NCBI GenBank assembly: GCA_963832165.1
Contig: CAWHTE010000003.1
Coordinates: 416,001 to 480,000 of the forward strand
DNA from: an uncultured delta proteobacterium
GTDB lineage: Bacteria; Myxococcota_A; UBA9160; SMWR01
DNA length: 64,000 nt
Reading direction: 5' to 3'
In this document: positions 1-64,000 of the stretch, piece after piece
Layout: every line of letters starts with the position of its first letter
How positions within the stretch are numbered: position 1 is the first letter of the stretch
Program-made: the position numbers and the translations under genes
The notes under the pieces: generated by a model
Databases searched by the model: none
What the model was told of the DNA's origin: nothing
Seen by the model: the letters and a program-made list of their open reading frames with translations, nothing else

Positions 1-2
1 CG

Positions 3-176
3 GCGATCGTCGGCGACCTGATCGAGTCGCTGCTCAAGCGCGACGCGCAGGTCAAGGACGCCGGCGCGATGCTGCCGGGGATGGGCGGTATCCTCGACCG
101 GATCGACTCGCCGCTGCTCGCGATTCCCGTGATGTACTACATGATGCTATTCACGGTGTTCCTGCGGCTCGAGTGA
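3..176 (+). CDS. cdsA: Phosphatidate cytidylyltransferase, 3' end (partial)
   Basis: Manual translation AIVGDLIESLLKRDAQVKDAGAMLPGMGGILDRIDS... matches the CdsA signature GDLxESxxKR-x4-KD-G-x3-PGxGGxLDRxDS; stop TGA at 174-176. Confidence 0.9.
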   Translation, partial: AIVGDLIESLLKRDAQVKDAGAMLPGMGGILDRIDSPLLAIPVMYYMMLFTVFLRLE

Positions 177-200
177 CGTCGGGATGGAGCAAGTCGTCAG

Positions 201-229
201 GCGCGCAGCGAGGCGAAGCCGAGCGAAGG
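201..229. repeat. REP-like short dispersed repeat, copy 1 (GCGCGCAGCGAGGCGAAGCCGAGCGAAGG)
   Basis: 28 of 29 bases match 37024-37052; intergenic between cdsA and purB. Confidence 0.7.
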
Positions 230-239
230 ATCAAAAGAC

Positions 240-1559
240 GTGATCGAGCGCTACTCACGGCCCGAGATGGTCCGGATCTTCTCCGAAGAGGGGAAGTACG
301 CGCGCTGGCTCGAGGTGGAGCTCGCGGTGTGCGAGGTGCACGCAGAACGCGGTTTGATCCCGCCCGCGGCGCTCGCGACGATCCGGGCCAAGGCCGCGGT
401 CGATCCGGCGCGCGTCGCCGAGATCGAGGAGCGCGTGCGGCACGACGTGATCGCGTTCACGACCGCGCTCGCGGAGCAGATCGGCCCCGACTCGCGCTAC
501 GTGCACTACGGACTCACGTCGAGCGACGTGCTCGACACCGCGCTCGCGCTCCAGATCCGCGATGCGGGGCGGATCCTCGCCGACGGGGTGGAGCGCCTGC
601 GCCGCGTGCTCGTGCGGCGCGCGCGCGAGTTCCAGCACACACCGTGCATCGGCCGCACCCACGGCGTCCACGCCGAGCCCACCACGTTCGGCCTCAAGCT
701 GCTCGTGTTCGGCGAGGAGATGCGCCGCCAGGGCGTGCGGCTCGGGCGCGCTCTCGATGACGCGGCGGTGGGGAAGATCTCGGGCGCCGTCGGCACGTTC
801 GCGCACCTGCCGCCCGCGGTGGAGGAGGCGGTGTGCAGCCGACTCGGGATCGGCTTCGAGCCGGCCGCCACCCAGGTGGTGCAGCGCGACCGGCACGCCG
901 CCTTCATGGGCGCGCTCGCGCTGTGCGCATCCACGTGCGAGAAGATCGCCGTCGAGTTGCGCCATCTCGCGCGCACCGAGGTGCGCGAGGTGCAGGAGGA
1001 GTTCGGCGCCGGGCAGAAGGGCTCGTCGGCAATGCCGCACAAGCGCAACCCGTGGCGGCTCGAGAACGTCTCCGGGCTCGCGCGCGTGATGCGCGGTTAT
1101 GCGTCGGCCGCGCTCGAGAACCAGGCGCTCTGGCACGAGCGCGACATCAGCAACTCGTCGGTGGAGCGCGTGATCTTCCCCGACGGGTGCGTCACGCTCG
1201 ACTTCATGCTCCACCGGCTCGCCGGGCTCGTGGAGACGCTCGTGGTGTTCCCGGATCGCATGCGCGAGAACCTCGAGCTCACGCGCGGGCTTGCGTTCAG
1301 CGGTGCGCTGCTGCTCGCACTCGCGGCGAAGAACCTGACCCGCGAGGACGCGTACGCGCGCGTGCAGAAGCACGCGATGGACACCTGGGACCACGGCGGA
1401 GACTTCCGCGAGCGCGTGCTCGCGGACGCGGAGATCACGCGCGTGCTCAGCAAAGAGGAGATCGAGCGCGCGTTCAGTCTCGACGAGGCGCTGCGCCACG
1501 TCGACGCCATCTTCGAGCGCACGCTCGCGCTCGCCGCATCCGAAGAGGAGAGTTCGTGA
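240..1559 (+). CDS. purB: Adenylosuccinate lyase
   Basis: MIERYSRPEM start, RHDVIAF, GRTHGVHAEPTTFG and the fumarate-lyase signature GSSAMPHKRNP. Confidence 0.97.
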   Translation: MIERYSRPEMVRIFSEEGKYARWLEVELAVCEVHAERGLIPPAALATIRAKAAVDPARVAEIEERVRHDVIAFTTALAEQIGPDSRYVHYGLTSSDVLDTALALQIRDAGRILADGVERLRRVLVRRAREFQHTPCIGRTHGVHAEPTTFGLKLLVFGEEMRRQGVRLGRALDDAAVGKISGAVGTFAHLPPAVEEAVCSRLGIGFEPAATQVVQRDRHAAFMGALALCASTCEKIAVELRHLARTEVREVQEEFGAGQKGSSAMPHKRNPWRLENVSGLARVMRGYASAALENQALWHERDISNSSVERVIFPDGCVTLDFMLHRLAGLVETLVVFPDRMRENLELTRGLAFSGALLLALAAKNLTREDAYARVQKHAMDTWDHGGDFRERVLADAEITRVLSKEEIERAFSLDEALRHVDAIFERTLALAASEEESS

Positions 1560-1801
1560 AGGCGCTGGTCCAGGTGATGCTGAAACCCGACGTGCTCGAT
1601 CCGCAGGGCAAGGCGATCCGCTCCGCGTGCGGTCAGCTCGGCTACCGCGCGATCGAGAGCGTGCGTCAGGGGAAGCTGTTCGAGATCGCGCTCGATGCGA
1701 GCTCCGAGGCCGAGGCGCGCCGCCTGCTCGAGGAGCTCGCGGGGAAGCTGCTCGCGAACCCCGTGATCGAGGACTACGCGATCCTCTCGATCGAGGCCTG
1801 A
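1556..1801 (+). CDS. purS: Phosphoribosylformylglycinamidine synthase subunit PurS
   Basis: GTG overlapping the purB stop (GTGA); [21 protein letters not shown]...VRQGK...[10 protein letters not shown], 81 aa. Confidence 0.95.
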
Positions 1802-1808
1802 GGGACGC

Positions 1809-2775
1809 CTACGCGATCCCCAGATTGCGCGCGATCCGGCGCTGCGGGTCCTCGGTGTCGGGCTCGAAATCGCGCCCGGTGATCTGCTCGTACGCCTCGA
1901 TGTAGCGCCGCGACGCCTCGCAGCGCACGTCGGTCGGCAGCTCCGGCGGCGGGCCGTCGCCCTTGTAGCCCTTCTCTCCGAGCCAGCGCCGCACGTACTC
2001 CTTGTCGAGCGCTTCGGGGGCGCGTCCCTCGGAGAGCGCGCGCTCGTAGCGGTCGCGGTACCAGTAGCGCGACGAGTCGGGAGTATGGATCTCGTCGACG
2101 ACGACGAGCGTTCCGTCGGGGCGCTGCGCGATCTCGTACTTGGTGTCGACGAGGATCAGCCCGCGGCTCGCAGCCCAGCGCTGTCCCTCGGCGAACAGCG
2201 CGTGACACAAGCGCGCGGCCGCGTCGAAGGTCTCCGCGCTGAGCGTGCCGCTCGCGATGATCGAATCGCGCGAGGCGAGCTCGTCGTGCTCACCCTTGGG
2301 CGCCTTCGTGGTGGGCGTGAGCAGCGGCTCGGGCAGCGACTCGTGCGCGCGCAGTCCCTCGGGCAGCGTGTGGCCGCAGTAGCTGCGCTCGCCGCGCGCG
2401 TAGGCGGTCCAGATCGAGGTGCTTCGTGGATCCGGTCAGGTAGCCGCGCATCACGAACTCGACCAGCAGCGGCCGCAGCTCGTGCACGATCGAGACGCAC
2501 GGGTCCGGCACCGAGATCAGGTGGTTCGGCGCGATCGCGCGCGTGCGGTCGAACCAGAACGCCGCGAGCTGGTTCAGCACCTGGCCCTTGAACGGCAGCG
2601 TGCCGACCACGACGTCGAAGCAGCTCACGCGGTCGGTCACGACGATCGTGCGGCGGTCGCGCTGCACGTAGCTGTCGCGGACCTTGCCCTCTTCGCGCTG
2701 GCCCAGCGCGGTGAAGTTCGTCTGCGTGAGGGTGCGCGAACACTGGTCGCGCAGCAGTCGCGGGTCGGTGCCCAT
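1809..2775 (-). CDS. purC: SAICAR synthetase (frameshifted near 2423, probable sequencing error)
   Basis: [22 protein letters not shown] and [12 protein letters not shown] in ORF 2290-2775; [19 protein letters not shown] and LDKEYVR in ORF 1809-2210. Removing one A from ACGAAGCACC joins them as [11 protein letters not shown]. Confidence 0.92.
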
Positions 2776-2863
2776 GGGGGGAGCCTCGATTTGGGGCGGC
2801 GCGAGCCGGCTCTCTGAGTTGCGACCCCACGCCCGGGGGGTGTCTCGATGCTACAAAGCCCCG

Positions 2864-4517
2864 ATGCGCGCCGCACGCAGGCTGCCGATCGCGCTCGCCG
2901 TCGGTTTTCAACTGCTGTTTTTCGTCTCGGTGTTCGCGGGTCTCGGCGCGCCGCTCTTGTGGCAGGACGAGGCCGAGACGGCGATGTTCGGCCGAAGCGT
3001 GCTCGAGTTCGGCGTGCCGAAGATCCACGTCGGCCGCAACGTGCTCTACGGCGCGCCGCTGCCGCTCGAGCTCGGGCGCAACGAGGCGCTCGACGCCTAC
3101 GTCGGATCGCCGTGGGGCCAGTACTTCTTCGCGGCGCCCGCGGTCGCGTGGTCGGACGGGGCGACGGATCTCGCGACGCGCACCTGGCGCGTGCGCCTTC
3201 CGTTCGCGATCGCGGGCTGGCTCGGCGTGGTGATGCTCGGCGCCGTCGCTGCGAGCGTGTGGCCCGCCGCCGCGGGCGGGCGCGCGTGGTTCTGGCTCGG
3301 CTTCGGCGCGTGCCTCGTCTCGTCGGTCTCGCTCCAGCTCCATCTGCGCGAGGTCCGCTACTACCCGCTGGTCGTCTTCGCGCTCGGCGTGGTCGCGCAG
3401 CTCGAGGTGCGGCGCCACGTGCGCGGCGACCTGCCGCCGCTGCGCCACACGCTGCTGCTCGCTCCGGTGCTCTGGTGTCTCTTCGAGCTCTTCTACCCCG
3501 CGTTCGCGGCGGTGGGGGCGGTAGCGGGCGGCGCGCTCGGGTTCTCCTCTGGCGTTCGCGCGCGCCGCTGCGCCTGCGCAGCATCCGCCTTCGCGCGCGG
3601 CGCCGCTCCCTACGTGCTCGCGTGTGCGGCCGCGCTGCCGCTCGTCGCGCTGTTCCAGATCCCTGCGCAGAGCCGCTCGTTCTTCGAGTACTTCGCGGGG
3701 CCGGCCTCAGCGTTCGGGCATCAGCTCGCGTCCGCGGGGTTCTATCTGCTGCGATACGAGTTCTTCGCCCCCGTCGTGCTGGGTGCGCTCGCGCTCGCGC
3801 TCGCTCGCCGCCAGCTCGGGGCCGACGCGCGCGATCTGCGTTCCGCGTTCGCGGCGTGCGATCTCGTGCTGGCGCTCGCGCTGATCTGGACGCTCGTGAT
3901 CGCGCGCACGCCGCTGTTCTTCTCGCGCTATCTGGTGCCGCTCTCGCCGCTGCTCGCCGCTGCGTGCGTGCTCCAGGTGGGTTGTCTCGTCGCGCTGCGC
4001 CGCACCCACACCGCGCGCACGGCCACGGCCGGACTCGTTGCGGTGGCGCTGGCATGGGCCGCCTGCGCCGCGGTGCGCGTTCCCGAGCTGCGCGGCCGTC
4101 TCGGCGAACTGCGCGAGCCCTACCGCGGTCCGCTCGACCATGTGATCCCGTACCTCGCAACAGCAGCAAGGCCCCGCGAAGCTCGTGATCGCGACCAACT
4201 ACGAGGACTTCTCGTACATGTTCTATCTCGGGGCGACGACCGTGTTCGGCTATTACGCGCCCGAGCGCGAGCGCGACCTCACGTTCGTTCCCGACGTGAT
4301 CATCCCGCGGCCATGGCCGCGGAACCTGCGCGCGCTCGAGCATCTTGCGAGCCAGAGCTCCTACGCGCCGCGCGGATTTCCGGTCGCGAACACGCGCGTC
4401 AACAACCTGCCCGAGCTGTCCCCGCGCAATCAGGCCCAGCTCGTCCACCGCTTCCGCTCTCCGGAGCCCGGCGTGGACGGCGCGGCCCTCTTGATCGGCG
4501 AGCGGCAAAAGCCTTGA
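2864..4517 (+). CDS. Polytopic membrane glycosyltransferase (GT-C/ArnT-like), frameshifted near 4160-4185
   Basis: TM helix followed by LWQDEAETA (DE motif of GT-C enzymes), REVRYY and many hydrophobic segments; the C-terminal part continues in ORF 4185-4517 (IATNYEDFSYMFYL). Confidence 0.6.
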
Positions 4518-4619
4518 GCGGGTAGACTCCGCGCGTCCCCGCACAGCCGTATTTTTCTCCTTGCTCGAGCGGGCGGCCCCCCGCCGCCGGACGCGCCTGC
4601 GTTCGAGGATTCCGCCGCA

Positions 4620-5319
4620 ATGTTCTCCGTCATCCAATTGCCGGGGTCGAACGACGACCGCGACCTCCGCTTCGCCCTGAAGTCGGTGCTCGGAGCGGAA
4701 GCGCGCCTGGTCTGGCACAAGGAGCCCGCGCTGCCCGCGGACACCGCGGGCGTGCTGGTTCCGGGCGGCTTCTCGTATGGCGATTACCTGCGCTGTGGTG
4801 CGATGGCGCGCTTCTCGCCGATCATGGCCGACGTCCGGCGCTTCGCCGACGCGGGCGGGCCCGTCCTCGGGATCTGCAACGGCTTCCAGATCCTGTGCGA
4901 GGCGGGGCTGTTGCCCGGGGCGCTCGTGCGCAACCACCACCTCCATTTCGTATGCGACTTCGTGAGGGTTCGCGTCGAGCACGCGCGCGCTCCATTCACC
5001 TCGCGCGCCGCGGTGGGCCGCGTGCTGCGCCTGCCGATCAAGCATGGCGAGGGCGCGTACCATGCCTCGCCCGAGCGGCTCGCCGAACTCGAGCGCCGCG
5101 GGCAGGTGGTGCTGCGCTACGTCGACGCGGCAGGGCAGGCCACCGAGGCGGCGAATCCCAACGGCAGCCTCGCGAACATCGCGGGCGTCACCAATGAGCG
5201 CGGCAACGTGATGGGCCTGATGCCACACCCCGAGCACGCGGTCGAGCCGGGCGTCGGCGGCGAGGACGGCCAGGCACTGCTCGGCTCGCTCGTCGACTTC
5301 TGCCGGAGGGCAGCAGTGA
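4620..5319 (+). CDS. purQ: Phosphoribosylformylglycinamidine synthase subunit PurQ (reads in frame into purL in this sequence)
   Basis: [18 protein letters not shown], catalytic GICNGFQ, HGEG, NPNGS and GLMPHPE motifs. Confidence 0.93.
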
Positions 5320-7565
5320 AGGAGATCGTCGAACCGCGCGTCGATCTCGCGCTCGCGCGCGAGCACGGCCTCACCGACGCCGAGTACGCGCAGGTCGAGC
5401 GGATCCTCGGCCGCACGCCGACCTACTCCGAGCTCGGGATCTTCTCGGTGATGTGGTCGGAGCACTGCTCGTACAAGTCGAGCAAGAAGTACCTGAAGCG
5501 CCTCCCCACGCAGGGTCCGCAGGTTCTCCAGGGGCCCGGCGAGAACGCGGGCGTGGTGGCGATCGGCGACGGGCTCGCGGTCGTGTTCAAGATCGAGAGC
5601 CACAACCATCCCTCGTTCATCGAGCCGCGCCAGGGAGCGGCCACGGGCGTCGGCGGCATCCTGCGCGACGTATTCACGATGGGCGCGCGCCCGATCGCAT
5701 CGCTCGACTCGCTGCGCTTCGGCCCGCTCGACGATCCGCTGCACCAGTACCTGTTGCGCGGCGTGGTGGATGGGATCGGTGGCTACGGCAATCCCGTCGG
5801 CGTTGCGACCGTGGGCGGCGAGACGACGTTCCACGAGTGCTACCGCGGCAACATCCTCGTCAACGCGTTCAACCTCGGCGTGGTCGAAACCGACCGCGTG
5901 TTCCTCGCCAAGGCCGCCGGCATCGGCAACCCGGTGATCTACGTCGGCAGCAAGACCGGCCGCGACGGGATCCACGGCGCGAGCCTGCTCGCGTCGGCCG
6001 AGTTCGACGACGAGAGCGAGGCGAAGCGGCCGACCGTGCAGGTCGGCGATCCGTTCACGGAGAAGTGCCTGATCGAGGCGTGTCTCGAGCTCATGCGCAC
6101 CGACGCGATCATCGGCATCCAGGACATGGGCGCCGCGGGGCTCACCTGCTCGTCGTTCGAGATGGCGAGCAACGCGGGCACCGGCATCGAGCTCGATCTC
6201 GATCGCGTTCCGCAGCGCGAAACCGGCATGACTCCGTACGAGCTGCTGCTCTCGGAGAGCCAGGAGCGCATGCTGCTCGTCGCGCACGCGGGCCGCGAGC
6301 GCGAGGTCCAGGAGATCTTCGAGCGCTGGGACCTCGACGCGGTGGTGGTCGGGCGCGTCACCGACGACGGCCGCATGCGGATCCGCTGGCACGGTCATCA
6401 GGTGGTGGACATCCCGGTCGCGCCGGTCGCCGGCTCGAGCCCGGAGCTCGATCGGCCCGTGCGCGAGCCCGCCGATCGGCTCGAGCGCCAGAAGCTCGAC
6501 GCGGCCGGAATCGCGCCCGAAGCCGACCTGCCGGGCGCGCTGCGCGCTCTGCTCGACACGCCGAACCTCGGCTCGAAGCGCTGGCTCTACCGGCAATACG
6601 ATCAGCTCGTGCAGGGCAACACCGTGATCGGGCCCGGCGGCGACGCGGCGCTCGTGCGCATCAAACGCGAGGACGGCACTGCGACGGACAAGGCCGTGGC
6701 GCTGTCGGTCGACTGCAATCCGCGCTGGTGCTGGCTCGATCCGTACGCGGGCACGGTCGCGGCGGTGGCCGAGGCCGTGCGCAACGTCGCGTGCACGGGG
6801 GCGCGCCCGCTCGCGCTCACGAACTGCCTGAATTTCGGCAGCCCCGAGCGGCCCGAGATCATGTGGGAGTTCGCAGAGGCGACGCGCGGGCTCGGCGACG
6901 CGGCCAGCGCGCTCGGTACGCCCGTCGTGTCGGGAAACGTCTCGTTCTACAACGAGACGAAGGGCACGGCGATCTATCCGACGCCGACGATCGCCGCGGT
7001 GGGCGTGCTCGAAGACTGGCGCCGCCACGCCACCGCGCACTTCGCGACGTCCGGTACCGCGGTGGTGCTGCTGGGCGAGAGCCGCGCGGAGCTCGGCGGC
7101 AGCGAATGGCTGGTGGTGCGGCGCGGACTCGAGCGCGGCGTGCCGCCCGAGGTGGACCTCGATCACGAGCGGCGCCTCGCGGATCTGCTCGTGGAAGGCG
7201 TCGCGGCGGGTCTCGTCGCGACCGCCCACGACGTCTCCGACGGCGGCCTCGCGGTGGCGCTCGCGGAGTGCTGCTTCACGGGACCCGAGCACGTCGGCGC
7301 GCGCATCGAGCTCGTCGACTCGCTGCGACCCGACGCGCTCGTGTTCGGAGAGTCGACCGGGCGCGTGATCGCGGCGACGTCGGACGCGCCGCGCCTGCTC
7401 GCGCTCGCGGCCCGCCACGGCATAAGGGCGTGTCGGGTCGGGACCACGGGCGGTGATCGGCTGCGGATCGGACCGCCGGGCGAGCAGCCCTGGATCGACG
7501 AGTCGGTCGGTGCGCTGCACGCGCTCTGGTCGGGCGCTATTCCGCGGCGCCTGCGAGAGGGGTGA
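5316..7565 (+). CDS. purL: Phosphoribosylformylglycinamidine synthase subunit PurL (small type)
   Basis: [47 protein letters not shown] and [12 protein letters not shown] at 5316 preceded by GGAGG. Confidence 0.95.
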
Positions 7566-7578
7566 TCCTGTGACAGAG

Positions 7579-9042
7579 ATGACACGCGAAGAGCTCGCGA
7601 TGCTCGTGGAGGCGCATCTCGACGACCACTTCCACGACGAGTGCGGTGTGGTCGGCGTGTACGGCCACCCCGAGGCGGCCAAGATCGCGTACCTCGGGCT
7701 GTACGCGCTGCAGCACCGCGGCCAGGAGAGCGCCGGCATCGTCTCGAATCCGGGCGCGCATCGGCCTCAGGCCGTGCACCGCGGCATGGGCCTGGTCGCC
7801 GACGTATTCCACGAGCGGATCCTCGAGGAGCTCGAGGGCCGCAACGCGATCGGGCATGTGCGCTATTCGACCGCAGGGGGCAGCTCGCTCGTCAACGCGC
7901 AGCCGTTCTGCGCCACCACCGACGCGGGGCCGATCGCGATCGCGCACAACGGCAACCTCGTCAACTTCCTGCCGATCCGGCGCGAGCTCGAGGCGCGCGG
8001 CGCGATCTTCTCGACCACGGCCGACAGCGAGGTGATCGTGCAGCTGCTGGCGCGCTCGCGCGAGCAGCTGCCCGAGGAGCGGCTGATCGACGCGCTCTCG
8101 CGCCTGAAGGGCGCATGGAGCCTCGTGATGATGGCCGGCGACGCGATGATCGCGGCGCGCGATCCGCGCGGCTTCCGGCCGCTCTCGCTCGGTCGGCTCG
8201 AGGGTGGCTGGGTGTTCGCGAGCGAGACCTGTGCGCTCGACCTGATCGGCGCGACCCACGAGCGCGACGTCGAGCCGGGCGAGGTGGTGGTGATCCGGCG
8301 CGGGCGGCTGCGCAGCCTGCGCCCGTTCCGCGCCGAGCGCGAGACGTTCTGCATCTTCGAGCACATCTACTTCGCGCGGCCCGACTCGAACCTGAACGGA
8401 CACAACGTGTACGAGTTCCGCAAGGAGCTCGGCCGCACGCTCGCGCGAGAGCATCCCGTGGCCGCCGACGTGGTGGTGCCCGTGCTCGACTCGGGCAACT
8501 TCGCGGCGCTCGGCTTCGCCGAGGAATCCGGGATCCCGTACGAGCAGGCACTGATCCGCAACCACTACGTGCGGCGGACGTTCATCGAGCCCACGCAGTC
8601 GATCCGCCACTTCGGCGTCAAGGTGAAGCACAACGCGGTGCGCGGAGCGCTCGAGGGAAAGCGCGTCGTGCTGGTCGACGATTCGATCGTGCGCGGCACC
8701 ACGCTCACGAAGATCGTGAACATGATCCGCGCCGCGGGCGCGCGCGAGGTGCACCTGCGGGTCTCCTCGCCGCCCACGATCGGCCCGTGCCACTACGGCA
8801 TCGATACGCCGACGCGCGAGGAGCTGATCGCGCACCAGCACAGCACCGAAGAGATCCGCGCGATCATGGGCGCCGATTCGCTCGGCTACCTCACGCTCGA
8901 GGGACTGCGCCGCTGCGGAACGCGCCTCAAGCACGGCTTCTGCGACGCGTGCTTCTCCGACGAGTACCCGGTGGAGCCCGCCGAGGAGGGGCCGACTCCG
9001 CAGCTCTCGCTGTTCCGGCCGGTGGGCCCCGACGATGTCTGA
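7579..9042 (+). CDS. purF: Amidophosphoribosyltransferase
   Basis: Propeptide then CGVVG N-terminal nucleophile, LQHRGQESAGI, GHVRYSTAG, PRT motif VLVDDSIVRGTT and C-terminal CDAC; start 7570 or 7579. Confidence 0.97.
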   Translation: MTREELAMLVEAHLDDHFHDECGVVGVYGHPEAAKIAYLGLYALQHRGQESAGIVSNPGAHRPQAVHRGMGLVADVFHERILEELEGRNAIGHVRYSTAGGSSLVNAQPFCATTDAGPIAIAHNGNLVNFLPIRRELEARGAIFSTTADSEVIVQLLARSREQLPEERLIDALSRLKGAWSLVMMAGDAMIAARDPRGFRPLSLGRLEGGWVFASETCALDLIGATHERDVEPGEVVVIRRGRLRSLRPFRAERETFCIFEHIYFARPDSNLNGHNVYEFRKELGRTLAREHPVAADVVVPVLDSGNFAALGFAEESGIPYEQALIRNHYVRRTFIEPTQSIRHFGVKVKHNAVRGALEGKRVVLVDDSIVRGTTLTKIVNMIRAAGAREVHLRVSSPPTIGPCHYGIDTPTREELIAHQHSTEEIRAIMGADSLGYLTLEGLRRCGTRLKHGFCDACFSDEYPVEPAEEGPTPQLSLFRPVGPDDV

Positions 9043-10423
9043 GCCGGGGCGAGGTCGGCTCGACCTCGCGGACCTCGCACGCGCCGCAGGCGAGGGGAAC
9101 ATCCACACGGTCGTCACCGCGCTGCCGGACCTGTTCGGCCGGCTCGTGGGCAAGCGGATCAACGTGCGCTTCTTCCTCGACACGATCGCCGAGGGCGGCA
9201 TGCACGTGTGCGACTACCTGCTCGCGTGCGACATGGAGATGGATCCCACTCCCGGCTACGCGTTCGCGAACTGGGAGAGCGGCTACGGCGACCTCCACCT
9301 GGTGCCCGACCTCGGCACGCTGCGGCGCGCGGCCTGGCTCGAGGGGACCGCGATCGTGCTCTGCGACGCGTTCGCGGAGGACGGCACGCCGACCGAAATC
9401 TCGCCGCGTCGGATCCTGCAGCGGCAGCTCGAGCGGCTAGCGCAGCGCGGCCTCGTCGCGAAGATGGGCAGCGAGCTCGAGTTCTTCCTGCTGCGCGACG
9501 ACTACGCGGGCGCGGCCGCTAAAGGCTATCGCCATCTCGTGCCGACCCAGCACTACGTCGAGGACTACCACATCCTGTCGAGCACGCGCGTCGAGGACGT
9601 GATCGGCGCGATCCGCGCCCACGCCGACGCGTCGGCGATCGACGTCGAGTTCAGCAAGGGCGAGTGGGGGCCCGGGCAGCACGAGATCAACCTGCGCTAC
9701 GCCGAGGCACTCGAGATGGCCGACCGCCACGTGCTGTACAAGCTCGCGGCGAAGGAGATCGCGGCGCAGGCGGGTCGCGCGCTCACGTTCATGGCGAAAT
9801 ACGACGAGTCGCTCGCGGGCAGCAGCCTGCACGTGCACTCGAGCCTGTGGACGGAAGGCGATCGAAGCGCGTTCGCGGGCGACCGCCCGCTCGCGGGCAC
9901 GCGCGTGACCAGCTCGGACGCGTTCCGCCACTTCCTGGGTGGCCAGCTCGCGCACGCGCGCGAGGTGGCGCTCTTGTTCGCGCCCAATCCGAACTCCTAC
10001 AAGCGCTATCGCGCCGGCACGTTTGCGCCCACGCGGATCGCCTGGAGCTACGACAACCGCACGGTCGGATTCCGCGTGGTGGGCGAGGACGCCTCGCTGC
10101 GCGTCGAGTGCCGGATTCCGGGTGCCGACGCGAATCCCTATCTCGTGTACGCGGGGCTGCTCGCCGCGGGGATCGACGGGATCGAGAACGGGATCGAGCC
10201 GGGGCCCGCGTTCGCGGGCGACGCCTATGGCTCACAGGATCTGCCCCAGGTGCCCGGCACATTGCCCGAGGCCGCGCGCGCCTTCGAGGAGAGTCCGTTC
10301 GTGCGCCGCGCGTTCGGCGACGCGGTGACCGAACATCTGCTCCACTTCGCGCGCACCGAGCAGCGCCAGATCGACACGCGCGTCTCCGACGTGGAGCGCG
10401 CGCGCTATTTCGAGAGGATCTGA
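9035..10423 (+). CDS. Glutamine synthetase family protein (gamma-glutamyl-amine ligase type)
   Basis: GRLVGKR, ELEFFL, EWGPGQHEINL, TFMAK, GSSLHVHSSL, NSYKR, DNRT and RVECRIPGADANPY. Confidence 0.88.
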   Translation: MSEPGRGRLDLADLARAAGEGNIHTVVTALPDLFGRLVGKRINVRFFLDTIAEGGMHVCDYLLACDMEMDPTPGYAFANWESGYGDLHLVPDLGTLRRAAWLEGTAIVLCDAFAEDGTPTEISPRRILQRQLERLAQRGLVAKMGSELEFFLLRDDYAGAAAKGYRHLVPTQHYVEDYHILSSTRVEDVIGAIRAHADASAIDVEFSKGEWGPGQHEINLRYAEALEMADRHVLYKLAAKEIAAQAGRALTFMAKYDESLAGSSLHVHSSLWTEGDRSAFAGDRPLAGTRVTSSDAFRHFLGGQLAHAREVALLFAPNPNSYKRYRAGTFAPTRIAWSYDNRTVGFRVVGEDASLRVECRIPGADANPYLVYAGLLAAGIDGIENGIEPGPAFAGDAYGSQDLPQVPGTLPEAARAFEESPFVRRAFGDAVTEHLLHFARTEQRQIDTRVSDVERARYFERI

Positions 10424-11208
10424 TGCCCGGGCAGGGAAGGCTCGAGGGGCGCACCGCGCTGATCACGGGCGCCGGCAGCGGGATCGGCCGCGAGACCGCG
10501 ATTCTCTTCGCGGGCGAGGGTGCGAACGTGGTGGTCGCGGATCGAGACGCCGAGGGCGCGCGTACCACTGTCGCCGCGATCACGGGGGCGGGCGGCCGTG
10601 CGCACGCGGTGTCCGTCGACGTCTCGCAGGCGGCCGCCGTGGCAGCGGCCGTCGCGGAAGCGGAGCGCACCTACGGCGCGCTGCACGTGCTGTTCAACAA
10701 CGCGGGGATCTTCCCCGATGAGGACGGGCTTCCCGTCGACACCCCGGAATCGGTCTGGGAGCGCGTGATCGACGTGAATCTCAAGGGTGTGTTCCTGGGC
10801 TGCAAGTACGGAATTCCGGCGCTCCTGCGCGCGGGCGGCGGCTCGATCATCAACACCGCGTCGTTCGTCGCGGTGGTGGGCGCGGCCACCGCGCAAATCG
10901 CCTACACGGCGAGCAAGGGCGGCGTGCTCGCGATGACGCGCGAGATCGCGGTGGCGTACGCAAAGCAGGGGATCCGCGCCAACGCGCTGTGTCCGGGGCC
11001 CGTCGACACTCCGCTGCTCCAGCAGCTGCTCGCGGATCCGGTGGCGCGTGCGCGGCGCCTCGTGCACGTGCCGATGGGCCGCCTCGCGCAGGCGGGTGAG
11101 ATTGCGCGCGCCGCGCTATTTCTCGCCTCGGCCGAGTCGTCCTACGTGAACGGCGCGACCTTCCTCGTCGACGGCGGCATCACGGCCGCCTACGTAACGG
11201 CGGAATAG
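10423..11208 (+). CDS. Short-chain dehydrogenase/reductase
   Basis: TGAGSGIG, NNAGI, YTASK and NALCPGPVDT; TGATG coupling to the upstream gene. Confidence 0.9.
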   Translation: MPGQGRLEGRTALITGAGSGIGRETAILFAGEGANVVVADRDAEGARTTVAAITGAGGRAHAVSVDVSQAAAVAAAVAEAERTYGALHVLFNNAGIFPDEDGLPVDTPESVWERVIDVNLKGVFLGCKYGIPALLRAGGGSIINTASFVAVVGAATAQIAYTASKGGVLAMTREIAVAYAKQGIRANALCPGPVDTPLLQQLLADPVARARRLVHVPMGRLAQAGEIARAALFLASAESSYVNGATFLVDGGITAAYVTAE

Positions 11209-11378
11209 GGCGAGTTAGGCCGGTACCGTCGGGGAAACGCCGACAGCAGTCGGGCCCGGATTGGGTCGATTCACCCATGCCGCGAGCCGCTTCGCGCCAA
11301 TAATCCCGTCGACCGTCAGGAGCGAGTGTAGGATGCGACCTGGCTTTTGGTCGACCGGAATTCCGGGGAGGAGGAGCC

Positions 11379-13109
11379 GTGAAAGCATTGATGCCGCAGT
11401 TCGTGTTGGAATCACGCGCACGCCTTTCGAACGCAATGAACGTCGGACCTGCTCTGGCGGTGCTCCTCTTGCTCGGTGCCTTTCCCGCTCTCGCCGTCAC
11501 CCGATCGGTCACCAACACGGATGACAGCGGCCCCGGTTCGCTGCGCGACACAATGGCGATCGCACAGGACGGCGACATCATCAATTTCGCTGTCCCCCTG
11601 GCGGCCACCATCAGGGTCACCACCCCGCTCACGTTCAGCTCCAGCGTGAACATCAGTGGCCCGGGGAAGGCTCTGCTGCTGATCAGCGGAGAGGACACCG
11701 CCGGCCCGGTGTTCATCATCAACGGCGGAAGTTTCATCGGGATCACGGGGGTCAAGATCCTCCGCGGAGACGGGGTGTTGGGCGGCGGGATCTTCAACGC
11801 CGGCAATCTGACTCTCTCCAGCGCCGAAGTGACCTCCAACCGCGGGCAATTGGGTGGCGGGATCTTCAATGCGGGCAGCCTGACCCTCTTGAACAGCGCC
11901 GTCACCGGGAATGTCGTGCTCCGCGATCACGCCGGCGACGACCTCGACCACGAGAACCGCGCGCGCGGCGGCGGAATCTACAACTTCGGCGGCTCGGGGC
12001 CTGCCAGCGTGTCGCTGATCAACAGCTCCGTGACTGACAACTTCGGTGGCAAGCCGTTCGGACTGGGCAGCCTCGAGCCCGACGGTGATGGAAGCGGCAT
12101 CTACAACGATCAGGGCACCGTCAGCCTGATCGACAGCACCGTGGCGCTGAACGGAACCTCCGTGAACGGACCTAACACGGGCTGGGGCGGCGGCATCTTC
12201 AACGACGGCGCGCTCGTCCTGAACAGGAGCACCGTCTCGAACAACCTCGCCTCCCAGGGAAGCGGCATCTACAACAACAACGGGTCGCTCCTGGCGACGA
12301 ATAGCACGATCGCCGACAACCGCGCGGAATCATTCGGTGGCGGAATCATGGGCGGTTTCCAGCAGGGCACCGCTTCGGGGACGGGCACCTCGACCCTGGT
12401 CAACAGCACGCTCGCAAACAACCTGGCCGTGCTCGATGGCGGAGGGATCTTCGCCAACAGCACCGTCGCATCCGTGACGGTGAAGAATTCCATCGTTGCG
12501 GAGAACACTGCGTTCAACGGCAACGGGCACAACTGCGTGTCCGGGGCGAGCGCGGCATCGCTGGGCCACAACCTGTCCGACGACTCGACCTGCGCGGCGT
12601 TCCTCGCGGGCAATGGAGACCTGAACAACGTTCCTGCCGGGCTCGATGCGTTCCTGAGCAACAACGGCGGGCCGACCCAAACCTACGCATTGACGGAGCA
12701 GAGCCCCGCGGTCGAGGGGGTACCTCTCGCCGACTGCACGGATCTGGACGGCCATCCGCTCCAGATCGACCAGCGGAGTGTTCCGCGGCCCCAGCAGAGC
12801 CTCTGCGACATCGGCGCCTACGAATTCGTCTGTCCCAATTTCGTATTCCAGTGCGTGGGCACGCTCGAGGTCGCCTCCGACGTGGAGACGTTGCGCGTTC
12901 GGAAGGGAACGAAGCGGAGCCTGGTTGCCAAGCTCGAAGCGGCCGTGGCCTCGCTGCACGTGGACGACACCACCCTGGCGATCGATCAGCTGAACGCGTT
13001 CATCAACCATACGGATGCCCTGGTGCGCGGCAACGTGCTGACCGCGGAGGAGGGATCCTCGCTGACCACGCCGACGGAAGAGATCATCCAGAGTCTCAGC
13101 GGCGGGTGA
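11379..13109 (+). CDS. Secreted right-handed beta-helix protein with choice-of-anchor-Q-like region
   Basis: Strong SD (GAGGAG) before GTG; signal peptide; VTNTDDSGPGSLR; repeated GGGIFN/GGGIYN; NNGGPTQTYAL...DQRSVPRPQ...CDIGAYE; helical C-terminal domain. Confidence 0.8.
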   Translation: MKALMPQFVLESRARLSNAMNVGPALAVLLLLGAFPALAVTRSVTNTDDSGPGSLRDTMAIAQDGDIINFAVPLAATIRVTTPLTFSSSVNISGPGKALLLISGEDTAGPVFIINGGSFIGITGVKILRGDGVLGGGIFNAGNLTLSSAEVTSNRGQLGGGIFNAGSLTLLNSAVTGNVVLRDHAGDDLDHENRARGGGIYNFGGSGPASVSLINSSVTDNFGGKPFGLGSLEPDGDGSGIYNDQGTVSLIDSTVALNGTSVNGPNTGWGGGIFNDGALVLNRSTVSNNLASQGSGIYNNNGSLLATNSTIADNRAESFGGGIMGGFQQGTASGTGTSTLVNSTLANNLAVLDGGGIFANSTVASVTVKNSIVAENTAFNGNGHNCVSGASAASLGHNLSDDSTCAAFLAGNGDLNNVPAGLDAFLSNNGGPTQTYALTEQSPAVEGVPLADCTDLDGHPLQIDQRSVPRPQQSLCDIGAYEFVCPNFVFQCVGTLEVASDVETLRVRKGTKRSLVAKLEAAVASLHVDDTTLAIDQLNAFINHTDALVRGNVLTAEEGSSLTTPTEEIIQSLSGG

Positions 13110-13137
13110 AAGACGGCCCATCACCTCGGCGCTCCCT

Positions 13138-14005
13138 TTGCTGCTTCGGGTCTCTCTCGTCGTCGGTGTGAGCGCCGCGCTCGCGAGCGCGGCACCCGCC
13201 CAGACGATCCGGCTGATCGGGGTCACCGGCGACGGCGCCGCCGCGCCGGAGGAGCTCTACGAGCTAAACATGGCGAACGCCTCGGCGACGTTCGTGATGG
13301 CGCTCGGCAACGGCGACGACGGGGAGACGATCGGGTACGACTCGGACGACGAGCTGCTCTACCACGCGTCGGGCACCACCAACAATCAGCGCATCTGGGA
13401 GAGCATCGACGTCGATGCCGAAGTGATCGTGGCGACGGGGGAGTTCACCGGCCCCACCGTCGCGAGCGAGAACACCGCGATGGTGTACAACCCCGCGACG
13501 GGGCGATTCCTCACCTGCGATCTCGACAACCTGTTCTTCGACGTCACGCTGGCGGGCGCAGCCGCCCAGATCGGGAACGTGCCGGTCAATCTGAAAGGCC
13601 TCGCGTTCAAGGGGGGCGTGCTCTACGGCGCCGCGGTCGGCGCGAGCACGCTCTACCGGCTGGACCCCGCCAACGGCGCGATGATCTCGAGCGTCGCGGT
13701 CACGATGCTAGGGAATCCGGTGACCGGCATGAACGGCCTCGCCACCCACCCGATCACCGGCGCGCTGTGGGCGATCCTGCGCCAGAGCGGTCTGCGGCAC
13801 CTCGGAACGTTGAACCCGACGACCGGCGTCGCGACGTCGGTCGGTGTGCTGCCCGACAACTTCGCGGGGATCGCGTTCGTCCCCGAGCCATCGTCGACGG
13901 CGCTCTTCGGCGCGGGAGTCGTCGCGATCGCGCTGTGCGCGATGCGCCGCAACCGCCCGCCCGCGCAACGATGCGCTGGCGGTGGGGTCACCCGAGGGCG
14001 ACTAG
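13138..14005 (+). CDS. PEP-CTERM surface protein (beta-propeller-like); stop codon out of frame by one base in this sequence
   Basis: Signal peptide ending APAQ; repeated GLA / LY-LDP-TG motifs; C-terminal VPEPSSTALFGAGVVAIALCAMRR. Nearest stop TAG at 14003-14005 is in the +1 frame. Confidence 0.7.
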
Positions 14006-15711
14006 AACAACGAGCCCTCGGTCGTGCCGAGCATCGCCTCGCGCACCATGGGCACGGGCGGCCCTCCGTACGCAAGGAAGCGATCGTGGAACTCGCGCCA
14101 CGCTCGTCGCCCGCCGCGAGTCGCGGTCCAGTCGGCGCGCAGCTTGCGGATCATGAGCTTGCCCATGGTGTAGTTGAGGTAGGCGGGATCGTAGGTGCCG
14201 CGCGCCGCCTGCTGGCGTGCGCTGCCGACGTCCTGATACGCCTCCTCGAGGAACAACCGCTCCGACTCGGCAACGCTCATGCCGCGCGTGTGCAGCCCGA
14301 TGGCCGAGACGTATCGCGCGTTGCGCAGCAGTGCGTTGGAGAGCTGCCCGATGTGTGTCCGCGGATCTCCGTTTCCGAGCCCCATCTCCCACATCATCTC
14401 CTCGGCGTAGTGCGCCCAGCCCTCGGCGAACGCATAGCCGACGAACAGCCGGCCGAGCATCGAGTCCGAACGGTTCGCATGCAGAAAATTGAGGAAGTGG
14501 CCCGGCCACACCTCGTGCACCGATGTGAACATCAGGTCTGCCTTGCCCGGCAGGTAGTCGCGCTGGACTTCCTTCGACCACGATGGATCGGGCGGCGAGA
14601 TGTAGTAGACCGACGGCAGATCCTTCTCGTACGGACCCGGGATGTCGATGTAGGCGAAGTTGGCGCGGTTGTACGGCGGCGCTTCGGCGACGAGTGCGAC
14701 CTGGTCGCTCGGGATGCTCACGACCTGCTCGTCGAGGATGAACTGCTTGAGCCCGGCGAGCTGCTCACGCGCGCCCTGCACCGGCCCGCCGCTCGGCTTG
14801 TCCTCACGCGATCTCGCGATGCACGCCGGAATGCTCGCGTCCGGGGCAAAGCGCGCACACGCGCCCTCGAGCGCTGCCTGGTTGCGCTCGAGGTCGGCGC
14901 GACCGACCGCTTCCAGCTCCGCGAGGGGCGTGTCGACGTGCTCGGTCACGCGCAGCATCTGCGCGAACTTGTCCGCACCGAGCGCGTAGTCCTGGGTCGC
15001 GTTCGGGAGCTCGCGCTCGAGCCACGTTTGCAGCTCGCGCATCGCCGCGGTGGCGGCGCGATTCGCCTCCGCCAGCTCCTGTTGCAGCGCTGCGTCCGTC
15101 ACCGGCGCGAACGCCCTGGGCAGGTCGTTCTCGTAGAAATCGGCGAAGCCGCCGAGCATCGAGATGCCGCGCTTCACGTAGGTCTCCGGCAGCGGCAGGT
15201 ACAGGTTCGCGCGAATCTGCGCGGCGGCGGTGGGAATCGAGCGCGCGTAGCCGATGTAGGCGCGCATGCGCTGCTCGAGCGGCGCGTACTCGCGCGTGAG
15301 ATACGGGCTCGGGTCGAGGCCGCCGAGATAGAACGTGGGATTGCGGAACGGCGCCTCGGCCGTTTCCAGCCAGAACAGATCGCGATCGATGCGCGACACC
15401 AGGTAGTCGCGCTCGAAACGCTCGGCATCGCCGAGATCCGCGAGCGCCATCGCGCGCTCGCGCGCGTCGTGCAGGCGACGGATCTCCGTCGCGATGCCCC
15501 CGGTGCTCCAGTCGGGCAGCTTGCCGTCGAACTCGTGGCGTCCGGCGTTCACGGCCATCGCCGGATCCGCGTTCAGGTAGTCCTCGATGATGCCGTCGCG
15601 AAGACTCGTCCAGCCCGAGTCGCGGGTGGGCGAGGGCTCGTCCTTCTTCCCGCAGCTCGCAAGCGACAGGACCGCGAGGCCCAGCACTGCCGCGGCGATC
15701 GCAATACGCAC
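14002..15711 (-). CDS. DUF885 family lipoprotein (putative metallopeptidase)
   Basis: Lipobox LASC; HEVWPGHFL, FAEGWAHYAE and YLNYTMGKL motifs. Confidence 0.85.
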   Translation of the reverse strand: MRIAIAAAVLGLAVLSLASCGKKDEPSPTRDSGWTSLRDGIIEDYLNADPAMAVNAGRHEFDGKLPDWSTGGIATEIRRLHDARERAMALADLGDAERFERDYLVSRIDRDLFWLETAEAPFRNPTFYLGGLDPSPYLTREYAPLEQRMRAYIGYARSIPTAAAQIRANLYLPLPETYVKRGISMLGGFADFYENDLPRAFAPVTDAALQQELAEANRAATAAMRELQTWLERELPNATQDYALGADKFAQMLRVTEHVDTPLAELEAVGRADLERNQAALEGACARFAPDASIPACIARSREDKPSGGPVQGAREQLAGLKQFILDEQVVSIPSDQVALVAEAPPYNRANFAYIDIPGPYEKDLPSVYYISPPDPSWSKEVQRDYLPGKADLMFTSVHEVWPGHFLNFLHANRSDSMLGRLFVGYAFAEGWAHYAEEMMWEMGLGNGDPRTHIGQLSNALLRNARYVSAIGLHTRGMSVAESERLFLEEAYQDVGSARQQAARGTYDPAYLNYTMGKLMIRKLRADWTATRGGRRAWREFHDRFLAYGGPPVPMVREAMLGTTEGSLF

Positions 15712-15733
15712 AGGGATGCGCTCGCTCCGTGGC

Positions 15734-17341
15734 CTACGACTTCCGAACGAGCGTGTCGGTGCGGAAGGCGTCGTCGTGAACGGGGTGATCGACGTTGTAG
15801 TGCAGGCCGCGGCTCTCGAGCCGGCGCTGCGCGCACTCGATCACGAGCTGGCCCACCGTGGCGAGATTGCGCAGCTCTACCAGATCGGGCGTGACGCGCG
15901 AGTTCCAGTAGTAGTCGGTGATCTCGCTCTGGAGCAGGCCGATGCGGCGCTGCGCGCGCGCGAGGCGCCGGTCGCTGCGCACGATCCCGACGTAGTTCCA
16001 CATGAAGCGGCGGATCTCGTCCCAGTTCTGCGTGATCACGACCGCTTCGTCACTCTCGGTGGCGTCGCCCTCCTCCCACCGCGGCGCATCGCGCTCGTCG
16101 GGCGCCTGATCGCGCAGCCGCGCGCGTGTGGCCTGGGCCGCGGCATCGGCGAAGACGAGCGCCTCGAGCAGCGAGTTCGAGGCGAGGCGGTTTGCGCCGT
16201 GCAGTCCCGTACACGCGACCTCGCCCGCCGCGAACAGGTTCGCCACGTCGGTCTCGCCCGTGAGGTCCGTGGCGACGCCGCCGCAGCAGTAGTGCGCCGC
16301 CGGCACGACCGGGATCGGCTCGCGTGTGAGGTCGATACCGAACTCGAGGCAGCGCCGGTAGATGTTCGGGAACCGCTCGCGCAGGTAGCTCGCCTCGCGA
16401 TGCGTGATGTCGAGCAGCACCCAGTGATCGCCCGTGCGCTTGAGCGCGGAGTCGATCGCGCGCGCGACGATGTCGCGCGGCGCCAGGTCGGCCAGCTCGT
16501 GCAGGTCCTGCATGATCGGGGTGCCGTCCTGCGTGCGCAGGATCCCGCCCTCGCCGCGCACCGCCTCGGTGATCAGGAACGACTTCGCCTGCGGGTGGTA
16601 GAGGCAGGTGGGGTGGAACTGGACGAACTCCATGTTCGCGAGCGTGGCGCCCGCGCGATAGGCCATCGCCATCCCGTCGCCCGACGCGATGTCGGGATTG
16701 CTCGTGTACAGATAGACCTTGCCCGCACCGCCCGTGGCCAAGAGCGTCACGCGCGCCTGGAACGGCACGACGTTGCCCTCCGCGTCGAGCACGTAGGCGC
16801 CGATCGCGCGCGGTGTCGACTCCCAGCCGAGCTTGTTCGTGGTGAGCAGGTCGACGCCGCAGTGGTCCTCGAATAGCGCGATGTTGGGGTGCGCGCGCGC
16901 GCGCGATAGCAGCACGCGCTCGATCTCGCGCCCGGTCGCATCGCGGTGGTGGAGGATGCGCCGGTGCGAGTGGCCGCCCTCGCGGCCGAGATCGAAGGTC
17001 GACTTGCCTTGCGTGGGGGCGTCACTCGTGATGTCGAAGTCGGCGCCGAGCTTGAGCAGCGCATCGATCATCGCGGGGCCGCGCTCGATCACGCGCTGGA
17101 CCACCTCGGGCCGGCACAGGCCGTCGCCCGCGACCAGCGTGTCGCGCACGTGCGACTCGAACGAGTCGTCGCCGTCCTGGACCGCGGCGATCCCGCCCTG
17201 GGCCCAGTTCGTGGCCGAGTCGGCCGCCCGCTTCTTGGTGACGATGGCGACCGAGCCGAACTCGGCCACGCGCAGCGCGTAGAACAGACCCGCAATTCCG
17301 CTTCCGAGTACCAGGACGTCGCAGCGGAAAGGCTTTTGCAA
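15734..17341 (-). CDS. nadB: L-aspartate oxidase
   Basis: [67 protein letters not shown] and ESRGLH. Confidence 0.96.
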
Positions 17342-17402
17342 CGAGGGGGACCGCCGAGGTCCGGGGCTAAGGGGCCCGCGGGAAGGCGCCGATACGCGCC
17401 GG

Positions 17403-18056
17403 GTGATCGTACCCCCGCATTCTATCCGCGCGTGGCAGCCGCGGGCAATCCCCCGAGGGGCGTCTCTGCGGGTCTGGGCCGCGGTGTTGGCTCTGGTCGC
17501 GACGGCCGCGCCCGCGTGGGCGGGCGGCGCGATCTACGCGTTCGTGGACGAGCGCGGCGTCACGCATTTCACGAACCGCCCCGCGCGGGACAAGCGCTTC
17601 AAGGCGATCAAGCTGCGCGACAACCTCTCCGCGCCCGTGCCGAAGTACCGCACGCCGCGGACCACCGCCTACGACCCGCTGATCGGCGAAGCCGCGGCGA
17701 GCGAGGGCGTGCCGCCCGCGCTCGTGAAGGCCGTGATCGCGGCGGAGTCCGCGTTCGATTCGGACGCGGTGTCGCGCAAGGGCGCGCAGGGCCTCATGCA
17801 GCTGATGCCCGACACGGCGCAGCTCGTGGGCGTCGACGACCCGTTCGAGCCCGCCCAGAACGTGCGCGGCGGCACCACCTACCTGCGCTCGATGATCGAC
17901 CGTTATGGCGATCTCAGCCGTGCGCTCGCCGCGTACAACGCGGGCCCTAGCGCGGTCGATCGCTATGGCGGCATCCCGCCGTTCCGCGAGACGCGGGATT
18001 ACGTGGACCGCGTTCTGACGTACTATCGCCGCTACCATGGCGATTTCGCGCGGTAG
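17403..18056 (+). CDS. Lytic transglycosylase (SLT domain) with N-terminal DUF4124-like region
   Basis: [26 protein letters not shown] and ETRDYV; start uncertain. Confidence 0.9.
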
Positions 18057-18822
18057 CGACGGCACAGCCCCGATCGAGCCGCTCGCCGCTGCGACCCCTC
18101 AAGACACTCCGGCTCCGACGCTCTCGCGCCACGCGCTGCGGTCGTCGGCCGAGGTCGAGCGCGAGCCCGAGCCGGCACCAGCGCTCTCTGCGCCGGAGCT
18201 CGCGCCGCCGCGGCCCGCCGCGAGCGCGACGGCGCACGGCGCACCGACCCACTCCGCCGAAACGTTCTGGAACCTGCCCAACACGATCACCGCGCTGCGC
18301 GCGGCGGTAGTCCCGGTGCTGCTGTTCTTCCCGTTTTTCTCGGGCGAGACGGGCAGCGCCGTGATGGCGTGGATCTTCATCGTCGCCGCGGTGTCCGACC
18401 TCGTGGACGGCTGGCTCGCGCGCCGCGGCAAGCAGGTGACCCACATCGGCGTGCTGCTCGATCCGCTCGCGGACAAGCTCGTGGTCTCGACCGCGCTGAT
18501 CGTGCTGCTCGCGATGGGCCGGCTCACGACGTTCTGGGGCACCGTGATGGTGGTGACGATCGTGGGCCGCGAGCTCGCCGTGACCGGGCTGCGCGGAATC
18601 GCCTCGGCGGGCGGTCAGATCGTCGGGGCGTCGTCGCTCGGCAAGCTCAAGACCGTCACGCAGAACATCGCGGTCGGCGCGTTGTTGTTCCACTACACGA
18701 CGCTCGGGCTCCCCGCGCACACGGTAGGGATGATCTTCCTGGTCATCGCAACCGCCCTCACGGCCGCTTCAGGTTATCGGTATTTCGCCGATTACTTCCG
18801 CGGGCTCGCACGCGCGGGCTGA
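18037..18822 (+). CDS. pgsA: CDP-diacylglycerol--glycerol-3-phosphate 3-phosphatidyltransferase
   Basis: [19 protein letters not shown]...[19 protein letters not shown] and GKLKT; long Pro/Ala-rich N-terminus, so start uncertain. Confidence 0.9.
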
Positions 18823-18831
18823 GGGGGCGCC

Positions 18832-20145
18832 ATGGATCGCCTGCGAGAGCTCGGGGATCGGATCACCGCGCGCAATGTGCACGTGGGGGTGATCGGCCTC
18901 GGCTACGTCGGCCTGCCGCTCGCGCTCGAATTCGCCAAGCGCGGATTCCACGTCACGGGATTCGACGTCAACCGCGCCAAGATCGAGTCGCTCCAGCGGG
19001 GCGAGTCCTACATCGAAGACGTGGCCGCGTCCGAAGTCGCAGCGGCCTTGAAGCAGGGCAGCTTCTCCGCCACGGCCGATTCCGGCGAGCTGTCGCGCTG
19101 CGACGTGATCAACGTCTGCGTTCCGACGCCGCTCACGCGCAGCAAGGATCCCGACGTCTCGCACATGGCGAGCGCGATGGAGGAGATCCGCAAGCGCCTG
19201 CGCAGCGGTCAGCTCATCGTGCTCGGCAGCACCACCTATCCCGGGACCACGCACGAGCTGTTCGTGCCGCTGCTCGAGAGCACGGGCCTGCGCGTGGGCC
19301 ACGACTTCGCGCTCGCGTTCGCGCCGGAGCGCATCGACCCCGCCAACCGCCAGTTCAAGGTGCGCGAGGTGCCGAAGGTGGTCGGCGGCGAGACCCCGCT
19401 GTGCTGCGAGCTCGCGAAGCGCCTGTTCGAGACGATCTTCGACAGCGTCGTGCCGGTGTCCTCGACCCAGAGCGCCGAGATGGTGAAGCTGCTCGAGAAC
19501 ACCTTCCGCGCGATCAACATCGGCCTCGTGAACGAAGTGGCGATGATGTGCGACCGCCTCGGCCTCGACGTCTGGGAGGTGATCGAGGCCGCCGCGACCA
19601 AGCCCTACGGCTACATGAAGTTCCTGCCCGGCCCGGGCCTGGGGGGTCACTGCATTCCCGTCGACCCCACCTACCTCTCCTGGAAGATGAAGTCGTTGAA
19701 CTTCCCGGCGCGCTTCATCGACCTCGCCACCGAGATCAACGGCCAGATGCCCGAGCACGTGGCCGAGCGCGTGGGCGATCTGCTCAACGAGGATCGCATC
19801 GCCGTGAACGGCTCGCGGATCCTGATCCTGGGCGCCGCGTACAAGGCAAACGTTTCCGATGTGCGCGAGTCGCCCTCGCTCGACGTGATGAAGCTCCTGC
19901 GCGCCAAGGGCGCCGAGATCTCGTATCACGATCCCCACGTCGCGGAGCTCGAGCTCGAGGGCCGGATGTTCAAGAGCGAGGACCTCACCGACGAGCTGAT
20001 CGAGAGCCAGGACCTCGTCGTGATCGTGACCGATCACGCCGCGGTCGACACCGCGCACGTCGTCGCGCACGCACAGCGGGTGTTCGATACCCGCAACGCG
20101 ACGCGCGGGATCCGGGAGGGGCGCGAGAAGATCCGGCGTCTCTGA
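18832..20145 (+). CDS. Nucleotide-sugar dehydrogenase (UDP-N-acetylhexosamine 6-dehydrogenase family)
   Basis: GLGYVGLPLA, CVPTP, STTYPGTT, PERIDP, KLLENTFR, PGPGLGGHCIPVDP and DVRESP. Confidence 0.92.
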   Translation: MDRLRELGDRITARNVHVGVIGLGYVGLPLALEFAKRGFHVTGFDVNRAKIESLQRGESYIEDVAASEVAAALKQGSFSATADSGELSRCDVINVCVPTPLTRSKDPDVSHMASAMEEIRKRLRSGQLIVLGSTTYPGTTHELFVPLLESTGLRVGHDFALAFAPERIDPANRQFKVREVPKVVGGETPLCCELAKRLFETIFDSVVPVSSTQSAEMVKLLENTFRAINIGLVNEVAMMCDRLGLDVWEVIEAAATKPYGYMKFLPGPGLGGHCIPVDPTYLSWKMKSLNFPARFIDLATEINGQMPEHVAERVGDLLNEDRIAVNGSRILILGAAYKANVSDVRESPSLDVMKLLRAKGAEISYHDPHVAELELEGRMFKSEDLTDELIESQDLVVIVTDHAAVDTAHVVAHAQRVFDTRNATRGIREGREKIRRL

Positions 20146-20160
20146 CCCGCGCGGCCGCCC

Positions 20161-20188
20161 TTGACGCGGCGGGCCAGCCGGTCATATT
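20161..20188 (+). promoter_or_regulatory. Putative sigma70 promoter for tRNA-Gly
   Basis: TTGACG-N16-CATATT, 21 nt upstream of the tRNA. Confidence 0.55.
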
Positions 20189-20209
20189 CCGAAGCCACGT
20201 TTTTTTCGA

Positions 20210-20285
20210 GCACGAGTAGCTCAGCTGGTAGAGCGCCACGTTGCCAACGTGGGGGTCGCGGGTTCGAGTCCCGTCTCGTGCTCCA
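20210..20285 (+). tRNA. tRNA-Gly (GCC)
   Basis: Full cloverleaf: GCACGAG/CTCGTGC acceptor stem, GCTC/GAGC D-stem, CCACG-TTGCCAA-CGTGG anticodon arm, GCGGG-TTCGAGT-CCCGT T-arm, U73 and encoded CCA; 76 nt. Confidence 0.97.
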
Positions 20286-20293
20286 GGTCTTCC

Positions 20294-20332
20294 AAACGCC
20301 TTCGATCGAATCCGGTCGAAGGCGTTTTGTTT
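20294..20332 (+). terminator. Intrinsic terminator after tRNA-Gly (possibly bidirectional)
   Basis: AAACGCCTTCGATCG-AATC-CGGTCGAAGGCGTTT followed by TGTTT. Confidence 0.8.
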
Positions 20333-20354
20333 GTGCGCCCCTTTCGGGCCGCGG

Positions 20355-21182
20355 TTAGGCGCCGCTCGTCTGGGCGACGCCCGCGATCATCTCGCGCATC
20401 GCCTCGGGGCTGGCCGCCTTGACCGCTTCGAGGTCGCGGAGCTCCGCCGGGACATACCAGTGGATCCTGGACGGATCGTGATAGGCCGACCAGACGACCT
20501 CGGCTACGTCGCGCGCGGCGATCAATCGGAACGGCCCTTCGGCGGGTGCGCGGTCGCGGGCGAGGATGCCCTCCTCAGACGATCCCGAGTGGTTCGGCGT
20601 GCTGTCGAGCAGCGGCGTGTCGATCAGACCCGGCAATACATCCGCCACTCGGACCCCGTGGCGCGCGAATTCGATGCTGAGCGCTTCGGTGAGTCCCTTC
20701 ACCGCGAACTTCGTCGCGGAGTACACCGCGAGGCGCGGCACGCCGAAGATCGCCGAGGACGAGGCCGTGTTGAAGCAGAGCGAGTTCGGAGTAGCGCGCA
20801 GCAAGGGGAACGCGGCGTACGCGCCGTTCACGACGCCGATGAAGTTCACCTCGATGATGCGTCGCGCGGCCTGCTGCGGAACGTCCTCGAAGAAGCCGGA
20901 GTGGGCGATTCCGGCGTTGTTGTGGAAGAGGTCGAGGCGTCCGCCCGTGGCGCGGCCGAACGACTGCAAGGCGGCCGCGAACGAAGCCGGATCCGTCACG
21001 TCGAGGGGACCCGTCACGCCGCCCGCCGGCGCGATCTCCCTCGCGAGCGTCTCGAGGCCGCGCGGGTCGATGTCGTATCCGCCGACGCGCCAGCCTCGCT
21101 CCGCAAAGAGCAGTGCGGCGGCGCGGCCGATCCCGCTCGCCGCGCCGCTGATGAAGATCGATCGGGGTTCTCCGTGGGTCAT
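20355..21182 (-). CDS. Short-chain dehydrogenase/reductase
   Basis: SGAASGIG, NNAGI and YSATKFAVKGLTEALSIE. Confidence 0.9.
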   Translation of the reverse strand: MTHGEPRSIFISGAASGIGRAAALLFAERGWRVGGYDIDPRGLETLAREIAPAGGVTGPLDVTDPASFAAALQSFGRATGGRLDLFHNNAGIAHSGFFEDVPQQAARRIIEVNFIGVVNGAYAAFPLLRATPNSLCFNTASSSAIFGVPRLAVYSATKFAVKGLTEALSIEFARHGVRVADVLPGLIDTPLLDSTPNHSGSSEEGILARDRAPAEGPFRLIAARDVAEVVWSAYHDPSRIHWYVPAELRDLEAVKAASPEAMREMIAGVAQTSGA

Positions 21183-21237
21183 GGCGGACGTGTAGCAGGG
21201 CCTCGCGGAGGGGGCTCGACGATCTACTCTGCGCTCG

Positions 21238-21801
21238 GTGCTGAAGATCCACCCGCGCATCACCACCGAACGCCTCCGGTTGCGCCCGTTCGTGGCCGAC
21301 GACGCGGTGGAGCTCGCGAACCTCGCCAGCTCGGCGCAGATCGCCGACACGATGCTCGAATGGCCACACCCGTTCTCGCCGGCCAACGCGCGCTCGACGA
21401 TCGCGGCGCAGGCCGCGCTCTACCAGGCGGGGCGCGCGGTCCATCTGGCGATCGAGCGCCGGCTCCCGTCCGACCTGATCGGCGGAGTCGAGCTCGGCGG
21501 GCTCGACAACCCGCACCGCTGCGCGGAGCTGCGCCTCTGGATCGCCGACAAGGAGTGGGGAAAGGGGTTCGCCACCGAGGCGGCCCTCGCCGTGCTGCGC
21601 TTCGGCTTCCGCGAGCTCGCGCTCCATCGCATCGATGCGATGCACCTCGTGCGCAGCGAGGCCGCTGCCGCTGTGCTGCGCAAGGTCGGCATGCGGCAGG
21701 AAGGGGTGCTGCGCGAGCGCGTGCGCAAGGTGGGGCGCTTCGAGGACGTCGCGCTGTGTGCGGTGCTCGCGGATGAGTTCGTGTCGGATCCCAGCTCGTG
21801 A
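21238..21801 (+). CDS. GNAT acetyltransferase, RimJ/RimL family
   Basis: ITTERLRLRPF, WGKGFATEA, LHRIDA and KVGMRQEG. Confidence 0.85.
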   Translation: MLKIHPRITTERLRLRPFVADDAVELANLASSAQIADTMLEWPHPFSPANARSTIAAQAALYQAGRAVHLAIERRLPSDLIGGVELGGLDNPHRCAELRLWIADKEWGKGFATEAALAVLRFGFRELALHRIDAMHLVRSEAAAAVLRKVGMRQEGVLRERVRKVGRFEDVALCAVLADEFVSDPSS

Positions 21802-23024
21802 ACCCGCGGGAGCTGTTCCGCGTCGCTGCCTATCGCTGGCTCTTCCTCTCGAACGTGGCGTTCTACCTGGCCATGCAGAGCCAGGCGCTCGTGCGCGGCT
21901 TCCTCGCCTTCCAGCTGACCCGCAGCGAGTTCGCGCTCGGCACGGTGAGCTTCGCGGTTGCCGCGCCGATGCTGCTGGTCTCGCCGATCGGCGGAGTGCT
22001 CGCCGACCGCTTCGATCGGCGCCGCCTGATCATCGTGGCACAGGGTCTCGTGTTGATCAGCGAGTCGACCGTGCTCGCGCTGTATCTGACCGATCACCTC
22101 GAGTTCTGGCACCTGGCGGCTTCCGCGCTCGTGATGGGCAGTGTTTTTCCGCTGATGATGCCCGCGCGCCAGGCAATCGTGGGCAACCTGGTCGGCCGCG
22201 AGCGCCTCGCGGGTGCCTTCGCGCTCAACCTGACCGGGATGAACACGGCGCGCGTGGTCGGCCCTGCGATCGGCGGGCTGCTGATCATGGGCGACGACGT
22301 GGGGGTCGCGTATGCGGTCGGAATCGCGATCTATGCAGCCGCGCTCTGGGGCATGTTCCAGATCGGGCCCGCCCGTCCACCCGCCGCGGCACACGACGTG
22401 TCGCTGTGGACGAACCTCATCGCGGGATTCGCCTATCTCCGACAGAACCGGCGGGTCGCGCTGCTGCTGCTGTTCGGCCTCTTGCCGATGTTCCTCGCGA
22501 TGCCGTTCCAGCAGCTCCTGCCCGCGTTCGCGGAGGAGGTGTGGCCCGTGGGCTCGAAGGGGCTGGGCCTCCTGTCGGCGATCGTGGGTCTGGGCGGCGT
22601 CGCGGGCTCGGCGTTTGTGACTTGGCGCGGAGAGTCGGGCTGGCGGCTGCCCGTTCAGCTCGGGAGCCTGATCGGCTTCTGCGCGCTGCTCGCCGCCTTC
22701 TGCTGGGTTCCGAGCTTTCCGGCCGCGCTGGTCGTCGTGTTCCTGGCCAACACCCTCGCGAGCGTGTTCGGCACCACGAACAGCACGACGATCCAGATCC
22801 TGATCCCCGACGAGGTGCGCGGCCGGGTCTCGAGCTTCTTGATGATGAGCTTCTCGCTGCCGCTGCTCGGTGTGCTTCCGATCAGCTACGCGGCCCACGA
22901 GCTGGGTGTGCAGGCCGCCGTGAGCGGTGCGGCGCTGCTCGCACTGCTGTTCGCGGTGCTCTTCTGCGCGTCGAGCCCGACGCTGCGCGGCATGGACACG
23001 GCTGTGCCCCGCGCGCGCCAGTAG
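21798..23024 (+). CDS. MFS transporter
   Basis: About 12 TM segments, GGVLADRFDRRR motif A and ARVVGPAIGG. Confidence 0.88.
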   Translation: MNPRELFRVAAYRWLFLSNVAFYLAMQSQALVRGFLAFQLTRSEFALGTVSFAVAAPMLLVSPIGGVLADRFDRRRLIIVAQGLVLISESTVLALYLTDHLEFWHLAASALVMGSVFPLMMPARQAIVGNLVGRERLAGAFALNLTGMNTARVVGPAIGGLLIMGDDVGVAYAVGIAIYAAALWGMFQIGPARPPAAAHDVSLWTNLIAGFAYLRQNRRVALLLLFGLLPMFLAMPFQQLLPAFAEEVWPVGSKGLGLLSAIVGLGGVAGSAFVTWRGESGWRLPVQLGSLIGFCALLAAFCWVPSFPAALVVVFLANTLASVFGTTNSTTIQILIPDEVRGRVSSFLMMSFSLPLLGVLPISYAAHELGVQAAVSGAALLALLFAVLFCASSPTLRGMDTAVPRARQ

Positions 23025-23055
23025 CGATCGGGAACCGGAAGCGAGCGCGCCGGAG

Positions 23056-25215
23056 TCACGGCCGCGCGGCGAGCCAGCGCAACAACGCCTCCACCGCGGA
23101 GACGTCGCGCAGCCGGCGCCGCGCGCTCGTGGGCTGATCCGCGGGCCCGACCCGGAACGTCAGACCGAGGCCCTGCAGCGCGCGGAACGCGTCCTCGTCG
23201 GTGTCGTCGTCGCCTGCATAGAGCACGCGCAGCGCGGTCGACCACGCCTGGCCATGGCGCTGGCGCAGCACGTGCAGAGCCGCGTGGCCCTTGTCCCAGG
23301 CGATCGGCGGTCGCGCCTCGATGGCGAGATGCGCGGTGCGCGGCTGGAAGCCCGCCGTGCTGATGATCACGCGCGCCTGCTCCACGAGATGCGCATGACG
23401 CTCGGCCGCGAGCTCGCGATAGTGAAGCGTCAGGGTGGCTCCCTTCTCCTCGACCCAGGCGCCGTCGCTGCACAGCGTGGCGAGCTCGGGCGCGAGGCGC
23501 TCCGCGCGCTCGGTGTAGTGGGCGAGATCGGGGTGCTGGAACGGGCTCATGTCCGGCCCCTCGATCTCGAGGCCGTGATTTCCGGCGTAGGTCAGGTCCG
23601 GTACGCCGACCATCGTGCGCACGTCGTCGATCGAGCGCCCGGACACGATGGCGAGCTCGGTGTCGGCACGCGCGGCGCACGCCGAGAGCGCAGCCCGCAT
23701 CCCGGTCGAGAGATGCGCCTCGGACGGACGCCGCGCGATCTCCGCGAGCGTGCCGTCGTAGTCGAGGAACACGACCAGCGGCCAGCCGCGCGCGAAGCGG
23801 CCGATCCAGCGCTCGAAGTCCTCCGGGCCGACGGGCACGAGCGTCGCGGGTGTGGCCGCGGCTTCGAGGAACTGATCGCACCACGCGATCACATCGTGGT
23901 CGCGCTCGCGCTGCTGGAGCGCGCGCATGCGCGCGAGGCGGTCCTCCGTGGGCATCGTCAACGCGAGGTGGAGCGCCTCGGCGACCCCGTCGATGTTGTG
24001 CGGATTGACGCGCAGCGCCTCCTCCATCGTCTCGGCGGCGCCGGTCATGTGCGAGAGCACGAGCACTCCCGGCTCCGCGACGCGGCATGCGACGAATTCC
24101 TTCGCGACCAGGTTCATTCCGTCGCGGAGCGGGGTCACGAGTGCCACGTCGGCATCGCGGTAGAGCGCCGCGAGCCGCTCCGGCTCGACCGACCGGTGGA
24201 GGTAGTGGATCGGAGTCCAGCGCGCGGTGCCGAAGCGGCCGTTCACGCGCCCGACCAGCTCGTCGATCTGACGCTTGAGCCGCTTGTAGTCACCGACCTG
24301 GCGCCGGCTCGGCACGGCGAGCTGCAGGAATACCACGCGGCCGCGGTACTCGCGGTGCTGGTGGAGCAGCCGCTCGAACGCGTGCAGGCGTTCCGGGATG
24401 CCCTTCGTGTAGTCGAGGCGGTCGACGCCCAGGATGATGCGCTCGGCGCCCTTCTCGGCCGGCGGCGCATCGTGCGCGCGCTTCTCGAACGCCGCGTAGT
24501 CGATTCCGAGCGGGAACGCGCCGACCTGGACCGTGCGCGGGCCGTGCTCGACGCGCTCTGCGCCGCGATCCACGCGCTCGCCGAGCAGGCGCTCGACGCA
24601 GTCGAGGAAGTTCGACACGTAGTCCGGACAGTGGAAGCCGATCAGGTCGCACGCGAGCATGCCGCGCAGCACCTCGCGGTACTGCGGCAGCGAGCGATAG
24701 ACGTCGTAGGACGGGAACGGAATGTGCATGAACATCGCGATTCGCGCGTCGGGGCGCATCGCGCGCAGGTGGAGTGCTGCGCGCAGCAGGTGGTAGTCGT
24801 GGATCCAGACGAGGTCGCGCGGCCCGAGCCGCCGCGCGATCGTCTCGGCGAAGCGGCGATTGATCGCGTCGTAGGTGGCCCAGAAGCGCCGATCGAGGCG
24901 CACGCGCTCCGGGAGCGTGTGGAACAACGGCCACAGTGTCTGGTTCGAATACCCTTCGTAGTAGCGGCGCACCTCGTTTGCGGTGAGATCGACCGCCTCG
25001 AGCGCATAGCCGAGGTCGAGGTCGGGCGGCGCGCCGGGTGCGCCGAGCCAGCCGACCCAGGTACCGCCGACCGCACGCAGCGCCGGGTCGATCGCCGCCA
25101 CGAGCCCGCCACTCGAGCGCCGGACCTGGTTTCCGCGGCGGTTCCGCTGAATCGTCACAGGTAGACGGTTGCTCGCGACGATCAGGTGATCGAAGTTCAC
25201 GGAGGGGGGGCGCAT
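23056..25215 (-). CDS. Bifunctional trehalose-6-phosphate synthase/phosphatase (OtsA-OtsB fusion)
   Basis: [41 protein letters not shown] and DGMNLVAKE (GT20), then [21 protein letters not shown] and [10 protein letters not shown] (HAD). Confidence 0.93.
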
Positions 25216-25263
25216 CCTCGGAAGATACTCCGGATGTCGCGCCCATCCGGCTTTGGAGGATCG

Positions 25264-27042
25264 ATGTCCGGGCTCGACCTAGCGATGGTGGGGAATTGCA
25301 CCTGGGGAGGACTGATCGACCGAAACGCGCGCCTCGTATGGGCGTGTCTGCCGCGCTTCGATTCGGATCCGATCTTTCCGGCGCTGCTGGATGGGGACGA
25401 TCGCGACGAAGGCGTGTTTGCGATCGAGATCGAGGGCCAGATCGCCTCCGAGCAGCACTACGACGGCAACACGCCGATCCTCGTCACGACGCTGCGCGAC
25501 GGGTCAGGCGGCGCGATCGAGATCCGCGATTTCGCACCGCGCTTCTCGAACCACGGCCGCTTCTACCGCCCCACGATGATGATTCGCCGCGTGCGCCCGC
25601 TCTCGGGCGAGCCGCGGGTCCGGATCCTGCTGCGCCCGCGCTGCGACTACGGTGCGGGCAGGCCCGCCACGACGCGCGGCAGCAATCACATGCGCTACGT
25701 GACCCCCGGGCTCACACTGCGCCTGACGACCGACGCGCCGATCTCGTACGTCGCGGAGGCCACGCCGTTCGTGCTCCAACGCCCGCTCGCGCTGATCCTG
25801 GGCCCGGACGAGCCGCTCGCGGCGTCGATCGACGGCACCGCGCGCGATCTCGAGGAGCGCACACACGATCACTGGGTGGAGTGGGTGCGCTCGCTCTCGA
25901 TCCCGTTCGAGTGGCAGGACGCCGTGATCCGGGCCGCGATCGCGCTGAAGCAGTGCGCCTACGAGGAGACGGGCGCGATCGTGGCCGCGCTCACGACGTC
26001 GATTCCGGAGGCGCCCAACAGCGGTCGCAACTGGGACTATCGCTACTGCTGGCTGCGCGACGCCTACTTCGTGGTCCAGGCGTTGAACCGGCTCGGCGCG
26101 ACCCGCACGATGGAGGGGTTCCTCTCCTTCATCTCCACGCTCGCGGCAACCGCGGGCGACCGCGAGCTCCAGCCGCTCTACGGAATCGGGCTCGAGACGG
26201 CGCTCCACGAGAGCGAGGCTCCCGCGCTCGCGGGCTTCCGCCACATGGGACCCGTGCGCGTCGGCAACCAGGCATTCGAGCAGATCCAGAACGACAGCTA
26301 CGGGAGCGTGGTGCTCGCGGCGACGCAGTCGTTCTTCGACCGGCGCCTCCTGCACCCGGGCGGTGAGTCGCTGTTCCGGTTGCTCGAGACGGCCGGCGAC
26401 TACGCGCTGCGGCTCTGGAACCGGCCCGACGCGGGCCTCTGGGAGCTGCGCACGCGCAGGCACGTCCACACCTTCTCTGCGGTGATGTGCTGGGCGGCGT
26501 GCGACCGGCTCGCGCGGATCGCTGCGCATCTCGGCCGTACGGCGCGCGCGCAGCACTGGCACGCGCACGCACAGAAGATCCGCGAGGAGGTGCTCGCGCG
26601 CGCGTGGAACGAACGGCGCGGCAGCTTCGTCGGCGCGTTCGAAGGCGATCAGCTCGACGCCTCGCTGCTGCTGCTGCCGGAGCTCGGCTTCCTGCCCGCG
26701 ACCGACCCGCGCTTCGGCGCGACGCTCGGCGCGATCGAGCGCGAGCTGCGGCACGGTGACTATCTCTACCGCTATTCGGACGACGAGTTCGGCGCGGCGC
26801 AGACCGCGTTCAACGTGTGCACGTTCTGGTACATCGACGCGCTCGCCGCAGTCGGCCGGCGCGAAGAGGCGCGCGCGCTGTTCGCCAACATGCTCGCGCG
26901 GCGCAACCCGGCCGGGCTGCTCTCGGAAGATCTCGACGCGAAGACGGGCGAGCTCTGGGGCAACTTCCCGCAGACCTACTCGCTGGTCGGATTGATCAAC
27001 TCGGCGATGCGGCTGTCGGTTCGCTGGGAAGAAGCGCTGTAG
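25264..27042 (+). CDS. Glycoside hydrolase family 15 (trehalase/glucoamylase-like)
   Basis: SD GGAGGA; LPRFDS, AALTTSIPE, RNWDYRYCWLRDA, DAGLWELR and GLLSED...LWGNFPQTYS. Confidence 0.92.
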   Translation: MSGLDLAMVGNCTWGGLIDRNARLVWACLPRFDSDPIFPALLDGDDRDEGVFAIEIEGQIASEQHYDGNTPILVTTLRDGSGGAIEIRDFAPRFSNHGRFYRPTMMIRRVRPLSGEPRVRILLRPRCDYGAGRPATTRGSNHMRYVTPGLTLRLTTDAPISYVAEATPFVLQRPLALILGPDEPLAASIDGTARDLEERTHDHWVEWVRSLSIPFEWQDAVIRAAIALKQCAYEETGAIVAALTTSIPEAPNSGRNWDYRYCWLRDAYFVVQALNRLGATRTMEGFLSFISTLAATAGDRELQPLYGIGLETALHESEAPALAGFRHMGPVRVGNQAFEQIQNDSYGSVVLAATQSFFDRRLLHPGGESLFRLLETAGDYALRLWNRPDAGLWELRTRRHVHTFSAVMCWAACDRLARIAAHLGRTARAQHWHAHAQKIREEVLARAWNERRGSFVGAFEGDQLDASLLLLPELGFLPATDPRFGATLGAIERELRHGDYLYRYSDDEFGAAQTAFNVCTFWYIDALAAVGRREEARALFANMLARRNPAGLLSEDLDAKTGELWGNFPQTYSLVGLINSAMRLSVRWEEAL

Positions 27043-27212
27043 TCGCTCGGAGTCGGCGCGGGCGCCGGCATCGCTTCGCTGAACGGATGCGGCGGCACCG
27101 GGCCGCGACAGCCCGGAGGTGCCGGGGGCCGCGGCGGTCCCATCCAGAACAGCGCCGCGCCGAGCAGGATGAGGATGCGCAGGAGCCGGTACGTTCGCCG
27201 TCGCGGATTCAT
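26976..27212 (-). CDS. Possible small membrane-anchored Pro-rich protein
   Basis: GGAGG upstream of ATG; basic N-terminus, hydrophobic helix, Pro-rich tail; overlaps the GH15 3' end by 67 nt. Confidence 0.35.
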   Translation of the reverse strand: MNPRRRTYRLLRILILLGAALFWMGPPRPPAPPGCRGPVPPHPFSEAMPAPAPTPSDYSASSQRTDSRIAELINPTSE

Positions 27213-27304
27213 TGCTGCCTCCGTCTACTTTCCTGTAGTAGTCGGGGGCACGTATCGCGTCAAGCGCGGCGGCCGGGGTGGTTGGCTTGCCGGGCCTCAT
27301 TCGC

Positions 27305-27716
27305 TTCGTGCAGCCGGGGTGGTTGGCTTGCTGCGGCTCATGGCTCGCCGGCCTGGGGGTGACGTTCTCTCTCGCCCGAATGATCCGAAGCCAGCGATGG
27401 CTTCAGGCTTTCAGGTTGCCGGTCCAACCCAAGTGGCCACGAGCCGTGCGACGGCCCGTGGCCGGCTCCGCTTTACTTCGCCGCAGCAAGCCAACCACCC
27501 CGCCACTCGAATTCGAACTCGTACGCCCTGGAATCGTGAACCTCTCCATGCGCTAGGCCGGGCGCTTGAATTCGCCGCCGGAGGCGTTGGTGATCCTGGA
27601 GCATATGCGTCTCCGAGCCGGCAACCATTGTGCTCCGGTGTACCGTCGTGCACGCCGACGGAGCCACAACGCCGACGCGGCGAATCAACGCCCGGCCCCA
27701 GGCAACGGACACCGCG
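27305..27716. repeat. ~400-bp structured intergenic element, copy 1
   Basis: About 95% identical to 32499-32903; module A bounded by inverted repeat 27313-27337/27480-27504; module B (27556-27697) bounded by an imperfect long inverted repeat. Confidence 0.92.
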
Positions 27717-27738
27717 TTACGCCCTTCGGGCTACTGCC

Positions 27739-29949
27739 CTACGACGCCTTGTCCGGCGTGGTGCCACCGCCCATCCATCGCGGCGCCCACCAGTTCCAGC
27801 GGCCGAGCAGGCGCATCGTGGCGGGTACGAGCAGCGCGCGCACGAGCGTCACGTCGAGCGCGATCGCAGCCGACATGCCGACCCCGATCTCCTTCACGAA
27901 GACGAGCTCGCCCGCGGCGAACGCGCCGATCACCACGAGCAGGATCAGCGCAGCGCTCGAGATCACGCGGCCCGTGTGGGCCAGCCCCGCGACGATGCTG
28001 CGCGAGTTGTCGCCGTCGCGGCGGTACTCCTCCTGGATGCGCGCGAGCAGGAACACCTCGTAGTCCATCGAGAGTCCGAACACGATCGCGGCGAGCATGA
28101 GCGGAATCGTCGGCTCGATCCCGTTGGGCGGCTCGAAGTTCAAGAGGCCCGCGAGGTGTCCATCCTGGAACACCCAGACCAGCACGCCGAAGCTCGCGCC
28201 GAGCGAGAGCAGGTTCATGAGCGCGGCCTTGATCGGTACGAGAACGGAGCGGAATGCGGTGAACAGTACCGCGAGGTTCCAGCCGACCACGCCCAGCGCG
28301 ACGATCAGCGCATAGCGCGCCAGGACGTTGTTCACATCGACGAGCTGCGCGGTCGGGCCGCCCACCTCGAGCCGGCGGCCCGGGTGCGGCAGCGAGCGCA
28401 CCGAACCCAACAGCTCCGCGGCGGCGTAGGTGCGGAACGACTGGCCGCCCTGGGCGTTGATCAGCGTGAGGTCGCCGTCGGTGGTGCGGTCGAGCTCGGT
28501 CAGCACGTCGGGATCGGTGGTGGTGACGAGCCCGTCGCTGCCGACCTGGTTCGGATCGAGCGCGTCGAGCGCAGTGTCGATCGTGGTGATCCCGGGCACC
28601 GCTGCGAGCTCTTCGAGATAGGCCTGCACACGGCGCAGCGTGTCGGGCGCGAGCACGGGCCCCTCGGTCTCGAGCACGATCTGAAGCGCCGAGGCGCCGC
28701 TCGGGTCGAACTGCGCGGGATCCGCAAGCCGCTCGTCGACGTTGCGCACCTCGGAGCCTCGCGGGAAGGTGGTGGTATCGGGCATCGCCGCTCGCATGCG
28801 CAGCGCGGGCAGGGCCGCGAGCACGAGCACGAGCGTGCAGGCGCCCGCAGTGAGCCACGGATAGCGGACCGCGAAGGTGCCGATCCCCGCCCACGCGCGG
28901 CTCGGGCCCGCGTCCTCGGGAGCGCGGCCGAGCGGGAAGCGATTGACGTTCGGCCCGAGCCAGGCGAGCAGCGCGGGCAGCATCACGAGCGCGCCGATCA
29001 GCGCGTTCGCGACCGCGAGGATCCCGCCCAGCGCCACGCTGCGCACGAGCGGCAGCGGAACCACGAACAGCACCGCCATGCTCACCATCACCGTGAGGCC
29101 CGAGATCCAGACCGCGCGCCCCGCGGTGTCGAGCGTGCGCGTCACGGCGTCGGCGGTGCTCGCGCTATGCGCCATCTCCTCGCGAAAGCGCTGCACGGTG
29201 AGCAGCGCGTAGTCGATCGAGAGACCAAGGCCGAGAAAGGCGCTCACGTTGAGCGAGAAGACGGAGATCTCCATGAAGTTCGAGATCACCTTGATCACCG
29301 CGACCGAGAGCGCCATCGCGATCGCGCCGATCGCGATCGGCAGGAGCGCCGCCACTACGCTGCGGAAGAACAGCAGCGTGAGCACGAGCGCGAGCGGCAG
29401 CGCATACATCTCGGCTTCGCCGACATCGCGCTCGGCGATCGACTGCGCGAGCGCCTCGGCGGGGATCGGGCCGCTGATCTCGACGCCCGGGAAGAGCTCG
29501 CGCAGCACCTTGTCGACGCGCGGCAGCGCGTTCACCATCTCCGACATCGAGCCCGCGAGATCGATCAGCACGATCGTGCGGTGTCCGTCGCGCGAGACGA
29601 GCGCGTCGAGCCCCGTGTCGTAGTGCGAGACGGTGCCGACGATCGCCGGGTCCTCGTAGAGCTGGTCGAGGCCGTCGAGCACGGTGCTCACGTACTCGGG
29701 GTCGCGCACGTCGAGATCGGGGCTGTACAGCATCGCCACGACGTCGGCGTTCGCGATCCCGAGCCGCTCGGTGATGCGTTTGGCCACGCGGTCCGACTCG
29801 CTGCCCGGGACGTCGATCCCGCCCGCGAGCAGCTGCTCGGCGACGTTCGCGCCGTAGAGTCCCGCGACGAGCGCGATGAGCCCCATCGTGGCCGCGACCG
29901 CGCGCGGGCGCGCGGACACCGCGCGTCCGAGCCGCGTGAACACGCTCAA
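27739..29949 (-). CDS. MMPL (RND superfamily) lipid transporter
   Basis: Two TM bundles with GLGLSIDYALL and FGLSMDYEVFLL (Asp-Tyr pairs), TAGRAV and LLGRWNWWAPRW; TTG start after AGGAG overlaps the SDR stop. Confidence 0.92.
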   Translation of the reverse strand: MSVFTRLGRAVSARPRAVAATMGLIALVAGLYGANVAEQLLAGGIDVPGSESDRVAKRITERLGIANADVVAMLYSPDLDVRDPEYVSTVLDGLDQLYEDPAIVGTVSHYDTGLDALVSRDGHRTIVLIDLAGSMSEMVNALPRVDKVLRELFPGVEISGPIPAEALAQSIAERDVGEAEMYALPLALVLTLLFFRSVVAALLPIAIGAIAMALSVAVIKVISNFMEISVFSLNVSAFLGLGLSIDYALLTVQRFREEMAHSASTADAVTRTLDTAGRAVWISGLTVMVSMAVLFVVPLPLVRSVALGGILAVANALIGALVMLPALLAWLGPNVNRFPLGRAPEDAGPSRAWAGIGTFAVRYPWLTAGACTLVLVLAALPALRMRAAMPDTTTFPRGSEVRNVDERLADPAQFDPSGASALQIVLETEGPVLAPDTLRRVQAYLEELAAVPGITTIDTALDALDPNQVGSDGLVTTTDPDVLTELDRTTDGDLTLINAQGGQSFRTYAAAELLGSVRSLPHPGRRLEVGGPTAQLVDVNNVLARYALIVALGVVGWNLAVLFTAFRSVLVPIKAALMNLLSLGASFGVLVWVFQDGHLAGLLNFEPPNGIEPTIPLMLAAIVFGLSMDYEVFLLARIQEEYRRDGDNSRSIVAGLAHTGRVISSAALILLVVIGAFAAGELVFVKEIGVGMSAAIALDVTLVRALLVPATMRLLGRWNWWAPRWMGGGTTPDKAS

Positions 29950-30794
29950 GTGCCACTCCTTCCAGCCGTGGCGCGCGCGCGCGCCTGCGTCAGGACGTCG
30001 GCGGGTACCGGGTCGAACGCGGCCATCGCGCGCCGCAACAATCCGGGCGCGATGGAGCGCAACAGACGCGCGACGAACAGCGACGCGCTGTGGCGCGGCG
30101 CCGTCCGCTCGTAGCGCCGCTTCTCGACGCATTCGAGGATCGCGTCGACCACGATGCGGGGTGAGTGTTTTCTCCCGTTGAACGCAGGCGGCTCGTCGAG
30201 CTTCCCCCAGATCTCGGTGTCGATCGCGCCCGGGTTCACGATCGCGACGTGCACACCCGAGCCGTGGAGATCGTGCCAGAGTCCCTCGCTCCAGGCGTTC
30301 AGCGCTGCCTTCGACGCCGCGTAGATCGCCTCGCGCGGCGGTGCCACGAGCGCGGCGAACGACGACACGTTCACGATCACGCCGCCGCCCTGCGCGAGCA
30401 TGGGCGGAATCGCCGCGAGCGTGGTCCAGACCGCGGAGAGGAAGTTCACGCGCATCACGGTCTCGGCTTCGTCGGGCGACAGGTCGTAGACCGGCTTGTG
30501 CTTCGGGATCGCGGCGTTGTTCACGAGCACGTCGATGCGGCCGTGGCGCGCGAGCGTCTCCGCGACGATCTGCTCCGCCATCTTGCGATCACCGAGGTCA
30601 CCCGCGATGAACGAGGCGCGCTGCGGGAGACTTGCGTTACACGCGGCGACGAGCTCGCGCAGGCGGTCTTCGCGGCGTGCGACACCCACCACGCGCGCGC
30701 CGCGCTGTGCGAACGCGAGCGCGGTCTCGTAGCCGATGCCCGACGAAGCACCGGTCACGAGTGCGACGGCGTTCTGCCAGTCCAGTCGGCTCAC
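29946..30794 (-). CDS. Short-chain dehydrogenase/reductase
   Basis: TGASSGIG, VLVNNAA and YAASK; GTG overlaps the upstream stop. Confidence 0.9.
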   Translation of the reverse strand: MSRLDWQNAVALVTGASSGIGYETALAFAQRGARVVGVARREDRLRELVAACNASLPQRASFIAGDLGDRKMAEQIVAETLARHGRIDVLVNNAAIPKHKPVYDLSPDEAETVMRVNFLSAVWTTLAAIPPMLAQGGGVIVNVSSFAALVAPPREAIYAASKAALNAWSEGLWHDLHGSGVHVAIVNPGAIDTEIWGKLDEPPAFNGRKHSPRIVVDAILECVEKRRYERTAPRHSASLFVARLLRSIAPGLLRRAMAAFDPVPADVLTQARARATAGRSGT

Positions 30795-31582
30795 GGCGTC
30801 CCGAGCCGCGCGAGCTCGCGCCGGGCGGTCTGCTTCATGAAGTCGCAGAACAGGCGCTCGGTATTGGCGGTGCAGGGCAGCGCCACGGTGCGCTCGAAGT
30901 GGGTGCGAGCCCGCGCTGCGTCGCCGTCGCGCGCCCAGAATACGGCGAATACGTAGTGATTGCGCACCGAGGCCGGTGCGATCTTCAGGGTCTTCTCGAA
31001 TTGCTCGAGCGCCACATCGCGATCGTGCACGGGCCACGGCGCCACCATGTAGAAGTTGGCCAGCAGCGATGCGCCGAGTCCGTCGTCGAACTTCGGGTCG
31101 AGGTCCACCAGGCGCTGCGCGTGGGTCCTGTACTCGCCGCCCGCGCCAGAAACGATCGAGCGGATGATCCCGAGGCTCGACACATAGAACATGTACGAGG
31201 TGGCGAGCGCTGCCGCGGCCTCCACCGACTGCGGCCGCAGCTTCTCCGCCGCGCGCGCGTGCTCGAGTGCGCGGGCGCCGAGATCGGCCCACAGCGCGCG
31301 GTTGGCAGCGGTGTCCTGGAGCCCATCGACGAGCGGCAGGTTTCCGTTGCTGCGAATGGCCATCACCTGGGACAGCGCCACGGCCGTGCCCAGGCGCAGA
31401 TCGAAGTTCGCGGGCTCCTTGGCCGCGCGCGCCTCGAGGACCCGCGCCACGCGCTCGAGCTCCTCGAGCTTCGTGCTCTCGCGCAGCACGATCTCCTCGG
31501 GTGTCGGCTCGGAGGACGCGATCACCGGTGCCGCGAGCACCGCGGCGAATACGCATGCGCGGATGAGTCGGAATCGCAGCAC
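30791..31582 (-). CDS. Exported helical/TPR-like protein (TatT-like)
   Basis: SD GAAGGAG; signal peptide; all-helical pattern with LDPKFDDGLG...FYMVAPWP...ALEQFEKTLKIAP resembling TPR/TatT repeats. Confidence 0.6.
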   Translation of the reverse strand: MLRFRLIRACVFAAVLAAPVIASSEPTPEEIVLRESTKLEELERVARVLEARAAKEPANFDLRLGTAVALSQVMAIRSNGNLPLVDGLQDTAANRALWADLGARALEHARAAEKLRPQSVEAAAALATSYMFYVSSLGIIRSIVSGAGGEYRTHAQRLVDLDPKFDDGLGASLLANFYMVAPWPVHDRDVALEQFEKTLKIAPASVRNHYVFAVFWARDGDAARARTHFERTVALPCTANTERLFCDFMKQTARRELARLGTP

Positions 31583-31635
31583 GGTGGCTCCTTCGCGGGA
31601 GTTCTTCGGGCCGCGTAGCATATCGCCTCTCACTA

Positions 31636-32460
31636 GTGGAGGGAGCGAGCTTGGATACGTTGCTGCGCGCGGGGGCATTCGAGGGCGAGACCCACATCGT
31701 CACGGGGGCAGGGCAGGGGATCGGCCGCGCGATCGCGCGGCAGCTCGCCGCGCACGGCGCGCAGGTGGTGCTCGTGGACGTCGAAGCGGGCAACCTCGCG
31801 CGCGCTTCGAACGAGATCTCGGACCAGGGAGCGCTGCGCCCGATCACCGCGGCGATCGACGTCACGGACGAGGGCGCGGTTGTGGACACCGTGCGGCGCG
31901 CGCTCGAGGCCACCGGCTGCATCAACGGCGTGGTCAACGTGGCTGGCATCGCGCGCGACGCGCGCATCATCAAGAAGAGCTATGGCGAGTTCAAGACCGT
32001 GGTCGGCGTACACCTGTTCGGCACGTTCCTGTTCATGCGCGAGGTGGCGGCGCAGCACTGGCACGCGCTGTTCAAGCAGAACGACAATCAGCCGCTCGCC
32101 GACGGCGTGAACCGCTTCATCATCAACTTCTCATCGGTCAGCGCGCGCAACGGCAACATCGGCCAGATCGACTACACGGCGGCCAAGGGCGCGATCGAGT
32201 CGGCCACCAAGACCGCCGCGCGCGAGTTCGCGAGCTACCGCGCGCGCGTGAACGCGATCGCACCCGGGCCCGTGAATACGCCGATGCTCGCGGCGGTCGG
32301 GGAGGGCGGCATCGAGGCGATGTCGCGCTCCACGCTCGTGGGGCGTGTCGCCGACCCCGACGAGATCGCGGCGACGGTCGCCGCGATCGCCGACCCGAAG
32401 CTGTTCGGCTACACGACGGGCCAGGTATTCGCCGCGAACGGTGGCATGTATCTGGACTGA
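31636..32460 (+). CDS. SDR, 3-oxoacyl-ACP/CoA reductase-like
   Basis: TGAGQGIG, NVAGIARD, GNIGQIDYTAAK and NAIAPGPVNTPM. Confidence 0.88.
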   Translation: MEGASLDTLLRAGAFEGETHIVTGAGQGIGRAIARQLAAHGAQVVLVDVEAGNLARASNEISDQGALRPITAAIDVTDEGAVVDTVRRALEATGCINGVVNVAGIARDARIIKKSYGEFKTVVGVHLFGTFLFMREVAAQHWHALFKQNDNQPLADGVNRFIINFSSVSARNGNIGQIDYTAAKGAIESATKTAAREFASYRARVNAIAPGPVNTPMLAAVGEGGIEAMSRSTLVGRVADPDEIAATVAAIADPKLFGYTTGQVFAANGGMYLD

Positions 32461-32498
32461 TCGGCGCGCCTTCGGCGCGCGGGATGCGAACTTGGTTG

Positions 32499-32903
32499 TT
32501 CGTGCGGCCGGGGTGGTTGGCTTGCTGCGGCTCATGGCTCGCCGGCCTGGGGGTGACGTTCTCTCTCGCCCGAAGGGTCCGAAGCCAGCGATTGCTTCAG
32601 GCTTTCAGGTTGCCGGTCCAACCCAAGTGGCCACGAGCCGTGCGACGGCCCGTGGCCGGCTCCGCTTTACTTCGCCGCAGCAAGCCAACCACCCCGGCAC
32701 TCGAACTCGAACGCCCTGGACGCGTGAACCTCTCGATGCGCTAGGCCGGGCGCTTGAATTCGCCGCCGGAGGCGTTGGTGATCCTGGAGCATATGCGTCT
32801 CCGAGCCGGCAACCGTTGTGCTCCGGTGCACCGTCGTGCACGCCGACGGAGCCACAACGCCGACGCGGCGAATCAACGCCCGGCCGCAGGCAGGAACACC
32901 GCG
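32499..32903. repeat. ~400-bp structured intergenic element, copy 2 (same orientation)
   Basis: Perfect 25-bp inverted repeat 32507-32531/32674-32698; module B 32744-32885; lies between convergent SDR genes. Confidence 0.92.
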
Positions 32904-32910
32904 GGCCGCC

Positions 32911-33732
32911 CTACTCGACCTTCACGGGCTCCTTGGCGCGTTCGAGCGCTGCGATCACCTTCGCGAAGCGGTCGGCGATCAGCGGCTCGAACTCGGGGTG
33001 CGTGAAGACGTAGAGCGCGCCTTCGCGCACGCCGCGCAGCGCGTGGCGGCCGACCTCGAGCGGGTCCATGCCCTCGGCCATGCCCGGCGTGATGATGTCG
33101 AGCTGATCCGGTGCACTGCCGAGCGCCGCGGGGCGGTTGCGCGAGGCATCGCCGAGGTTCGTGTTCGTCCAGCCCGGACACAGCACCGAGACGCCGATCC
33201 CACGCTGTGCGAGCTCGAGCGCGAGCGATTCGCTGTAGGCGACCACCGCGTACTTGGTGGCGCTGTACATCCCGAGCACGGGGCCCGAGAGGAAGCCGCC
33301 CACGGAGGCCGTGTTCACCACGTGCGCGCGCGTTCCGCTCGCGAGCCAGCGCGGCACGAACGCGCGGCAGCCGTTGACGACGCCGAAGAGGTTCACGCGG
33401 ATCAGCCAGTCCCAGTCCGCCGCGCTGAACTCGTGGATCGCGCCGCCCTGTGCGACGCCGGCGTTGTTGAACAGCACATCGACGCCGCCAAAGCGCGCGA
33501 AGGCCTGATCGGCGAGCGCCTCCAGGTCGGCCGGATCGCTCACGTCGGTGCGCACCGCGAAGGCGGCCGTCCCGGCGGCCTCGAGCTCGCGCGCGAAGCG
33601 CTCGGCGGGGGCGAGCTCGATGTCGGCGAGCACCACCCGCATGCCCTGCTCGGCGCACGCGCGCGCGATGCCCGCACCGATTCCGCTCGCACCGCCCGTC
33701 ACCACCGCCACGCGCCCCGAAAGGTTCTCCAT
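32911..33732 (-). CDS. Short-chain dehydrogenase/reductase
   Basis: TGGASGIG, NNAGV and YSATKYAV; SD GGAGG before ATG. Confidence 0.9.
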   Translation of the reverse strand: MENLSGRVAVVTGGASGIGAGIARACAEQGMRVVLADIELAPAERFARELEAAGTAAFAVRTDVSDPADLEALADQAFARFGGVDVLFNNAGVAQGGAIHEFSAADWDWLIRVNLFGVVNGCRAFVPRWLASGTRAHVVNTASVGGFLSGPVLGMYSATKYAVVAYSESLALELAQRGIGVSVLCPGWTNTNLGDASRNRPAALGSAPDQLDIITPGMAEGMDPLEVGRHALRGVREGALYVFTHPEFEPLIADRFAKVIAALERAKEPVKVE

Positions 33733-33760
33733 GAAGCCTCCTGCGCCGCAAGCATCGCAT

Positions 33761-34756
33761 ATGCTGTGCGCCGTGGACGAGCCCCAGCGTGTGTTCGTGA
33801 CGCGCGAAATCCCCGAGGCCTCCCTGAAGCTCCTGGCCGAGGGGCTGCCCGGCGCGCGCATCGACGTACACCGCTCGGCGGAGCGACTCTCTCCGCGCGA
33901 GCTCGAGCGCGCGGCGCGCGGGGCCACCGCGCTCGTGTGCACGCTCGCCGATCGCATCGACGCGGCGCTGCTCGAGGCGCTCGCGCCGCCGCTGCGCGTG
34001 GTGGCGACGTTCGCAGTCGGCTACGAGAACATCGACCTCGACGCCGCGCGCCGGCTCGGTGTGCACGTCGCGAACACGCCGGGCGTGCTCACCGACGCGA
34101 CGGCCGAGGTCGCCGTTGCGCTCGTGCTCGCGTGCGCGCGGCGCGTCGCCGAAGGCGACCGGTTCGTGCGCGCGGGGCGCTTCTCGGGCTGGGGTCCGCT
34201 CGCGCACCGCGGGCACGCGATCTACGGGAGCACGGTGGGAATCGTCGGCGCGGGTCGGATCGGCCATCGCGTCGCGGCGACGCTGCGCCGCGGCTTCGAC
34301 TGCGAGATCCTCGTGCATTCGCGCCGCGTTCCCGCACAGCCGGATTGGCAGCGCGAGCTCGGCGCGCGCTTCGTGCCACTCGAAGAGCTGCTCGAGCGCT
34401 CCGACGCGATCTCGCTGCACTGTCCACTCACGGCGGAGACGCGCCACCTGATCGACGCGCGCGCGCTCGCGCGCATGAAGCGCAGCGCGGTGCTCGTGAA
34501 CACGGCGCGCGGTCCGATCGTCGACGAGAACGCGCTCGTGGCGGCGCTGCGCGCGGGCACGATCGCGGCCGTGGGGCTCGATGTGTACGAGGACGAGCCG
34601 CGTCTGGCTCCGGGGCTCGCCGAGCAGGGCAACGCGGTGCTGCTTCCGCACATCGGCAGCGCCACACACGCGGCGCGCGATGCGATGGGCCGGCTGTGCG
34701 CCGAGGCCGTGATCGCGGAGCTCTCGGGTCGCGCCGCTGCCCATCGGCTGGTTTAG
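33761..34756 (+). CDS. D-2-hydroxyacid dehydrogenase (glyoxylate reductase-like)
   Basis: VGYENID, NTPGVLTDATAE, GAGRIG, NTARG, LDVYEDEP and PHIGSAT. Confidence 0.9.
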   Translation: MLCAVDEPQRVFVTREIPEASLKLLAEGLPGARIDVHRSAERLSPRELERAARGATALVCTLADRIDAALLEALAPPLRVVATFAVGYENIDLDAARRLGVHVANTPGVLTDATAEVAVALVLACARRVAEGDRFVRAGRFSGWGPLAHRGHAIYGSTVGIVGAGRIGHRVAATLRRGFDCEILVHSRRVPAQPDWQRELGARFVPLEELLERSDAISLHCPLTAETRHLIDARALARMKRSAVLVNTARGPIVDENALVAALRAGTIAAVGLDVYEDEPRLAPGLAEQGNAVLLPHIGSATHAARDAMGRLCAEAVIAELSGRAAAHRLV

Positions 34757-34767
34757 ATTCTCTCGGG

Positions 34768-35538
34768 ATGCGTGTCGCCACCTGGAACATCAACGGACTC
34801 CGCTCGCGCCTGGCGCTGCTCTTGCACTGGCTCGCAGCGCGCAAACCCGACGTGGTGGCACTCCAGGAGCTCAAGCTCACCGACGCGCAGTTCCCGCACG
34901 CCGAGCTCGAGGCGCAGGGCTACCACGCGGCCGTGCACGGCGAGAAGGGCTGGAACGGCGTGGCGATCCTCGCGCGCAAGCCGCTCGAGTCGGTGCAGGT
35001 GGGTCTGCCCGGCGCGGACTTCGGCGCGCGCATGGTCACCGCGCGCGTCGAGGGCCTGTCGGTCGCGAGCGTGTACTGCCCGAACGGCAAGTCGGTCGCG
35101 CACGAGGACTTTCCCCGCAAGCTCGCCTGGTTCGACGCGCTCGCGGCGCATTGGACGGCGAGCCATCCGCCCGGCGATCCCGCGCTCCTGTGCGGTGATT
35201 TCAACCTGTGTCCCGCGGCGCTCGACAGCTGGAACGAGGCCGGCTTCACGGGCGCGATCTTCCACACCGAGCAGGAGCGCGCGCGCTTCCGCGCGCTGCT
35301 CACCGCGGGGCTGTTCGATCTGTTTCGCGAGCGCAATCCGGAGCTGCAGGCGTTCACGTGGTGGGACTACCGCGCGGGCGCGTTCCACAAGCGCCAGGGG
35401 CTGCGCATCGACCTGCTGCTCGCCACGCGGCCCGTGCTCGAGCGCGTGACGGCCGTGGAGATCGACCGCGAATACCGCAAGAAGCAGGACGGCCTCACGG
35501 CGTCCGATCACGCGCCGGTGTACGCGGACCTCATTTGA
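34768..35538 (+). CDS. xth: Exodeoxyribonuclease III
   Basis: MRVATWNING, LQELK, NGVAIL, YCPNG, GDFN, TWWDYR, GLRID and SDHAPV. Confidence 0.93.
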   Translation: MRVATWNINGLRSRLALLLHWLAARKPDVVALQELKLTDAQFPHAELEAQGYHAAVHGEKGWNGVAILARKPLESVQVGLPGADFGARMVTARVEGLSVASVYCPNGKSVAHEDFPRKLAWFDALAAHWTASHPPGDPALLCGDFNLCPAALDSWNEAGFTGAIFHTEQERARFRALLTAGLFDLFRERNPELQAFTWWDYRAGAFHKRQGLRIDLLLATRPVLERVTAVEIDREYRKKQDGLTASDHAPVYADLI

Positions 35539-36112
35539 TTCCCTGGTCGCGGTAGAACCAGTCGAGGATCTCGCGCGCGAGCTGATCCTTCGAACGATCT
35601 CCGCACTCGATCACGTGATCGGCGGCGCGGCGATACCACGGATCGCGGCGCTTCATGATCTGGCGGAAGCTGTCGTCGCCCGAGAGAGCCGGCCGGTCCT
35701 CGTCGCCGTCGATGCGCGCCTCGAGATAGTCGAGCGTGCGGTGCAGGTACACGATCCGCCCGTAGCGACGGAGCGCATCGACTTTGCGCGCGCTGTAGCG
35801 CTCGCGGCCGTCGCCATCGAGCTCCACGACCACGCCGCCGCCGGCGTCGATCAGCGCCCCTCCCTCGACCGCGGCGACCTTCTCGACGACCGCAAGCTCG
35901 CGCGCGCGGAAGCCGGCCCATCCCTCTCGCGCGACGAGGCCGGGGATTTTCTCCCCATCGGCCTCATAACGCATCAATGCGTCGAGAGAGAACAGCATGA
36001 AGTGTCGGTTGGTGCGCGCGAGCCGCTTCGCGATCGAGCTCTTGCCGCAGCCGCGCCCACCCACGAGGACGAGGTTTTTTTTCAACGGAGGGTGCTCAAC
36101 TCGTTTGCCCAT
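35531..36112 (-). CDS. aroK: Shikimate kinase
   Basis: P-loop GGRGCGKS, EGWAGFRARE, GGGVV, RPAL and R-x3-Y. Confidence 0.8.
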   Translation of the reverse strand: MGKRVEHPPLKKNLVLVGGRGCGKSSIAKRLARTNRHFMLFSLDALMRYEADGEKIPGLVAREGWAGFRARELAVVEKVAAVEGGALIDAGGGVVVELDGDGRERYSARKVDALRRYGRIVYLHRTLDYLEARIDGDEDRPALSGDDSFRQIMKRRDPWYRRAADHVIECGDRSKDQLAREILDWFYRDQGIK

Positions 36113-36169
36113 CTAACCGACCTTTTGGGGCGGGTAAATGTCGCGAATCCTGCGTTGCTCCGGTACCCG

Positions 36170-37096
36170 ATGAATCTGCGTGGTGTACTCGCCTTCCTGC
36201 TGACGCATGTGATCGCCGTCACAGCCTCGGCAGTGCTGATCGACGGCCTCAACGGCGCGCTCGACGTGGCTCCGTTTCCCGAGCCCGTGCTCGACCACAT
36301 CGGCGTGCGCGGCGGCCTCTCGGCGATCTACCTCGGCAACGGCATCGTGCTCACGGCCAATCACTGCGGCCCCGGCGACGTCTGGTTCGGCGGACAGCTC
36401 TACCACTATGTGCCGGGCTCGGCGGTGCGGCTCGTGAATGATGACGGCACCTACGCGGACCTCATGATGTTCGAGGTTCACCCGCGCCCGAACCTGCCCG
36501 AGCTCCCCATCGTGTCGAGCCGACCGTTGGTGGGCTCGGTCGTGAAGCTGGCGGGCAACGGATTCGACCGCGGCCCCTCGCTCGTGTGGGATCCGAACGG
36601 GAGCGGCGCGCCCGGGCCCACTGGAGGTTATGCGTGGGCTCCGAGCAGCAGCGTGCGCTGGGGTCACAATGTGCTCGAGGTGGTTCCGACGGCGCGCGTG
36701 TTCAACACGATCGCGCTCGGCACGATCTTCCACAGCGGGTTGCTCTGGCCCGAAGCGCAGGCCGTGACCGGGGACTCCGGCGGCGGCGTCTTCGCGCTGA
36801 CGTTGCTCGGGGGGTGGCAGCTCGCGGGCGTGATGATCGGCATCACCCAGTACGCGGGTCAGCCCCCGAATACCTCGTTCTACGGACAGAAGACCTACTT
36901 CGCCGACGCCGCCTACTACCGCCCCCAGCTGGTCGACGCGGTCGATCTACCCGAGCCGGGCGGGGCGCTCGGCGCGGGTGCGGCGCTGCTGTTCTTGCTG
37001 GCCTGCAAGCGCCGCGAAGCGGCGCGCGCAGCGAGGCGAAGCGGAGCGAAGGCGAAAAGGTGGCCTCCGGGTTCCACAGTAACTCGGAAGTCGTAG
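36170..37096 (+). CDS. Secreted trypsin-like serine protease with PEP-CTERM-like tail
   Basis: Signal peptide; triad motifs LTANH, ADL and GDSGGG; C-terminal LPEP, TM segment and KRR. Confidence 0.8.
   Translation: MNLRGVLAFLLTHVIAVTASAVLIDGLNGALDVAPFPEPVLDHIGVRGGLSAIYLGNGIVLTANHCGPGDVWFGGQLYHYVPGSAVRLVNDDGTYADLMMFEVHPRPNLPELPIVSSRPLVGSVVKLAGNGFDRGPSLVWDPNGSGAPGPTGGYAWAPSSSVRWGHNVLEVVPTARVFNTIALGTIFHSGLLWPEAQAVTGDSGGGVFALTLLGGWQLAGVMIGITQYAGQPPNTSFYGQKTYFADAAYYRPQLVDAVDLPEPGGALGAGAALLFLLACKRREAARAARRSGAKAKRWPPGSTVTRKS
37024..37052. repeat. REP-like short dispersed repeat, copy 2
   Basis: 28 of 29 bases match 201-229; lies within the protease 3' coding tail. Confidence 0.7.
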
Positions 37097-37172
37097 TCCT
37101 TGGTCGCGTCCTAGCCTCGCCGAGACGCCGACTGCGTTGACGCGCGGGGGAGGTCGGTCACCCTCCTCGATC

Positions 37173-39245
37173 ATGGATCGGTGCCGCGCCCTGCTGCTGC
37201 TCGCCGCGTGCTGTGTGGCACTCGTGCATGCGGAGGGCGCGTGGGCACAGGGCGCCGCCGGAGCCACCCCCGGCGGCTCGGTCCGGGTCGCCTATCGGAA
37301 CGCGTCGATCACGAGCGTGGTGACCGACATCGCGCGCGCCACGGGCGTTTCGCTGATCTACGACGAGACGGTGTCCGGGCTCGGCACCGTCACGATCGAG
37401 GGGCCGACCCAGGTGAGCCGCGAGGAGGCGCTGGCACTGATCGACAGCCTGCTCCTGTTGCGCGGCTTTGCGGCGGTGCCGGGGCCCGGAGGAGTGCGCA
37501 AGATCGTCGCGATCAACGGCGCCCCGAGTCCGTGGACCGCGAGCTCGGAGATCCCCGACAGCGACGCGCCGGTCACGACGCTCCTGCGCCTCGAGAACGC
37601 GAACGCCACCGACATGGTGCCCGTGATCACGCCGTACCTCGGGACGAACGCCACGGCCGGCGCCTTCGAGCCGACCAACAGCCTGATCCTGTCGGGCCCG
37701 GCGTCGCTCTTGCGCACGCTGCGCACCGCGATCCAGGCGCTCGACCAGGATGCCGCGGGCGAGGCGTTGATCTGGCCGCTGCGCGTCGCAGACGCGGAGA
37801 CCGTCGCGGACCAGCTGCTCGAGATCGAGGGCGAGCTCGAGGTGCCGTTCGTGTCGACCGATGTGCGCCGCAACGCGCTGCTCCTGCGCGTGCGCCCGGG
37901 CGAGACCGAGCGCGTGCGCGCGCTCGTCGACCAGCTGGACCGCCCCGCGCACGGCGCCGCGCGCATGCAGGTGGTGCGGCTGCGCTATGCCGATCCGGAG
38001 AAGCTCGCCGAGCAGCTCACCGAGCTGCGCAGCGAGGGCACGACGGGCGACGGCCAGGGGGCCGATCCCGCCGCGCTGCGCGCGGGATTGCGCGGGCTCC
38101 CGTTCGAGGTGGCACCCGACATCGCGACACACTCGCTCGTGCTCTCGGGGCCGCCCGAGGTGATCGACGCGGTGCTCGACGTCGTGAGCGAGGTCGATCG
38201 CGTCCCGGCGTCGGTGCGCCTGGAGATCCTGGTCGCGGGCGTCGATGTCGACGATCGCCTCGCGCTCGGCGTCGACTATCTGATCCCCACGCTCTCCAAC
38301 CCGAAGGAACCAGACGATCTGATCGCGGCCGTGCGCTCGACCCCGAGCGGCGGCGGCATTCCGCCGTCGATCGAGCGCACGTTCCTCGCCGCGTTCACGC
38401 GCGCTCCGCTGCTGATCACGATCATCGACCCGGTCACGGGCGCGGCGATTCCGATCTCGCTGCCGCGCGAGCAGGGATCGATCACGATGGACGGCCGCAC
38501 CGTGAAGTCGGAAGTAATGATGCAGCCGCACCTCCTGATCACGAGCGGCGAGGAGCACGAGATCTTCGCGGGCGACAACGTGCCGGTTCCGGTCGCGAGC
38601 CCGGAAACGGGAGGCACGGTGGGTACGGGGGGCACCGGCGGCACCGGCGGCACGGGAGGCACTGGCGACACGGGGACCGGCACCGAGGCCACCGATGCCG
38701 GCAATGCCGCGCTGGCGGCGGAGGGCACCGGAGACGGCGGAACGACCACGGGCGGCGAAACCGGAGGCACGGGGACCGGCGGATCGGGGTCGTCGGACCT
38801 CACGGTGCGGCAGAACATCGAGCGCAAGGATGTCGGTACGACCTTGCGCGTGACACCGACGGTCGGCGAGCAGGGCGGCGTGACGCTCGAGCTCCACGTC
38901 GAGGTGAGCTCGCTGCGGGAGTCGGTGGCCGGGCCGGTCGAGGAGGTCGGGCCGACGATCGCGGAGACCACGATCGACTCGACGATCCGGCTGCGCGGCG
39001 GCGAGTTCGCGGTGATCGCCACCGCGGCGCGCCCGGTGACACAGGAGACCCGAACCGGGACACCGTGGCTCATGGACATCCCGGTGATCGGCTGGGCGTT
39101 CCGCTTCACGAGCGAAGAAACCATGAACCGCCATCTGCTCGTCGCCGCGCGCGCAGAGATCCTGCGCCCCGAGTCGCACGACCTCGCGAATCGACTCGCG
39201 CGCGAGCTCGCACCACCCGCTGCTGCTGCACCCGCGCAGCACTGA
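37173..39245 (+). CDS. Type II secretion system secretin (GspD-like)
   Basis: Signal peptide; N0 domain and N-domain repeats (PTNSLIL, DVRRNALL, VVRLRYAD, ATHSLV); secretin motifs GDNVPV, ERKDVGTTLRVTP and PWLMDIPVIGWAFR. Confidence 0.82.
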   Translation: MDRCRALLLLAACCVALVHAEGAWAQGAAGATPGGSVRVAYRNASITSVVTDIARATGVSLIYDETVSGLGTVTIEGPTQVSREEALALIDSLLLLRGFAAVPGPGGVRKIVAINGAPSPWTASSEIPDSDAPVTTLLRLENANATDMVPVITPYLGTNATAGAFEPTNSLILSGPASLLRTLRTAIQALDQDAAGEALIWPLRVADAETVADQLLEIEGELEVPFVSTDVRRNALLLRVRPGETERVRALVDQLDRPAHGAARMQVVRLRYADPEKLAEQLTELRSEGTTGDGQGADPAALRAGLRGLPFEVAPDIATHSLVLSGPPEVIDAVLDVVSEVDRVPASVRLEILVAGVDVDDRLALGVDYLIPTLSNPKEPDDLIAAVRSTPSGGGIPPSIERTFLAAFTRAPLLITIIDPVTGAAIPISLPREQGSITMDGRTVKSEVMMQPHLLITSGEEHEIFAGDNVPVPVASPETGGTVGTGGTGGTGGTGGTGDTGTGTEATDAGNAALAAEGTGDGGTTTGGETGGTGTGGSGSSDLTVRQNIERKDVGTTLRVTPTVGEQGGVTLELHVEVSSLRESVAGPVEEVGPTIAETTIDSTIRLRGGEFAVIATAARPVTQETRTGTPWLMDIPVIGWAFRFTSEETMNRHLLVAARAEILRPESHDLANRLARELAPPAAAAPAQH

Positions 39246-39322
39246 GTTGATTCGAGCACCGAAAGGACGCGCGCGTGCGTGCGATACACTGCGCGGCCAT
39301 CAGCGCGCACGGGAGAGCGAAC

Positions 39323-40387
39323 GTGAACGTCGGAATCCTGCTGATCTTCCAGAACTATCAAGGCCGCTACTCCGACGAGGAGATGGTGCGCGATCAGATC
39401 CGGATCGCCGATCTCGCCGAACCGCTCGGCTTCGACTCGCTGTGGCCGCCGGAGCACCACTTCACCGACTACTCGGCGTGCCCCGACAACGTCCAGTTCC
39501 TGTCCTACATGGCCGCGAAGACCCACACGATCAAGCTCGGGACGGGTGCCGTGATCGTGCCCTGGAACGACCCGCTGCGCGTGGTCGAGAAGATCGCGTT
39601 CCTCGACCACCTGTCCGGTGGGCGCGCGATCCTCGGCCTCGGGCGCGGCCTCTCGCGCGTGGAATACGAGCACTTCGGCATCGAGATGAACAGCGCGCGC
39701 GACCGATTCGACGAGGCGTCGCAGATGATCATCGACGGGCTCGACAAGGGCTTCATCGAAGGCGACGGCCCGTACTACCCGCAGATCCGCACCGAGATCC
39801 GCCCGCGGCCGCTGCGCAGCTTCCGCGACCGCTTCTACAGCGTGGGCATCTCGCCCGAGTCGGTACAGCAGGTGGCGAAGCTGGGCGCGCGGCTGATGGT
39901 GTTCTCTCAGACCCCCTGGGAGATGTTCAAGGACGGCGCGCTGGCCGCCTACCGGAAGGCCTGGGCCGAACATCAGGAGGGGCCGCCTCCGCCGCCGCTC
40001 ACGGGCGACCTGATGTTCTGCCACGAGGATCCCGCACAGGCCGAGGCGCTCGCCTACGAGTACATGGCCAACTACTACCTCTCGATCCTCAAGCACTACG
40101 AGCTCATGAGCGAGCACTTCAAGGGCACGAAGGGCTACGAGTTCTACAGCAACGCGAGCGACGGGCTGCGCGCGGTCGGGCTCGAGAACTCGGCGAAGAT
40201 CTACACGGGCATCCAGGCCTGGGGCACGCCCGAGCAGCTGATCGAGAAGCTCCGCAAGCGGCGCGAGCTGCTGGGCGACTTCGAGCTCTCGCTGATCTGC
40301 CACTACGGCGGGATGCCCGTCGAGGTGGCCGAGCAGAGCCTTCGGCTGTTCGCCAAAGAAGTGCTGCCCGAACTGCACCGCTGGTAG
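39323..40387 (+). CDS. LLM-class flavin-dependent oxidoreductase
   Basis: GFDSLWPPEHHF, PWNDPLRVVE, LDHLSGGRAILGLGRG and WGTPE. Confidence 0.9.
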   Translation: MNVGILLIFQNYQGRYSDEEMVRDQIRIADLAEPLGFDSLWPPEHHFTDYSACPDNVQFLSYMAAKTHTIKLGTGAVIVPWNDPLRVVEKIAFLDHLSGGRAILGLGRGLSRVEYEHFGIEMNSARDRFDEASQMIIDGLDKGFIEGDGPYYPQIRTEIRPRPLRSFRDRFYSVGISPESVQQVAKLGARLMVFSQTPWEMFKDGALAAYRKAWAEHQEGPPPPPLTGDLMFCHEDPAQAEALAYEYMANYYLSILKHYELMSEHFKGTKGYEFYSNASDGLRAVGLENSAKIYTGIQAWGTPEQLIEKLRKRRELLGDFELSLICHYGGMPVEVAEQSLRLFAKEVLPELHRW

Positions 40388-40487
40388 TCGCGGCGCGCTT
40401 CTAGAATCTGCAGCGCTTTCACCCGCGTCCGCGCAGGGATTGCAAAGGACTCCCGCGCGGGGATCGCGTGCGTGCGCCGTATCGCGG

Positions 40488-40503
40488 CGGCACGGCGGTT
40501 GCA
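40488..40503 (+). promoter_or_regulatory. Putative sigma54 (-24/-12) promoter
   Basis: CGGCACGGCGGTTGCA with the conserved GG-N10-GC spacing, 56 nt upstream of the ATG. Confidence 0.7.
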
Positions 40504-40559
40504 TTGATCTCCTTCGAGTGCGGCGACCCCCGCCGTGCTCCAGAACAGGGAGATCCAAA

Positions 40560-40931
40560 ATGAAGAAGAACACGACCTGGACGATCTGCGGCTTGACGCT
40601 TCTCAGCCTGGCGCTCTACGCCCCCAGCGCTCTCGCGCAGGACGTACAGCAGGAGAAGACCACCACCACGACCACGACCAAGACTTTCAGCTCGGGCACC
40701 GTGAGCACGATGAGCCCCGAGTCGATCGTAATCCGGACGTCGGGGGCGGCAGCTCCGATCACCTACGAGTTCACGGAAACCACGACCTACGTCGACGAGG
40801 CCGGTAATCCGGTCAAGGTCGAGACGGTGAAGACGGGCGTCCCGGTGACGATCTATTACTCGCAGGACGGAGACAAGATGGTCGCCACGAAGGTGGTCGT
40901 GAAGAAGACGGTCAGCCCGCCGAAGGGGTAG
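40560..40931 (+). CDS. Small secreted beta-rich protein (OB-fold/DUF5666-like), paralog 1
   Basis: SD GGGAG; signal peptide ending ALA-Q; Thr run; TETTTYVDEAGNPV...VTIYYSQDGDKMVATKVVVK. Confidence 0.8.
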   Translation: MKKNTTWTICGLTLLSLALYAPSALAQDVQQEKTTTTTTTKTFSSGTVSTMSPESIVIRTSGAAAPITYEFTETTTYVDEAGNPVKVETVKTGVPVTIYYSQDGDKMVATKVVVKKTVSPPKG

Positions 40932-40995
40932 ACCCTTCCCGATTCGTCGAGCATCAGCTCGCAGCAGGTCTCGCGCGCGTCAGCCGGGTGATCTG
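40932..40995 (-). repeat. Degenerate 64-bp copy of an internal hemB segment (41755-41817)
   Basis: Manual alignment about 85% identical, including TCGTCGAGCATCAGCTCGC; minus-strand translation ARETCCELMLDES versus HemB AREALRELMLDES. Confidence 0.85.
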
Positions 40996-41072
40996 ATTGC
41001 ACAATCTGCATCCGCCGCGGCGCATGATTCCGCTGACCGCGCCCCGGATGGCGTCGAGCGCCGTCCGGGGCG

Positions 41073-41088
41073 CGGCACGTCGTTTGCA
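41073..41088 (+). promoter_or_regulatory. Putative sigma54 (-24/-12) promoter
   Basis: CGGCACGTCGTTTGCA with GG-N10-GC spacing, 55 nt upstream of the GTG. Confidence 0.7.
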
Positions 41089-41143
41089 CATTTGGGCGTG
41101 ACGGCGCAATCCGTGCGCCGTGCGATCGAACGGGGGAATCACC

Positions 41144-41506
41144 GTGAACAAGAACGCCCTCCGGACGCTTTGCGGACTGACGCTTCTCGGCGTGGCGCTG
41201 TCTGCCCCGAGCGTCCTCGCGGAACCGGCGCGGCCGAAGAAGCCCACCACGACGACCACCGCCACGATGAATCGGTCGGGATTCGTCAGCGAGCTCGGTC
41301 CGGACACGATCGTGATCCGGACGGCGACGTCGGTTCTGCCCTTCGCCTATCAGTCCACCGAGACCACGACGTTCGTGGACGGCGCCGGGAACCCCGTCCA
41401 GACGGACGTGGTGAAATCCGGCGCGGAGGTGACCATCTACTACTCCAAGTCCGGAGACAAGATGGTCGCCAGCAAGGTGGTCGTGAAGGAGACGCCTAGC
41501 GGCTAG
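41144..41506 (+). CDS. Small secreted beta-rich protein, paralog 2
   Basis: Signal peptide; Thr run; TETTTFVDGAGNPV...VTIYYSKSGDKMVASKVVVK, clearly homologous to 40560-40931. Confidence 0.8.
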   Translation: MNKNALRTLCGLTLLGVALSAPSVLAEPARPKKPTTTTTATMNRSGFVSELGPDTIVIRTATSVLPFAYQSTETTTFVDGAGNPVQTDVVKSGAEVTIYYSKSGDKMVASKVVVKETPSG

Positions 41507-42474
41507 CCGCGCAGCAATCGCGCCGCGTCGAGCGCGCCGTAGGTGAAGATCACGTCGGCGCCCGCGCGCTTGAGCGAGAGCAGGCTCTCGAGCAGACAGC
41601 GGTCGTAGTCGAGCCAACCCCGCTCGGCCGCGGCGCGCAGCATCGCGTACTCGCCGCTCACGTGATAGGCGGCCACCGGCAGTGCCGTGTGATCGCGCAC
41701 CAGGCGGATGATGTCGGCGTAGACGAGGGCGGGCTTCACCATCACCCAGTCGGCACCCTCCGACTCGTCGAGCATCAGCTCGCGCAGCGCCTCGCGCGCG
41801 TTGGCCGGGTCCATCTGGTAGGTCTTCTTGTCGCCGCTGCGCGGCGCCGAGTCGAGCGCCTCGCGGAACGGTCCGTAGAACGCCGAGGCGTACTTCGTGC
41901 AGTAGCTGCCGATCCCGACTTCGGTGAAGCCCGCGCCGTCGAGCGCCTCGCGGATCGCGAGCACGCGGCCGTCCATCATGTCGGAGGGCGCCACGATGTC
42001 GGCGCCGGCCTCTGCGTGCGAGACCGCCATCGCGGCGAGGATCGGCAGCGTCTCGTCGTTGTCGATCCGCTCGCCGATCAGCACGCCGTCGTGGCCGTCC
42101 GACGAATAGGGGTCGAGCGCGACGTCCGTGATCACGAGCAGCTCGGGGTGAGCGGCCTTGAGCGCGCGCACGCTGCGCTGGAGCAGGCCGTCCGGCTTCG
42201 CGCATGCGCTGCCGCGCGGATCCTTTTCGGCGTCGGGGATCACCGGGAACAGCGCCACGCCCGGCACGCCCAGAGCGACGGCTTCCCCGGCCTTCTCGAC
42301 GAGCCGATCGATCGAGAGTCGCGCGTGACCCGGCATCGATTCGATCGGCGACGCGAGCCGCTCGCCCTCCTGCACGAACAGCGGCAGCACGAGGTCGTCG
42401 GGCGAGAGCTGGGTCTCGCGCACGAGGCGGCGCAGCACGGGATTCCGGCGATTGCGGCGCGGGCGGATCAACAC
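41503..42474 (-). CDS. hemB: Porphobilinogen synthase
   Basis: RPRRNR, DVALDPYSSDGHDG (Asp-rich, non-Zn type), APSDMMDGR, KYASAFYGPFR, YQMDPAN, MVKPA and AYHVSGEY. Confidence 0.96.
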   Translation of the reverse strand: MLIRPRRNRRNPVLRRLVRETQLSPDDLVLPLFVQEGERLASPIESMPGHARLSIDRLVEKAGEAVALGVPGVALFPVIPDAEKDPRGSACAKPDGLLQRSVRALKAAHPELLVITDVALDPYSSDGHDGVLIGERIDNDETLPILAAMAVSHAEAGADIVAPSDMMDGRVLAIREALDGAGFTEVGIGSYCTKYASAFYGPFREALDSAPRSGDKKTYQMDPANAREALRELMLDESEGADWVMVKPALVYADIIRLVRDHTALPVAAYHVSGEYAMLRAAAERGWLDYDRCLLESLLSLKRAGADVIFTYGALDAARLLRG

Positions 42475-42488
42475 GCCGCCATGTTACC

Positions 42489-42923
42489 TCACGAAAAGTC
42501 CGCGTCGCTGAACTGGGCGAGCCGCTCGATCCACCACTTGGGCGCCTGCGACATCAGCGTGTTCAGGTCCCAGTAGTCGCGCCAGAGCGTGATCTTGCCT
42601 TTGCGCACCTCGTGGATCGTCACGAACGGGTTGGTGACCTTCTCGCCGGTCTCGAAGTGCCAGGTCTCGGTGTGCTCGATCACCACGGTGTCGCCGTCGG
42701 CCACCACGCGGTGGATCTCGTGCTCGAATCGCTGCACGGGGTCGAGCCCGAGCCGCAGCCGTTTCACGACATTCTCGGGTCCGACCGCGCCTTCGTCGGG
42801 CGTCGGCACGTCCTCGTAGAAGCCGTGCTCGTCGATCAGCGACGCCACACCTTCCCAGTCCTTCTGGTAGAGGCAGTTCCACATCCGATGGACGATCTCG
42901 CGATTGCTCTGCTGCTGGCTCAT
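42489..42923 (-). CDS. NTF2-like / limonene-1,2-epoxide hydrolase family protein
   Basis: YEDVP, EHTETW and EVRKGKITLWRDYWD. Confidence 0.8.
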   Translation of the reverse strand: MSQQQSNREIVHRMWNCLYQKDWEGVASLIDEHGFYEDVPTPDEGAVGPENVVKRLRLGLDPVQRFEHEIHRVVADGDTVVIEHTETWHFETGEKVTNPFVTIHEVRKGKITLWRDYWDLNTLMSQAPKWWIERLAQFSDADFS

Positions 42924-42938
42924 GCGGCCCTCCGCTGT

Positions 42939-44351
42939 CTAGTTACTCGGCCCGTCGTCGCGGTGCCAGACCAGATCTCCAGCGCACCACGTGGCGCGCA
43001 CGCCGTCGCTCGAGAGTCGCACGCGCGCGTCGCGCCACGGGCGGTCGAGCAGGCACAGGTCTGCGGGTGCCCCGATCGCGACGGTGCGTGCGGGCCCGCC
43101 GGGATCGCAGAGCGGCGCCGCGTAGAGCGCGAGCGCCTGCTCGGGCGAGACCGCTTCACCGGGGCCGAGCGTCGCCCCGTCGCCTGTCGTGCGGCTCACC
43201 GCCGCCGCCATCGCGCGCCAGGGATCCGGCGAGCCGTAGGGCGCGTCGCTGCCCGCCGCGAGCGGCACTCCGGCCGCGAGCCAGCCGCGCGCGCGGTAGA
43301 GCCACGGCAGGTCTTCGGGATCGACATCGCGGCGGTAGTCGTCGCCGCGTTCCGCGAGAAAGTGCGGCTGCGTGACGACGCGCAGCCCCAGCTGCGCGGC
43401 GAGCGCGACGAGCTCGGGCGGCGCGACGGACGCGTGCTCGAGCCGGTCGCCGGGGCGCGTCCCCGCGTCGCGGAGTGCGGCCGCTGCGAACATCCCCTGC
43501 GCGCGTGTGACGCAGTGAACGGCGAAGCTTCGACCCGCACCGTGGGCGGCGCGGATCCGCGCGCAGAAGTCGTCGAAGTCGGGCAAGAGCGTCTCGTCGA
43601 GCAGGGCCTTCACCGCGCCGCGCGCCACGCGCGCCGAGCCGGGCTCGGGCAGATCCGGCTCACCCATCACCAGCAGCTGCTGCGGCAGCGCTCCGCGCTC
43701 GGCGGCGTCGCAGAGTCGGCGCAGCGCGGCCGCGTCGTTCCCGGCGCTCGCGTCGGTCGCGCCCGTCACGCCGAACGACGCGAGCTGCGCGCCCACGCCG
43801 GCGAGGTCGGGTGCCTCGCCGCGCACCTGCTCGCGCAGCCACGCGTCGGCGCGGAAGAGCCGCCCCGTGACGCGGCCGCGCGGATCGCGCTCGGCGCCCT
43901 CGGGCCAGACCGCCCCCGCGCGTTCGAGCTCGGCCACGCCGGCCGAGTTGAGCACCCAGAGAGCGCCGGTGCGGTGCTGTACGCGCAGCGGCCGATCCGC
44001 GACCCACGCGTCGAGGCGATCGCGGTCGAGCGGTCCCGCCACCGACTCGTGATAGGCGACGCCGCGCAGCCAGCCGCGCCCGCGCTCGGACGCGTGGCGC
44101 AGCGCCGCCGCGAGCTGATCGGCGGTCGCGACCGCGGGCGGGCCGCACGCGATCGACGTCTGCGCGGCGGCGAGCGCGTGCAGGTGTACGTGGTGGTCGT
44201 GCAGGCCCGGGATCAGCGCGCCGCCGCGCGCCTCGAGCACGGGCTCATCGGCCTGCCGCGCCAGTGCAGCGCCGATCTGCGCGATCCGACCGCGCGTCAC
44301 CCGCACATCGAGCGGTGCGCGCCCGTCGATCTCGGCGCCGCGGATCAGCAC
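42939..44351 (-). CDS. Amidohydrolase family 3 protein
   Basis: IPGLHDHHVH, AVHCVT, RLEHAS, TQP and AGSDAP. Confidence 0.85.
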   Translation of the reverse strand: MLIRGAEIDGRAPLDVRVTRGRIAQIGAALARQADEPVLEARGGALIPGLHDHHVHLHALAAAQTSIACGPPAVATADQLAAALRHASERGRGWLRGVAYHESVAGPLDRDRLDAWVADRPLRVQHRTGALWVLNSAGVAELERAGAVWPEGAERDPRGRVTGRLFRADAWLREQVRGEAPDLAGVGAQLASFGVTGATDASAGNDAAALRRLCDAAERGALPQQLLVMGEPDLPEPGSARVARGAVKALLDETLLPDFDDFCARIRAAHGAGRSFAVHCVTRAQGMFAAAALRDAGTRPGDRLEHASVAPPELVALAAQLGLRVVTQPHFLAERGDDYRRDVDPEDLPWLYRARGWLAAGVPLAAGSDAPYGSPDPWRAMAAAVSRTTGDGATLGPGEAVSPEQALALYAAPLCDPGGPARTVAIGAPADLCLLDRPWRDARVRLSSDGVRATWCAGDLVWHRDDGPSN

Positions 44352-45709
44352 GCGAGCTCCCGCCGCAACGCCTCGGTGTCGGCGCCCGCCGCACGAGCAC
44401 TCGCGGGCGCGCAGCGCGCGCGCGGCGCGGCCACCGGAGCCTCGTCGCCGCCGACCGCGACGCGCGCGCGATCCGCGGCCCCTGATACCTCGCACTCGCC
44501 GCTCGGCGCGAATGCGAGCGCGTGTGCGGTCACGTCGCAGAGCGCGAGGTCGAGCAGCACGCCGCCGCCCGCGCGCCAGCTCGCCCAGGTGGCGACGGCC
44601 GCGTGCAGCCCCGTGAGCGGATCCGCGATCGCATCGCCACAGAACAGCGGCCCGTCTTCATCGGCGACCGCGTGCGCCGCACCCGCGGCCACGGCGGCGT
44701 CGTCGCCGAACGCGACGCGGCCGGGCGGTGCGTCGGTGCGCCCGTAGCCCGTGATGCTCGTCCACACGCGGCCCGTGCGCGCGGCCACGAACGCTTCGGC
44801 GTCGATCCCGAGCTGGGCGAGCGCGCGCGGTCGCGCGCTCTCGATCACGACGTCCGCGGACGCGATCAGCGCGTCGAGCAGCGCCGCGTCGCGCGCGTCG
44901 CGGAAGTCGAGCACGGCGCTGCGCTTGCGCGCGTTCAACACGGCGTAGAACCGGGGCTCGCCCGCGCGCGCGCCGTCGAGCCGCTGCGCGCTCTCGATCT
45001 TGATCACGTCCGCGCCCGCGTCGGCGAGCAGCTCGGCGCACAGCGGGCCTGCCCAGAGCGCGGAGAAATCGAGCACGCGCGGCGCGCGGCGCGGCGGCTC
45101 GCCGCGCGGGCCGCACGCGGCCGCGCGGACCCAGCTCGGTGAGCCCAAGGGCGCCGGCGCGGCCGGTGCGAACGCGAGCCCGAGCCAGCGCGCGCGCTCG
45201 GCGAGCCATGCGAGCGGGCGCCGCGGAAGCTCGCGCGCCGCGAGCTCCCAGTCCCACCCCGCGCCCAACTCCACCTCGAGCCATGCGGGCAGCGCGCGCC
45301 GGTCGTCGTCGCGCGCGAGTGTCAGTGCGGCCCAGCCGTCGGCGGCGCGCAGCAGTCGGCAGGCTCCGCCCGGCGCGACGCGCCCGCGGCGCTCGAGACC
45401 GAACAGCGCCGCGCGCTCCGCGAGCAGCCCGGCGGGATCTTCCGGCGCGCGCGCGCCCAGCGCCGCGAGCGCGCGACCCGCACCAGCCGCGCACGAGGCG
45501 AGCGCACCGCACGGCACGCGCGGCAGGGCTTCGGGCCTGCCCGTGAGCGCCATGGCGCCGCTCTCGGCCCACGCGAGCGCGGGGTGGCGATCGTCGGGGC
45601 CCGGCCTCGATGCGACCCGCAGGCCGAGATCTGCGAGCAACCGGCGCGCGTAATCCGACGCCGCGCCCGTACCCGCCACCTCGACGCGCTCGGACGGGGG
45701 GCTCGCCAC
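44345..45709 (-). CDS. CoA-transferase family III (CaiB/BaiF-like)
   Basis: RVLDFSALWAGP, GADVIKIES, ADVVIESARP, SITGYG and IADPLTG. Confidence 0.85.
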   Translation of the reverse strand: MASPPSERVEVAGTGAASDYARRLLADLGLRVASRPGPDDRHPALAWAESGAMALTGRPEALPRVPCGALASCAAGAGRALAALGARAPEDPAGLLAERAALFGLERRGRVAPGGACRLLRAADGWAALTLARDDDRRALPAWLEVELGAGWDWELAARELPRRPLAWLAERARWLGLAFAPAAPAPLGSPSWVRAAACGPRGEPPRRAPRVLDFSALWAGPLCAELLADAGADVIKIESAQRLDGARAGEPRFYAVLNARKRSAVLDFRDARDAALLDALIASADVVIESARPRALAQLGIDAEAFVAARTGRVWTSITGYGRTDAPPGRVAFGDDAAVAAGAAHAVADEDGPLFCGDAIADPLTGLHAAVATWASWRAGGGVLLDLALCDVTAHALAFAPSGECEVSGAADRARVAVGGDEAPVAAPRARCAPASARAAGADTEALRRELAC

Positions 45710-45776
45710 GGCCGCGATTCTACCGGAGTGGTGTAAATTGCCCGGTCGCAACCCGCGTCTCGAGGAACGAACCCCC

Positions 45777-46085
45777 ATGCCCCAACTCAAGCCCGGCACC
45801 CGCATCAAGAGCGCCGTGTGCGCGACGGAATTGATGGTGATCCAGGCCCCCGCCGGCGACACGGACGTGCGCTGTGGCGGTGCGCCGATGCTCGGGATGA
45901 GCGATCCCAAGCCCGAGCGTGCGATCGACCCCAACCTCAAGGCGGGCAGCCAGATCGGCAAGCGCTACGTGGACATGGGCGGGACGATCGAGCTCCTGTG
46001 CACGAAACCCGGCGAGGGCACGCTTGCACTCGGCGACGCGCCGCTCGTGCTCAAGGAAGCCAAGCCGCTGCCCGCGTCGGATTAG
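45777..46085 (+). CDS. Small hypothetical protein with internal duplication and three Cys
   Basis: SD GAGGA; MPQLKPGTRIKSAVCATELMV...CGGAPM...GKRYVD...ELLCTKPGEGTL. Confidence 0.75.
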   Translation: MPQLKPGTRIKSAVCATELMVIQAPAGDTDVRCGGAPMLGMSDPKPERAIDPNLKAGSQIGKRYVDMGGTIELLCTKPGEGTLALGDAPLVLKEAKPLPASD

Positions 46086-46091
46086 TCGCGC

Positions 46092-47144
46092 ATGGCGAGC
46101 ACACCGTTCCGTGTCTCGCCGCGACCCGCCACTCCGATCCTGTCGCTCGCGAGAGCGATCGAGCGCCTGCAGACGCCGGACGTGTACGAGGCCTACTCGC
46201 CGCTCACGGGCGAGCCGCTGTTCGCAGTCGACCTCGGCGCGGAGACGCGCTGGCCCGAGGAGATCGCGCTCGCGGTCGCGCGCGAGGCGCTCGCCGAGCT
46301 GCCGTGCCCGTCGATCGCGCTCGCGCAGGGCCTGCTCGCACCGGCCGCGGAAGCGCTACTCGCCGAGTTCGACACGGTCGTGGCGACGCCGCAGGAGCTC
46401 GAGCTCGTGGCGGACGGCGTGTTCGGGCATCCGCTGGCGGCGCAGGCGCTCGCGCAGCTGTTGCGCCTCTCGGCCGGAAGCTCGGTGCACGAGGGCCTCG
46501 TGGCCGAATCGCTCGTGTACTCGACGCTCCAATCGGGCCCCGAGTTCGCAGCGTGGCTCGCTGCGCGCCCCGACCCGAAGCCGCGCCCGCAGCCCGACGG
46601 TCCCGCGGTGCGCATCGATCGCGTCGAGGGGCGTCTCGAGCTCTGGCTCAATCGGCCCGAGAAGCGCAACGCATTCTCCGCCGAGATGCGCGATGCGCTC
46701 TGCGAGGGACTCGCGCTCGCGGTGATGGACCGCAGCGTCGAACGCATCTCGCTGCGCGGCGAGGGGCCGGTGTTCTGCAGCGGCGGCGATCTCGACGAGT
46801 TCGGCACGCTGCCCGATCCGTCCACCGCGCACGCGATCCGCTCCACGCGCCATCCCGCGCGCCTGCTGCACGCGCTCGAGCCCCGCGTCGACTGCGTGGT
46901 GCACGGTACCTGCGTGGGCGCGGGCGCCGAGCTGCCCGCGTTCGCCACGCGCGTCGTCGCGCGCCCCGACGCCTCGTTCCGGCTGCCCGAGCTCTCGATG
47001 GGGCTCGTGCCGGGCGCTGGGGGCACCGTGAGCCTGCCGCGCCGGATCGGCCGCCAGCGCACGGCGTGGCTCGCGCTCACGGGCGCTGCGATCGACGTCG
47101 AAACCGCGCTCTCGTGGCGCCTCGTGGACTCGATCGCCGAGTAG
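46092..47144 (+). CDS. Enoyl-CoA hydratase/isomerase family protein
   Basis: LNRPEKRNA, FCSGGDL, VGAGAEL and PELSMGLVPGAGGT. Confidence 0.85.
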   Translation: MASTPFRVSPRPATPILSLARAIERLQTPDVYEAYSPLTGEPLFAVDLGAETRWPEEIALAVAREALAELPCPSIALAQGLLAPAAEALLAEFDTVVATPQELELVADGVFGHPLAAQALAQLLRLSAGSSVHEGLVAESLVYSTLQSGPEFAAWLAARPDPKPRPQPDGPAVRIDRVEGRLELWLNRPEKRNAFSAEMRDALCEGLALAVMDRSVERISLRGEGPVFCSGGDLDEFGTLPDPSTAHAIRSTRHPARLLHALEPRVDCVVHGTCVGAGAELPAFATRVVARPDASFRLPELSMGLVPGAGGTVSLPRRIGRQRTAWLALTGAAIDVETALSWRLVDSIAE

Positions 47145-47159
47145 CAGGGGAGCCGCCCG

Positions 47160-48827
47160 TTGAACGATCGATCGAATGCTGGTTCCGCGCCCACCGGCCG
47201 CGGCCAGAGCGAGTGGATGGTCATCGGAGCGTCGTCGCTCGGCACGATGTTCGAGTGGTACGACTTCTTCCTCTACGGCTCGCTCGCCGCCAACATCGCG
47301 AGCCAGTTCTTCTCTGCCGCCAACGAGACGAGTGCGTTCATCTTCGCGCTGGCTGCATTCGCCGCGGGGTTCCTCGTGCGCCCGTTCGGCGCTCTCGTGT
47401 TCGGGCGCATCGGCGACGTCGTCGGCCGCAAGAGCACGTTCCTGGTCACGATGGCGATCATGGGGTTCGCGACGTTCCTGGTCGGGCTGCTGCCGAGCTA
47501 TGCGCAGATCGGCATGGCGGCACCGATCGTGCTCGTCGGTCTGCGGCTGTTGCAGGGGCTCGCGCTCGGCGGCGAGTACGGCGGCGCGGCGATCTACGTC
47601 GCCGAGCACGCGCCGCCCCACCGGCGCGGCTTCTACACGAGCTGGATCAACGCGATGGCGACGGCGGGTCTGCTGCTCTCGCTGCTCGTGATCATGGCCA
47701 CACGCGCGAGCATGAGCGTGGGTGACTTCGCGGCGTGGGGGTGGCGCATCCCGTTCCTCGCATCGGCGCTGCTGCTCGGGATCTCGCTGTGGATCCGCCT
47801 GCGGCTCGAGGAGAGCCCGGTCTTCCGACGCATGAAGGCCGAGGCCACCACATCGAAGGCGCCGCTCGCCGAAGCGTTCGGAAACTGGGGCAACGTGAAG
47901 CTCGTGCTCGCGGCGCTGTTCGGGGCGGTCGTGGGCTCGGCCACGATCTGGTACACGGGACAGTTCTACTCGCTGTTCTTTCTCGAGCGCGTTCTCAGAG
48001 TGGACGGGCTCACGGCGGCCGAGCTCGTGACGATCGCCCTCGCGCTCGCGGCGCCGTCGTATGTCTTCTTCGGCTGGCTCAGCGACCGGATCGGACGCAA
48101 GACCGTGATCATGACGGCGTTCGCGCTCGCCGTGCTCAGCTTCTTCCCGGCATTTCGTGTGCTGACCGAGGCGGCGAATCCGAAGCTCGCGCGCGCTCAG
48201 GAGTCAGCGCCCGTCGTCGTGCACGCGGATCCCGCGGCGTGCTCGTTCCAGTTCGATCCGGTGGGAGGCAACGCGTTCGACGAGCAATCGTGTGACGTCG
48301 CCAAGTCGTTCCTTTCCCAGGCGGGCGTCAGCTACGAGACCGCGCCCGTTGCGGCGGGCGTGGCCGCCCAGATCCACATCGGTGCCGTGGTGGTGAAGGC
48401 GCCAGAGCTCGGCGCCGTACCGCGCGACGAACGCCAGGCCGCCGTGAGCGCGTTCCGGGGCGAAGCGCGCGCTGCGCTCGACGCGGCCGGCTATCCCGCG
48501 ACGGCGGACGCGGACGAGATCAACCGGCCGCTCGTGGTCGCGATCGTGGCGTATCTCGCCATCATCGCCGCAATGGGTTATGCGCCGCTCGCCGCGCTCT
48601 TCGTCGAGCTGTTCCCGGCCCGCATCCGCTACACGTCGCTGTCGCTGCCGTACCACCTGGGAACGGGATGGGTCGGAGGGCTGCTCCCCACGACCGCATT
48701 CGCAGTCGTCGCGGCGACCGGCGATATCTATTCGGGCCTGTGGTATCCGATCGCGTTCGCGTCGCTCTCGCTGGTCGTGGGGCTCTGGGCGTTGCCCGAG
48801 ACGAACGGTCGCGACATCGACGCCTGA
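47160..48827 (+). CDS. MFS transporter, MHS family
   Basis: GTMFEWYDF, RPFGA, GDVVGRK, RLLQGLALGGEYGGA, WGWRIPFL and ELFPARIRY. Confidence 0.92.
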   Translation: MNDRSNAGSAPTGRGQSEWMVIGASSLGTMFEWYDFFLYGSLAANIASQFFSAANETSAFIFALAAFAAGFLVRPFGALVFGRIGDVVGRKSTFLVTMAIMGFATFLVGLLPSYAQIGMAAPIVLVGLRLLQGLALGGEYGGAAIYVAEHAPPHRRGFYTSWINAMATAGLLLSLLVIMATRASMSVGDFAAWGWRIPFLASALLLGISLWIRLRLEESPVFRRMKAEATTSKAPLAEAFGNWGNVKLVLAALFGAVVGSATIWYTGQFYSLFFLERVLRVDGLTAAELVTIALALAAPSYVFFGWLSDRIGRKTVIMTAFALAVLSFFPAFRVLTEAANPKLARAQESAPVVVHADPAACSFQFDPVGGNAFDEQSCDVAKSFLSQAGVSYETAPVAAGVAAQIHIGAVVVKAPELGAVPRDERQAAVSAFRGEARAALDAAGYPATADADEINRPLVVAIVAYLAIIAAMGYAPLAALFVELFPARIRYTSLSLPYHLGTGWVGGLLPTTAFAVVAATGDIYSGLWYPIAFASLSLVVGLWALPETNGRDIDA

Positions 48828-48828
48828 G

Positions 48829-51234
48829 CTACAGCCCGGTCGGGCGCGTCCCGATCACCTGCGCTGCCTCGAGCTCGTCGAGCTCTGCGTCGGCCAGGCC
48901 GAGCAGACCGCCCAGGATCTCGCGGTTGTGCTCGCCGAGCGTCGGCGCAGGGCTGCGCAGCCAGCGCTCGACGCTCGCGAAGCGGAACGGCGGCGCGCAG
49001 ATCGGATGCGTCCCCACGACGGGATGGGTGAGCGTCTCGTAGAAGCCGCGCGCGACGAGCTGCGGATGGCGGTAGGTGGTGCGCGGATCGACGACGGGCG
49101 CGGCGGGCACGCCCGCGGCGACGAGCTCCGCGACGGTGGACTCGAGCTCGCGCTCGGCGGCCCAGCGCGCGAGCTCGGCGTCGAGCAGGTCGTGCTGCGC
49201 GCGGCGTCCCGCGTGGTGCGCGAGCTCGGTGTTCTGCGCCCACGCAGGGCGCCCGAGCACGCCGATCAGCGCCTGCCACTGCGCGTCGCTCTCGATCGAG
49301 AGCGCGAGCCATTGCTCGCGCCCGCGGCACGCGTAGAGGTTCTGCGGGGCCGCGTGCGGCGCGCGGTTGCCCTCGCGCTGCAGCACGACGTCGTGCGCGC
49401 CGTGCTCGACGATCTGCTCCGCGGCCGCGTTGAGCGCGCCCTCGACCATCGTGCACTCGACGAGGTGGCCGGTGCCGGTCCGTTCGCGCTCGGCGAGCGC
49501 CACGAGCGTCGCGAACGCCGCGTGCGTGCCCGCGAGCGGGTCGCACGGGCCGCGCTGGATGCGCGGCTGGTCGTGCGGATGGCCGGTCAGCCACGCGAGC
49601 CCGGTGATCTGCTCCATCGTCTGCGCGAAGCCCACGTGATCGCGCCACGGTCCCGAGAGCCCGAACGCGGGCATGCGCACGAGGATCGTCGCGGGCGAGA
49701 GCGCGTGCACCGAATCCCAGTCGAGCCCGAACTGCTCGATCACGCGCGGCGAGAAGTTCTCAACGAACACGTCGCAGGACGCGATCAAGCGCTTGGCGAG
49801 CGCGAGCCCGCGCGCGTCGGCGAGGTTCAGCGTGAGGCCGCGCTTGTTGGTGTTCGCGGACAGGAAGATGTGGCTGTACTCCCACCAGCTCGGCACGTGG
49901 CCGATCAGCGCGCCGCCGACCATGCGCATGCCGTCGGGGCGCTGGATCGCCTCGAGGTGGATCACGTCGGCGCCGAGCACGGCGAGCATCCACGTCGCCG
50001 AGGGCCCGGCCCACCACGCGGTTGCGTCGAGCACGCGGATGCCCGCGAGCGGAAGTCCGTCGCCCGGCGCGCGCCGCGCGCCCGCGGGCGACGGGGCTGC
50101 GACAGGTGCTTCGATCGCGTCTGCGTGTGCTCGCCGAGGCGCGGGCGTCGGACGCGGCGGCGCGGGATCGCTGGTCGTCGATCCGGTAGGGCGGGCGCGG
50201 CTGCGCGAACCCGCCCGACGGGTTCTTCAGGAACACACCGCGCGCCGCGAAGTGCTCGTGCTCCTTCACGCTGCGCCCGTCGTGCACGGGCGCCACGGGG
50301 ATCCGCAGCAGCGCCGCGCGCTCGACGATCTCGGCCGTGGTGTGCTGCGTGGTCCACGCGCGCACGGCCGCGTTCCACTCGTCCATGCGCGCCCAGCGGC
50401 CGGTGATCTTCGCGAGCTCCTCGTCCTCGAGCAGATCGGTTCGCTCGATCAGGAGCAGGAAGTCGCGGTACTGCTGACGCGAGTTGGTGTTGAAGCCGAC
50501 CCAGCCGTCCTTCGTGGGCTCGATCGACGGCAGCTCGATGCTGCGAGCCGGCGTGCCCGCGACGTCGGGCCGGCCGAGCATGCTGTTGAGCAGGTCGGTG
50601 TACATCGTGCCCGCGATGTTCATCACCTCGAGCAGCGAGAAGTCGACGTGCTCGCCGAGCCCGTGCGCGCGCGCGCGACGCATGCGCGGCGAGCGCCGCC
50701 ACCGCCGCGAACGTGCCACCCACCCACTCGGTGGTGCGCCCGCCGGCCATCACGGGCGGCTGCGAGGCGAGCCCGCGCGTTGCGATCGAGCCCGCATTCG
50801 GCCTGGATCGTGAACTCGGTCGAGGCGCGCCCCGCGTACGGCCCCGTGCGCCCGAACGGCGTGATCGAGAGCACGACGAGTCCCGGATGCCGCTCGGAGA
50901 GGCTGGCCGCGCCGAGCAGGTCCTGCTCGAACGACTCGACCACGAGATGCGCGTCGGCGACGAGCGCTTCCACCCGCGCGTCGCCGGGAGCGCCGACGAC
51001 CGAGCGCTTTCCCGCTGCCAGGAACTGGAACAGCGGCCCATCGCGCCCGGCGAGCTCGACGCCGCTCGCGGTGAACCTGCGCAGCGGGTCGCCGCCGGGC
51101 GGCTCCACCTTCACCACATCGGCGCCCGCGTCGCAGAAGAGCTTCGCCGTGTAGCCGCCCGCGATCCCGGTCGAGAGATCGATCACGCGCAGGTCGCGCA
51201 GTCCGTGCAATGCAGGTGCTCCTTCGCGGAGCAT
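48829..51234 (-). CDS. Double-domain CoA-transferase family III, broken by several frameshifts between 50100 and 50800
   Basis: Domain 1 (LRVIDLS, GADVVKVEPPGGDPLR) in 50623-51234; middle part in 49760-50719; domain 2 (IRVLDATAWWAGP, VENFSPRV, PTLGEHN) in 48829-50034. Confidence 0.8.
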
Positions 51235-51264
51235 TCTACGCCGCGCCGGCGTGGTTGGCCGTGG

Positions 51265-54249
51265 CTACGCGGTGACTGCGGGGGGTCGCGTGGTCTCGAC
51301 GGCAGCGCGCGGTTCTCCAGCGAGCATGCGGCGGTCGGCTGCTGAATCGCGCGTTCGAGCGGCCCTGGTCTCCTGCCATCTCGCCAGCAGCTTCATGAGC
51401 TCGGCGTCATTCACGGGTTTGACCAGGTGCCCATCGAAGCCCGCTTCTCTCGACTTCCGGCGGTCTTCCTGTTGCCCCCAGCCGGTCAGCGCGAAGATCG
51501 CGATGTCTCGGCCGCCCTTCATGTCGCGGATGCGGCGGCACGCTTCGTAGCCGTTCAGCTTCGGCATTCCGATGTCGAGCAGGATCACGTCTGGCGCGAG
51601 GCTCGCGGCCGCTGCGATGGCCGCCTCGCCATCGTTCGCCGTGTGGGCCTCGTTCCCGGAGAGCGCCAGCACCTCGGCGAGAACATTCGCGGCCGGGCGG
51701 CTGTCGTCGACCACGAGGATGCGGAGTCGAGTGGCCACGGACGAGGCACCCGCCGTCGGCACCACGGGTCGCACGGCAGGCGCCTCGAGCACGGGAAGTC
51801 GCACGACGAACTCGCTCCCTCGACCCGGGCCCTCGCTGTGCGCTGTGATCGTGCCGTCGTGCAGCTCCACGATCCTCTTCACCAACGTGAGCCCGATGCC
51901 CAGGCCTCCCTGGGATCGCTCCAGCGTCCCGTCTACCTGGGTGAACAGATCGAAGATCGTCCCGAGCGCTCCGGACGGGATTCCGATTCCGGTGTCCATC
52001 ACGGAGATGACGGCCTGGTCTCCATCGCGACGCGCCGTCAGCCAGATCCGGCCGCCCGGCGCGGTGAACTTGCGGGCGTTCTGGAGCAGGTTGCTGAACA
52101 CCTGACCCAGGCGGATCTCGTCGCCGCTCACGTAGAGGGGATCCCGCGGCAACGTCAGCTCCACCTGATGCTCGAACCCGTTCGAGTGCGTGCGAGAAGA
52201 GACGGTGGCGGCGCGCAGGATCGCCGCGAGCTCCACGGTGTCGCGCTGCAGCGTCAGCTTCCCGTGGCTGATGCGACTCGTGTCCACCAGGTCATCGATC
52301 AGTCGCACGAGCAGATCGATCTGCTGCCCCATCATCGCGCGCATTCTCTCGATGGTGCCGAGATCCAGACCGGTGCGACTCAACACGGTCAGTGCGCTCG
52401 AAATCGGGGCGAGCGGGTTGCGCAGCTCGTGGGCGAGCATCGCCAGGAACTCGTCCTTGCGTCGGTCCGTCTCCCGGAGCGCCTGCTCCATCTGCTTGCG
52501 ATCGGTGATATCGATGATCGAGCCGATGTAGCCCTGGAACACGCCATCCGGGCCGAAGCGCGGCCGGCCCGCCGCGATCACCCAGTGGCACTCCCCATCC
52601 GCCCGGAGGACGCGGTATTCGAGCGAGATGACTGCGCGGTTCTCGTGTGCGACGCGGCACGCATCGCGCGTGGCCTCCCGATCGTCCGGATGCACGGCAT
52701 CGAGCCACCCGACTCCGAGCGCACTCTCCTCCGCCTGACCCGTGAACTCGTACCAGCCCCGCGACAGGAACGAACACTCGCCGCTCGTCTCGGTCACCCA
52801 GACCATCGCCGGAGCCGTGTCGGCGAAGCTGCGGAAGCGCTCCTCGCTCTCGCGGAGCGCCTGCTCGGCCTGCGTGCGCTCGATGGCGACGGCCGCCAGG
52901 CGCGTGGCGTGCTCGATCAGCTGCCGGTCGTGCGGGCCGGGATCGTGCGGTTGGCGGTAGTACATGGCGATCGTGCCGAGGAGCCGGCCGTGAGGGGACA
53001 GGATGGGCGTCGAGCAGCACGCGCCCAGGCGGTGCTCGGCCGCCAGCGCCTTGAAGTCAGACCACTTGGGGTCCGTTGCGATGTCGGCGACGAAGACCGG
53101 GCGGCGTTCGAACGCCGCCGTGCCGCACGAGCCCACGCCGGGTCCGATGCGGATCCCATCGATCGCCCGGATGTACGCGTCGGGAAGGCTCGGCGCAGCA
53201 CCGTGCGTGAGGTGCTGCCCCGACTCGTCGATCAGCAGCACGGAGCAGAGCAGGCCCTCGCTCGACAGAGATTCGATCTGGCGCGTCAACGCATCGAGCG
53301 TGTCGCGTAGCGGCACGCTCGACGTGATCTGCTCGAGCACCGTCTTCTCCGCCGCGAGCAAGCCCTCCGCGCGGTGCCGATCGGTGATGTTGTTGATCAG
53401 CACGGCGAGCTTCGGGGTGCCACCTTTGTCGATCCGCGTCACCAGCACATCGAACCAGTACTTTCCGTCCTGGCTGCGCCGTTCGACGCGCGTCGGCTGA
53501 CCCGTGCGGGCCGTTTCGCGGAAGAACTCGAGCCACTCGGGGTCGAGGTCCGGCACCACTTCGCGCATCGTGCGGCCGACTGCCGCGCCGAGGCCGGTCA
53601 ACGATGCGAACGCAGGATTCACCTCGAGCAGGCGGTAGTCGTGCGGCTCGCCCTGTTCGTTCGCGAGCACCTCGCAGGCGCAGAATCCCTCGTCGATCGA
53701 CTCGAATAGCGCCCGGTACCGCTCCTCGCTCGAGCGCCGCGCATCGACCGCGTGCGCGCGCTCCACGGCCTCCCACGTCCGGTTGGCCACTTCGCCGACG
53801 AGCGCGCTCTCCGAGTGGTGCCACGAGCGCGGCTTCACGCCATGCGCGGCGAGCGCGGCGACCCAGCGGCCGTGCTTGACCAGCGGCCAGCAGATCACCG
53901 CGCGAAAGTCGCGCTTCTCGTAGGAGGGCTCGCCCGCGGTGAGCGGATCGGATCGGAGATCGGCGATGACGACCTCCCGCCCACTCGTCATGTGCGAGAT
54001 CATCGCCGGCCCAAAGCACGACACGGAGCGAACGCCGACGGCGCTCGCCACGCCCGGCCGCGTCCAGTCGCGGTACACGGTCTCGCGATCGTTCGGAACG
54101 TCGATCTCGCAATAGACCACGCGATCGAGTTCGAGATGCTCACCGAGCAGACGACTGGCGAGCTGCACGATCTCGTCAGCGTCGGAGAGCGGTCGCAGCG
54201 CGTCGCTGAACTCTGCGAGGAATCGCTGGCGGTCCTTGCCGTCTTGCAC
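51265..54249 (-). CDS. Hybrid sensor histidine kinase (GAF-PAS-GAF-PAS-HisKA-HATPase-REC)
   Basis: FLAMLAHELRNPL, NLLQNARKFT, DTGIGI, GGLGIGL, then ILVVDD, LLDIGMP and HLVKP; GAF GSCGTAA; no TM segment. Confidence 0.93.
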   Translation of the reverse strand: MQDGKDRQRFLAEFSDALRPLSDADEIVQLASRLLGEHLELDRVVYCEIDVPNDRETVYRDWTRPGVASAVGVRSVSCFGPAMISHMTSGREVVIADLRSDPLTAGEPSYEKRDFRAVICWPLVKHGRWVAALAAHGVKPRSWHHSESALVGEVANRTWEAVERAHAVDARRSSEERYRALFESIDEGFCACEVLANEQGEPHDYRLLEVNPAFASLTGLGAAVGRTMREVVPDLDPEWLEFFRETARTGQPTRVERRSQDGKYWFDVLVTRIDKGGTPKLAVLINNITDRHRAEGLLAAEKTVLEQITSSVPLRDTLDALTRQIESLSSEGLLCSVLLIDESGQHLTHGAAPSLPDAYIRAIDGIRIGPGVGSCGTAAFERRPVFVADIATDPKWSDFKALAAEHRLGACCSTPILSPHGRLLGTIAMYYRQPHDPGPHDRQLIEHATRLAAVAIERTQAEQALRESEERFRSFADTAPAMVWVTETSGECSFLSRGWYEFTGQAEESALGVGWLDAVHPDDREATRDACRVAHENRAVISLEYRVLRADGECHWVIAAGRPRFGPDGVFQGYIGSIIDITDRKQMEQALRETDRRKDEFLAMLAHELRNPLAPISSALTVLSRTGLDLGTIERMRAMMGQQIDLLVRLIDDLVDTSRISHGKLTLQRDTVELAAILRAATVSSRTHSNGFEHQVELTLPRDPLYVSGDEIRLGQVFSNLLQNARKFTAPGGRIWLTARRDGDQAVISVMDTGIGIPSGALGTIFDLFTQVDGTLERSQGGLGIGLTLVKRIVELHDGTITAHSEGPGRGSEFVVRLPVLEAPAVRPVVPTAGASSVATRLRILVVDDSRPAANVLAEVLALSGNEAHTANDGEAAIAAAASLAPDVILLDIGMPKLNGYEACRRIRDMKGGRDIAIFALTGWGQQEDRRKSREAGFDGHLVKPVNDAELMKLLARWQETRAARTRDSAADRRMLAGEPRAAVETTRPPAVTA

Positions 54250-54395
54250 GTCGCCTCGTGAGTTGCAGACGGAACGAAGTCGGTTGCAGAATAACTCCTC
54301 GGCGCTCGAGCGCAGCCGCTCATCCGTTAAATAATCTGCGCGCGCAATGCGGCAATTTGCCCCGTGTCGCGACTAATTCGCGTTCGCAGTGGGGC

Positions 54396-55628
54396 TCAGG
54401 CCAGCGCTACGGGCAACGCGGCCAGCACGCGGAAGAGCGAGGCGCCGTACGCGAGCTCGTCTTCGCCGACCGCGAGCTCGAGCGACGACGTGCGCCGCAC
54501 GAGGGCGCCGATCGCCTCCTGCGCCTCCATGCGCGCGAGGTGGGCGCCGAGACAGAGGTGCGCGCCCCCGCCGAACGCCAGGTGCGGGTTGGGATCGCGC
54601 GCCACGTCGAAACGCTCGGGCGCTTCGAACTGCTCGGGGTCGCGATTCGCCGAGCCGAGCATCGCCATGAGGACCGCGTCCTTCGGGATCGACTTTCCGC
54701 CGAGCTCGAAGTGGGCGTGGGCCACGCGGATCGTGAGCGCGATCGGACCATCGTGGCGCAGGCACTCTTCGACGGCGCGCGCGATGAGACCGGGCTCGGC
54801 GCGGAGGCGGGCGAGCTCCGCCGGGTGGCGGAGGAGCGCCAGCACGCCATTCCCGATCAGGCCGATCGTGGTCTCGAAGCCTGCGATCAGGAGCCCGATC
54901 GACTGCGAGAGCAGCTCGGTCTCGGAGAGCCGATCGCCCTCCTCCTCCGCGCGGACGAGCTGGCTCAGAAGGTCGTCCGCGCGCGCGGCGCGGCGCTCCG
55001 CATGGAGTGCTCGGAAGTACTCGGCGAGCGCGGCGCCCGCTTCGCGCGCGTCGTCCAGGTTGGGATTGCCGAGCGACGCGGTGAGCAGATGAGTTGCCCG
55101 CGCGGTCCACTCGGTGAAACGCGCCTGGTCCGCGGTCGGGACGCCCATCAGCTCGCAGATCAGCGTCGCCGGGATCCGCAGCGCCAGCTCCTCGATCACT
55201 TCCATGTGGCCGCGCGCGAGCGCCGCGTCGACGCTCTCCTCGGCCAGCGCGCGCGCCCGCGGCCGCAGCTGCTCGACCGCGCGGGGCGTGAAGGCCTTGC
55301 TCACGAGTTTGCGCAGCCGCGTGTGGTTGGGCGGATCCTGGCTCAGCATGAACTGGCCCGGGCCCCAGTCGGGAAGATTCTGCGCCAGCCCCGGCAGGCC
55401 TCCGGCCGCCGTCCGCACACCGACCGGCGCGTCGCGGAGCACCCGCAGCACGTCGGCATAGCGGGCGATCTGCCAGACGCCGATCGGCGTCCGGTGGACC
55501 GGATCGACGCGGCGCAGATTGTCGAACAGCGGGTAGGGATCGCGGCGAATCCGCTCGCGCGCGGCCGGATCGAGGAAGTTCATGCCCAGCCACGGATCGT
55601 TCGGGTCGATGTCGGAGTGGAACGTCAC
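54396..55628 (-). CDS. Cytochrome P450
   Basis: DPPNHTRLR, AGFETT, EECLR and heme motif FGGGAHLCLG; GTG overlaps the upstream stop. Confidence 0.93.
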   Translation of the reverse strand: MTFHSDIDPNDPWLGMNFLDPAARERIRRDPYPLFDNLRRVDPVHRTPIGVWQIARYADVLRVLRDAPVGVRTAAGGLPGLAQNLPDWGPGQFMLSQDPPNHTRLRKLVSKAFTPRAVEQLRPRARALAEESVDAALARGHMEVIEELALRIPATLICELMGVPTADQARFTEWTARATHLLTASLGNPNLDDAREAGAALAEYFRALHAERRAARADDLLSQLVRAEEEGDRLSETELLSQSIGLLIAGFETTIGLIGNGVLALLRHPAELARLRAEPGLIARAVEECLRHDGPIALTIRVAHAHFELGGKSIPKDAVLMAMLGSANRDPEQFEAPERFDVARDPNPHLAFGGGAHLCLGAHLARMEAQEAIGALVRRTSSLELAVGEDELAYGASLFRVLAALPVALA

Positions 55629-56830
55629 GCCGCCGCCCCGCTCGCGCGCAGCTCCACGATCTGCGCCGGGGTGCGGCCGAGCTCGGCGAGGATCTCGTCG
55701 GTGTGCTGTCCGTGCGCGGGCGCCATCGCGCGCGGCGCCCAGGGCGTGCCGCCGAAGTCGACCGGCGTCGCCGGCAGCTTGGTGGTGGTATCGCCGTCGG
55801 GCACGTCGACGAAGCCGCCCGCTGCGTGCACCTGCGGGTCGGCCATCACCTCGTCGACCGATTGCACGGGCGCCCACCAGAGGTCGGCCTCGGCGTCGAA
55901 GATCTTTCCCCAATCGTCGCGCGAGCGCGTCGCGAAGATGCGGTCGAGCTCGGCTATCAGCACGGCGGCGTTCTGCGCACGCGCCTGCAGCGTCGAGAAA
56001 CGGGGATCGTCGATCCACTCCGGGTGACCGACCGCGCGCGCGAGCGGAGGCCAGTGACGGTCGCCCTCGAGTCCGACGATCCAGAACCACTTGCCATCGC
56101 GGTCGCAGTAGTTGTTCACGCACGGATTGCCCATCGACGCGCGGTTCGCGACGCCGACGCCCACGCCGAAGCGCACCGCCACCGAGAGATCGAAGCTGAT
56201 CGTGTAGAGGCCCTGGCGCAGCAGCGAGGTCATCACGAGCTGTCCCTCGCCCGTGCGCTCGCGGTGGAACAGCGCGGCCGCGATCCCGCCCGCGAGCGAT
56301 TGGCCCGCGGTGTGGTCGCCCATGCCGCCGCGCTGGAACGGCGGGTGGTGGCCCGGTGCGGTGAGCAGGCCCGCGAGGCCCGAGCGCGCCCAGTAGCCCG
56401 CGATGTCGTAGGCGGCCTTGTCGGCATCGGGGCCCTCGAAGCCGTAGCCCGTGATCGCGCCGTAGATGAGCCGCGGATGCCGCGCGAGCAGGGTCTTGTG
56501 ATCGAGGCCCAGCCGCCCGAGCGCTGCGGGGCGGACGTTGCTCAGGAACACGTCCGCCTCGGCGATCAGCTCCGAGGCGATCTCACGTCCGGAGCTCTTG
56601 GTCAGGTCGAGCACGATGCTGCGCTTGCTGCGATTGTCGTTCTCGAAGATCGGGTTGAAGGGCAGATCTGCGCCCAGCATGCGCGAGAAGGTCCGCGCGG
56701 GATCGCCGATCCCGGGCGGCTCGATCTTCACCACGTCAGCGCCCCAGTCGGCGAGTACGCCGCCCGCGGCCGGGCCCGCGACCCAGACGCCGATTTCCAC
56801 CACTTTCAAGCCCGACATCGGTCCCGGCAT
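55625..56830 (-). CDS. CoA-transferase family III
   Basis: LKVVEIGVWVAGP, GADVVKIEPP, NRSKRS, GMGDH and PAHGQHT. Confidence 0.92.
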   Translation of the reverse strand: MPGPMSGLKVVEIGVWVAGPAAGGVLADWGADVVKIEPPGIGDPARTFSRMLGADLPFNPIFENDNRSKRSIVLDLTKSSGREIASELIAEADVFLSNVRPAALGRLGLDHKTLLARHPRLIYGAITGYGFEGPDADKAAYDIAGYWARSGLAGLLTAPGHHPPFQRGGMGDHTAGQSLAGGIAAALFHRERTGEGQLVMTSLLRQGLYTISFDLSVAVRFGVGVGVANRASMGNPCVNNYCDRDGKWFWIVGLEGDRHWPPLARAVGHPEWIDDPRFSTLQARAQNAAVLIAELDRIFATRSRDDWGKIFDAEADLWWAPVQSVDEVMADPQVHAAGGFVDVPDGDTTTKLPATPVDFGGTPWAPRAMAPAHGQHTDEILAELGRTPAQIVELRASGAAA

Positions 56831-56953
56831 CGCCTGCCTCCTGGTGACTCGGAGTCGCATGAATATCGCATTGACTCCGCGCGCGGGTCATCGCACCCTA
56901 ACTCCTTCTCCCGGCCGCCCTGGCCGCCCACCCCAGCCAGAAGAGACCCCCCA

Positions 56954-58306
56954 ATGCCCGGAAGCGACGGAACTCAAAGCGCCGCCGATACGCGACGCCT
57001 ACTCGCGAGCCGCAAGATCGAGCGCGTCGTGGTGCTCGGCGCGAACGGCACGATGGGCTACGGCAGCGCCGCGCTGTTCACCCAGGCGGTTCCCGAGGTG
57101 GTCTTCCTGGCGCGCACCAAGGCGAAGGCGGAGGAGGCTCTCGGCGATGCGATCCGCCAGGTGCGCTCGCCCACGGTGGCTTCGCGCGCGGTGGTCGGCG
57201 ACTACGACCACGATCTCGGCAAGGCCGTCGCGAGCGCGGACCTGATCTTCGAAGCGCTCACGGAGGACTTCGAGGTCAAGAAGGCGATGTTCGACCGCGT
57301 CGAAGAGGCGCGCCGCGACGACAGCATCATCGCGACGGTCACGTCGGGCCTCTCGATCAACGAGTTGTGCAAGAACCGCAGCGCGTCGTTCCAGAAGAAC
57401 TTCCTGGGACTGCACTTCTTCAACCCGCCCAACGTGATCGTGGGCACCGAGCTGATCGCGGGACGAGACACGGACCCCGCCCTGGTCGACTTCATCGAGG
57501 CGTTTGCACGCGTGCGGCTCGGCCGCGAGATCGTGCGCACGCACGACACGCCCGCGTTCGCAGGCAACCGCGTGGGCTTCAAGGTCCTGAACGAGGCCGC
57601 GCAGCTCGCCGAGCAGATCGGGCCGCTCCTGGTCGACCGGATCGTGGGCCCGTACACGGGCCGCGCGCTCACGCCGCTTGCGACGATCGACCTCGTCGGC
57701 TGGGACATCCACCGCGCGATCGTCGACAACGTGTACGAGAACACCAAGGACGAGGCGCACGAGACGCTGAAGCTGCCCGCCTACATGGACAAGCTCATGG
57801 AGAAGGGCGTGCTCGGCAACAAGACCGGGCGCGGCTTCTTCTGGAAGGAAGGGCAAGGTCCGCCACGTGCTCGAGCCCGTGAGCGGGAACTACCGACCCG
57901 GAGTCGGAGCTCAAGCTTGCCCGACCTCTCCTACATCGCCGACGTAGCGAATCTCTACAGCCAGGCGCGTTATGCAGAGGGCATCCAGGTGTTCCTGAAT
58001 GCCGAAGGCGACGAGGCTGCGCTCGCGCGCAAGGTGATCGCCGGCTACCTCTCGTACGCGTTCCTGCGCGTGGGCGAGGTGACCGATTCGATCGACGGCA
58101 TCGACCGGATCATGGGTGCGGGCTTCAACTGGGCGCCGCCCTCGGTGCTCGTCGACACGATGGGCGCAGACTCGGCGGTGCGGCTGATCGAAGAAGCCGG
58201 GCTCGCGGTGCCTGATGCAATTTCGCGCGCCGCCCGGGCCGGCGAGCCGAAGCGTTTCTTCCGCGATCGACAGGTCAACACCGGTAAGTTCTTCGTCGCG
58301 AACTGA
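56954..58306 (+). CDS. 3-hydroxyacyl-CoA dehydrogenase
   Basis: GANGTMG, LIFEALTE, TSGLSI, LHFFNPP, FAGNR and LGNKTGRGF; locally garbled at 57850-57920 by apparent compensating insertions. Confidence 0.88.
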   Translation: MPGSDGTQSAADTRRLLASRKIERVVVLGANGTMGYGSAALFTQAVPEVVFLARTKAKAEEALGDAIRQVRSPTVASRAVVGDYDHDLGKAVASADLIFEALTEDFEVKKAMFDRVEEARRDDSIIATVTSGLSINELCKNRSASFQKNFLGLHFFNPPNVIVGTELIAGRDTDPALVDFIEAFARVRLGREIVRTHDTPAFAGNRVGFKVLNEAAQLAEQIGPLLVDRIVGPYTGRALTPLATIDLVGWDIHRAIVDNVYENTKDEAHETLKLPAYMDKLMEKGVLGNKTGRGFFWKEGQGPPRARARERELPTRSRSSSLPDLSYIADVANLYSQARYAEGIQVFLNAEGDEAALARKVIAGYLSYAFLRVGEVTDSIDGIDRIMGAGFNWAPPSVLVDTMGADSAVRLIEEAGLAVPDAISRAARAGEPKRFFRDRQVNTGKFFVAN

Positions 58307-58325
58307 CGGACGGAGGAGGGGAGCC

Positions 58326-59562
58326 ATGACAGCGAAGCCTGAGGTCTACGTCCTCGGCGGGTACATGACCGATTTCGCCCGCAACTGGACGAAGGAGAAC
58401 AAGCACTTCTCGGCGCTCATGCGCGAGGCCGTGATCGGCGCGCTCGAGCGCACCGGGATCGCGCCCGAGGAGATCGAGAGCGCGCACGTCGGCAACTTCG
58501 CTGCCGAGCTCTACTGCATGCAGGGTCACCTCGGCGCGTTCTTCACCGAAGTGCACCCGGCGTTCTCGGGGCTGCCCACCTCGCGCCACGAGGCCGCCTG
58601 CGCGTCGGGCAGCATCGCGCTGCTCGCGGCGTCGGCGGAGATCGAGGCCGGGCGCTACGACCTCCAGGCCGTGGTCGGCATCGAGCAGATGAAGACGGTG
58701 TCGGCCGCCGAGGGCGGCTCGTTACCTCGGCACCGCGGCGTGGTACGCCGAAGAGGCGAAGGGCGTCGAGTTCCCGTTCCCGAAGCTGTTCGGTCGGCTC
58801 GGCGACGAGTACGACAAGCGCTACGGGCTCAAGGACGAGTACCTCGCCGAGATCAGCAAGATCAACTACGCGAACGCGAAGAAGAACCCGAACGCGCAGA
58901 CGCGCACCTGGTACATGAACAAGGAGCACGCGCTGTGCCGCACGGACGACAATCCGGCCGTGGGCGGTCGGATCCGGATCGCGGACTGCTCCCAGGTGAC
59001 CGACGGCGCGGTGTGCGTGTTCCTCGCCTCTCGCGAGTACGCCGAGAAGTACGCAAAGGGCACCGGCCGCAAGCTCTCCGATATCCCGCGCATCAAGGGC
59101 TGGGGGCACCACACGGCGCGCCTGCGCTTCGAGGACAAGGTCGCCGAGAGCCGCAACGACCGCTTCGTGCTGCCGCACGTGCGCAGCACGATCACGGACG
59201 CGATGGAGCGCGCGGGCATCGGCGACGTGTCGGGCGTCGACGCGATCGAGACGCACGACTGCTTCACCACCTCCGAGTACATGGCGATCGACCACTTCGG
59301 GATCACCGCACCCGGCGAGAGCTGGAAGGCGGTCGACCAGGGCTGGCTCGAGATCGATGGCAAGCACCCGATCAACCCGAGCGGCGGACTGATCGGCGCA
59401 GGCCATCCCGTGGGCGCCACGGGCGTGCGCCAGCTGCTCGACGCGGTCTGGCAGGTGACCGGCGAGGCCGGCGACTACCAGGTCGAAGGCGCGAAGAACG
59501 TGCAGACGCTGAACATCGGCGGCAGCGGCACGACCAGCGTGAGCTTCATCGTCGGCGTGTGA
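58326..59562 (+). CDS. Thiolase (SCP2-type, HDCF motif), frameshifted near 58722
   Basis: EAACASGS in frame 1; [21 protein letters not shown] and GHPVGATG in frame 2. Removing one T gives GGSYLGTAAW. Confidence 0.9.
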
Positions 59563-59575
59563 GGTCCGCGATAGC

Positions 59576-61678
59576 ATGCGCCTCGATCCGGAGGTGCCTA
59601 TGCCGCGCGCCCTGTTCGCCGCCACACTCGCGTTCGCTGCACTCGCGTGCTCGGGGTCACCCGAGCGAGCGGCGGCTCCGCCGCCGCTCGTAATCGACGA
59701 CGCGCGCCTGCGCGCGGCTGCCGACGAGCCGCAGAGCTGGCTCACCTACGGCGGCAGCTATGCGGAGCAACGCTTCAGCAAGCTCGCGCAGATCGACGCG
59801 GCCAACGTCGCGAAGCTCGGCCTCGCCTGGTACTTCGACACCGATCTGCCGCGCGGCCACGAGGCCACGCCGATCGCCGTCGACGGCGTGATCTACACCA
59901 CGGGCTCCTGGAGCGTGGTATTCGCCGTCGACGCGCGCACGGGGAAGCTGCTCTGGCGCCACGACCCGCAGGTGCCGCGCGCGACCGGCGCCATCGCGTG
60001 CTGCGACGTGGTGAACCGCGGCGTGGCCGTCTACGGCGGGCGCGTCTACGCGGGGACGCTCGACGGCCGGCTCCAGGCACTCGACGCGGTGACGGGCGAC
60101 GTGGTGTGGTCGGTCATGACGGTCGACCCCGATCAGTCGTACACGATCACGATGGCGCCGCGCGTGGTGAAGGGCAAGGTGATCATCGGCAACGGCGGCG
60201 CCGAGCTCGGCGTGCGCGGCTACGTGTCCGCCTACGACGCCGTCACCGGCGCACAGGTGTGGCGCTTCTACACGGTGCCGGGAGATCCCAAGAAGCCCTA
60301 TGAGACTCCCGAGCTCGCGAAGGCCGCCAAGACCTGGGATCCGAGAGGCCAATACTGGAAGCAGGGCGGCGGCGGGACCGTCTGGAACGCGGTCGCGTTC
60401 GACCCCGACCTCGACCTGCTCTACGTCGGCACCGGCAACGGCTCGCCCTGGAGCAAGCACGTCCGCAGCCCGAGGGGCGGCGACAACCTCTTCCTGTCGT
60501 CGATCCTCGCGCTGCGCCCCGACACCGGGAAGCTCGTCTGGCACTACCAGACGACGCCCGGCGACATGTGGGACTACACGGCCACGCAGGACATCGTGCT
60601 CGCGGACCTCACGATCGCGGGGAAGCCCCGCAAGGTGCTGATGCAGGCGCCCAAGAACGGCTTCTTCTACGTGATCGATCGCGCGACCGGTGTGCCGATC
60701 TCTGCGGAGAAGTTCGCGACCGTGAACTGGGCGCAGCGCGTCGACAAGAAGACCTGGCGCCCGGTCGAGGCAAAGAATCTCGACTACCGCAGGAAGCCGG
60801 TCGAGATCCGACCCTCGCCGATCGGCGCGCACAACTGGCAGTCGATGTCGTTCAATCCGCAGACGGGCCTCGTCTACATCCCCGTGAACGAGGTCCCGTG
60901 GCCCTTCCTGCTCGATCCCAAGTACAAATTCCAGCCGGGCACCTGGAACGTCGGCTACGACATGACGGTGGCCCGAGAGTTCCCGCGCGAGATCGTCTCG
61001 GGGCATCTGCTCGCGTGGGATCCGATCGCCCAGAAAGAGGTCTGGCGCGCGCAGTACATGATCCCCTGGAACGGAGGCACGCTCACGACGGCGGGCAATC
61101 TCGTGTTCCAGGGCACCGCGCACGGCACGTTCTCGGCCTATCGCGCCAACGACGGCGCACCGCTCTGGGAGCAGCCCGCCGGTACCGGCATCATCGCGGC
61201 GCCCATCACCTACCAGCTCGACGGCGTGCAATACGTCGCGGTGATGGCCGGGTGGGGCGGCGCGTTCGCGCTCGTCGGTGGCGATGCGGCGGCAGCCGCG
61301 GGTGTGCACCGCGAGTCGAACTTCGGCCGGCTGCTCGTGTATCGGCTCGACGGCAAGACCGCGCTGCCTGCGGCGCGCGCCGAGCGATCTCCGCGGCCCG
61401 GGGCGTTGCCCAGCAAGTTCGACAAGAAGATCGTCGAGCGCGGCAGCTACACATTCGCCCGGTGGTGCGCGACCTGCCACGGCGCGGGCGCGGTGAGCGG
61501 CGGCGTGCTGCCCGACCTGCGCAAGGCGGATCCCGCGATCTACGACGCGCTGCCGATGATCGTGCTCCAGGGCGCGCGCTCGGCGAACGGCATGCCGCGC
61601 TTCGATGCATTCCTGAACAACGATGACGTCACCGCGCTGCGCGCGTATCTGCTCACGCGTCGCGCCGCATTGCACTGA
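59576..61678 (+). CDS. Quinohemoprotein (PQQ plus heme c) alcohol dehydrogenase
   Basis: [13 protein letters not shown] vicinal Cys, [36 protein letters not shown] and C-terminal CATCH; start may be 59600. Confidence 0.93.
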
Positions 61679-61694
61679 ACCGGAGGCCCGCCCC

Positions 61695-63467
61695 GTGCGC
61701 ACCACCCGACTCGCCTGGATCGCAGCCGCGCTCGCACTCGCCGCGTGCGGCGCACCGCCGCCCGCGCCGACGATCGATCCGATCACCAGGCGCACGACCG
61801 CGAGCGGCGAGGTGGTCGGGTTCGTCGCCGCGAACGGGAGCCACGTCTGGCGTGGGATCCCGTACGCGGCGCCGCCGACGGGTGCGTTGCGCTGGCGCGC
61901 GCCGGTGGATCCCGCGCGCTGGTCAGGTACGAGGGAGGCGCTCGCGTTCGGCGCGCGCTGCCCGCAGTACACGAGCCAGCTCGAGTCCACGCGCGAGCTC
62001 GGCACCACGTATGGCAGCGAGGACTGCCTCACGCTGAACGTCTGGGCGCCGCCGAAGTCCGGGGCGGAGCGGCTGCCCGTGATGTTCTGGATCCACGGCG
62101 GCGGCAACGTGCAGGGCGGCAGCGACTTCTACGACGGCGCCGTGCTCGCGGTGAATCAGCGCGTCGTGGTCGTCACAGTGAACTATCGGCTCGGGGCGCT
62201 CGGCTGGCTGCGCCACGCTGCGCTGCGCGAGGGCGTCACCTACGAGGAGGCGTCGGGCAACTTCGGCACGCTCGACATGATCCAGGCGCTGCGCTGGGTG
62301 CACGAGAACATCGGCGCGTTCGGCGGCAACCCGAACAGCGTGACGATCTTCGGCGAGAGCGCGGGCGGGCGGAACGTCTTTGCGCTGCTCCAGTCGCCGC
62401 CGGCGCGCGGGCTCTTCCACGGCGCGATCGTGCAGAGCGGCGGAACGCGCTCGAGCAGCCTCGACGAAGCCGAGCAGTCGGTTGCCGACCCCGCGGTTCG
62501 CCGCGGGCCGGGCTCGCACCATCTCCTGGAACGGCTCGCGGGTCGCGAGCGGGTCGCGGGCATGACCCACGCGGAGATCGCGGCGTTCCTGCGCGCCCAG
62601 ACTCCCGATGCGATCCTCCGGGCGTATCCCGAGACCGACAGCGAGGGCGATCACACCGGCTTCTACGAGTTTCCCCAGCATTTCCGCGACGGCGTCGTGC
62701 TTCCGCGCGTCGAGGCACCTGCGGCGTTCGTCTCGGGCGCCTACCACCGCGTGCCGGTGATCGTCGGCACGAACCGCGACGAGGCCAAGCTGTTCATGTT
62801 TGCGTCGTCCAAATACGTCCGACGATTCCTGGGTGTTCCGAGACTCCGCGACGAATCCGCCTATCAGCGCGAGGCGAGCTACCGGAGCCGATTCTGGAAG
62901 GCGTTCGGCGCCGATGAGCCTGCGGCCGCGATGCGCCGCGTGCAGGGAACGAGCGTGTACGCCTATCGCTTCGACTGGGACGAGGAGCCGAGCATCTTGG
63001 GCGCGGATCTCGGCCAGATGCTAGGCGCGGCACACGTGATGGAGGTGCCGTTCGTGTTCGGCCACTGGAATCTCGGTCCGAACAGCAAGCTGCTGTTCGA
63101 CGAGGACAACGAGCCGGCGCGACTCGAGCTCTCGCAGGCGATGCAGTCGTACTGGGGCGAGTTCGCGTGGACCGGCTCGCCCGGGCGTGGGCGCGATGGG
63201 AAGCAGCCCGCATGGAGCGCATGGGATCCGAGCCAGCCGACCGCGGGCAAGTACATCGTATTCGACACGCCCGCCGGCGGCGGAATCCGCATGGCGCACG
63301 AGACCGAGAGCACGGCCGGGCTGATCGCCGAGCTCTCGCGCGATCCGGAATGGGACAGCGCCGAGCGCTGCGCGCTGGTCGCGGAGTGGACGCGCGACGT
63401 GCCGACCGTCGTCGCGCATGCGGGTGAGCTCGGCTGTCAGGCGCCTGCGGTCGCGAGAGGGGATTAG
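61695..63467 (+). CDS. Carboxylesterase type B lipoprotein
   Basis: Lipobox LAAC; GIPYAAPP, SEDCLTLNVW, HGGG, NYRLG, FGESAGG, catalytic E (NRDE) and H (AAHVME). Confidence 0.92.
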   Translation: MRTTRLAWIAAALALAACGAPPPAPTIDPITRRTTASGEVVGFVAANGSHVWRGIPYAAPPTGALRWRAPVDPARWSGTREALAFGARCPQYTSQLESTRELGTTYGSEDCLTLNVWAPPKSGAERLPVMFWIHGGGNVQGGSDFYDGAVLAVNQRVVVVTVNYRLGALGWLRHAALREGVTYEEASGNFGTLDMIQALRWVHENIGAFGGNPNSVTIFGESAGGRNVFALLQSPPARGLFHGAIVQSGGTRSSSLDEAEQSVADPAVRRGPGSHHLLERLAGRERVAGMTHAEIAAFLRAQTPDAILRAYPETDSEGDHTGFYEFPQHFRDGVVLPRVEAPAAFVSGAYHRVPVIVGTNRDEAKLFMFASSKYVRRFLGVPRLRDESAYQREASYRSRFWKAFGADEPAAAMRRVQGTSVYAYRFDWDEEPSILGADLGQMLGAAHVMEVPFVFGHWNLGPNSKLLFDEDNEPARLELSQAMQSYWGEFAWTGSPGRGRDGKQPAWSAWDPSQPTAGKYIVFDTPAGGGIRMAHETESTAGLIAELSRDPEWDSAERCALVAEWTRDVPTVVAHAGELGCQAPAVARGD

Positions 63468-63470
63468 CGC

Positions 63471-64000
63471 CTGGTCGCCACCGATCGCGCGCTCGCACGC
63501 GCTGCGGGCGCTGCCTCGCTGCTCGCGCTCGGTGCGCTGTTCTGGCCCGCTGCGTTCCGGCGCATGTTCGTGTTCGGCGATCTGGGTGCCTTCTTCCTGC
63601 CGTTCCGGATCTTTCGCGCGGAGCATCTCGCGCACGGGATCACCCCGCTCTGGATGCCCAACCTGTTTTGTGGCTTCTACGCGCACGGCGAGGGTCAGAT
63701 CGGGATCTTCCACCCGCTCCGCTGGCTGTTGTATCGCCTGCTGCCCTTGTCCGAGGCTTTCAACCTCGAGTGCATCCTCCCTTACCCGCTCGCACTGATC
63801 GGTGTGGCGTTGTTTCTGCGCCGTCTCGCGCTTCCCGCAAGCGCGGCGATCTTCGGCGGCGCGACCTTTGCACTCTCTGGTTACCTGACCGCTCGGCTCA
63901 CGCACCTGAACGCGATCGCGGTGGTCGCCCACCTGGGATGGCTGCTCTTCGCGATCGATCTTCTCTTGCGCGGGTCCGGTCGCGCGCGCTGGCGTGCCTG
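63471..64000 (+). CDS. YfhO-like polytopic membrane protein (partial, runs off the window)
   Basis: Manual translation ...FGDLGAFFLP...PLWMPNLFCGFYAHGEGQIGIFHPL...GGATFALSGY; start uncertain. Confidence 0.65.
   Translation, partial: MVATDRALARAAGAASLLALGALFWPAAFRRMFVFGDLGAFFLPFRIFRAEHLAHGITPLWMPNLFCGFYAHGEGQIGIFHPLRWLLYRLLPLSEAFNLECILPYPLALIGVALFLRRLALPASAAIFGGATFALSGYLTARLTHLNAIAVVAHLGWLLFAIDLLLRGSGRARWRA

Follow-up and report, generated by a model that had tools for sequence, protein, structure and literature searches.

The window, i.e. the whole 64,000-nucleotide stretch of DNA that was analysed, contains two copies of a non-coding element of approximately 400 bp. The first copy lies between a glycoside hydrolase family 15 gene (25186..27042, plus strand) and an MMPL family gene (27739..30132, minus strand), and the second between two convergent short-chain dehydrogenase (SDR) genes (31636..32460, plus strand, and 32911..33957, minus strand), these four flanking genes being outside the element. 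Self-BLAST of the window aligned 27305-27725 with 32499-32912 at 94.3% identity over 421 columns (E=0), by a wide margin its strongest repeat. This bore out the preliminary description, made by eye, of two direct repeats about 95% identical with unrelated flanks.

Both copies share the same succession of parts. In copy 1, hairpin A spans 27313..27504 (covariance-model match C3:443306-443509) and is placed on the minus strand, its favoured fold as judged from the family as a whole. Its 25-bp arms (27313-27337 and 27480-27504) contain one mismatch and enclose the two halves of an invariant core (27340-27349 and 27464-27479) with a subfamily-specific loop in between. The corresponding hairpin of copy 2 (32507..32698, minus strand; covariance-model match C3:448500-448703) has perfect arms (32507-32531 and 32674-32698) and core halves at 32534-32543 and 32658-32673, so that the inverted repeat of this module had been described correctly for both copies. 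A linker without strand (27505..27552 and 32699..32740) is followed by hairpin B on the plus strand (27553..27697 and 32741..32885), in both cases with a CTAG foot, a type I interior and the bulged stem claimed earlier. Copy 1 ends in a tail with a degraded GTAG-type REP (27698..27742, minus strand), the GTAG of which overlaps the MMPL stop codon, and copy 2 in a shortened tail with a REP remnant overlapping the SDR gene stop (32886..32914, minus strand). Copy 1 is preceded by part of an additional hairpin A left arm (27272..27292, plus strand; C3:443272).

The predicted fold of the repeat is considerably more stable than that of 100 shuffled sequences (z = -5.9 on the plus and -6.2 on the minus strand). 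The inner hairpins previously drawn within module A are peculiar to the subfamily of this genome, and the loop that holds them is unstructured family-wide, and one pair of the proposed GNRA hairpin is broken in copy 2. The motif GCCCTAC (27736-27742 and 32908-32914), at which the element had been said to end, does contain the stop codons of the MMPL and SDR genes, both of which lie on the minus strand. It is, however, the end of an ordinary GTAG-type REP.

The source genome carries 11 near-identical copies in addition to partial ones, and the repeat is thus not limited to the pair in the window. An assembly artefact can be ruled out, because the 11 copies differ from each other by 2-6.5%, each has distinct flanks, and 27393-27700 (hairpin A loop, linker and B) is covered, with 12 differences, by a contig of 308 nt from soil run X1. 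No joint spanning either window copy was present in four soil sequencing runs. Genomes of the same genus lack the element at both window sites, and the copies are therefore lineage-specific insertions, though these genomes, at approximately 80% identity, are too distant for the insertion junctions to be read. The 400-bp unit is an outward-facing hetero-doublet, copies of which were recently placed at 11 or more gene ends in the source genome. The earlier proposal of a recently spread, structured and non-autonomous element of REP/BIME-like character, mobilised in trans, is supported by these copies and by the empty sites in relatives.

Comparison of the 11 copies revealed a mosaic build, in which hairpin A, linker and hairpin B follow each other and a GTAG-type REP is found at the end of four. 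The interior of hairpin B occurs as two interchangeable types, and its feet read CTAG, or in some copies GTAG. One B copy was observed within the gap between the co-directional genes uvrB and uvrC. The linker, which varies at 22 of 54 columns, consists of hexamer repeats and a conserved block also seen ahead of B-only copies, and hairpins A and B favour opposite strands. In five same-genus genomes, the hairpin B pattern gave no more matches than its reversed control. No replication-strand bias was detected (8 vs 9 sites).

The unit ends are ragged on both sides, the inverted repeats are internal, and no target-site duplication was found, the longest word common to left and right flanks being 5-7 nt at no fixed position. 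These features do not fit the classical MITE considered in the preliminary description. The 25-bp inverted repeat, together with the six IS110 genes of the source genome, could still point to a MITE of a DDE transposase or to a non-autonomous IS110/IS1111 derivative with a bridge RNA. This explanation is already largely refuted by the internal repeat, the ragged ends and the lack of target duplication. Moreover, neither BLAST nor motif searches revealed any similarity of the element to the six IS110 loci, the flanks of IS110 and Y1 genes gave none either, and IS110 does not co-occur with the family, being present in 5 of 14 genomes rich in hairpin A vs 9 of 14 lacking it. We regard it as highly improbable.

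Beyond the source genome, hairpin A defines a family found in 82 of the 193 genomes of the order, with up to 63 copies per genome and 0 matches for the reversed-pattern control. Across the phylum, 141 genomes were compared with the covariance model, and the 11 that gave matches all belong to the host order. Viral contigs gave 0 matches. The distribution is patchy even inside genera, with copy numbers in genus g62 ranging from 0 to 31. Each hairpin combines a 25-bp stem whose sequence is free although its pairing is maintained, an asymmetric internal loop that does not vary, and a terminal loop whose length is fixed within a subfamily (in genome G194, 20 of 21 units have 67 nt; in G193, 17 of 18 have 68 nt) and ranges from about 30 to 110 nt across subfamilies. 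The stem register is identical in 114 of 126 diverse units, with 67-97% Watson-Crick pairs vs 29-78% expected. The homologues show strong covariation, with two-sided changes at 26 of 30 stem pairs among 60 sequences. The single-contig genome G043 illustrates the principle: both core halves are common to all 15 copies, the stems are alike at a median of only 48%, and 21-23 of 23 positions are nevertheless paired. In five genomes, the number of core right halves nearly equals that of whole units, which excludes, if only indirectly, autonomous forms that carry a gene inside the loop.

Stable folding and covariation would also be expected if the element were an independent structured ncRNA, or a ribozyme, encoded by a gene family with members of about 400 nt. 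Set against this are the mosaic parts that occur apart from each other, the two B interiors, the opposite strands of A and B, the occurrence of both orientations on mRNAs, and the lack of any Rfam match. In addition, the loops, open and A/C-rich on the favoured strand, fold no better than shuffled sequences (mean z 0.04 and 0.13 for 70 loops), and the inner structure is not conserved. The ncRNA suggested earlier is thus not upheld at this length, and we consider this alternative very unlikely.

Hairpin A is an uncatalogued family with a fixed core and a paired stem, the remainder of which changes or is swapped between copies. At one orthologous site in six genomes, the cores are 96-100% identical while the loops fall to 51-56%. 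Third codon positions in the same comparison are 75-80% identical, far below the cores. The unit L134+ matches the orthologous L087+ in its stem (96%) but not in its loop (70%); with L089+, located elsewhere in the same assembly, it agrees in the loop (97%) but not in the stems (52-57%). Read from the alignments, this shows a loop apparently moved between sites while the stems stayed put, and it is the sole clean case of exchange. Among the 11 copies of the source genome, 13 of 28 site pairs fail the four-gamete test, failures that repeated mutation among the 8 sites could also cause, and 6 of the 8 sites conflict with the B interior type.

The stem mismatches are strongly skewed, with summed counts of 165 G.T-type on the favoured strand vs 46 of the other kind inside the stem, compared with 108 vs 118 just outside it; by this measure, hairpin A folds best on one strand. 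The units also occupy particular positions. Convergent gaps hold 101 of 155 units (vs 753/4804), and a stop codon lies at most 80 nt from the core-left end in 205 of 280. In 93 of 106 cases the unit lies behind a same-strand gene, which is mostly an effect of the convergent gaps. Both orientations on mRNAs occur in tandem gaps (25 vs 20), and in a second tandem-gap count the less stable orientation was the commoner one on the mRNA (27 vs 13), with a p of 0.04 that ignores kinship. Inverted doublets are common, a partner unit or half unit being present within 420 nt for 119 of 280 units by a loose pattern. The neighbouring genes have housekeeping and metabolic functions.

A possible explanation for this placement is that hairpin A is a 3'-UTR RNA element kept by the host as a terminator, processing site or barrier to antisense read-through, with the doublet guarding both convergent genes and spread proceeding only by ordinary recombination between copies. 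The cores conserved far above third codon positions, the G.U-type strand bias, the positions between convergent genes and close behind stop codons, and the failure to find an enzyme gene all agree with such a role. E. coli REPs act as 3'-UTR terminators or stabilisers, according to 10.64898/2026.03.23.713779. If the core were a 3'-end regulator, the host would be retaining a repeat solely because of its geometry. The 0 to 31 copies within g62 and the empty orthologous sites in relatives are difficult to reconcile with a host function, as are the predominance of the less stable orientation on tandem-gap mRNAs (27 vs 13) and the B copy in the co-directional uvrB-uvrC gap. The recent burst of 11 copies moreover needs a copying process. 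Taken together, we consider a purely host-kept element unlikely.

The search for a mobilising enzyme was directed at several protein families, and no RAYT, IS91, IS110, GIY-YIG, DUF559 or four-helix-bundle gene tracks the family. The Y1/RAYT domain PF01797 was not found in 10 of the 16 A-bearing genomes tested, including the single-contig G043. Neither the 12 Y1 genes of the source genome nor those of G033 and G195 have an A or B motif nearby. Y2/IS91 genes are equally frequent in A-rich and A-less genomes (10/14 each), the four-helix-bundle domain PF05635 was detected in 0 of 14 vs 1 of 14, and DUF559 in 0 of 15. In 14 of 15 genomes, one or two GIY-YIG matches were obtained, the majority of them in long frames of UvrC size; the neighbour proteins scanned contained none. 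No recurring mobile gene was found among 484 neighbour ORFs of 275 loci, and Pfam revealed no transposase in 191 of 222 neighbour ORFs (31 short fragments being left out) or in 25 of 29 from G043. An IS110 or RAYT gene abutting the copies, the presence of which was to be checked, is likewise not associated with them at the six IS110 loci, the 12 Y1 genes or among the neighbour ORFs. A tblastn search of nine transposases against 273 loci yielded two matches, judged to be chance. At L083 a unit lies next to the fragment of a disrupted Y2 gene, and L414 is a pattern match that lacks a stem and falls within a Y1 gene.

The source genome does contain one canonical RAYT flanked by GTAG REPs (C4:535459), together with 56 + 113 REP matches. 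The composite could hence be a large BIME of this resident RAYT, copied through the REP and the GTAG- or CTAG-footed hairpin B, with hairpin A as a passenger inherited from an older system. The REP end of 4 of the 11 copies and the feet of B are in line with this, but 7 of 11 lack the REP end, and hairpin A multiplies with its core preserved in genomes where no Y1 gene is detectable (10 of 16). As an account of the whole element it is quite unlikely. The resident RAYT can account for the burst in the source genome, not for the family, and it may have driven that burst via the REP and the footed B.

The reading we prefer, with a probability of roughly 0.55, is that the element belongs to a REPIN/BIME-like family of non-autonomous DNA hairpins moved by a trans-acting, hairpin-reading enzyme. 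Such a protein would recognise the invariant internal loop once the single strand has folded, and would cut and rejoin at the core in the manner of TnpA-REP acting on REPs or of IntI acting on attC. This step would copy units into gene-end gaps and swap loops between stems, and copies would survive between convergent 3' ends, where they are least harmful or of some use. Several observations weigh against the preferred reading. No partner enzyme was found, and GTAG feet are present in just 3 of 281 units. The contrast between cores and loops at the orthologous site could mean host selection at the RNA level, cores conserved at 96-100% being unlike a pure parasite without its enzyme. The tolerance of G.U pairs and the open loop, A/C-rich on the favoured strand, are as compatible with RNA as with DNA. 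Exchange is seen cleanly once, and the four-gamete failures may be due to repeated mutation.

A more specific proposal, tentative and in our judgement doubtful, is that a vertically inherited enzyme of the order uses the internal loop as a structure-specific site for single-strand recombination. Folded hairpins would exchange strands at the core, thereby swapping loops between stems and copying units to new gene ends. If the core were such a strand-exchange site, it would represent a new structure-specific recombination system, the third of its type after integron attC/IntI and REP/TnpA-REP, for which about 24 fixed bases and a 25-bp stem of any sequence would suffice as the site. The presence of the family in 82 of 193 genomes, its patchy distribution in genera, the small core and the existence of one-contig genomes with and without it mean that presence/absence comparison of proteomes can name candidate enzymes.

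In agreement with the earlier impression that the repeat is not a known family, Rfam 15 gave no match at gathering score (best E 2.6). To our knowledge, the mobiliser of many bacterial hairpin repeats has yet to be named, a problem that the present family makes accessible. REPs of the GTAG superfamily carry GTAG or GTGG 0-2 nt 5' of the hairpin foot. In the present element this applies only to the terminal REP and, as CTAG/GTAG, to hairpin B. GTAG near the hairpin A foot, on either strand, is confined to the 3 units mentioned and is not a family feature; including GGAG/GTGG in a 10-nt window raises the count to 58 of 281, at no fixed position. The Ssn GIY-YIG system combines a CGTC foot with an adjacent small GIY-YIG gene, a pairing not seen here, where 16 and 12 of 281 units carry CGTC close to the foot. 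No description of the hairpin A family was found in the literature searched, the supplements of repeat surveys (e.g. PMC3733652, PMC2267715) being places that could list it.

Integron attC sites (PMC5027507) resemble hairpin A as one-strand DNA-like hairpins with a sequence-free stem, a variable terminal loop and strand skew, located just behind stop codons and exchanging parts between sites. The attC boxes RYYYAAC/GTTRRRY defined there occur in 0 of 281 units. Unlike attC, hairpin A has its conserved part at the top of the stem rather than the foot, no integrase neighbour and no cassette arrays, co-oriented gene-unit arrays not having been seen. ERIC/IRU, YPAL/RU-2 and other hairpin MITEs (PMC2229807) are likewise long intergenic hairpins of 100-200 nt, non-coding, lineage-specific and mostly of unknown mobiliser; they differ from the present GC-rich family, which has no TA ends or target duplication, a stem sequence varying by copy, and doublets. 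REPINs and BIMEs with their RAYTs are unlike hairpin A in several respects: the REP palindrome is put at 20-40 or 20-65 nt compared with ~110-190 nt for A and ~145 nt for B, and hairpin A has an asymmetric invariant internal loop, a sequence-free 25-bp stem, no GTAG/CGTC foot, no RAYT beside or tracking it, and favoured strands pointing outward from the doublet spacer. They share with it the extragenic location, multiple copies, inverted doublets and mosaic clusters, as well as conserved ends with a length-fixed variable spacer, vertical persistence and a preference for gene ends (PMC3116915, PMC6006769, PMC3733652), and REPINs combine the length-fixed spacer with compensatory changes as seen here (PMC3116915).

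The two window repeats (27305-27725 and 32499-32912), each composed of hairpin A, a linker and hairpin B, proved to be genuine direct repeats with 94.3% identity over 421 columns and unrelated flanks, and their arms, stems and GCCCTAC ends were located where the preliminary description had placed them. That description had recognised no known family, and Rfam likewise gave no match for the element. Copy 1 is flanked by genes for a glycoside hydrolase (+) and an MMPL protein (-), and copy 2 by two convergent short-chain dehydrogenase genes. Both sites occur without the element in genomes of the same genus. At the copy 1 site in G004, approximately 76 nt separate the hydrolase and MMPL genes, and at the copy 2 site the stops of both dehydrogenases are nearly in contact in G005, while G003 carries another repeat-like insert of approximately 240 nt (L259, C252:6618-6861). 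Elsewhere, the window holds a tRNA gene (20210-20282) and two tandem small genes (40531-40910 and 41116-41494; DNA 70% identical) encoding secreted-looking proteins with threonine runs.

The host genome (G000) contains 11 copies comprising A, the linker and the outer stem of B, 93.5-98% identical over 246 nt. The interior of B is of the window's type I in eight of these and of the unrelated type II in three. Besides these, there are one diverged A-B, one copy in which A has collapsed, two half A's and three kinds of B without A (with the linker, alone, and as an inverted B-B pair). In soil run X1, a 308-nt stretch of one contig matches the composite with 96% identity. The two B interiors, the partial forms, the empty sites in relatives and the soil contig together establish the composite as a real, recent and lineage-specific mosaic. 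The recent spread proposed in the preliminary description stands, with a mosaic structure. The composite is ragged at both ends and has no target duplication. The 11 copies also look recombined, since among 28 pairings of informative sites, 13 do not pass the four-gamete test and six of the eight sites conflict with the B type, with repeated mutation possible at so few sites. Two separate observations are a 343-bp inverted repeat close to a contig end (G000:C7:2927-3682), possibly an assembly fold-back, and 38 nt in G005 (L018:322-359) matching the type I interior of B, the rest of the element being absent.

In 4 of the 11 copies, the element terminates on the right with a GTAG-type REP, intact to varying degrees. 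Such REPs are common in G000 (two types, 56 and 113 matches genome-wide), and the single canonical RAYT (L002, C4:535459) has GTAG REPs on its flanks. This resident RAYT may account for the burst in G000 but not for the hairpin A family, and as an explanation of the element as a whole we regard it as improbable.

A covariance model recovered 12 copies of hairpin A in G000 and, with 20 candidates per genome scored across the phylum, matches in 11 of 141 genomes, every one in the host's order. Between relatives, only two short motifs in the long stem are conserved, ATGGCTCG(C/G) and (G/T)(G/C)CT(G/C)CGCT-N1-2-ANTTC. Within the order, 82 of 193 genomes contain this pattern, with up to 63 matches per genome and none for the reversed control; G000 falls outside it because its longer loop exceeds the gap allowed. 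Scans of wider collections each returned at least 122 loci, and among the matches listed, the record titles were mostly Myxococcota or Deltaproteobacteria, a few being assigned by title alone to Spirochaetaceae, Nevskiaceae, Gammaproteobacteria and others. The viral contigs searched yielded no match. In G016 (C22, C94 and C223), A units form direct tandem arrays with a 131-153-nt period and near-identical loops.

The stem of approximately 25 bp keeps a fixed register in 114 of 126 diverse units and stops sharply at its end. Watson-Crick pairing per position is 67-97%, compared to 29-78% expected, and two-sided changes occur at 26 of 30 consensus pairs. In G043, the core halves are letter-for-letter equal in all 15 copies, but the stems are only 48% alike (median), with 21-23 of 23 positions paired in each copy. 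Loop folding was no better than that of shuffles (70/179 loops tested), and loop length is constant per subfamily: 20 of 21 units in G194 have 67 nt and 17 of 18 in G193 have 68 nt, the loops measuring 37-40 nt in G043 and 106 nt in G000. The stem mismatches favour one strand: 165 G.T fell on the strand reading GAAGT..AGCGCAGCC first and 46 on the opposite strand, whereas immediately beyond the stem the counts were 108 and 118; a second count for the stem gave 238 and 53 (units not independent). The type II B has a purine-rich internal loop which by eye resembles that of A on the opposite strand, so that A-linker-B faces outward like the A-A doublets and the B-B pair. In some subfamilies (L069, L080, L084, L096, L097, L172, L177, L180, L183), a small REP-like motif occupies the hairpin A loop.

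Among 155 units with both neighbours called, using our own codon-score gene calls, convergent gaps held 101, tandem gaps 45 and divergent gaps 9, against a genome baseline of 753 convergent gaps in 4804. In 205 of 280 units, a stop lies no more than 80 nt from the ATGG end. Both orientations relative to the mRNA are present in tandem gaps (25 vs 20; 27 vs 13 among single units), so neither orientation is obligatory there. Synteny identified one orthologous site at which six genomes retain an A doublet. Identity is 96-100% in the cores, 77-82% in the stems, 75-80% at third codon positions, 51-56% in the loops, whose length does not change, and 36% in the spacer; in a seventh genome (L288, G217:C609, ~4234-4281) the doublet has collapsed to the outer feet alone, joined as a small palindrome. 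Overall, the comparisons show that units were copied to new gene ends and have persisted for long, and that a fixed geometry goes with free sequence and a one-strand folding bias. An RNA role retained by the host where 3' ends converge would explain the conservation and position, but is a poorer account of the patchiness and bursts, and we consider it unlikely. Separately, a secreted-protein gene sits between the two units of an A doublet at L051:1500-2920 (G081) and L047:1376-2717 (G083), and the same locus in G033 has a short doublet without the gene, possibly a cargo gained or lost.

Parts are also exchanged between hairpin A copies, as one clean sequence comparison shows. The stems of L134+ and the orthologous L087+ are 96% identical and the gene 94%, but the loops only 70%, while the partner units in the doublet agree in both respects (97%, 96-100%). 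The L134+ loop has 97% identity to the loop of L089+, a unit of the same assembly located at an unrelated site, and the stems of these two are 52-57% alike. Among 891 within-assembly pairs, some assemblies possibly counted twice, 10 combine loops at least 85% with stems below 70% identical (one being a tandem pair), and 38 combine stems at least 90% with loops below 70%, which may reflect plain faster loop drift. The exchange junctions lie in or at the invariant cores. Part exchange, resting on this single clean case, is the most informative pointer to mechanism. When a single strand folds, something may read its invariant internal loop and measure the stem, and an enzyme acting in trans would cut and rejoin the hairpins. 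Such an enzyme would explain core conservation, copying and loop swaps together, and we give it a probability of roughly 55%; it, the RNA role and the RAYT are not mutually exclusive.

The genes adjoining the units are housekeeping and metabolic, and no mobile gene recurs in the set of 484 ORFs from 275 loci. Y1 genes (PF01797) were not found in 10 of 16 genomes bearing hairpin A, and none of Y2, IS110, four-helix-bundle (PF05635), DUF559 or GIY-YIG tracks the family in the genomes compared. G043, a single contig (96% complete, 15 copies), gave no match for Y1, Y2, IS110 or PF05635. As these searches were a loose first look at incomplete genomes, the negatives mean 'not found'. Multi-copy Y1/HUH genes of approximately 180 residues with weak Pfam scores occur at G000:C2:485363 and ten other sites (L001, L003-L008); this family, with 11 copies in G000 and 29 strong matches in G195 (L191-L219), has palindromic flanks of its own, unrelated to hairpins A and B.

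The hairpin A family is real and, as far as searched, uncatalogued until now, no description having been found in the literature searched; it is a palindromic intergenic repeat, ordinary in kind. It is not a TA-ended MITE (PMC2229807). It resembles attC (PMC5027507) in its skew towards one strand, its variable terminal loop and where it sits, but R boxes are present in none of 281 units. REPINs are described as having a length-fixed spacer and compensatory changes (PMC3116915), and REP feet, REPtrons and repeats lacking a transposase of their own are covered in PMC6006769 and PMC3733652. The hairpin A family behaves like these REPINs and BIMEs (see also PMC8049555, PMC3479197), but differs from them in foot, size and RAYT. 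What is unusual is its strict geometry, exchange of parts and missing enzyme, which make it well suited to a hunt for that enzyme.
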